From assembly GCA_002269645.1 (NCBI GenBank), contig NIVC01000001.1, positions 2,480,001 through 2,544,000 on the forward strand: a stretch of DNA of 64,000 nucleotides, in the 5' to 3' direction. Numbering within the stretch: position 1 is the stretch's first letter; every line of letters starts with the position of its first letter. Positions 1 through 64,000 of the stretch are shown piece after piece. Below the pieces are notes generated by a model. It was not told the DNA's origin. It was given only the letters and a program-made list of their open reading frames with translations, and made no database searches. Source of the stretch: Macrostomum lignano (taxonomy: Eukaryota). The position numbers and the translations under genes were made by a program.

Positions 1-2
1 TG

Positions 3-286
3 CCCTATAGTCCCAACCTAGCTCCCTGGGACTTTTTTGTTTTCACAAATCAAGTGCAGGATGTGTAGAATCCACTATGGATCACCAGAAGCTGCAGTGG
101 AGGCCTTCATCCAGCATATAAAGGAGGTGCCTGCTTCAGCTTAGTCTAGCTGCTTTAGCAAGTGGTTTGAGCACATGAAAATTTGCATCGAATCTGCTGG
201 AGAGTACTTTGAAAAGATGTAACTGTTTTTTTTCTCTAACTATTTTTGTCTGGGCATATCCAAAAACTTATTGCTTAGTCCTCATA
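3..286 (+). mobile_element. Degenerate mariner (Tc1/mariner) transposon 3' end: transposase C-terminus plus probable right TIR
   Basis: 3-44 reads PYSPNLAPWDFFVF (mariner YSPDLAP motif). After a frameshift it reads SPEAAVEAFIQHIKEVPASA*SSCFSKWFEHMKICIESAGEYFEKM* ending at 222. A TIR-like AAAAACTTATTGCTTAGTCCTCA ends at 284 and is followed by TA. Confidence 0.8.
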
Positions 287-1682
287 TCAATAACAGATTT
301 TTAATTTTTTAGTCTTGGCATATAAATGAGATCTTATAATTTTTTCTGGCATTAGACCTGGCATATACTAATGCATAATCCAAACTATAATAGGCCTATG
401 GTAGGCCCTAACCAACTAATAAGCTTGACATAGAACTCCTAGACACTCTTGAAGAATCCAATTGATTTGATGGATAATAGGTTATTGATAGGTCTAGTCT
501 CCCAAGTGGTATTACCATCACCTTGCCAATGACCAAGAGACTGTTTTATAATTAGGAACCAGGCTCCTTGGCTTTATTAGCTAGGTTTATAAGATAGGCT
601 CTTATGCACTATATTTTCATATAGACAAAGCTAATAGGCTAATGTGTGTATTACTATGATACTAGGCCTATCTACAAATATGACTAGGACCTATTGCTAA
701 GTATTGGCTAAGGCCTAAAATAGGAGATGCTGCTAGGCCCCCCTAGTTTTGATAAAAATTAAATGCAATACTACAATAGAGTGAATAGACCTAAGCCCTA
801 AATCATTTTGGAATTTTTATTGGTCTAGGCCTATGGCTATATTATAGGCTTTATTACAATTAAAATGCTAATTAATAATGGCATAATTTTATAAATAAAA
901 TTAATAAAATTGCTTTGTATAGGGCCTAGTTTTGCATGGCTAGGGCCAACATCAAATGCATTATTTTAATTAAAAGAGACTTTAATTTTTAAATGATAGG
1001 TAGGGCCTATATCATCAGATCAGCTTATGCCTAACAAAATAAATGTAGGTCAAAATAAAAAAAGTTAGGTGCAGGTAGTAGTTCTAGTTGTAGTAGGCCT
1101 ACAGTAGTTGTATGATTGACTCAGGCAAAACAGTTTGGCCAATACAAGTCTGTCTACTTAGGACTTTAGGTTAGGCCTATTTTTAATAGTTTTTTACTTT
1201 TTAATAAAGTAAATATATGCTAAAATTAGTTAATTAGACGGATGTGTTGTTTAAACTTTGTTAAAAGTACTGAAATATACTAAGTACTGTAAGTAACTGT
1301 AAATTGTTGACGAATTAAATGAGAATGGAGCTGTGCCATCATTAGGCAGGCTAAACTATGTACAAAGTAAGCAGGCGACACAAACAAAAATACGAAAACA
1401 GCTGATTTTTGTATTTCCTATCATTGTTTTTCATTACTCCTAAAGAGAGTAATTTAAGGTCGAAAAGAAATATTTTTACCACTTTCTCTGGGAAGCAAAA
1501 TATATTCAATTGCTATTATTGTTTTGTTTTGTTTAAGCCCTTGAAACTTGTGAAGTCGAATCCTAGTTTGCGACCCGATTGCTCCGAGATCCTATTTAAG
1601 ATCATGTATGTAATGTATTATATGCATATCTTTATTAACATAAGTGAAAGGCTATAAATACGTATTTCTTGTGCTGCATATT

Positions 1683-2291
1683 CGTACCTACCACCTGAAC
1701 AAGAACGGGCTTTGGTCACATCGCGGCAGAATGGCACAGTTCCTGGTCTCTTCGCCAAGGCAACGAGGAGGAGGAGATACTCCAAACGATCACTGACTGC
1801 TTGTCATCTGCAGCTAGGATTCCAAGGCATTCGACTCGGTCCGTCAGATCTGTGTTTTCCCTATGGTGTGTATAACGCGCCATGCAGAAAGCTATAGTAC
1901 ATGTATAGGCAGCATGGTTAATTTCCGCCATTTGGCGACGTACCGCGACACGAAGGCTTTTTTCGAGACATCCTCTGAGCTGCACGGTTCCTGTTTGATC
2001 TGGTGCTTGGTTTGGGAGCTGCGGACTGTTCTTCGCACTTTCTGCTGCGGTGACGCGTGGGTCGCCAACCGGAGAGAGAAGTCGACTTCTCTGTGAGCTT
2101 AGCTACTCCAATGATCTCACCCTGCTCTCCTCGACCGTTGAGGACGCCCAGCGATAGTTGGACAAACTGTAGTTGTTGTTGCAGTGGTTGTGGTCAATAG
2201 AGAAGACATGTATTATGCAGTGTGCTCGTGTGCTTGACGCCATATATCGTCGTGCCGTGCGCGTGACATTCATGATTATCAGCAGTTCATC
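1683..2291 (+). mobile_element. Highly degenerate RTE-type LINE RT fragment (paralogue of 7640-8290)
   Basis: Colinear similarity by eye to the second copy. Examples: GGCATTCGACTCGGTCCGTCAGATCTGTG vs GGCATTCAGACTCGGTCGTCAGGTCTGTG; GACGCGTGGGTCGCCAACCGGAGAG vs GACGCGTGGGTCGACGTCAACCGGAGAG; TCAGCAGTTCATCT vs TCAGCAGTTCGTCT. Confidence 0.75.
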
Positions 2292-2499
2292 TGGCCCTTG
2301 TCGAATGAGGTTCTTGAGTGTTTCCAGGAGGCTGTTGGTAGTGGTGCAGTCGGTTTGGATGGCTCGGATGGCGGCCTGGCTGTCAGTCAGGATGGTGGCT
2401 TCTGGCGGTTCCTCCGCTAAGATGTCGCCCAGACAAAGGGCGTGGAGCTCAGCTTCAAAGAAGCTGCACCATCTGCCGGCCGCAGCACGCCCCGTACGG

Positions 2500-3454
2500 A
2501 GGGTGCTGCAGTCCCAGCCCCACTCTCTGTGGGCCAGGGCGCGGAGGATGCTGCATCGGCGGTGCATCTTCGAAACAACTTCGGCCGTCTGACGCTTGAA
2601 GGTAAGGCCATCGTCTATCCAGACGCCAAGGTAGCGGACTTCTCTCTTGGTGGGGAGTCGGGTGCCGGTAATTGACAGGTTCAGGGGGCGATTTCGTTCA
2701 CTTCGGTCGCGCGAATACAGGCAGCATTCAGACTTAGAGGGGTTGAGATCGATTCTCAAGTCAGCAGCCCAGTCTTCAATGCGGTTGAGAGCGGACTGAA
2801 TGCGAGATACCAGGTCGTTTATAGTGCATCGACCGGTAGTCCAAATTTCGAGGTCATCGGCGAATCCCCCGTAGCAAACCTGGGGGACCAGTTTGTCCCG
2901 CCAGTCGTTGATGTACAGGAGAAACAAGAAAGGAGAGCTGACGGCCCCCTGGGGCACCCCCTCGCGGAGGGGCCGCCACTTGCCGACCGCCTTGCCAACG
3001 CGCACTGCGATTTGACGCCCTTCAAGGAAGCTGGCGAACCAACGAATAATACGGCCGAGCAGACCCTCGTCCATAAGACGAGCCAGGAGCAATTGGCCCG
3101 CCAGACTCGGTCAAACGATCTGGAGCAATCGAGCGTGACGGCCAGCGTCTTGAGGTGGGGCTTTCTTCCCCATCCGTCCTGGATTTCTTGCACAAGACGG
3201 GCTATTTGTTCCTCACAGCTCCGGCCGCGTTAAAATCCCGCTTGCCAGGGCTGCAGAGTTCCGTTGGTCTCAAGCCAGTGCATCAGCCGGTCAAGCACCA
3301 TACGCTCCATGAGTTTAACACAGATGGACGTAAGGCTGACGGGGCGGAAACTGGAGCAATCTTTGAAGTCTTTCCCATCTTTCAAAGCAGGCACGATGAT
3401 GGCCTTCTTCCAGACTCTTGGACAGTGGCCGAGGCTCCAATAGCGATTTAACAA
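2500..3454 (-). pseudogene. Reverse transcriptase domain of the Ingi-like LINE (three frames)
   Basis: ORFs 3230-3454, 2819-3193 and 2103-3092 together give IIVPALK..FRPVSLTSICVKLMERMV..QAGF..LDCSRSFDRVW..GVPQGAVSSPFLF..FADD..YLGVW. Confidence 0.9.
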
Positions 3455-4237
3455 CTTGAGCCAGGCCAGTTACCAGGATGTCGGCAGGTTCTTGAGAAAG
3501 GCGGCTTCAATATCATCCGGGCCACACTTTTTGGTGACATCCAGCTTGCACAAGGCGCGCTGAAGCTCTCAGGGTGAACTGGCTTTTGTGGTCGGTGTTG
3601 CCCAGGGGGTAATCCTTCAGTCTCTTAGCGGTCTCAACCTTGAAGGCGCGGTCTCGGGCGTCATGTTTGAGAGAGCTGATTGACGCGTAGAAAGGCCCAA
3701 AGGCGTTGGACTTTTCCAGGTCCGTGCGGTGTTCGCGGTTATTAATAACGATGTTTTCATTTTTTGGCCGTCTTCTTATCTTCGGTCTCCAGGGTCTTGA
3801 TCGTTCGCCAAATCTTCTTTGGGTCGGATGAGGATGAGAGGTCCTGAACGTAGGATTTCCAGAACTCCTGTTTCTTTTCAGCGCAGCGCTTGTTGAGTTC
3901 CGCATTCTTGCAGCGCCAGGCCTCGGAGTCGTCCAGACTTCTGAGCCGGTTCCGTTCTTCACGAATGCAAGTAAGGTTTATGGCTTCCGCCGACTTTCTT
4001 GAGCGAGATACTGTCGCTGACAGCCTTAGACGTTCTTTTGCAAAGACGGTCAACTTGTTCTTTGATGGTACCCTTGTTGAGGTCATCGCACCATTCCTCG
4101 AGCCTGTCCTGGTAGCCGGTCCAGTCGGCTTTCTTCCAGGCCTAGGTAAGGCGGGAGTGCTGATCCAGGGTTTGACAATCAGTGTTGAGCGTGATCAGGA
4201 TAGGTTTATGGTAAGACCCCAGCTCGTTAAGAGTCTT

Positions 4238-4817
4238 TCAGGTGCAGTGGTCAGCCACACTAGCACTGGCGAGGCTGAGGTCGGGCACGCTCTCACCTCT
4301 TGTGCGACGATCGAGGCACGTGGGAGCACCGGAGTTCATGACGTTGTAGCCGTAGGCGTCGCACCACTGTAGGAGCGAGCAGGCCTGAGCCGCTCCCTCG
4401 GGTCCCTGGTCCGGCAGGCTGCCCCAGTTGACGTGATGCAGATTGAGGTCGCCCAGGATGAGCTCACGTTTATGCGGCTTGAGCCAGGCCTCGACAGGGG
4501 GGTGCTCCCGGTGGTCGACACTCGCAGAGCGACGAATGGGGGGCGGTAGATGTTGGAGATCACCAGCCTGAGCTTGCTCGAGCAGCTGATGACTACCCTG
4601 CAACCTTCCACGGTATTTCCGCTCCAGCCTCTGATCTTGCGGAACGGGATGTCATGACGGATGAAGAGGAGCAGCCCTCCCCCTTTGTTGGTCTCACTCG
4701 AGCGGAGGCATCGCCGATCTTTGCGGACGGTGGAGAAGCCTGGGATCTTAGCAGTGCGAGCGAGAGAATCAGCGTGGACTCCTGAATGGCGACCACGCTG
4801 ATGTTCAGCCGCCGCAC
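4238..4817 (-). pseudogene. Apurinic-like endonuclease (APE) domain of the Ingi-like LINE
   Basis: NISVVAIQESTL, LVISNIYRPP, LILGDLNLHHVNWGS and YNVMNSGAPT..PDLSLAS are spread over three frames. Confidence 0.85.
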
Positions 4818-4864
4818 CTGATCTTCAAGCTCTCCCAGTTATTGCGTATGCTGTCGGCGTTCCA

Positions 4865-5614
4865 TTAGAGCAAGCGGATGAGCGTGTTTCCACGGTTCCA
4901 TCCTTTTTTGCGCTCCCGTTGTGGCTCGTCCGATGTTGGGTCCGGCTCAGTTGGGGAGCCCGGGGCCATGGCGTGGCGAAGAGCCTCCGAGCAGCCGGGG
5001 CAACGCCATTGGCCTCGACGGACTTCACCGTTGTTCTGATCTCTGGTGGCCATGGTGCAGGCATTGTGAAAAAGGGCCTCACACGTGTTGCAGCAGGCAA
5101 TCACCGTGGAGACCCGGACAGCCTTCTTGCACCGCCCGCAGAGAGGTTTTTCTTCCTCGAGACGATTAAGCAGGTGTAGGCGTCTCTCGTCAGGGTCGAT
5201 CGGCGGAGAGCAGAGACTGACCCCGCCATGCGTCGTGGGTTCATCTCGAGATTGTGGGCTCTGGAGTTCAGTCTCATCAGATTGATCTTGGCTGCTATTT
5301 TCATGTTGGCAGCCGGGGCACGACCAGGGTTCACCACAGGCAGTTTTGTTGGCAGCCCAGTGGGTCAGGCCCGAGCAGGCACGTTGGAGATGATACCCAT
5401 GGTTACAGCTGCGGCATTCGAGGAACCTGCCGCGGAGAGTCCTTCCGCAGTGGTGATGGTTGAAGGTTCGGTGAGGTCCAGGATTTGTTTCGACATCTCC
5501 GGCCCTACACAGCAGCATCTTGGGAAGGTAGTGGGCCACCTCGCTACCCTCCCCCCTCGGAGAAAACGTCGCAGGGTTGCCGCTGACTGTTGGTATAACT
5601 AGTCGATGGGACAC
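4865..5614 (-). pseudogene. N-terminal segment of the LINE ORF: 2A peptide followed by two PHD-like zinc fingers
   Basis: LLCRAGDVETNPGP, then CGRT..CRSC..H..C..WSCPGC, then CGRC..CCNTC..FHNAC..WRCPGC (C4HC3). Confidence 0.8.
5474..5518 (-). other. 2A-like ribosomal skipping (StopGo) peptide
   Basis: Translates MLLCRAGDVETNPGP, matching the D(V/I)ExNPG/P consensus. Confidence 0.85.
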
Positions 5615-5629
5615 TGGGTGTCCGAATTT

Positions 5630-5794
5630 CCGGCGCTCTTCGACACCTGTTGGATTGGGTGCCTCCCCTCTGCGACGTAGACGCGGCGCCGGGTAGGAGC
5701 TAGAGCCTCGGCTCCAGGCCGTCCGTAAAGGCCGACGGGCGCTGTGGTTGTTGCTGTTGCTGTTGTTGGATGCGGTGAGCCTACCCTAGAAAGG
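5630..5794 (-). ncRNA. HDV/CPEB3-like self-cleaving ribozyme in the LINE 5' region
   Basis: P2 CCGGCGCC (5692-5685) pairs with GAGCGCCGG (5638-5630). P3 GCG/CGC, L3 UCUACGU, P1' AGAGGGG, P1.1 AG pairing with L3 CU, P4 GCACC/GGUGU, J4/2 CGAA with catalytic-position C at 5642. Candidate P1 strand CCUUUCU at 5794-5788. Confidence 0.72.
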
Positions 5795-5899
5795 ACACCA
5801 GCCGATGGCCCTAGGAGAAGCGCCACCACGTCGGCGCGAGCGAGATCCCTTAATCTGTAAATGCCGTAAATGCTGAGATTTAAGGGCCGGACAGTTCGA

Positions 5900-6265
5900 A
5901 GATGTTGTTTTTGTTGCTGTTATTGTCGTTGTTGTTGTTGCCGATGTTGTTGTTGTTGTTGTTGTTATTATTTTTGTTGATGTTGTGTGTGTGTAACGCT
6001 CCACAAGCTGCTGCTGCCTCTCTCTCCTCCTCTTCCTAGTTGTAGGCCATCTCCAAAATTCCAACGCCTTCCCGGCCCTGCTGTTCAGATGTCTAAACTT
6101 TCTAATGTCCATCTCCATCTTCTTCCGCGTAGCCTGGCAGTTCATTAGGTGCTCGACAGTCTCCTCCTCCTCCTTGCACTCGCTACAGCTGCTCTCCACA
6201 GTTCTACCTATTATTGCTGCTGCTGTTGTTGTCGTTGTTGTTGTTGCTGTTGCTGTTGTCGTTGC
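5900..6265 (-). mobile_element. Isolated LINE 3' end (C-terminal CCHC knuckle) flanked by (CAA)n-type tracts
   Basis: CSECKEEEETVEHLMNC (CX2CX8HX3C)...ALEFW at about 6050-6190. (TTG)n-rich tracts on plus at about 5903-5990 and 6215-6265. Confidence 0.65.
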
Positions 6266-7054
6266 TTTGTACATGCACACATACATGTACCAGCTCTGTT
6301 GATACCATATATCTATGTACGTACATTTTAAAGTGTAGCTTTATGTAGTTACAGCTGTGGCTTGCACTGGTCTCACCACGAGATGTGCCACGTATATTCG
6401 ATAATGTACTTCAGATTGTGCATATTAGAATATTCAGGGTAAGGAGCGAGTAGTTAGGAGTTGAGTGCTGTCTTGTTGTTGTTGTCGAATCCCGCGATTC
6501 GACAAGCGAGGGAAGAGCTGGAGAGACTCCGTTTGAGCAGGTGACCAACCCGCGAGGCATAGGAGACCTTGGCGGCTGTCTATCTACTGAACTATTTTAA
6601 ATATAGTGTTGTGTGGTCTCTCACTACTTTGGCTCTATGTCTACTTCGGATCAATTTGAGAGCCAAATAACTGAGGCGGCGGTTTCTGGTTGTTTGAGTG
6701 AACCGAAGGTTCAGTCTATTAAGAAGAGAGGGTTGTTTAACAATTCAAGGTTCAGTGCGTCATAGTTCTGGTATTTTGGGTGAGACTCTAGCTGTTTCAA
6801 TCAAAAGTAATTCTTAGATAGCTAACAAATAGCTAATGGCAAAAAGAGGGCAAAAGAAAGGCGAGATTCTTGCTTTGTTAACATCGGATTTTATAGTAAT
6901 TTTCAGTCTTGATCGCATTGGGTGGTACATAACTACTTTTCATTGGCTGAGATTGAGGTCGTGTCCGCAGCCTTTGCTAGTTGAAGCGCGTTCATTGGTT
7001 GGAAATACATTCAAACTGGATTGAAGCTTTCAGGGCCAAAATTTATCACTTCAC

Positions 7055-8862
7055 TACAGCGCCAGCAGGATGCTGTTGATGACGCCATTCGGGCCGTCTC
7101 TGCCGCTGGGCCCGATGCCAGAGGCCGCGTGGCCTGGTCGGCTATCAATGCTCTGACGGGGCGAAAGCGGCGCATTCCGCTAAACCTGGCAGGCGAGTCT
7201 GCGGACGAGCGCAGGAACGAGTTGCGTGAGTTCTTCGCCGCCATTGTCAACGCGCCGCCACCCCCGCTGCCAGACAGTCTGACGCTGCCGCCGGAGATGC
7301 CGTTGCCGGCAGAGGAGAGCTTCAGCCTAGCAGCCTAGCTCACAGCCGACGTTGTGAGGCTCGCCCAACAGTCACCGGGCGGGAAAGCGCTGGGTTCGGA
7401 CGAGGTGCCCATCGAGGCGCTGCGCATCCATTGTGTGGCCAGTAAGGTCACCAGAGTGATAAATCGCGTGCTCTTCAGTGAGGAGGCATCCAACGAATAA
7501 ACCACGGCGCACATCGTCCCAGTTCCTAAGAAGCCGGGCACCACAGGGCTTGAGGAGCATCGAGGTATCTGCCTTAAGTCCTGCGCTGCGAAGTTGTTCA
7601 ACCAAATGCTGCTATCGCGGTTGCAGCCCGTGTTGGATCCGTACCTGCGCCATGAGCAGAACGGCTTCCGGCCCCATCGCGGCACAGTGACGCAGATCCT
7701 AGCTCTTCGGCGAGTCGATCCTGGTTGTTATCTTCATAGATTTCAAGAAGGCATTCAGACTCGGTCGTCAGGTCTGTGCTCCCAAAGGTGCTACGAGTAC
7801 AACGTGCCAGAGCAGCTGATTTCCGCCATCATGGCGATTACCGTGATACGAAAGCTGCTGTTTCGTAGCTGCTGAAACGAACACCGGACGGCCGATCAGA
7901 CTTCTTTGAGACATCCTCCGGGGTGCTTTAGGGAGAAACGCTTGCGCCGTTCGTGTTCGTTCTGGTGCTTGACGGGGTGCTGCGGACCGTTCTTCCTACC
8001 AACGACGACGGCTTTCTGTTGCGGCGACGCGTGGGTCGACGTCAACCGGAGAGGCGGCTCAGCGTGCTTGGCTACGCCGACGACCTCGCCCTGCTGTCCC
8101 CAACTGTCGAGGGCGCCTAACGACAACTGGACAAGCTAGTTGCTGTTGCGGCGAGTGTCGGCGAGTGTCGGTTAACACGCAGAAGACCGTCGTGCTCTGC
8201 GTGCCGAACGACATCGAGGCAGCGATTTTGTGCCGAGGCGCTGATGGACAGGCGACCGAGCTCCCGCGATGTCAGCAGTTCGTCTACCTCGGCGGTCTGG
8301 TTCCCGGCGTCCGCGAGGATTTGCGGCGTCGCCGCGGGCTTGCCTGGGCTGCCTTTCGTTGTGTGAGGGCAGTCCTGCAGTCCGAGGCCTTACCCGACCG
8401 CCAGAGGGCGGCGTTGTTCCAGGCGGTGATCGAGACCGTCCTGCTGTACAACGCCGAGACCTGGACGCTGACGGAGTCGCTCGAGCAACAAGTTGACGCA
8501 GCGCACGCTGGCCTGCTGTGTGCCGCCTTCAAGATCGGCTACGAGCGAGTGACCAACGCGGCTCTGTATAGCCACGCCGGCCTGGTCCGTCCAAGCGACC
8601 TGCTGCGCTGTCGGCTACTCCAGCTGGCAGACCACATCATCCGCGTCGAGTCGTACTGCCCAGAGCCGGTGCAGGAGGTGCTGCTGCTCACGCTGCAGGC
8701 ACCCTACCGGCGGGGACAGGCGCGCACTCGGCGTTTCGTCGACTGCCTGCTGGCTGACGCCGGCGCCCCGCATTCGGCCGGCGGCGTGGCGATCATCCGC
8801 GACCTGGCCTTGAGGCGCGCCCTGTGACGCTAACCTGCGTATTCTGTTGTTGTTGCTGTCTT
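7055..8862 (+). mobile_element. 5'-truncated, frameshifted RTE-clade LINE
   Basis: HIVPVPKK..EHRGICL..KLFNQML..LRHEQNGFR, GYADDL and the RTE-type C-terminus FVYLGG..DLRRRRGLAWAAF..ETVLLYNAETWTLT. It ends in a short (GTT)n tail at about 8846-8858. Confidence 0.85.
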
Positions 8863-10281
8863 GACAGTATAGCGCCGTCTATCTCTCCATCACGTCTTCG
8901 TTAAGTCTTCAAAAGTTGTGCATGAACTACATATGTGCATTGTACATGCATCAGACCGAATCCCAGAAGCTCCAATAGAAATTTATTTTCAAAACCTTTG
9001 TGACTGCCTACGAGTACTCTGCTGTTCTAGCTGTCATTTCTTGGCCACCGTCTCGTCTGCCGCATAGACTAAGCGGCTTTATTGATCTGCAACTGCTCAT
9101 CTTTGCATGCACCTCCTCGCATGTTTAGTGCCCTTCTCTCTGCCTGTCTCACTCTCCCCTCCTACCTTCTGTCCCATCGCTCAAATCTGTCCCTCTCATT
9201 CTCTTCTCATACTTTTTTCATTTTTTCATTGTTCTCGCTCCCTCGGATTGATACTGACAAAGGCGCTTCTGCGATATTATCTTAAATTTTCCGTAGTGTC
9301 ACGCAGACACAATTGCGATAACTTAATAATTATTTTTTTTATTGTAGATGCACACACAACGGAAAACTTGGCGAACCTCATACGGGTGTACTTTAAACAT
9401 ATAGTGCACAATATTAAACACAAATAATTTAAATTAATAAGCATTATGCAAAATTACAGATTACAAGCGACACACCTTAAACGCTTAAAAACCAAACGAA
9501 AATCAATAATTTTGTTTGAAACAATAGAAATGGGGGAATTGTTCTTTTGTAAAATGAACTACTGATCGTATATGCATGCTCTGCTTGTCACAGACTGACT
9601 TTGTGAAAAACGACACTACAATACAGATAGCTACGCTCGTACTGTAAGCAAAAATGTAACTTGCGATATTTAAAAAATTAAAAAATTGCATTAGAAAATC
9701 TTTATCCTATATAGTACTATAAGCAGTCAGTTTGGTGTAAGGCAGCTCGGGTGACACTATTGTCATTTGATTTTGAAATTGACTTTAAAAAATGACTCAC
9801 ATGTAACAGCACACGCTACTTTAAAGCTAAAATAAAAAGTTTTTAAAGCGATTTGTTATAATTAACTCAACTTTTAACCTGGCTGATTAGTGTTAAAGCT
9901 AAGAAAAGGCAAAAATGATCAGTTGCTACTATGCTAGTAGCTGAAAATGAATATTAAAAATTAAAATAATCTCAGATAATTTTTACTCGACAAATTAACG
10001 ATCAAACGATGCAACAAATTAAATTTAGGGACGTTGCAAACAAAAAGACACCGTATCGAATAAAAGTAATAAATTCTATAAAAACTCTTTTAATATTAGA
10101 TTTCAAGCAATACAGTAGCTACTCAGTTGTGTATAGCTATAACTGTATTTTCCGTGACGTGATAAACAAATGTTTTTCATTATACAGAATGAAAATTATT
10201 TATAAAAAAACTCACATTGGTAGCTGGGATACAGATTTAGAAAAACATTGCAAGCCACCTCGTGGAGTAAATAAGGCAAAA

Positions 10282-10287
10282 TTTATT
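10282..10287 (-). promoter_or_regulatory. Candidate polyadenylation signal (AATAAA) of the PTB gene
   Basis: AATAAA on the minus strand about 550 nt after the stop codon, followed by U-rich sequence. Not unique in this AT-rich region. Confidence 0.3.
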
Positions 10288-10839
10288 TAACAGCATTATA
10301 ACAAAACTCGGAAAAAACACAGAGGAAATTTTAAATAGGAAAATTCACATCAATGTATCTAATTGTATAATATCTCGCTCACCGCACTGATACCGGACAT
10401 TAAAATATTGATAAGCGTATTGTGCTACTGTTAGACGTATACTGTGCAAATGTGCTCTATTTAATATATTGTCAACAACACACAGAACTGCACAAGAAAC
10501 AAGAATGTGCGCGTGGGACGAATCTGGGGTCGGTATTTTATGAAGCGAAATGACAACTCACTGAACGCAACTCAGGCCTCAATAGGGAGCAAGGGAATGT
10601 CAAATAATAATATTGCACTTTTAATCGCTGTATAACTGCTTTGTAATTCGATTAGTTCAATTTAAATTGAATTCGGATTGTTTTTGTTAAACTTTCAAAC
10701 TGATTAAATTTTTGGCACTAGAGTCGAAAATTCTGACCATTGAACCAACTTATATAGTGGATTAAATTTTAACGCGGTAAATAGCTGGTTAGAGGCACTA
10801 AATTTCCTTTGCTAAATTAAATTGACAAGTTTTTTTAAT

Positions 10840-26828
<15,989 letters not shown>

Positions 26829-27544
26829 GGGGCTTTGGGATCGAACTGGCTGGCTGCTGGGTGTTCGGGCGGATTTGCTCGGTTTTGCGCGGCTGTCCTG
26901 GTTGCTGAGGGGGCAGGCAGGCGGGCGGGGGTTTAAGCTCCCTCGGGCTTTTTGCCTGAAACACTCTGGGGGGAGAGAGGAGCAGCTGCGGGGAAGAGGG
27001 AGAGAATGGGACGCCAGAACAAATGCTCAGAGCCAGTTCTGCAACCGATGCAGGACCACCAGGTGAACTGCGCTCTCGCGGCAGGCTGAGTGGGGTGGCT
27101 GGCCTTGCCTGCTAAATGTGTCTCTTTTGCAATAGGAGAGAAAGAGAACGAAAAGGGGGGTACAGGCAACACAAAGGGCTTTCAAAACAATGGAATGGAG
27201 AGAGAGGGAGGGAAGAGCGAAGCAGATACGCTCGGAGGGAGGAAGTGGAGGGTTTGTCGTCACCTCACGCCCCCCCCCCCTAGAAGAGCTTCTCCGGTTA
27301 TAGCAGCCCATGGCCCAGGCCTTCCCCAGCCTCTCTGCTCCATCTCTACTCTCCATCCCTCCCGCAGCCAACCGAAGCGGCTGCCCCGCGACCCCATGGA
27401 AACGGGGCGTGGAGAACTCGGGGACGGATTCAAAGCGGAAACGAGCATTAGTGCCGGTTTGAGCACTCGGGCATTCCGTGCCTAGGAAATTGTATTAATG
27501 CAACTCTGGCCTGGCAGACAGATGCATTGTTTGGTTGATGGATG

Positions 27545-28300
<756 letters not shown>

Positions 28301-29377
28301 ACAGAGTGATAGTTTGATAGATTGATAGGTTGATACGCACAAAGCTTGATAGGTAGACAGATTGTATTTATTAACATATCTATTTGTATTGACAGATTGA
28401 TAGATGGAAGAATCAAGTAGCTGTGTAACGATATAAAAGAGATGAATTATGAAAAAAGTCGAATCTCCATGCGAGTGAAAGATCAGAAAATGACAGATCA
28501 GCGGCAGCGTGCGACTCGATCAGCGAATCGGCAGGAGAGCAATCGATTTAACACCGCGTCTGTGTCCCGCAGTTCGCCTGGGCTGCCTACTCTGCATTGG
28601 CCAAGTGAGGGAGGCAGCGAGGAGTTTGAAGGAAAGAGAGAAATTTTTTGGCGGCCTGCAGTTTGCGAAGCCCCCGGGCTGAGTTTGCCGCCCGGGATCC
28701 CGGATGCAGGTTGGCGCTACCGTGTGTGTATGTCTGCGCGTGTGTTTGAGTATCGGTGTGAGCTGGTAGGCATTATGGAAATCGATTCCAGTGTGGATTG
28801 AGAGTAGAGAGAGAGGCTGGGAGGCAGCCTTAGCAGCAATTACGTAGGTGAGACGGCCCCACCCGTGTGATGAGACTTAAAGCCGGCTCAAAACTGCTTC
28901 CCCCTCTACTGTGTTTCTGCCTCTTCCTTCGGTAGTTAAGCTGCTAAGCAGATGCTGCGGCTGCTCCAGCATCCCACAGAGCTCTCCCACTCCCGATGGG
29001 AGCCCCTTGCGACAGCCCAGCTGACTCCCCAGCAGAGACAGCCCGAGGCTGCACGCCCGGTTTCCCGCTGAAGACAATAGTGGGGCCGACTTTCTGTGAA
29101 GGAGTCTGGGTGCGTCCCAGAGACGTGTCCCAAACAATAGGCAATGGAAGGGCTGCCGTCTTCAGTCTGAGGCATGCTGCTTCTTTTTCTTGCTGGAAAA
29201 ATGAGAGAAAAGAAAGGCTCAAGGCGGCAAAGTGTCTGAATTGGCTGGGAGACGGGAAAGGGCATTTTGTCTTCTGGAGTTTTGGGGCTTCAGTTTTTTG
29301 CTGGCGAAACAGACAAAATTTCTAAAGAAATTTGAAAATCGCGAGTAGATAGGCGCCAAGTAGTGATAATAAGGATT

Positions 29378-31558
29378 ATGAGGCGCCCAGATTTAAACAA
29401 ATGAGGCGCCAAGAATTAAACAAATGAGGCGCCAAGAATGAAACAAATGAGGCGCCAAGAATTAAACAAATGAGGCGCCAAGAATTAAACAAATGAGGCG
29501 ATAAAAATGAAACAAATGAGGCGCCAAGAATTAAACAAATGAGGCGATAAAAATGAAACAAATGAGGCGCCAAGAATGAAACAAATGAGGCGCCAAGAAT
29601 TAAACAAATGAGGCGCCAAGAATGAAACAAATGAGGCGCCAAGAATTAAACAAATGAGGCGATAAAAATGAAACAAATGAGGCGCCAAGAATGAAACAAA
29701 TGAGGCGCCAAGAATTAAACAAATGAGGCGCCAAGAATGAAACAAATGAGGCGCCAAGAATTAAACAAATGAGGCGCCAAGAATTAAACAAATGAGGCGA
29801 TAAAAATGAAACAAATGAGGCGCCAAGAATTAAACAAATGAGGCGATAAAAATGAAACAAATGAGGCGCCAAGAATTAAACAAATGAGGCGCCAAAAATG
29901 AAACAAATGAGGCGCCAAGAATGAAACAAATGAGGCGCCAAGAATGAAAAAAAATGATGAGGTGCCAAGAATGAAACAAATGAGGCGCCAAGAATGAAAC
30001 AAATGATGAGGTGCAAAGAATGAAACAAATGAGGCGCCAAGAATGAAACAAATGATGAGGTGCCATGAATGAAACAAATGATGAGGTGCAAAGAATGAAA
30101 CAAATGAGGCGCCAAGAATGAAACAAATGATGAGGTGCAAAGAATGAAACAACTGAGGCGCCAAGAATGAAAAAAATGATGAGGTGCCAAGAATGAAACA
30201 AATGAGGCGCCAAGAATGAAACAAATGAGGTGCCAAGAATGAAACAAATGAGGCGCCAAGAATGAAACAAATGAGGCGCCAAAAATGAAACAAATGAGGC
30301 GCCAAGAATAAAACAAATGATGAGGCACCAAGAATGAAACAAATGAAGCGCCAAAAATGAAACAAATAAGGCGCCAAAAATGAAACAAATGATGAGGCGC
30401 CAAGAATGAAAAAAATGAAGCGCCAAAAATGAAACAAATAAGGCGCCAAAAATGAAACAAATGAGGCGCCAAAAATGAAACAAATGAGGCGCCAAGAATT
30501 AAACAAATGAGACGCCAAGAATAAAACAAATAAGGCGCCAAAATGAAACAAATGAGGCGCCAAAAATGAAACCAAGGAGGCGCCAAGAATTAAACAAATG
30601 ATGAGACGCCAAGAATTAAACAAATGATGAGGCGCCAAGAATGAAACAAATGAGGCGCCAAAAATGAAACAAATGAGACGCCAAGAATAAAACAAATGAT
30701 GAGACGCCAAGAATTAAACAAATGATGAGGCGCCAAGAATGAAACAAATGAGGTGCCAAGAATGAAACAAATGAGGCGCCAAGAATGAAACAAATGAGGC
30801 GCCAAAAATGAAACAAATGAGGCGCCAAGAATAAAACAAATGATGAGGCACCAAGAATGAAACAAATGAAGCGCCAAAAATGAAACAAATAAGGCGCCAA
30901 AAATGAAACAAATGATGAGGCGCCAAGAATGAAACAAATGAAGCGCCAAAAATGAAACAAATAAGGCGCCAAAAATGAAACAAATGAGGCGCCAAAAATG
31001 AAACAAATGAGGCGCCAAGAATTAAACAAATGAGACGCCAAGAATAAAACAAATAAGGCGCCAAAAATGAAACAAATGAGGCGCCAAAAATGAAACCAAG
31101 GAGGCGCCAAGAATTAAACAAATGATGAGACGCCAAGAATTAAACAAATGATGAGGCGCCAAGAATGAAACAAATGAGGCGCCAAAAATGAAACAAATGA
31201 GACGCCAAGAATAAAACAAATAAGGCGCCAAAAATGAAACAAATGAGGCGCCAAAAATGAAACAAATGAGGCGCCAAGAATTAAACAAATGAGACGCCAA
31301 GAATAAAACAAATAAGGCGCCAAAAATGAAACAAATGAGGCGCCAAAAATGAAACCAAGGAGGCGCCAAGAATTAAACAAATGATGAGACGCCAAGAATT
31401 AAACAAATGATGAGGCGCCAAGAATGAAACAAATGAGGCGCCAAAAATGAAACAAATGAGACGCCAAGAATAAAACAAATGATGAGACGCCAAGAATTAA
31501 ACAAATGATGAGGCGCCAAGAATGAAACAAATGAGGCGCCAAAAATGAAACAAATGAA
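29378..31558. repeat. 23-bp minisatellite (ATGAGGCGCCAAGAATKAAACAA)n, about 2.2 kb
   Basis: Direct reading; internal higher-order duplication. Confidence 0.96.
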
Positions 31559-32249
31559 GCGCTCAGAGTGGGAGGGGAGGTGCTAAGATCATAGGATGAG
31601 GCGCCAGAAAACGCCAAGCGAATCATCTCAAATCGCAGGAGTCTCACCACGCAGCTGAACGACACGGCGGAGTCCGTGTGATCAAGTTTTCACTCTTTTT
31701 TCAACAAAAAAGGCGACTCAAACTCTCAAAGCCTCCTAAAGCCCTATTTCTAAGCCGGGGCTGCTCCCGAGATGCAGATCTGAGTGAATCTGCCCGGGAC
31801 TTCTCCATTTCTTCCCAATCCCGTTCAATAGGGAGATCTTGTCCTGCAGCTATTTCAGCTCTCTAGAATAGGAGCGGGGAGAAATTCAACTATTGGGGAT
31901 CTACTTTGGCCACCCCGATATGCATATATGGGTCCATATATATATATATATAAATATAAATATTCCCATTCGCTCACTGTTAGATCTGGACTAACTGGAG
32001 CTTTGCGCGGCTCAGTGCTCGGAGATTGAATACTCGGCCCAATGAACTAATTAGTTGCTGCTGTACCTGCGCCCATTATCAGCTGTCAACCTTCTGCATA
32101 TTTGTGGGCCACACTGTATGCATATCTGCCCCTCATCCTGAGCATTGAGTATCTGCGCCTCCTGCTAGGCCACTGTGAAGCCCTTTTTGGTTCCCAGTTC
32201 GTTTTACGTTCGATGCTGACTAGTGTTTATTTTTTTATTAACAACTCGA

Positions 32250-32760
32250 ATACTCATGACTCAAAACTTTAAGTATGAGTCATGATTCATTGAGTCATGA
32301 GTCATGACTCAAAGCTGATGACTCACTCCAGCACTCCATGACTCTCTTTGGCACTGCATGACTCACTTTAGCACTCCATGACTCACTTTAACACTCCATG
32401 ACTCTCTTTGGCACTGCATGACTCACTTTAGCACTCCATGACTCACTTTAGCACTCCATGACTCTCTTTGGCACTGCATGACTCACTTTAGCACTCCATG
32501 ACTCACTTTAACACTCCATGACTCTCTTTGGCACTGCATGACTCACTTTAGCACTCCATGACTCACTTTAGCACTCCATGACTCTCTTTGGCACTGCATG
32601 ACTCTCTTTGGCACTGCATGACTCACTTTGGCACTCCATGACTCACTTTAGAACTCCATGACTCTCTTTACCACTCCAAGACTCACTTTGGCACTCCATG
32701 ACTCACTTAAGCATTCTGTGACTCTCTTTCACATTCCATAACTAACTCACTCGAGTACTT
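32250..32760. repeat. 20-bp repeat rich in TGACTCA with 60/120-bp higher-order structure
   Basis: Lines 32341-32580 repeat every 60 bp. Confidence 0.92.
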
Positions 32761-32956
32761 TTGTCTCACTAAAATTCCATTATGTCATGTCATTTTCCTT
32801 AAAATCATTAACTATTTTTATGTCGCATAACGCTATGACAATTAATATAGATTAGTGTTAAATAAGTAGTGCCTTAGAAGAGTCGTATATCAAGCTGCTC
32901 AGTCTACTTGCAGTAGCTTAATGAGGTAAACTATGGGAAACTACGAAAAAGTCTCA

Positions 32957-33347
32957 CTCCTCTCCTCTCCTCTCCTCTCCTCCCCTCTCCTCCCCTCTCC
33001 TCTCCTCCCCTCTCCTCCCCTCTCCTCTCCTCTCCTCTCCTCTCCTCTCCTCTCCTCTCCTCTACTCTCCTCTCCTCTCCTCTCCTCTTCTCTCTTCTCC
33101 TCTCCTCTCCTCTCCTCTCCTCTCCTCTCCTCTCCTCTCCTCTCCTCTCCTCTCCTCTCCTCTCTTCTCCTCTCCTCTCCTCTCCTCTCCTCTCCTCTCC
33201 TCTCCTCTCCTCTCCTCTCCTCTCCTCTCCTCTCCTCTCCTCTCCTCTCCTCTCCTCTCCTCTCCTCTCCTCTCCTCTCCTCTCCTCTCCTCTCCTCTTC
33301 TCTCCTCTCCTCTTCTCTCCTCTCCTCTTCTCTCCTCTCCTCTCCTA
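32957..33347. repeat. (CCTCT)n pentamer array
   Basis: Direct reading. Confidence 0.96.
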
Positions 33348-33976
33348 TCTTTGTATCTATTCCTCTTCTCCTCTCTTCTGTCATCTATTTCTTTTTCCCG
33401 CATCTCGTTTCTCCCCTCTATCACCGAAGCCAGTGCAGCATTTTATCTAACCTCCATTTTCCCACTTATCCAACCCCATCATTGGCAGCTGAAAGCCTCA
33501 CGGCCAGCTCTCCTTCACCATCACCCAGTGTACAGTGCCGGACCCGTTCCCCTGGTCAAGAAAGTCTCCCTGCAGTTTCCCATTGGCTAAGCCAAGCCCT
33601 GGATGCCACTAACACCACTTCATTCGCCATTTGCCCCAATCCCCGTTCCATTGACTGTGAACCCATAACTATATAGTTATAAAGTTTTCCAACCGCGTTC
33701 TCAACAAAGGAGACAATTTTTCAATAAGCCTCATTCCTCTGTCGCATCTCAATTTTCAATTGTGAGAAAACAGTAATAAAGAGCCGATCCAAGCCGTCAT
33801 GTGCGTCTATAAATTATTTAGTCATTAAAGTTTGAAGAAAGCTCTTCGGAGAGAGAGATTAAATTTTAACAGCTTCACTGCTCGGCCAAAACTGCAAGGT
33901 GAGTAAAGTTCCTTTCATCTAAGCTCGTACTATAGGTAATTTTTTTGGGTCTAATTTCCAACACCGCAATGTCACA

Positions 33977-34612
33977 ACTCTCCCTCCCCCCCTCTATCTC
34001 TATCCTCTCTCCTTCTCTCCCTCTCCTCTCTCCCTCCCTTCTCTCCCTCCCTCCCCTCTATCTCTATCCTCTCTCCTTCTCTCCCTCTCCTCTCTCCCTC
34101 CCTTCTCTCCCTCCCTCCCCTCTATCTCTATCCTCTCTCCTTCTCTCCCTCCCCTCTCTCCCTCCCTTCTCCCCCTCCACTCTCCTTCTCTCCCTCTCCT
34201 CTCTCCCTCCCTTCTCTCCCTCCCCCCTCTATCTCTATCCTCTCTCCTTCTCTCCCTCCCCTCTCTCCCTCCCTTCTCTCCCTCCCTCCCCTCTATCTCT
34301 ATCCTCTCTCCTTCTCTCCCTCTCCTCTCTTCCTCCCTTCTCTCCCTCCACTCTCCTTCTCTCCCTCCCCTCTCTCCCTCCATTCTCCTTGTCTCCCTCC
34401 TCTCTCCCTCTCTCCCTCCACTCTCCTTATCTCCCTCCCCTCTCTTCCTCTCTCCCTCCACTCATTCTCTCCCTCCCTTTTCCCCCTCTCTCCCTTTCTC
34501 TCTCTCCACCCATCTCCCTCATCTTTCTTCCACTCTCCCCTCTCAGCCTCTGTTCCTTCTCTCTCTCTTACATATCTTCCCTTCTCCCCCTCTCTCCCAA
34601 TCGCTCCCCTCA
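33977..34612. repeat. Degenerate CT-rich polypyrimidine repeat
   Basis: Direct reading. Confidence 0.9.
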
Positions 34613-35220
34613 TTCTGAGCGATTTCTGCCGCCAACGCATGCGCAATAATGTTTGTGTTTCTCTTAACAGTTCTATTTCAGTTTTTTATTTCGTCATTGA
34701 ATCTCCCTCCCTCATCAATAGCCAGCTTCCAACAGTTATGTCTAGGCCTATATAGTCTGGCCTAAGCTTGGTCATGGAGCCAAGCATGGAATCATTATTG
34801 AGTCTTCATTATTGGATTATTTGATTATAGAGATGCAAGGCAGACGGCTAATCCGGGAGCCAAAATCAGCAATGACATCGGCGGAAAAGAAAGAGAAAAG
34901 TTTCCAAAAGATTCCAAAACCTTTGACCGCATTGTTGTTGTCAAGGGTCTCCCGGTAGGCACGCGAAGCAATATTTGAGTCATTTCTGTCTCCATGCGGA
35001 TGTTCGAACCTCAATTTAGGTGGCAACCATAGCGGAAGAACTCACGGTCCTGTTTCCTGACTTGCTTCTCCAGATTATGTAATGCTTTTTTTCAGGATTT
35101 CCCGACCTACTGGCGTTTTCAAGATGAAGCTTTGAGTAACTTTGAGCATAGTCTCTTTCAAGTATTTCGCTTTCCAGAAATTTCTATGGATAAATGGTTC
35201 GTTGAGTTCACTATATCTAT

Positions 35221-35825
35221 CAGGCACTCAGGCACTCCGATCCAAGGCACTCCGATTAGGGACTCCGATCAGGCACCCCGATCAGGCACTCCGGTTTAAG
35301 GCACTCCGATCCAAGGCACTCCGATTAGGGACTCCGATCAGGCACCCCGATCAGGCACTCCGGTTTAAGGCACTCCGATCCAAGGCACTCCGATTGGGGA
35401 CTCCGTTCAGGCACCCCGATCAGGCACTCCGGTTCAAGGCACTCCCTCCGATCCTAGGCACTCCGATTAGGGACTCCGATCAGGCACTCCGGTTCAAGGC
35501 ACTCCGATTCAAGGCACTCCGATCAAGGCACTCCGATTCAAGGCACTCCGATTCAAAGCACTCTGATTCAGGGCACTTCGGTTCAGGGCACTCCGATTCA
35601 AGGCACTCTGAATCAAGGCACTCCGATTAGGCACTCTGATCAGGCATTCCAGTTCAAGGCACATCGATTAAAGGCACTCCGATCAGTCACTCCGATCAGT
35701 CACTCCGATCAGGCACTCCGCTCAGGCACTCCGATCAGGCACTCCGATCAGGCACTCCGATCAGGCACTCCGATCAGGCACTCCGATCAGGCACTCCGAT
35801 TAGGCACTCCGCTCAGGCACTCCGA
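35221..35825. repeat. 13-15-bp repeat (AGGCACTCCGATC) with a 69-bp higher-order unit at the left end
   Basis: TCCAAGGCACTCC recurs at 35241 and 35310. Confidence 0.9.
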
Positions 35826-36509
35826 TTGCTAATCAGGCACGTCAATGAAACAGTGCCTCCCACAATTCAAACAGTCTTTATAAGTAAGCTTCAATGAAAA
35901 AAACCCGCTGCGTACAAAGACAACAAATCATTGAATGTTTTTCTGTCTTTCTGATGTCGCCCATTCATTCATCCCATACTAATCCTATCAAGCTGACAAC
36001 CGGCGGAACTGCACGACACGTCAAGGGTGCTGCCATCCTTGCCCGCCTGTAAGCCTGCTGTGCACTTACTAATAGGGAAATGGCAGCTGAGGATCCAAGA
36101 AAACTAAGGCAGATTTCCGAGAGGATGAATGCAGCCTCACAGCTTTGAGCCTACTTCGTCTCCTAAGCTGGCAATTTTGCTGTTGTAGCGATAATCTTTG
36201 GCTGGCCAGCTCACTGCTCACTGCTCACTCACTCGATCCCGGTAACTCCAAAACCCCGTGACGGACACTTCGTTCCAACGATGCATCCCGGCCGAACTTC
36301 TCGCTGATCCCGGGCCGATTAAACCGCTGGGGATCTGCTGTGAGGATCCAATCCAATCATATGTTCTCCCTTCTTTCCAGCATCTGCGAGCAAACTTCTT
36401 TCGAGGGGTGGGGCGTTTGGCGGCAGATGACAGGCAGCTCTTGACGCCAAAAAAGCCAGGACTGTTGATATAAACACCAACAGTAGACCAATGAGAGCAT
36501 TTGAAGACT

Positions 36510-36800
<291 letters not shown>

Positions 36801-37195
36801 TTAATAAATATAGACAATTTAGACATAAAAACCAACACCCATGACGCCAATTGATGCTTTTCCCTGAAATGTTTCCCGTAAAAATATGATTTGCATTGCG
36901 ACTTCTGGTTCAGACTCGGAGAGACACAAACCAGGGATATAAATAATTAAATTATGCTTATTGCTCGTATCGGCATGCATGGATGCGTGTTAAGCACAAT
37001 GGGCTCGTATGAACAGTTCAGGTGTAGCGCGGTATCTCATTGTGCAGGGGTTTAACGAGACTGACTGACTCGCGCCAGAGGTTCGGGGCATTCAAGGGTT
37101 TCTGGGCTGACGACTGCTTTTGTAATTGTTGTGGGGCGTTGTGGCTCAGAATAACTGAGGTTGTAAAATCCACTCCAGAATGACGTTCATCAGCA

Positions 37196-37537
37196 CCCAT
37201 CCCAATACTGATCCCGATCCGGATTCCTATCCCGATCCCAATCCCGATCACGATCCAAATCCAAATCCAAATCCCGATCCCAATTCAAATCCCGATCCCA
37301 ATCCAAATCCCGATCCCAACCCCGATCCCAATCCTGATCCCAACCCGATCCCGATCCCGATCCCGATCCCGATCCTGATCCCAACCCGATCCCGATCCCG
37401 ATCCCGATCCCGATCCCGATCCCGATCCCAATCCAAATCCCGATCCCGATCCCGATCCCAATCCAAATCCCGATCCCGATCCCATTCCAAATTCCGATCC
37501 CGATCCCAACCCGATCCCGATCCCGATCCCAATACCC
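37196..37537. repeat. (GATCCC/AATCCC)n hexamer array
   Basis: Direct reading. Confidence 0.92.
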
Positions 37538-37845
37538 ATTCCAGTCTCAAACATCATCTACATTTTAATCTCATATTTTCTTATACTCGTACAGCCGAAC
37601 GAATTTCGCTTCTTTACCAAGACAGCCTTTCAACTCATATTCGGGCATTCATAATTCAGATCAGTGGTTCAAAGCCTCGGGGAATTTGGACTTAGTAACT
37701 GCCGCATCAGCTGCGCTCATTATGTAACTACGAGTATCTATTTACAAAGAATTCCGCTGCACCGGGCTGATAAAAATTTCTGTTGAAAAATTATTCATTA
37801 CTATATATGGTTGCGTCATCCGGGTTAAAAGTTACAGCTGCATGG

Positions 37846-39733
<1,888 letters not shown>

Positions 39734-40149
39734 GCTCGTGTTTATTTGTCAGCAGAAGTGCAGTTCCAGTCTCCAGAGATAATGAGTGGAACTGCACTGA
39801 AGCTGAGCACAAAGCGCCATCAGCAGCCTTAACTGTTTTTCCGGTGGCGATTCCCAGACTGCGCCATTTATATGTATATGAAAAATGGCCAGCTTTGAGA
39901 AAGCCCGCCGCATCCTTGAGAATGGCTCCCAGTCCCAGTCTTATCGGTTCTCAATCCAGCACCTCGATTCGCGAAACTCTCCCTGTTCCAGCTTCCCCCT
40001 TTCTTATAGGCCGCCAGAGTAGTGAATATGTATAGTATTTATAGTAACCATAATATGGATGAGCAGTACAGAGATTGCTTTCAGCTCAGTTCAGTACACT
40101 GTGCACTTCTGATTCAATTGCACGTGCCTTAAGGTCTCATTCACCCATG

Positions 40150-40300
40150 AAGTCATTCATGACCTCACTCATGAACTCACTCATGAACTCACTCATAAAC
40201 TCACTCATGAACTCACTCATAAACTCACTCATGAACTCACTCATGAACTCACTCATAAACTCACTCATGAACTCACTTATGAACTCACTCAAGAATCCAT
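40150..40300. repeat. 12-bp repeat (ACTCACTCATGA/ACTCACTCATAA)n
   Basis: Inverted relative of 22262-22376. Confidence 0.9.
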
Positions 40301-41209
40301 TCGTGAGCTCATAAACGGAAGTCACTCATGAAACCAAGACCTCAGTCAGTCTTTCACTCACTCCAGCATACCTTCTGCATTAGAATTTCACACTCAATGC
40401 CACTTATCTCAAGTCCTGGGATTCGTCAACCGATAAGCACTATCGCTGTACTTTACAAATTAGCAAATTGGCAAGAACAAAAGTGTAGCATTCAATTCGC
40501 AATGTCAATCAGAGCGAAACAGCAATTCCAAATAGAAAATGCAAAAACACAAACCACCCTTAGCCTCGGCAGGATGTGAAAGAGTCAATGATGTTTTTTT
40601 CAATTTCGCGCGCTTAAAAGTTCTCCAGTCTTGTGCAGCTCCCTGGGGACCACCGACCGGCACTTCCCAGCGACTCATACGGAGAGAGAGTCAGCCCCAG
40701 TGCCAGCTGAAGTGCCAAAGGAATTGATGGCTTTTTGCTTTCAGCTGACAGAAGATTCAGGCAATTTGTCGCCAGGCGCCCCAGTCTTTTGCCTTCTTCA
40801 CCCGGCCAACTCCCTTCCCAGGAACCACTTGAGCCTGATGAGGCTTGTTAAAGCTGTCCAGCGTCCCGCATGGCAACAAACACTGGGGGGTAGCAACGGC
40901 AGCCAGCAGTAGCAGCAGCAGCAGAGACAGCAAGAGCTCAGACAGCAGCAGATTAGGACAAAGGAGCCAAAACTGAGTTTTTTGCTTCTCTGCCGTCTGT
41001 CAACTTGAGACCAGGGACTTAATCTGCTTATGCAAATCAGGCCTCGTCTTATTAACTCCGAGCCTCGAGTACAACTTGAATTACACATGGGGGTTTAAAA
41101 CTCTCAGAGTGCGACAGGGTGTCTGACCTGTGCCAAACCCTTTGCACTCATCTTTCACTCAGGCTTCATCTCGATGCCGCTGTCTAGCTCTGCAGATTTT
41201 AACCTTCAC

Positions 41210-42000
41210 TGTATGCTATCTGACCCTTCAATCTCATACCTATCTCACCCTTTAATATCATGTCTATCTCACCCTTCAGTCCCATACCTATTTTACCCTT
41301 CAGTCCCATACCAATCTCACCCTTCAATCTCATTCTTATCTCACTGTTTAAATCTTATTCTTATCTCACCCTTCAATCTCACTTCCATCTCACCCTTCAA
41401 TCTCATACCTATCTCACCCTTTAATCTCACTTCCATCTCACCCTTCAGTCCCATACCTATCTCACCCTTCAGTCCCATACCTATCTTACCCTTTAGTCTC
41501 ATACCTATCTCGCCCTTAAATCCCATACATATCTCACCCTTCAATCTCATTCTTATCTCACCGTTTAACTCTTATTCTTATCTCACCCTTTAATCTCACT
41601 TCCATCTCACCCTTCAGTCCCATACCTATCTCACCCTTCAGTCCCATACCTATCTTACCCTTTAGTCTCATACCTATCTCGCCCTTAAATCCCATACATA
41701 TCTCACCCTTCAATCTCATTCTTATCTCACCGTTTAAATCTTATTCTTATCTCACCCTTTAATCTCATGTCTAGCTCACCCTTCAATCTCATACCTATCT
41801 TATCCTTCAATCTCATTCTTATCTCACCCTTCAATCTCATACCTATCTCATCCTTCAATCTCATTACTTATCTCACCCATCAATCTCATATCTTATCTCA
41901 CCCGTTAATTTCATTCTTGTCTCACCCTTCAATGTCATTCTTATCTCACCCTTCAATATCATTCTTATCTCACCCTTCAATATCATTCCTATCTCGCCCT
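41210..42000. repeat. Degenerate 24-bp repeat (ATCTCACCCTTCAATCTCATACCT) with a 168-bp duplication
   Basis: The block starting near 41424 recurs near 41592. Confidence 0.88.
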
Positions 42001-42809
42001 AAATCTCAATAGATAAATCTAATCCCAACTGTAAATGTTGCAGAACATGACTAAGTGTACATGAATGAGTGGCCAACTAAAACAGTGTCTGAATCAGTGA
42101 CTATCTAAGTTACTCAGTCACAATGCGTACTCAGTGCGGTGTCCAGGATCTCTCAATGCACAGTGGGCAGCCCATCAACCCCCTGCTGCTGTGTACGGGC
42201 TGCACTGCATTTAGCATTGACTGCCTGACTTATCACTCACAGCTCCTACAGCTATGCACCTGGGTCGGTTTGGCAGCAATGATAACACGTAGCCATACCC
42301 CCCACCTATAACCCCCTTCTCTACAAGTCATCGCCAGGTCAGAAGCCCCTGAAACCAAGGTTTTTTTCTGTTTAAAAATCCTGACAGCCTGGGCCACCGG
42401 CGACATAGTGGCACTTATTGGAAGCTTGCGCTGAGCTCATTAATAATTAATCCCTGGACGCTGCGGGTTGGCGGGTCGGTTTGGGAAGGCATTGTGGGGG
42501 GAGGAGGCAGTTGCCACATTGAGCCAAGGGGAGTTTCTGCGCTGGGGCGAGTGTGTTGTTTGCTTTTAAAAGACCGACTCAAAAGCTGGAAAAATTAACA
42601 GCTACCGATAAACGGATGAAAACTAAAATTTGACACCAGTGAGGGTTGTCAGCGTTTTTTTGCGGTATTTTAATGCCCAGAGAGTCTGCGGTTGATAAAC
42701 TTTTAACACCCCAATATGGCGCCTCTGTAACCCTCCTAAGTGGCGCCCCCTGTAAAACCCTGAGTGGTCCATGACACTGAGTGGGCAGTGAGCTGCTGAG
42801 TGATTGCAG

Positions 42810-43717
42810 CTACTGACACCCATGGTTACAGATCCTGACACACATGATTGCAGTTCCTGACACCCATGATTGCAGTTCCTGACACCCATGATTGCAGTTT
42901 CTGACACACATGATTGCAGTTCCTGACACCCATGATTGCAGTTCCTGACACACATGATTGCAGTTCCTGACACACATGATTGCAGTTCCTGACACACATG
43001 ATTGCAGTTCCTGACACACATGATTGCAATTCCTGACACCCATGATTGCAGTTCCTGACACCCATGATTGCAGTTCCTGACACACATGATTGCAGTTCCT
43101 GACACACATGATTGCAGTTCCTGACACCCATGATTGCAGTTCCTGACACACATGATTGCAGTTCCTGACACCCATGATTGCAGTTCCTGACACACATGAT
43201 TGCAGTTCCTGACACACATGATTGCAGTTCCTGACACACATGATTACAGTTCCTGACACACATGATTGCAGTTCCTGACACACATGATTACAGTTCCTGA
43301 CACCCATAATTGCAGTTCCTGACACACATGATTGCAGTTCCTGACACACATGATTGCAGTTCCTGACACACATGATTACAGTTCCTGACACCCATGATTG
43401 CAGTTCCTGACACACATGATTGCAGTTCCTGACACACATGATTGCAGTTCCTGACACACATGATTGCAGTTCCTGACACCCATGATTGCAGTTCCTGACA
43501 CCCATGATTACAGTTCCTGACACCCATGATTACAGTTCCTGACACCCATGATTGCAGTTCCTGACTCCTGACATGATTGCAATTCCTGACACCCATGATT
43601 GCAGTTCCTGACACCCATGATTACAGTTCCTGACACCCATGATTGTAGTTCCTGACACCCATGATTACAGTTCCTGACACCCATGATTGCAGTTCCTGAC
43701 ACCCATGATTACAGTTC
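42810..43717. repeat. 22-bp minisatellite (CATGATTGCAGTTCCTGACACM)n, about 41 copies
   Basis: Period 22 (42843 to 42865). Confidence 0.96.
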
Positions 43718-44355
43718 CGCCCCCTGTGCACGCCACTAGACGGTCAGCCCTTTCCCACAAGTGATTCGTTACCTGCCTTCTGCCCAAACAGTGCTAATCT
43801 GATTGATTCATCCTTAAACCCCCTCCCCCACCCCCTCCCCCATCCCCCTCCCCCCAGCTTGCTGTTGATGTCGCGTGGGTCAACACGAATGACGAGCAAA
43901 CTAAGCAGCGTGTTTACCCGGGTGAAAGGCTGGGATAGGGCTTTCCTGGAAACCAGAGTGTCCCGGCCAATAATGCCCCGAATTTCTATAATACCTTTGT
44001 CTATTATTCTCTCTCTGGCTGCAAATCTTATCAGACAGACACCGTAATTGGCTGCGGGAGTCTCTTAACCAGGTGTGTAGCTGACTGACACGAGATAATT
44101 GACTGACAGGGTGCACGGGGTTCGGGTGCTGACAAGGACAGGTTGAAGGGGGGCAGAGGGCAAGGTTAAGGAAGACGAAATCACGCAGGGCAAATAATCC
44201 TCGACAGAACGAAGATTCGCCCCCAACACGCGTTTTCTAACCTTCTTGCTGCTGAAATGCTGTGGAAGCAATGAAAAGAAAGCACTGGGGAAAGTAACCA
44301 TTTTTTCTGTTAAATCTTTTTCTGTGGGCGACTAACTTGAAAACAAGCAGGGCAG

Positions 44356-44805
44356 TGGCTAGATTAGCAATCCATTCTATTCCTGCATCCGCATGGGCTA
44401 GATTAGCAATCCATTCTATTCCTGCAACCGCATGTGGGCTAGATTAGCAATCCATTCTATTCCTGCAACCGTGTATTGGCTAGATTAGCAATCCATTCTA
44501 TTCCTGCAACCGTGTATTGGCTAGATTAGCAATCCATTCTATTCCTGCAACCGCATGGGCTAGATTAGCAATCCATTCTATTCCTGCAACCGCATGGGCT
44601 AGATTAGCAATCCATTCTATTCCTGCAACCGCATTGGCTAGATTAGCAATCCATTCTATTCCTGCATCCTTGTGGGCTAGACTAGCAATCCATTCTATTC
44701 CTGCATCCTTGTGGGCTAGATTAGCAATCCATTCTATTCCTGCATCCGCATGGGCTAGATTAGCAATCCATTCTACTCCTGCATCCTTGTGGGCTAGATT
44801 AGCAT
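44356..44805. repeat. About 39-bp minisatellite (GCTAGATTAGCAATCCATTCTATTCCTGCAWCC...), about 11 copies
   Basis: Period 39 (44521 to 44560). Confidence 0.95.
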
Positions 44806-45414
44806 CTCCTACAACAACAATTCAGCAAAGTATTGGCAATCGAGAATGTCTGCAGAAAAATGCAATAAGCCCCCCCCCCCTGCCAGGTCCTTGACCGCGT
44901 AGGAGATGCTCAGGAAACACATGGCTGAGCACACAGCTGGGGATGCACCCTGTGGCAGGCTCAGGAGGTTAGCATCAGCTGAGCAGCAGCGCCAGCCCCA
45001 ATTTGCATATTGATCAAGTCATTACAACAGCGGTCGGTCGGATGAGCACCAGCTCAGAGGCCTGAGCAGCTGAGTTGGGGGGAGACACACAATATAAGCT
45101 CACACTGTATTATGTAATAAGGCTCCCCCAAGTCTGGGCTGACGGCGAAAACTTTTCTGCTTAAACAAGTTCTTTTAAAATCGCATCGGAGAATTCATCA
45201 TTGCTAATTAGGTCATGTATAAAAACTAAGTATTAAACCTCTATCGTTTGATCCTGGTGATTTTTTCAGAATATTGCATAAAATATTGTATGGTAACATT
45301 GAGCCTATAATTCTCTCTTTTACTACTGTTTTATTCTACTCTCACTTGCCTTTCTCCCCTCTCTCCCACCGTCCTACCTGTCCCGATTTCTCATGGCCAA
45401 TCTCCCTGCCTTTA

Positions 45415-46120
45415 ATCTTCCCTCTTCCATCTCCCGTCTCCCATCTGCGGTCTCCCATCTCCCATCTCCCATCTCCCATATATCAACTCTCATCTCCCAT
45501 CTCCAACCTCCCATCTCTCATCTCTTTTCTCATATCTCCGATCTCCCATATATCATCTCTCATCTCCCATCTCCCATATATCATCTCTCATCTCCCATCT
45601 CCTATCTATCATCTCTCATCTCCCATCTCCCATCTATCATCTCCCATCTCCCATCTCCCATCTCCCATCTATCATCTCTCATCTCCCATCTCCCATCTAT
45701 CATCTCCCATCTCCCATCTCCCATCTCCCATCTCCCAGCTCCCATCTCCCATCTCCCATCTATCATCTCTCATCTCCCATCTCCCATCTCACATCTCCCA
45801 TCTCCCATCTCACATCTCCCATCTCCCATCTCACATCTCCCATCTCCCATCTCACATCTCCCATCTCCGATCTCCCATATATCATCTCTCATCTTCCATC
45901 TCCCATCTCTCATCTTCCATCTCCCATCTCCCATCTCCCATCTCACATCTCCCATCTCACATCTCCCATCTCACATCTCCCATCTCACATCTCCTATCTC
46001 ACATCTCCCATCTATCATCTCTCATCTCCTATCTTCCATCGCTAATCTCCAGTCTGCTATTTCTCATCTCACATCTCCTATCTCCCATCTCTCATCTCTT
46101 ATCCCCTATCTCCCATTTCC
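45415..46120. repeat. Degenerate heptamer repeat (CATCTCC)n
   Basis: Direct reading. Confidence 0.9.
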
Positions 46121-46449
46121 ATTCCTCCACCGCTCCTCTATTATCTGACATTTTGCTCCGGTAAATATAATAGTCAAAACCAGATTAGGCCCCTTCATCC
46201 AACAAGCCATCAGATGCATAAAAAAGTTCGTATTCAGAATGTTACAAGAGAAAGTTTTACAGCTACAGATATATTTGCTCGCTATAGATTTCGATTAGTA
46301 AATCCATTTGCAGAACAAAACTGCAAATCAGCAAGTCAGGGCCGTCCTGTCACTTGTGCCTGACTTTGCTGTCCACGGACAAATGCCACGAACATAAAAT
46401 TAACCTTATAGTTTCAAGTAGTAAGACAGTTTTTTTACCTGAATGACTT

Positions 46450-49400
46450 GACTCTTCCTCTCCCTCCCCGACTCTTCCTCTCCCTCCCCGACTCTTCCTC
46501 TCCCTCCCCGACTCTTTCTCTCCCTCCCCGACTTTTCCTCTCCCTCCCCGACTCTTTCTCTCCCTTCCCGACTCTTCCTCTCCCTCCCCGACTCTTCCTC
46601 TCCCTCCCCGACTTTTCCTCTCCCTCCCCGACTGTTCCTCTCCCTCCCCGACTCTTCCTCTCCCTCCCCGACTCTTTCTCTCCCTCCCCGACTCTTCCTC
46701 TCCTCCCCGACTCTTTCTCTCCCTCCCCGACTTTTCCTCTCCCTCCCCGACTCTTCCTCTCCCTCCCCGACTCTTCCTCTCCCTCCCCGACTCTTCCTCT
46801 CCCTCCCCGACTCTTTCTCTCCCTCCCGACTTTTCCTCTCCCTCCCCGACTCTTTCTCTCCCTTCCCGACTCTTCCTCTCCCTCCCGACTCTTCCTCTCC
46901 CTCCCCGACTTTTCCTCTCCCTCCCCGACTGTTCCTCTCCCTCCCCGACTCTTCCTCTCCCTCCCCGACTCTTTCTCTCCCTCCCCGACTCTTCCTCTCC
47001 CTCCCGACTCTTTCTCTCCCTCCCCGACTTTTCCTCTCCCTCCCCGACTCTTCCTCTCCCTCCCCGACTCTTCCTCTCCCTCCCCGACTCTTCCTCTGCC
47101 TCCCCGACTTTTCCTCTCCCTCCCCGACTCTTCCTCTCCCTCCCCGACTCTTCCTCTCCCTCCCCGACTCTTTCTCTCCCTCCCCGACTCTTCCTCTCCC
47201 TCCCCGACTTTTCCTCTCCCTCCCCGACTCTTCCTCTCCCTCCCCGACTCTTCCTCTCCCTCCCGACTCTTCCTCTCCCTCCCCGACTCTTCCTCTGCCT
47301 CCCGACTTTTCCTCTCCCTCCCCGACTCTTCCTCTCCCTCCCGACTTTTCCTCTCCCTCCCCGACTCTTCCTCTCCCTCCCCGACTCTTCCTCTCCCTCC
47401 CCGACTCTTCCTCTCCCTCTCCGACTCTTCCTCTCCCTCCCGACTTTTCCTCTCCCTCCCCGACTCTTCCTCTCCCTCCCCGACTCTTCCTCTCCCTCCC
47501 CGACTCTTCCTCTCCCTCCCCGACTCTTCCTCTCCCTCCCCGACTCTTCCTCTCCCTCCCCGACTCTTCCTCTCCCTCCCCGACTCTTTCTCTCCCTCCC
47601 CGACTTTTCCTCTCCCTCCCCGACTCTTCCTCTCCCTCCCCGACTTTTCCTCTCCCTCCCCGACTCTTTCTCTCCCTCCCCGACTCTTCCTCTCCCTCCC
47701 CGACTCTTCCTCTCCCTCCCCGACTCTTCCTCTCCCTCCCCGACTCTTCCTCTCCCTCCCCGACTCTTCCTCTCCCTCCCCGACTCTTCCTCTCCCTCCC
47801 CGACTCTTCCTCTCCCTCCCCGACTCTTCCTCTCCCTCCCCGACTCTTCCTCTCCCTCCCCGACTCTTTCTCTCCCTCCCCGACTTTTCCTCTCCCTCCC
47901 CGACTCTTCCTCTCCCTTCCCGACTCTTCCTCTCCCTCCCCGACTCTTCCTCTCCCTCCCCGACTCTTTCTCTCCCTCCCCGACTTTTCCTCTCCCTCCC
48001 CGACTCTTTCTCTCCCTCCCCGACTCTTCCTCTCCCTCCCCGACTCTTTCTCTCCCTCCCCGACTTTTCCTCTCCCTCCCCGACTCTTCCTCTCCCTCCC
48101 CGACTCTTCCTCTCCCTCCCCGACTCTTCCTCTGCCTCCCCGACTTTTCCTCTCCCTCCCCGACTCTTCCTCTCCCTCCCCGACTCTTCCTCTCCCTCCC
48201 CGACTCTTTCTCTCCCTCCCCGACTCTTCCTCTCCCTCCCCGACTCTTTCTCTCCCTCCCCGACTTTTCCTCTCCCTCCCCGACTCTTCCTCTCCCTCCC
48301 CGACTCTTCCTCTCCCTCCCCGACTCTTCCTCTGCCTCCCCGACTTTTCCTCTCCCTCCCCGACTCTTCCTCTCCCTCCCCGACTCTTCCTCTCCCTCCC
48401 CGACTTTTCCTCTCCCTCCCCGACTCTTCCTCTCCCTCCCCGACTCTTCCTCTCCCTCCCCGACTCTTCCTCTCCCTCCCCGACTTTTCCTCTCCCTCCC
48501 CGACTCTTCCTCTCCCTCCCCGACTCTTCCTCTCCCTCCCGACTCTTCCTCTCCCTCCCCGACTCTTCCTCTCCCTCCCCGACTCTTCCTCTCCCTCCCC
48601 GACTCTTCCTCTCCCTCCTTGACTCTTCCTCTCCCTCCCCGACTCTTCCTCTCCCTCCCCGACTCTTCCTCTCCCTCCCCGACTCTTCCTCTCCCTCCCC
48701 GACTCTTCCTCTCCCTCCTTGACTCTTCCTCTCCCTCCCCGACTCTTCCTCTCCCTCCCCGACTCTTCCTCTCCCTCCCCGACTCTTCCTCTCCCTCCCC
48801 GACTCTTTCTCTCCCTCCCCGACTCTTCCTCTCCCTCCCCGACTCTTTCTCTCCCTCCCCGACTTTTCCTCTCCCTCCCCGACTCTTCCTCTCCCTTCCC
48901 GACTCTTCCTCTCCCTCCCGACTCTTCCTCTCCCTCCCCGACTCTTCCTCTCCCTCCCCGACTCTTTCTCTCCCTCCCCGACTCTTCCTCTCCCTCCCCG
49001 ACTCTTTCTCTCCCTCCCCGACTCTTCCTCTCCCTCCCCGACTCTTTCTCTCCCTCCCCGACTTTTCCTCTCCCTCCCCGACTCTTCCTCTCCCTCCCCG
49101 ACTCTTCCTCTCCCTCCCCGACTCTTCCTCTGCCTCCCCGACTTTTCCTCTCCCTCCCCGACTCTTCCTCTCCCTCCCCGACTCTTCCTCTCCCTCCCCG
49201 ACTCTTTCTCTCCCTCCCCGACTCTTTCTCTCCCTCCCCGACTTTTCCTCTCCCTCCCCGACTTTTCCTCTCCCTCCCCGACTCTTCCTCTCCTCCCCGA
49301 CTCTTCCTCTCCCTCCCCGACTTTTCCTCTCCCTCCCCGACTCTTCCTCTCCCTCCCCGACTCTTCCTCTCCCTCCCCGACTTTTCCTCTCCCTCCCCGA

Positions 49401-49792
49401 CTCTTCCTCTCCCTCCCCGACTCTTCCTCTCCCTCCCCGACTCTTCCTCTCCCTCCCCGACTTTTCCTCTCCCTCCCCGACTCTTCCTCTCCCTCCCCGA
49501 CTCTTCCTCTCCCTCCCCGACTCTTCCTCTCCCTCCCCGACTCTTCCTCTCCCTCCCCGACTCTTCCTCTCCCTCCCCGACTCTTCCTCTCCCTCCCCGA
49601 CTCTTCCTCTCCCTCCCCGACTCTTTCTCTCCTCCCCGACTTTTCCTCTCCCTCCCCGACTCTTCCTCTCCCTTCCCGACTCTTCCTCTCCCTCCCCGAC
49701 TCTTCCTCTCCCTCCCCGACTTTTCCTCTCCCTCCCCGACTCTTCCTCTCCCTCCCCGACTCTTCCTCTCCCTCCCCGACTCTTCCTCTCCT
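46450..49792. repeat. 20-bp minisatellite (ACTCTTCCTCTCCCTCCCCG)n, about 3.3 kb, about 165 copies
   Basis: Direct reading; the largest array in the window. Confidence 0.97.
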
Positions 49793-50416
49793 CTTCAGTT
49801 CGATATTTTACACCCCTCCATTGATATTCTTCCAACTTTCCAACATTAATGTCCCCCGAGACTCCAGCCGAGCGCAGGTCTGCCAGAGTTAAAGACACTC
49901 ATGCACGCCTTGCAACAGAAAATCGGTCCTACAGGCTGCCTTGGCAGGCTGTCACACCCTGCCGCGCCAAGAAAAACACAACAATTTAAATCGCTCGTAC
50001 CGGCCCCAGTAACAGGCATTGCAGCCGTGCCTCACCCCACCTAAGCAGGAATTTCTAAAAAGAAAACTTTTCAGTCGATCTCAAATCTCGCCGTGACGAC
50101 GACCCTCGCCTCCTCGCCTCCCCAACCCCGCACGGAGATGTCGAATTTGCTTAGCGGCGCAGAAGCCCCAGACGCGCCGGGGCTGACAGGAATCTGTTTT
50201 CTGTGCCACCAGTAGAGTCAGCTCGGGGTCAGAGAAACAGCGAAAGTTAACAAACTGGCTATGGGGAAATTGGGCTAGAACTGTGCCGCACAAATCTGGG
50301 ATTCCAGTTGAGTCCCACCAATTTGCACTTTGCAGGTATATTTTTCTTCGGCTGAAGCAGCGGAAGTCAGGTCCCCGCAGAATCCACTTTTTAATCAGTG
50401 AGTTGCTTTTATGCTT

Positions 50417-50667
50417 ACTGACTGACTGACTGACTGACTGACTGACTGACTGACTGACTGACTGACTGACTGACTGACTGACTGACTGACTGACTGACTG
50501 ACTGACTGACTGACTGACTGACTGACTGACTGACTGACTGACTGACTGACTGACTGACTGACTGACTGACTGACTGACTGACTGACTGACTGACTGACTG
50601 ACTGACTGACTGACTAACTGACTGACTGACTGACTGACTGACTGACTGACTGACTGACTGACTGACT
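50417..50667. repeat. (ACTG)n microsatellite
   Basis: Direct reading. Confidence 0.97.
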
Positions 50668-50749
50668 CCAGACTGGATTCATCTGGATTCATCATTCACC
50701 ATTCACCATGTCACTCCCGTATCTCATGTTTTATTGGCTCATTAACTCC

Positions 50750-51272
50750 ATCAGTGTCACTCTGAACTCCAAAACGGCACTCCGTCAGTGTCACTCTGAA
50801 CTCCAAAACGGCACTCCGTCAGTGTCACTCTGAACTCCAAAACGGCACTCCGTCAGTGTCACTCTGAACTCCAAAACGGCACTCCGTCAGTGTCACTCTG
50901 AACTCCAAAACGGCACTCCGTCAGTGTCACTATGAACTCCAAAACGGCACTCCGTCAGTGTCACTATGAACTCCAAAACGGCACTCCGTCAGTGTCACTA
51001 TGAACTCCAAAACGGCACTCCGTCAGTGTCACTCTGAACTCCAAAACGGCACTCCGTCAGTGTCACTCTGAACTCCAAAACGGCACTCCGTCAGTGTCAC
51101 TATGAACTCCAAAACGGCACTCCGTCAGTGTCACTATGAACTCCAAAACGGCACTCCGTCAGTGTCACTATGAACTCCAAAACGGCACTCCGTCAGTGTC
51201 ACTATGAACTCCAAAACGGCACTCCGTCAGTGTCACTATGAACTCCAAAACGGCACTCCGTCAGTGTCACTC
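50750..51272. repeat. 34-bp minisatellite (GTCAGTGTCACTMTGAACTCCAAAACGGCACTCC), about 15 copies
   Basis: Period 34 (50821 to 50855). Confidence 0.96.
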
Positions 51273-51621
51273 CAGTTCCCCAAACCTTAAACCGTATTTC
51301 GTCACCTCGCAAGCCCCCTTTGCCAGCACAAAAGCGCACAGAAGCATCGTAAATTCCGTTTCAAAACTGAATCACCACTGAACTGGAAAACGCAGACAAT
51401 GTTTTATTATAGTACAGCAGCTTTTGCACCAACAGTGTGCGTGTGGACTGAAGTTGCATTCATTTTTTCACACTCGTTTGCCTGACTGACCGAATCTGTG
51501 CGCCAGTAGGACTGGGATTGCCGGCCGCCTGCTGCACTGCGGCACAGACTGGGGATGAATTATGCGGGATTTGGGAATTTCCCAGTGTCTCACCTTCACT
51601 CTCCCTTCCTTTCCCCACCCC

Positions 51622-52300
51622 TCTTCCTCTCCCTCTCCCTCTCCCTCTCCCTCTCCCTCTCCCTCTCCCTCTCCCTCTCCCTCTCTCCTCTCCCTCTCCC
51701 TCTCCCTCTCCCTCTCCCTCTCCCTCTCCCTCTCCTCTCCCTCTCCCTCTCCCTCTCCCTCTCCCTCTCCCTCTCCCTCTCCCTCTCCCTCTCCCTCTCC
51801 CTCTCCCTCTCCCTCTCCCTCTCCCTCTCCCTCTCCCTCTCCCTCTCCCTCTCCCTCTCCCTCTCCCTCTCCCTCTCCCTCTCCCTCTCCCTCTCCCTCT
51901 CCCTCTCCCTCTCCTCTCCCTCTCCCTCTCTCCTCTCCTCTCTCCCTCTCCCTCTCCCTCTCCCTCTCCCTCTCCCTCTCCCTCTCCCTCTCCCTCTCCC
52001 TCTCCCTCTCCCTCTCCCTCTCCCTCTCCCCCTCCCTCTCCCTCTCCCTCTCCCCTCCCTCTCCCTCTCCCTCTCTCTCTCTCTCTCCCTCTCCTCTCCC
52101 TCTCCCTCTCCCTCTCCCTCTCCCTCTCCCTCTCCCTCTCCCTCTCCCTCTCACTCTCCCTCTCCCTCTCCCTCTCATTCTCCTCTCCCTCTCCTCTCCT
52201 CTCCCTCTCCTCTCCCTCTCCCTCTCCCTCTCCCTCTCATTCTCCCTCTCCCTCTCCCTCTCCCTCTCCCTCTCCATCTCCCTCTCCCTCTCCTTCTTCT
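51622..52300. repeat. (CTCTCC)n hexamer array
   Basis: Direct reading. Confidence 0.96.
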
Positions 52301-53061
52301 TCCCTCCCTCTACCTTTGCCTCTAACGCTACATCAGACCAGGTTATATGAGGCCGGGAGCTCTTGCAAGTATCAGTACAATAACAAGGGCTCCTAGCTAA
52401 AGTTCTTTTTCCATGCAGCTGCATGGTAATTAATTGCCTCAAGTTTCTCAGCCGCTCAGATAAATATTTAGTTATTTCACATGAAAGTGAAAGCAATAAT
52501 TATACAGAAGCAATCGATGATTTGGCCTTTAGTTGCTGCTTCCGCTGTTTTCCGTTGAGAAATCAATGATCTTGATAGATAGATTATCATAGAGAGGGTA
52601 GAGAGTGAAGTACATGGCATAGTTCAGGGACATCTAAAATAGATACTTGGACTAGATTAGCCGAAGGTCTGCCTCGAAGCAACTCTCTCGAAGGGGGGCG
52701 GAGCGATGGAGATTGGGAAGAAGCTGATCGAAGAGAAACCAGTGACGGCTCATTTCAAGCGTCTTGTAGGCTTGGCTGGCCAAGAGGAAACTGCCACATT
52801 AGATATATGTAGACGTCTTCCGCGGAAAACTTCCAGAGGCCATCAAACTTCATCCAAGGCTCTCTGCGTCAGCACAGCTGTGCGGTTGCATGCGGGACTC
52901 AGTTGCTAAGCTAATTATTATCAATATTGCGTGAGCATCGATTTCGTATGGCAGGGGGGGGGGTCAATTGGAGCACTGGTTTGAGAAGATTAACGGCAGT
53001 TGTTTAGTAAGTGGATTAAGCATAAGAAATTAATTGTTTGTAGTTTATTACTGTGTACCTT

Positions 53062-53690
53062 TGAATCCACTTTCGAATATCTTTAATCCACTTTCGAATA
53101 TCCTTAATCCACTTTCGAATATCTTTAATCCACTTTCGAACACCCGTAATCCAATTTCGAATATCCTTAATTCACTTTCGAATATCTATAATCCACTTTC
53201 GAATATCTATAATCCACTTTCGAATATCCATAATCCCCTTTTTAATATCTTTAATTCACTTTCGAATAGCCGCAATCCACTTTTTAATATCCTTAATCCA
53301 CTATCGAATATCCTTAATCCACTATCGAATATCCTTAATCCACTATCGAATATCCTTAATCCACTATCGAATATCCTTAATCCACTTTCGAATATCCTTA
53401 ATCCACTATCGAATATCCTTAATCCACTATCGAATATCCTTAATCCACTATCGAATATCCTTAATCCACTATCGAATATCCTTAATCCACTATCGAATAT
53501 CCTTAATCCACTTTCGAATAGCCGCAATCCACTTTTTAATATCCTTAATCCACTTTCGAATATCCTTAATCCACTTTTGAAAATCCTTAATCCACTTTTT
53601 AATATCTTTAATTCACTTTCGAATAGCCGCAATCCACGTTTTAATATACTTAATCCACTTTCGAATATCTTTTATCCACTTTGATTATTC
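53062..53690. repeat. 21-bp minisatellite (AATCCACTWTCGAATATCCTT)n
   Basis: Direct reading. Confidence 0.94.
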
Positions 53691-54255
53691 TCAAACAATT
53701 TCGAATAACCCACGTTCGAATATCCTTATTCCACTATTAGACACTCCTAACCCTCTTTCAACTATCTCTATTAAAAATAGCTTCAACGCACTACTCGTGA
53801 GTAGAAACGTAAGTATCCAAGGAGTTTTCAATTTTCAATAAAAACAGCCGAACTTTTAGCCAATGGATATTTTTTGGCTTCGAGCTTTCAGAGGCTACGG
53901 CAGTACAGATGCTGACAAGCGAGGAAGAGCCTCAGATAGGGATGCTGAGAGATCTTGATGGAGCGCTTGAAGTTGTTTTCTAACTTGGAAGTAGATCGCG
54001 CCATTAAAAGCGAAAAAGGGGATCAAATTGCAGACAGCCGACGAATTCAATTACCCGAAAGAAATCCTCTTCCCTGTGGGAGATGCCGCGAGCTGAGAAA
54101 CTGTCGCAGTCTCCGCCCCTCGGGCTCTTCGGGACTTCATCCGGGGGGTGGGTGCTTAAGAAGTCACAGCTCACTGCTGTTTTCGAGTCACTGCACTCTC
54201 TGGCCATCCTAACTTGGGTCCCTCTGTCTGCGTGCCTTCTTCTATATACTTCCCT

Positions 54256-54550
54256 CTCCATCTCATGTGTGAGATCTCTCCCTCTCATGTGTGAGATCTC
54301 TCCCTCTCATGTGTGAGATCTCTCCTTCTCATTTGTGAGATCTCTCTCTCTCTCATGTGTGAGATCTCTCCCTCTCATGTGTGAGATCTCTCCCTCTCAT
54401 GTGTGAGATCTCTCCCTCTCATGTGTGAGATCTCTCCCCCTCATGTGTGAGATCTCTCCTAATCATGTGTGAGATCTCTCCCCTCATGCGTGAGATCTCT
54501 CCCCCTCATGTGTGTGATCTCTCCCTCTCATGTGTGAGATCTCTCCCTCA
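54256..54550. repeat. 22-bp minisatellite (GAGATCTCTCCCTCTCATGTGT)n
   Basis: Period 22 (54361 to 54383). Confidence 0.94.
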
Positions 54551-55214
54551 AACACGTGTCTGATTGCTCTAATTATCGCTTAGAATAAGCTTGGCTCTCG
54601 GTGTGTCAACTTTTAGAGAGGCCACAGTTTTTCTGTAAGCTTTAATTTGCTTGGTTAAGAAGCAAAAAAGTGGCTGGCACAATTCCCTAATGAAAATATT
54701 TCTCAGCCGGTTGGGTGGTGGGTCATTCACAACTCACTCCCCTAGAGAGAAAGTTAGGCTTTGAGAGTTAGCGCTGAAACAGCATCTGTGTTGTCTTTGC
54801 CAACCACCTAGCCATAGCTATGTAACACTGCTCACTGGGGGTTGGCAGAGGCGTGAGTCTGCAACTCAGCCGCTCAATTTGTCCGCTCGGAATACGATAG
54901 GGAGAATAAACTGGGCCCAATGATGATGGCTTTTATGGACAGGCGGGCAGCTGGGGGAAACCTGAAAAATGCTTTGGACTGTGAGTGTGCTCGGGGGACT
55001 TTGAGTTACTTAGATGGGGTGTGCGCTGCCACTCATCCGCCTGCAGCTTAGTGGCTCTATTATTTATTTATCGATTAAGCCACTCAGCGGCAACCCATGC
55101 TTGGGCAGTTGGATGCTCTGCAAGGCCTCCGGGTCCAGCATTTACACTCGAATCCATAGACTGCAGATTCAGCAGTTCTATAGACAATTGAAGTTACGAG
55201 ATCTTTAGGCTTTC

Positions 55215-55560
55215 ACTAGATCTCTAAAGACATTGATTAGATCTCTAAAGACATTGACTAGATCTCTTAAGACATTGACTAGATATCTAAAGACATTGAC
55301 TAGATCTCTAAAGACATTGACTAGATCTCTAAAGACATTGACTAGATCTCTAAAGACATTGACTAGATCTCTAAAGACATTGACTAGATCTCTAAAGACA
55401 TTGACTAGATCTCTAAAGACATTGACTAGATCTCTAAAGACATTGACTAGATCTCTAAAGACATTGACTAGATCTCTAAAGACATTGGCTAGATCTCTAA
55501 AGACATTGACTAGATCTCTAAAGACAGTGACTAGATATCTAAAGACATTGACTAGATCTG
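55215..55560. repeat. 21-bp minisatellite (ACTAGATCTCTAAAGACATTG)n, about 16 copies
   Basis: Direct reading. Confidence 0.96.
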
Positions 55561-56574
55561 AGGATCTGAGAACTAGATGGCCAACCCCCAAGGCACAGAG
55601 ACTGTACGTGCCTGACGACTAGAAAGTCAGGGCCGCTGTACACACTGTGTGAGCGAGTGTATAATTGTTTCAACGCTGGCTGTGGATAATTCCCTGGGAC
55701 TATATCTATTGACCAGCTGCACTGCTGTATGTTAATTCGGCACACTTGACCCCAGCTAGCCTCATCGTGAATGGAAAAACGCAAAAGTAGACGCCCGCTC
55801 GCTGTCTTCTCCCAGGAGAAGAAGCCGTGGCTGTTATCTGAACAGCAACCCCACCCCTCAGCCTCTCTTTCCTTTCCTCAGTTTTTAATGGTGTCGAAAG
55901 TCATCAGTGCTGACAGGGCGGGCGCAGGCTCGTCTGAGATGCCCACTCAGATGCTGCTATTCTCACCTTCTATCGCCAGGCTCTCAGCCTCATCATTTCC
56001 CCCTAGATAGATATGGATTCCTCTCCCTAGCCCCTCAGCGTCGTCAGCTGCCTGAGTGAGACGGCTCTTCTCAGCGTCAGTGTTATGCATGTATAAAATA
56101 AAAGCCACGTGAAAAAACACGTTCTTAGCCTCGTTGTTAAAAAATAACAGCAATTTATTAGCAGCCGCCGAGAGCACTTTGTTTTGAGCATTTTCAAAAG
56201 AATTCTCACTAAACACAAGCTGCTCAACTTGGCTTGCCGAGGCGGCTCGGGGAGGGGGGGGGGGGCGCAGCGCAGAGGGAATTAGATTTGATTCAGCTTG
56301 GCGCCCCGGCGACTGCTGGTGCGAAATATTTTCTGAATTTGTCGCTAACGAGTTGCTGTTTGCTGCTGCTGCTGCTAGGGGGGCGGATTGAAAGAGAAGA
56401 GAGTAAGGGAAGAGCGAGTGCGTGCGGGCCTGTTCAAGTGCCTCTCTGTCTCCCAGTGTGCGGGATTTATCACCTACCCACTGATTTTCGCCACCGCCTC
56501 GTGCTTCTCGACTGCATTTGCCTGTTTAACACCTGCTTGTTGCCTACTAGTGGAGGCTCCATTCATATTTTACC

Positions 56575-57042
56575 TGCCTCTCCGCTCTCCATCAGTGCTT
56601 GAGAATCTGCCTCTCCACTCTCCATCAGTGCTTGAGAATCTGCCTCTCCGCTCTCCATCAGTGGTTGGGAATCTGCCTCTCCACTCTCCATCAGTGCTTG
56701 GGAATCTGCCTCTCCGCTCTCCATCAGTGCTTGAGAATCTGCCTCTCCGTTCTTCATCAGTGCTTGAGAATCTGCCTCTCCGTTCTTCATCAGTGCTTGA
56801 GAATCTGCCTCTCCGTTCTTCATCAGTGCTTGAGAATCTGCCTCTCCGCTCTCCATCAGTGCTTGAGAATCTGCCTCTCCGCTCTCCATCAGTGCTTGAG
56901 AATCTGCCTCTCCACTCTCCATCAGTGCTTGAGAATCTGCCTCTCCGTTCTTCATCAGTGCTTGAGAATCTGCCTCTCTTCTCCATCAGTGCTTGAGAAT
57001 CTGCCTCTCTTCTTCCCCTCAGTGCTTGAGAATCTGCCTCTC
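56575..57042. repeat. 33-bp minisatellite (CTCCGCTCTCCATCAGTGCTTGAGAATCTGCCT)n, about 14 copies
   Basis: Direct reading. Confidence 0.95.
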
Positions 57043-57934
57043 CCGTTATAACAACCGAAAGTGAGCAATTCACAGTCGCATCTTCATTTGTGCTCCCAGC
57101 ATCACTCAATACGGCTTCCTCATCAGCCCAGACCCGCTCCATCAGTACCCGCCCATTCTCTCAATACTGTCTCAAGCCGCCATTGGTCGAACAGCCCTGA
57201 AAAATTGCACTGAAAGCAGAAATCTTATTGGTTCAAAGCAGAGACCAGCTGAAAAATAATTCTCAGCTAAAAACTAAAAATTCTCTTCAATGCAGCATAA
57301 AAAAGCACCTATGTCTGCAGCAGTAACCCTATTAAAGAACACTAATGAGTCAACGGCCACTATTGTGAATCCTTTTTTATCAAACTATCAGGCTATCAAG
57401 TCATTTGTCTGAATGCCTGTCTGACTGTCTGTCTGAATCTCTTTAGGAGAAACAAGCGTTGCTGAAATTAAAGGTAAATAAAACTGCAATTTCTACAACA
57501 GGTAAGCAAAAGTTAGAGCAGCTGCCTCCCCTGAGCCGCATCCGGGATTGCTCAGTGGCTGGCAGGAAGGCTGGCGGGAGGCATGGCTCTGCTGAGACTG
57601 CTGCCTGCGCTCTGCGTCCTGCTGCCGCAGACGGTCCTCATCGTTTGCGGCATCTCGCGTGAGTTCAAATCCGTGCCATTTTTTTTTGTTATAACTTTAT
57701 GAATGCTAGGGCAACTGTGCAACTGAAGTATTAGTGGCTTGCTACCTTTCCTGTTGGCTAGATTAGCAATCCATTCTATTATGTTTTTGTCATAAATTGC
57801 TAAGGATCTTTTATGTAAAAGGAAAATGCCATGGACAAATCATTTGATCATTTTATCGTACAAAATTTCCAACGACGGAGGTAGTTGAGCTTAGTTCGCA
57901 ATTACTCTGCAAGAATCTTTCGTTATTTCTCCAC

Positions 57935-58525
57935 TTCCACCCCTCCCTCTCCCCATCTACCCCTCACTTTCCTTTCTACTCCTCCCTCTCCCATTCTACC
58001 CCTTCCTCTCCCCATCTACCCCTCACTTTCCTTTCTACTCCTCCCTCTCCCATTCTACCCCTTCCTCTCCCCATCTACCCCTCACTCACCCTATCTACGT
58101 CTCATACTCCCCATCTACCTCTCTCTCTCCCCATCTACCCATCACTCACCCCATCTACCCCTCACTCTCCCCGTCTACCCCTTACTCCCCCCGTCTACCC
58201 CTTACTCCCCCCATCTACCCCTTACTCTCCCCATCTACCCTTCACTCTCCCCGTCTACCCCTCACTCTCCCCTTCTACCCCTCACTCTCCCCGTCTACCC
58301 CTTACTCCCCCCATCTACCCCTTACTCTCCCCATCTACCCTTCACTCTCCCCGTCTACCCCTCACTCTCCCCTTCTACCCCTCCATCTCCCCTTCTACCC
58401 CTCCATCTCCCCTTCTACCCCTCCCTCTCCCCTTCTACCCCTCCCTCTCCCCTTCTACCCCTCCCTCTCCCCTTTTACCCCTCCCTCTCCCCTTCTACCC
58501 CTCCCTCTCCCCTTCTACCCCACCA
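57935..58525. repeat. Degenerate 21-22-bp pyrimidine-rich repeat (CCCATCTACCCCTCACTCTCC)
   Basis: Direct reading. Confidence 0.9.
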
Positions 58526-59096
58526 TCAATTCCCCATTCCCCCATAGTGCAGTCTTCCACAGTCTCCTCGCTCATGCCTCCAACCAAGGATAAATTCCTT
58601 AAAGAACAGTTTCTCATTCTCTAGCATTCTGTTGCTAGGCTAAGAGTTCTTTAGCAGTAGCAGCGAGCGGAAAGCCATGCATCCAGCCCACTTCAATAAT
58701 GCTAAACGATCAGAGGGAATTTCAGTTGAATATTTTGTTGCATTGTGTGGAATTTAATTTGGCAATGCTTAGCTTGGAAATTCGTTCGCATGTTTGCCGA
58801 CTGGGGCATCCGGGACTGTTACGAGTATCAGAATAGGGAGCTTATCGCCTCAGGGTGCCTGAAAATGTAAAGAGACCATTAATATGGAGCTAAATTCGGG
58901 CTAACCACCCTAATTAGCATATTTGCGAGCTAAGTTTATAACACCTGGATTACACCTGGATCGATGGGCTCTTTGCTGGAACCGAATGAAGATTCGCAGC
59001 ATCGGATGGCAAAGGTCACGGGTTCGAATTTGAGAATTATTCCGGCAGACAATTGTTAAAACAGTTTGAAAGCTCCAAAAATGGAAAAATGTTATT

Positions 59097-59730
59097 TTGG
59101 GGCGCCGACTGCTACATGGGGGCGCCAAATGTTACATAGGGGCGCCGAATGTTACATAGGGGCGCCGAATGTTACATAGGAGCGCTACATCGGGGCGCCA
59201 AACCAAATGCTACAAAAGGGCGCCAAACCAGATGGTATAAAAGGGCGCCAAACCAACTGCTAAAAAAGGGCGCCAAACCAAATGCTACAAAAGGGCACCA
59301 AACCAAATGCTACAAAAGGGCACCAAACCGAATGCTACAAAAGGGCGCCAAACCAAATGCTACAAAAGGGCGCCAAACCAGATGCTACAAAAGGGCGCCA
59401 AACCAGATGCTTCAAAAGGGCGCCAAACCAAATGCTACAAAAGGGCGCCAAACCAGATGCTACAAAAGGGCGCCAAACCAGATGGTACAAAAGGGCGCCA
59501 AACCAAATGCTACAAAAGGGCGCCAAACCAAATGCTACAAAAAGGCCACAAACCAGATGGTACAAAAGGGCGCCAAACCAAATGCTACGAAAGGGCGCCA
59601 AACCAAATGCTACAAAAGGGCGCCAAACCAGATGCTACAAAAGGGCGCCAAACCAAATGCTACAAAAGGGCGCCAAACCGAGAGCTACAAAAGGGCGCCA
59701 GACCAAATTCTCAAAAGTGCATCAAATGCT
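59097..59730. repeat. 25-bp minisatellite (AAAAGGGCGCCAAACCAAATGCTAC)n preceded by shorter GGGGCGCC units
   Basis: Direct reading. Confidence 0.94.
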
Positions 59731-60280
59731 ACTGAAGAAAGGCAGTAAATAAACTACAATAAATTTCTCCTAACCAAGTGGAAGCAGACGAAGTGGCGTC
59801 CAAGATGAAGAATCCCCATAGCAACGCTGATTCTCAGCCAAATGTTTGACTAAGCGAATTAGCTCCACTTTAAGCTTTTCCCACCCGAGTCTCCCCAGCT
59901 CTTCGGAGTTGCTTTTTTGATCTGAGCTCGTATTTGCTCAGCCTGATGAGGCTGGTCCAGCTTCCCAAATCTCCCCCTGTTTGCCAGCAGCTGTGTGGCA
60001 GAGAGAGACGCATGGAAATCACGAGTGCCCTTTCCGAAGCGGTCAATTTAGTGCCAGGTTCGAGTCAGCCGGCCTCCCTTGCTCGGGTAATTATCGACGA
60101 GTCTGTTCCTCTCTCGTCTGCGTTCCCAGACTCAAATCAAAGGGACTGCTGATGACGACTGGGAAGATCTATGAGCGCTTGGGGGTTGAGACTGACCTGC
60201 TTATGGCTTCTCATAGTGCTACCAACAGACTGCCAAGCCGTAGGGGTGATCCTGAAATGCTTGAGGATATAAGAGTGATA

Positions 60281-60480
60281 CTTGTGTCTTGTGTCTTGTG
60301 TTGTGTCTTGTGTCTTGAGTCTTGTGTCTTGTGCCTTGTGTCTTGTGTCTTGAGTCTCATGTCTTGTGTCTTGTGTCAATTGTGTCTTGTTTTGAGTCTT
60401 CCGTCTTGAGTCTTGTGTCTTGTGTCTTGTGTCTCACGTCTTGCGGTTTGTGTCTTTTGTACCTTGTGTTCAGTGTCTTT
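60281..60480. repeat. (TGTGTCT)n heptamer repeat
   Basis: Direct reading. Confidence 0.9.
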
Positions 60481-60595
60481 TGTTTTGCTACAAAACGGCG
60501 CCAATGACTCAAATTGTGAAGCGCCCAGATACTGGCTTTGGCCACCAAGTTCTGAATGCGGGGGTCCAGGGTCCTGAAACTTGGTGGAAAAAATA

Positions 60596-61160
60596 CTGAA
60601 TTTGGCGCCCAAACCCTTGAATTTGGCGCCCCAACCCTTGAATTTGGCGCCCCAACCCTTGAATTTGGCGCCCCAACCCTTGAATTTGGCGCCCCAACCC
60701 TTGAATTTGGCGCCCCAACCCTTGAATTTGGCACCCAAACCCTTGAATTTGGCGCCCCAACCCTTGAATTTGGCACCCCAATCCTTGAATTTGGCGCCCC
60801 AACCCTTGAATTTGGCGCCCCAACCCTTGAATTTGGCGCCCCAACCCTTGAATTTGGCGCCCCAACCCTTGAATTTGGCGCCCCAACCCTTGAATTTGGC
60901 GCCCCAACCCTTGAATTTGGCGCCCCAACCCTTGAATTTGGCACCCAAACCCTTGAATTTGGCGCCCCAACCCTTGAATTTGGCACCCCAATCCTTGAAT
61001 TTGGCGCCCCAACCCTTGAATTTGGCGCCCCAACCCTTGAATTTGGCGCCCCAACCCTTGAATTTGGCACCCCAAGCCTTGAATTTGGCACCCCAACCCT
61101 TGAATTTGGCACCCCAACCCTTGAATTTGGCGCCCCAACCCTTGAATTTGGCGCCCCAGT
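60596..61160. repeat. 21-bp minisatellite (GAATTTGGCGCCCCAACCCTT)n, about 27 copies
   Basis: Direct reading. Confidence 0.96.
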
Positions 61161-61729
61161 ACAAGGTTTGGCCTCTCCTTCCCACTAATTTCGCTACCGA
61201 TTTCCACAGCAAGCGCCATTTACCGGGTTGCTAAAATCGCAGTCAGCAAAACCCAAGCATACTACTGGCAGTAGGCAGCACAGGCAGTTACACAATATCA
61301 ATTTGCTACAATTTTTGCCCAACAAAAAAGAGCTTAAAGTTGTGGCAGCGAATTCCCCCCAGCAGCATTGTTATTTCCTAGTCATCGTTTTGAGTTCTAA
61401 AAGTTTCCCAAAGCCCACCTGCCAGCCTCCAACTCTGTTGCTGGGGCCAGGAGAATTTTCTTCTAGAAGAAACTCCATGCAGCATCGGCTGAATTATTCA
61501 GCAGCTGCAGACTCAGCCTGTGGAAGAAAACAATTTTTGGTTCCGGTTTTTGATGCAGCAGAGCGCAACTGCCCAGCTGTAGGGAGACTGCAGAGAGAAA
61601 TACTGATTGAGGAAGCTGGAAATATTCACAGTTCTCAAAATCACAAAATTGAATGTTAAACACGAGAGGGAACTGTGTAGATACTTGGCATGCTGGCTTT
61701 CACATTCTTTGTGACATACCTGTGCTGTC

Positions 61730-62485
61730 CCTTATCTCTCTCCCTCTCACCCTGTCTACATGCACTTCTCACCACTCATACCCCTCTCCCTCCTGCTCTC
61801 CCTCTCTTCCTCTCCCTTTGTCTCTCCCCTCTCCCTCTCCCTTTGTCTCTCCCCTCTCCCTCTCTCCTACTTTTCCTCTCCCCCTCTCTCCTTCTCCCCT
61901 ACTCTCCATCTCTCCTACTCTCCCTCTATCCCTCTCTCCCTCTCTCCCTCTCTCCTTCTCCCCTACTCTCCATCTCTCCTACTCTCCATCTCTACCTCTC
62001 TCCCTATCTCCCTTCCTCCCTATCTCCCTCTCTCCCTATATCCCTCTCTCCCTCTCTCCCTCTCTCCTTCTCCCCTACTCTCCATCTCTCCTACTCTCCA
62101 TCTCTACCTCTCTCCCTATCTCCCTTCCTCCCTATCTCCCTCTCTCCCTATATCCCTCTCTACCTCTCTCCTTCTCTCCTTCTCTCCCTCTCTACCTCTC
62201 TACCTCTCTCCTTCTCTCCTTCTCTCCCTCTCTACCTCTCTTCCTCTCTCCTTCTCTCCCTCTCTTCCCCTCTCCTTCTCTCCCTCTCTCCCCCTCTCCC
62301 TCTCTACCTCTCTCCCTCTCTCCCTATATCCCTCTCTACCTCTCTCCCTCTCTCCCTATATCCCTCTCTACCTCTCTCCCTCTCTCCCTCTCCCCCTCTC
62401 CCTATCTCGGTCGCCCCTCAACTCCCACTCACCTCCATTTCCATCCCCTACCCTCTCTCTTCTCTCCCTCTCTCCCACTCCCTCT
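61730..62485. repeat. Degenerate CT-rich polypyrimidine repeat
   Basis: Direct reading. Confidence 0.9.
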
Positions 62486-63104
62486 CAATGTCCGCAAATT
62501 AAGAAAAGAATATAGACGCCAGTGCGGCAGACAGGTATAGCCCAGGCAATAATGTTGTGGATAATAAAATACAAGGAAGACACAGTTGAAGACAGACAGG
62601 CCACAATCATTGGGCCTCAGCAACCCCTCGCCGCTGCAGTCATTGGCCGCCTGCGCACCTTCCTAGCAGCATAAGACGGCCAGAGAACAGCAGCTCTTGA
62701 CCAGGGAAAAAGAAGACTTCAGTTTGAGAAGTCTATTTTATTTTTTTGGATTACCTATTACTTGTTGAGAGCATCAGTTAGTAAGCTGCTTGTGGACTGC
62801 ATCAGCTCGCTATTCTTAGAAATAGAGCAGGGACTCTTCCAATTGATAGAATGATCATCTGATCGAAGCAAATGAATTGGGTTAGATAGAATCGGAGATA
62901 AGACCGCACTGAGGAGACATGACTGGCGGCCAGCTTTTCATCCCGATGTCGGCGCTGCTGCTCAGCCTGCGGTTGCCAGTCTGTTGCTATGCGGACAGCA
63001 TGGACGCTATGATAACGTCGACTAAGAAGTTGAAGGAAACGATAAGTGAGAATTATTGTCCTTTTGAGACTAGGGCTTTAGCTGCTCTGTCAGATAGAAT
63101 CGGA

Positions 63105-63597
63105 TGGGACTACATCAGATGAGACTAGATCAGATGATACTAGATCAGATGAGAATAGATCAGATGAGAATAGATCAGATGATAATAGATCAGATGATAA
63201 TAGATCAGATGAGAATAGATCAGATGAGAATAAAACAGATGATAATAGATCAGATGAGAATAGATCAGATGAGACTAGATTAGGTGACTATAGATTAGAT
63301 GAGACTAGATCAGACGAGACTAGATTAGAAAAGACTAGACTAGATGAGACTAGATTAGATGAGACTAGATTATATGAGACTAGATCAAATGAGACTAGAT
63401 CAGATGGTACTAGATCAGATGAGACTAGATCAGATGAGACTAGATCAAATGAGACTAGATCAGATGGTACTAGATCGGATGAGACTAGATCGGATGAGAC
63501 TAGATCGGATGAGACTAGATCGGATGAGACTAGATCAGATGAGACTAGATCGGATGAGACTAGATCAGATGACACTACGTCAGATGAGAATAGATTG
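63105..63597. repeat. 15-bp minisatellite (GAGACTAGATCAGAT)n
   Basis: Direct reading. Confidence 0.94.
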
Positions 63598-63963
63598 AAT
63601 TAAGCTAGAAGTATGCTTCTGTGAAAAAAATCGGAAAGCGGAGAGATGGAGCAGAGAAGTTGCGAGTTCCACTGATTGACGACATCTCACTTCGAGTTTA
63701 ATAAATCCCTTTTGAGACTCTTCCCCAGTCAGCCGGCAGTCCCCTGTCCCACACTAAGGACAAAAGCAGAATTCAGAAGAAAATTTGCATACGAGACTCG
63801 CCTTTGCAAGGAAAAATTAGTAGCAAAAAATTCTCTGCTGCCGGAGAGAGCGCTTCAAAAAATCAGAGTGATGGGAAAGTTTTAATGCTATATGGAATTT
63901 CTACATGTATATACGAGATATTTTGTTTACAAACAGAAAGATAGAAATAGGGGACCGGATGGA

Positions 63964-63964
<1 letters not shown>

Positions 63965-64000
<36 letters not shown>
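63965..64000. repeat. (GACA)n microsatellite running off the window
   Basis: Direct reading. Confidence 0.9.

What the first reader, a model, noticed from the sequence alone, without database searches (positions are those of the whole stretch)
5630..5794. Candidate HDV/CPEB3-like self-cleaving ribozyme
Seen on minus: CCGGCGCC-GCG-UCUACGU-CGC-AGAGGGG-AG-GCACC-CAAUCCAACA-GGUGU-CGAA-GAGCGCCGG. P3/L3 nearly copies the CPEB3 ribozyme (GCG UUCACGU CGC). P1.1 has two compatible pairs (U-A, C-G), P4 has 5 bp, J4/2 is CGAA with the catalytic C at 5642, and P2 has 7 bp plus a bulged pair. P1' can pair 7/7 (two G-U) with CCUUUCU at 5794-5788 across a ~95-nt J1/2 containing hairpins; CUUCUCC at 5820-5814 is an alternative. 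A C at +1 matches the L1Tc ribozyme. The P1 assignment is inference.
Basis: partly seen in the sequence, partly recalled or inferred. Interest (0 to 1): 0.78.

Follow-up and report, generated by a model that had tools for sequence, protein, structure and literature searches.

The report
HDV-like ribozyme heading a decayed retrotransposon
The motif is a real member of a family of HDV-like self-cleaving ribozymes at the 5' end of a group of 2A-peptide-encoding non-LTR retrotransposons; this is a known kind of arrangement, and this copy is a decayed element whose cleavage-site helix is weak and only provisionally placed.

Summary
The pairing pattern alone is chance-level, at about one full match per shuffled 64 kb. 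No Rfam model hits it.

Comparative evidence supports the core. It lies about 195 nt upstream of an N-terminal 2A peptide (MLLCRAGDVETNPGP) in a frameshifted 2A-PHD-APE-RT-RNaseH non-LTR retrotransposon.

Homologous elements from metagenomes carry the same P2-P3-L3-P3'-P1'-P4-C(G/A/C)AA-P2' core, 163-195 nt upstream of their 2A site. P2, P3 and P4 co-vary fully.

Several relatives are compact canonical ribozymes. In them a 7-bp P1 starts exactly where homology between copies begins, right after a microsatellite.

A covariance model built from relatives only finds one hit in the window, at 5630-5692(-), with 26 bits and E about 1e-6.

P1 in this copy stays uncertain. It is followed by a 7-bp helix closing the 95-nt J1/2, a joint chance of about 0.5-1.4%. 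It lies in what looks like the 3' end of an upstream family fragment, as in R2 ribozymes that take P1 from upstream target sequence. An adjacent 5-bp alternative (5699-5695), or a dead relic, is not excluded.

Verdict: new member of a known kind; cleavage untested.

The parts
5788..5794 (-). Cleavage would be 5' of C5794. It coincides with the last codons and stop (CCT TTC TAG) of the ORF-like upstream fragment.
   Evidence: 7/7 pairs with AGAGGGG, two of them G-U. Duplex energy -6.4 kcal/mol. 27% chance on its own, 0.5-1.4% together with the closing helix.
5780..5786 (-). 5' strand (GGGUAGG) of a helix that would close the 95-nt J1/2 domain.
   Evidence: Perfect 7-bp complement of CCUACCC 5697-5691. 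Present in the MFE and centroid folds of 5685-5794. Energy -11.4 kcal/mol.
5741..5768 (-). CAA/CAG-type microsatellite.
   Evidence: Relatives end in (CAA)n tails.
5691..5697 (-). 3' strand (CCUACCC) of the J1/2-closing helix. It overlaps the first two bases of P2.
5695..5702 (-). Position where relatives have P1. UAGCUCC 5702-5696 resembles the P1 of L043 (CAGCUCC). CUCCU 5699-5695 can pair 5 bp with AGGGG 5669-5665.
   Evidence: L043; 7% chance; -5.5 kcal/mol.
5685..5692 (-). P2 5' strand, CCGGCGC, plus C5685.
   Evidence: P2 is 100% paired, with double changes in 6 of 7 pairs across 9 sequences.
5672..5684 (-). P3 (GCG/CGC) enclosing L3 (UCUACGU).
   Evidence: Relatives have GCC/GGC, ACC/GGU and GGG/CCC, with L3 UUCACGU or UCUACGC.
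5665..5671 (-). P1 3' strand, AGAGGGG.
5663..5664 (-). J1/4, AG. It forms P1.1 with C5680 and U5679 of L3.
   Evidence: P1.1 is paired in 72% of cells across the family alignment.
5643..5662 (-). P4 hairpin, GCACC-CAAUCCAACA-GGUGU.
   Evidence: The four basal P4 pairs are 100% paired and all co-vary.
5639..5642 (-). J4/2, CGAA, with candidate catalytic C5642.
   Evidence: The C and the two final A's are invariant in the 9-sequence alignment.
5630..5638 (-). P2 3' strand: G5638, bulged A5637, then GCGCCGG 5636-5630.
   Evidence: L043 has the same G-A-bulge layout.
5474..5518 (-). Start codon and 2A ribosome-skipping peptide, MLLCRAGDVETNPGP, at the head of the element's ORF.
   Evidence: About 35 relatives share it.
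2167..5518 (-). Decayed body of the non-LTR retrotransposon: two PHD-like fingers, AP endonuclease, reverse transcriptase and an RNase H remnant, with several frameshifts and a lost C-terminal domain. The CAA-type tail is at 2192-2167.
   Evidence: ORFs and Pfam hits. The intact relative L001 has PHD, Exo_endo_phos, RVT_1 and RNase_H. Sequence read.
2199..2205 (-). CUUCUCU in the element's own last codons (TGT CTT CTC TAT TGA), 6 nt before its tail. It is a second 7/7 partner for P1'.
   Evidence: The base rate of the pattern is 0.003 per nt.
5769..6205 (-). 3' fragment or fragments of related element copies lying head-to-tail upstream. It carries a C-terminal CxxC...ETVEHLMNC motif, an internal (CAA)n run at 5975-5905, a 135-nt piece ending TAG at 5788-5786, and a 17-nt UTR.

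Best explanation
The segment 5692-5630 on the minus strand is the catalytic core of an HDV-like (nested double-pseudoknot) self-cleaving ribozyme. It belongs to the 5' UTR of a single-ORF, 2A-PHD-APE-RT-RNaseH non-LTR retrotransposon with a (CAA)n tail.

In this family the ribozyme cuts the element RNA out of read-through transcripts, and so defines the element's 5' end. These transcripts often start in a neighbouring copy, because copies sit head-to-tail behind each other's tails.

Shown:
- the core is homologous to ribozyme cores of relatives, and its helices co-vary;
- in compact relatives P1 begins exactly where copies start to be alike.

Inferred:
- catalysis, with C5642 as the general acid/base;
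- the processing role.

It is brought next to P2 by a 7-bp helix (5786-5780 with 5697-5691) that closes a 95-nt J1/2.

That strand lies in what appears to be the stop-codon region of an upstream truncated family copy. The arrangement would therefore resemble R2 elements whose ribozyme takes P1 from the sequence upstream of the insertion site. The old, adjacent P1 survives as a relic at 5702-5696.

The copy is a fossil, with a frameshifted ORF, a weak P1 and a bulged P2. Its present activity is uncertain.
For: Context:
- The motif is in sense orientation, 195 nt upstream of the D codon of the 2A motif, at the head of a decayed element.

Relatives:
- 42 related loci were fetched.
- The same core lies 163-195 nt upstream of the 2A site in L014, L016, L018/19/21, L020, L025, L036, L037, L038, L041 and L043.
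- Canonical 7-bp P1 helices: L020 and L037 GCAGCAC/GUGCUGC, L041 GUUGGAC/GUCCAAC, L043 CAGCUCC/GGAGCUG, L009 CAGGAUC/GGUCCUG.
- L020 and L037 have unrelated upstream flanks and become alike exactly at the first base of P1.

Statistics:
- A covariance model built from 9 relatives without the window gives one hit in the window, 5630-5692(-), with 26 bits and E about 1.5e-6.
- Pair counts: 91% of cells are paired against 53% in shuffles and 37-43% when partners are slid. 22 of 23 pairs show changes on both sides. P2, P3 and P4 are 100% paired.
- L037 85-144 gives a sub-threshold hit to Rfam RF02682, an HDV ribozyme, in the right place.

P1 in this copy:
- A 7/7 partner plus a closing helix of at least 6 or 7 bp arises in 1.4% or 0.46% of shuffles.
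- The closing helix appears in the MFE and centroid folds.
- A second 7/7 partner sits in the element's own terminal codons.

Precedents:
- R2 ribozymes take P1 from upstream 28S sequence, have J1/2 loops of 216-498 nt, and shift their cleavage site when P1' drifts (PMC3774820).
- Long J1/2 domains need a closing helix that brings P1 and P2 together (PMC4908430).
- L1Tc combines an HDV-like ribozyme starting at C1 with an N-terminal 2A (PMC3185411; PMC3708506).
Against: - No cleavage data exist.
- No Rfam HDV-like model reaches even E = 10 on this segment.
- The pairing pattern alone is chance-level.
- P1 is weak in every register, -6.4 kcal/mol at best against -9 to -11 in intact relatives.
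- All relatives with a recognisable P1 have J1/2 of 0-13 nt. None has a long J1/2 holding a microsatellite.
- The closing-helix criterion was defined after the helix was seen.
- The closing helix competes with two base pairs of P2.
- The element's own 3' UTR lacks the GGGUAGG strand.
- The alignment used for pair counts was fitted by hand to the structure. Part of the training set was found with a pattern derived from the window's own L3 and J4/2.
- No paralogue from the same genome could be obtained, so the family's true 5' end is not known.
Confidence: 0.55

Rival explanations
1. The core is a genuine family member, but this copy is a dead relic. The ancestral P1 lay next to P2, where UAGCUCC now sits, and lost its partner when P1' mutated. 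The distant CCUUUCU and the closing helix are coincidences in the 3' end of an unrelated upstream fragment. No self-cleavage occurs.
For: - The element is frameshifted and truncated.
- Every relative with a clear P1 has it 0-13 nt from P2.
- Window 5702-5696 UAGCUCC matches the P1 of L043, CAGCUCC, at the same spacing.
- The nearest protein relative, L036, also shows a decayed P1, 5/7 pairs at -1.5 kcal/mol.
- A distant 7/7 partner alone is expected 27% of the time.
- The stretch holding the distant P1 looks like another copy's stop codon, UTR and tail.
Against: - The joint chance of a distant P1 plus a closing helix directly abutting P1 and P2 is only 0.5-1.4%.
- A second 7/7 partner occurs at the element's own ORF end.
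- The rest of the core is almost intact.
- Three substitutions within the 7-nt P1' would be many for a core that is otherwise conserved.
Confidence: 0.27
2. The ribozyme uses a short adjacent P1. CUCCU (5699-5695) pairs with AGGGG (5669-5665), leaving a 2-nt J1/2. Cleavage is 5' of C5699, and everything upstream is flank.
For: - The spacing from the start of P1 to P3, 15 nt, matches the 15-17 nt of compact relatives.
- L038 also seems to have only a 5-bp P1.
- The energy, -5.5 kcal/mol, is close to that of the distant P1.
Against: - Only 5 bp, with two unpaired bases between P3' and P1'.
- 7% chance expectation.
- P1 mismatches have been linked to loss of activity in HDV-like ribozymes (PMC3774820).
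- It leaves the 38-nt stretch between the microsatellite and P1 unexplained.
Confidence: 0.12
3. A chance arrangement of complementary stretches in a GC-rich 5' UTR, with no ribozyme in this element family.
For: - Descriptor matches are as frequent in shuffled sequence.
- Folding z-scores are not significant.
- Rfam is silent.
Against: - The same architecture recurs at a fixed position in at least eight divergent families, with compensatory changes in every helix.
- P1 coincides with the 5' boundary of element homology.
- The model trained on relatives only gives a single hit at E about 1e-6.
Confidence: 0.03

Closest known systems
L1TcRz, the HDV-like ribozyme in the first 77 nt of the Trypanosoma cruzi L1Tc non-LTR retrotransposon (Ingi clade)
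   Same: - An HDV-like fold at the extreme 5' end of a single-ORF APE-type non-LTR element.
- C at +1 (PMC3185411).
- The ORF begins with a 2A ribosome-skipping peptide (PMC3708506).
- The presumed role is release of the element RNA from longer transcripts.
   Different: - The host and the element differ: a GC-rich eukaryotic genome with relatives in metagenome assemblies, PHD fingers, and a (CAA)n tail instead of poly(A).
- There is no evidence here for promoter activity.
- In the window copy P1 is not at a demonstrable element start.
- Sequence homology to L1TcRz and the clade of the element were not tested.
R2 retrotransposon ribozymes
   Same: - An HDV-like ribozyme processes the 5' end from a co-transcript.
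- In many R2 lineages the 5' strand of P1 comes from sequence upstream of the element.
- J1/2 can be hundreds of nt long.
- Drift in P1' moves the cleavage site (PMC3774820).

   Different: - R2 has a restriction-like endonuclease and inserts in 28S rDNA. This element has an AP endonuclease and sits behind (CAA)n tails.
- The upstream partner here would be another copy's 3' end, not a host gene.
Mammalian CPEB3 ribozyme
   Same: - The P3/L3 sequence is nearly identical. The window reads GCG UCUACGU CGC. A mouse Cpeb3 primer reads G UUCACGU CGC (PMC10274809).
- Relatives L020, L036 and L041 have exactly UUCACGU as L3.
- From memory, CPEB3 also has CGAA as J4/2.
   Different: - CPEB3 is a single-copy intronic ribozyme in mammals, with a 7-nt P1 directly before P2.
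- No Rfam CPEB3 hit was obtained even at E = 10.
- The element context is different, so this is resemblance and not membership.
drz-Agam-2-1 and other large HDV-like ribozymes with a structured J1/2 (P1.2) domain
   Same: A helix within J1/2 that brings the ends of P1 and P2 together is what makes large ribozymes fast (PMC4908430). The window has a 7-bp helix in exactly that place.
   Different: - Here the domain would hold a microsatellite and two further hairpins.
- It overlaps P2 by 2 nt.
- It is not conserved in any relative seen.

Membership tests
HDV-like self-cleaving ribozymes (nested double pseudoknot) | P3 of 3 bp closing an L3 of about 7 nt, with the 3' strand of P1 following P3' directly | tested here: met
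   GCG-UCUACGU-CGC followed directly by AGAGGGG. P3 is 100% paired and all three of its pairs co-vary across 9 sequences.
HDV-like self-cleaving ribozymes (nested double pseudoknot) | P2 joining the segment before P3 to the 3' end, after J4/2 | tested here: met
   7 bp, plus a C-G pair across a bulged A. Relatives have entirely different P2 sequences at the same place: GUCCCC/GGGGAC, GAUCGG/CCGAUC, GUUGGG/CCCAAC, GAUGCA/UGCAUC and others. P2 is 100% paired.
HDV-like self-cleaving ribozymes (nested double pseudoknot) | P1 of about 7 bp whose first nucleotide is the cleavage site, forming the pseudoknot with P2 | tested here: inconclusive
   In the window there are three candidates: 7/7 at 95 nt, 5 bp adjacent, and 6/7 at 5820. 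All are weak. The feature is clearly met in relatives L020, L037, L041, L043, L009, L022 and L004.
HDV-like self-cleaving ribozymes (nested double pseudoknot) | P1.1: two pairs between L3 and J1/4 | tested here: met
   C5680-G5663 and U5679-A5664. 72% of cells are paired across the family alignment.
HDV-like self-cleaving ribozymes (nested double pseudoknot) | A catalytic cytosine opening a short J4/2 after P4 | tested here: met
   C5642 in CGAA. This C and the two final A's are invariant in the 9-sequence alignment. Only its presence is shown, not its role.
HDV-like self-cleaving ribozymes (nested double pseudoknot) | Mg2+-dependent self-scission giving 2',3'-cyclic phosphate and 5'-OH ends | not testable with these tools
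HDV-like self-cleaving ribozymes (nested double pseudoknot) | A match to a curated Rfam HDV-like model (HDV_ribozyme, CPEB3_ribozyme, drz-Agam, HDV-F-prausnitzii) | tested here: not met
   No hit at gathering score or at E up to 10 on 221 nt. Relative L037 reaches 25.4 bits against RF02682, whose gathering score is 44. These models are narrow and cannot score the pseudoknot.
Retrotransposon 5'-end processing ribozymes (R2, RTE, baggins, L1Tc type) | Sense orientation at the 5' end of a non-LTR element, with the cleavage site at the 5' boundary of element homology | tested here: inconclusive
   Orientation and 5' UTR position are met. The boundary test is met in relatives (L020 against L037). 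It could not be run for the window's own family, because no paralogue was found.
CPEB3 ribozyme family (mammalian intronic) | Orthology to the CPEB3 intron ribozyme, or a match to its Rfam model | tested here: not met
   No Rfam hit. The context is a retrotransposon 5' UTR. Only the P3/L3/J4/2 sequence is alike.

The most novel reading that the evidence does not exclude
In this family the ribozyme has shifted its substrate strand into the 3' end of the copy lying upstream. That 3' end comprises the last codons and stop, followed by the 3' UTR and the (CAA)n tail, and these now form a structured J1/2.

Elements that insert behind each other's tails would then use a neighbour's ORF end as P1, as R2 uses 28S rRNA. 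The processed RNA would carry a copy of the family's 3' terminus at its 5' end, which could guide attachment of the 5' junction at the next tail.
Probability: 0.3. Interest if true: 0.6.

Novelty: new member of a known kind. Interest (0 to 1): 0.45.

Why it matters
HDV-like ribozymes are already known at the 5' ends of R2, RTE, baggins and L1Tc elements, so the principle is not new.

What is added is a sizeable, previously undescribed set of such ribozymes. They occur in 2A-encoding, PHD-bearing, (CAA)n-tailed non-LTR elements that are common in metagenome assemblies. The paper that described 2A sequences in metazoan non-LTR elements does not mention ribozymes (PMC3708506). No Rfam model detects these ribozymes.

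The pairing of a 5' HDV-like ribozyme with an N-terminal 2A peptide was known from trypanosome L1Tc. It now appears as a recurring module for making and translating uncapped, promoter-less element RNAs.

The compact relatives (L020, L041, L043) are ready-made test substrates of about 70 nt.

If the upstream-copy P1 model holds, it would be a second, independent case of the R2 strategy of borrowing P1 from the insertion target.

Tried and rejected
- Rfam at gathering score on the whole window, and at E up to 10 on 901 nt and 221 nt, gave no HDV-like hit.
- A very permissive descriptor gave hundreds of meaningless hits and was dropped.
- Repeat search and BLAST of the 5' region against the window found no second copy, only CAA-repeat matches.
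- A protein search with the N-terminal ORF returned nothing. An exact look-up of that ORF was not on record. The source genome and paralogues could therefore not be obtained.
- MAFFT on raw ribozyme sequences misaligned them. I used N-padded, hand-segmented rows instead.
- Thermodynamic z-scores were uninformative in this GC-rich sequence.
- I tested whether the 135-nt upstream piece encodes a recognisable C-terminus of relatives. There was no significant tblastn match. Only the layout of TAG, a short UTR and a CAA tail, plus a weak TGTCYTYTCTA similarity, supports that reading.
- L018/19/21 has no P1 partner next to P2 or in its conserved leader. One exact partner 175 nt upstream in L021 is absent from L018, so I treat it as chance.
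- L001, the L005/6/8/12/39 family and L040 gave no ribozyme that I could parse.
- L023 and L044 have a core with a co-varying P2, but their P1 is ambiguous.
- The paper by Ruminski et al. 2011 was not held in the library.

Full report
**Observation.** On the minus strand the sequence reads as the finding says.
- P2: CCGGCGC(C) at 5692-5685.
- P3: GCG at 5684-5682.
- L3: UCUACGU.
- P3': CGC at 5674-5672.
- P1': AGAGGGG at 5671-5665.
- J1/4: AG.
- P4: GCACC-10 nt-GGUGU at 5662-5643.
- J4/2: CGAA at 5642-5639.
- P2': G, bulged A, then GCGCCGG at 5638-5630.

C5680 and U5679 of L3 can pair with G5663 and A5664 to form P1.1. CCUUUCU at 5794-5788 pairs 7/7 with P1', with two G-U pairs.

**Chance expectation.** As a bare pairing pattern the motif is not remarkable.
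- A descriptor loosened just enough to accept the bulged P2 finds core-like loci at roughly the rate seen in shuffles.
- About one complete match, with a 7/7 P1 within 150 nt, is expected per shuffled window.
- Because P1' is G-rich, any YYYYUYU heptamer pairs with it. Such a partner occurs within 158 nt upstream in 27% of shuffles.
- Rfam gives nothing, neither at gathering score nor at E up to 10 on a 221-nt slice.

**Context.** The motif lies in the 5' UTR, in sense orientation, of a decayed non-LTR retrotransposon on the minus strand.
- An ATG at 5518 opens directly into a 2A ribosome-skipping peptide, MLLCRAGDVETNPGP.
- Two PHD-like fingers follow, then an AP endonuclease, a reverse transcriptase and an RNase H remnant. 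These are broken by frameshifts.
- A CAA-type tail follows at 2192-2167.
- An intact relative, L001, has the same order: 2A, PHD, Exo_endo_phos, RVT_1, RNase_H and a (CAA)5 tail.
- Upstream of the motif lie 3' fragments of related copies. They carry a C-terminal CxxC...ETVEHLMNC motif and CAA runs.
- Head-to-tail arrangement is also seen in relative L020.

**Relatives.** A scan of metagenome contigs with the N-terminal alignment gave 33 loci. Protein searches plus contig look-ups added more.

A P3-L3-P3' hairpin with L3 U[UC][CU]ACGN was then seen in L018/19/21 and L020, 176-178 nt before the 2A motif. The window's lies 190 nt before it. Reading these and later loci gave full ribozymes:

| Locus | P1 | J1/2 | P2 | link | P3 | L3 | P3' | P1' | J1/4 | P4 | J4/2 | link | P2' |
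|---|---|---|---|---|---|---|---|---|---|---|---|---|---|
| L020 445-516 | GCAGCAC | u | GUCCCC | a | ACC | UUCACGU | GGU | GUGCUGC | gg | 8-bp stem | CGAA | - | GGGGAC |
| L041 | GUUGGAC | aaga | GUUGGG | - | ACC | UUCACGU | GGU | GUCCAAC | ga | present | CGAA | - | CCCAAC |
| L043 | CAGCUCC | acaga | GGAU | c | GGG | UCUACGC | CCC | GGAGCUG | ac | present | CCAA | g-a | AUCC |
| L036 | GAGAUGC | uuc | GAUUC | u | GCC | UUCACGU | GGC | GCACCCU | gu | present | CGAA | au | GAAUC |

- L037 has the same ribozyme as L020.
- L014, L016 and L025 have 6-bp P1 helices that co-vary: AGUCCG/UGGACU, GCUUCC/GGAAGU and AGACCA/UGGUCU.
- L009, L022 and L004 have CAGGAUC/GGUCCUG-type P1 and a CCC/GGG P3.
- In L020, L041, L036 and L009 the P1 follows a microsatellite directly.
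- L020 and L037 have unrelated upstream sequence and become alike exactly at the G that opens P1. That is what a 5'-end-defining ribozyme predicts.

**Formal tests.**
- I segmented nine relatives by hand, padded them with N so that MAFFT left them ungapped, and built a covariance model of P2, P3 and P4 without the window.
- On the whole window, both strands, at E up to 10, the model has one hit: 5630-5692(-), with 26 bits and E about 1.5e-6.
- That score is in the middle of the range of its own training sequences. The model also finds the untrained L038.
- All hits start 163-195 nt before the 2A motif.
- On a nine-row alignment that includes the window, with P1 and P1.1 written as pseudoknots, 91% of cells pair. 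The figure is 53% in column shuffles and 37-43% when partners are slid.
- 22 of 23 pairs change on both sides. P2, P3 and P4 are 100% paired, and P1 is 81% paired.

Two caveats apply. The alignment was fitted to the structure, and some relatives were first spotted with a pattern taken from the window. However, the helices, their positions and the P1 at the element boundary were not selected for.

**The P1 problem.** Relatives place P1 0-13 nt before P2. In the window that place holds UAGCUCC (5702-5696), close to the P1 of L043 (CAGCUCC). It pairs poorly with AGAGGGG. A shifted register, CUCCU 5699-5695, gives 5 bp at -5.5 kcal/mol, with a 7% chance expectation.

Both are far weaker than the -9 to -11 kcal/mol of intact relatives.

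Two things speak for the distant P1.
- First, one base after it, GGGUAGG (5786-5780) is the exact complement of CCUACCC (5697-5691), which abuts P2. This helix closes the 95-nt J1/2 and appears in the MFE and centroid folds. A distant P1 plus such a helix of at least 6 or 7 bp arises in 1.4% or 0.46% of shuffles. The criterion was set after I saw the helix. Large HDV-like ribozymes need just such a helix to bring P1 and P2 together (PMC4908430).
- Second, the stretch holding P1 reads TGT CCT TTC TAG, then a 17-nt UTR, then a CAA-type tail. This is the layout of 3' ends in L001, L002, L005, L006 and L020. The element's own 3' end reads TGT CTT CTC TAT TGA, then its tail, and there CUUCUCU (2205-2199) is again a 7/7 partner for P1'. 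The base rate of the pattern is 0.003 per nt.

This fits a model in which the family's P1' pairs with the family's ORF end in the copy lying upstream. It is comparable to R2 ribozymes that take P1 from upstream 28S rRNA, have J1/2 loops of 216-498 nt, and move their cleavage site when P1' drifts (PMC3774820).

Several points speak against it.
- No relative shows it.
- The helix costs two P2 pairs.
- The 135-nt piece has no significant protein match to relatives.
- No paralogue was available.

**Mechanism.** The following steps are inferred from established knowledge of HDV-like ribozymes and of R2 and L1Tc.
- The element has no evident promoter of its own and is transcribed by read-through, often from a neighbouring copy.
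- The 5' UTR folds into the double pseudoknot.
- C5642 in J4/2 acts in general acid-base catalysis with Mg2+.
- The RNA is cut 5' of P1, leaving a 5'-OH on the element RNA.
- The uncapped RNA is then translated, and the 2A peptide releases a very short leader from the PHD-APE-RT polyprotein.

Only the fold and its conservation are shown here.

**Comparison and novelty.** Ribozyme-headed non-LTR elements are well documented: R2, RTE, baggins and L1Tc (PMC6765202).
- L1Tc also has C at +1 and an N-terminal 2A.
- The P3/L3 sequence nearly equals that of the CPEB3 ribozyme, but Rfam's CPEB3 model does not match. I therefore file it as an HDV-like ribozyme and not as a CPEB3-family member.
- The paper on metazoan 2A-bearing non-LTR elements describes the 2A-PHD-APE organisation but never mentions ribozymes.

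The finding is a new member, and by extension a new subfamily, of a known kind. The specimen in the window is a decayed one.

Noticed in passing
window 5474-5518 (-): The element's ORF opens with a canonical 2A ribosome-skipping peptide, MLLCRAGDVETNPGP, directly at the start codon. About 35 related elements from metagenomes share it.
   Followed up: partly
window 11263-63595: About 50 kb is an almost unbroken series of some 40 different micro- and minisatellite arrays. Units are 4-93 nt and arrays 0.2-3.3 kb, for example (TCTG)n, (GATA)n at 27537-28286 facing (TATC)n at 37846-39733, and a 20-mer repeated 168 times at 46450-49791. Each array has its own unit, and short spacers separate them.
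   Followed up: no
window 7021-8827 (+): A second, different reverse-transcriptase-bearing element fragment lies on the opposite strand. It shares 69% nucleotide identity with the first over 218 nt of RT.
   Followed up: no
window 5769-6286 (-): Head-to-tail 3' fragments of related copies lie upstream of the ribozyme, separated by CAA runs at 6265-6212, 5975-5905 and 5768-5741. One frame stays open through all of them and ends at TAG 5788-5786.
   Followed up: partly
window 2194-2208 and 5786-5797 (-): The two ORF ends in the window, TGT CTT CTC TAT TGA and TGT CCT TTC TAG, are alike. Each holds a 7/7 partner for the ribozyme's P1' just before a CAA-type tail.
   Followed up: partly
L018 334-395, L019, L021: Three near-identical contigs carry the ribozyme core, but have no P1 partner near P2, a 2A motif mutated to NPGQ, and a stop five codons later. 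The inserted DNA seems to begin with TAGCTA(CAA)n inside a G-rich satellite.
   Followed up: partly
L023 93-187 and L044 (homologous stretch): This subfamily has a conserved extra hairpin of about 33 nt between P2 and P3. P2 co-varies fully (GGUGCUC/GAGCACC against GAAGACU/AGUCUUC), and a conserved leader lies upstream of P2.
   Followed up: partly
L022, about 330-260 nt before its 2A site: Its ribozyme (CAGGAUC ... CCC GUACCGC GGG GAUCCUG ... CGAA) appears to lack a P4 stem.
   Followed up: no
L005, L008, L012, L039 (5' ends): In this related family, homology between copies begins right after a (CAG)n run, at ...UAGUUGGACCGUUCGGCGGACAUG. I could not recognise an HDV-like fold there.
   Followed up: partly
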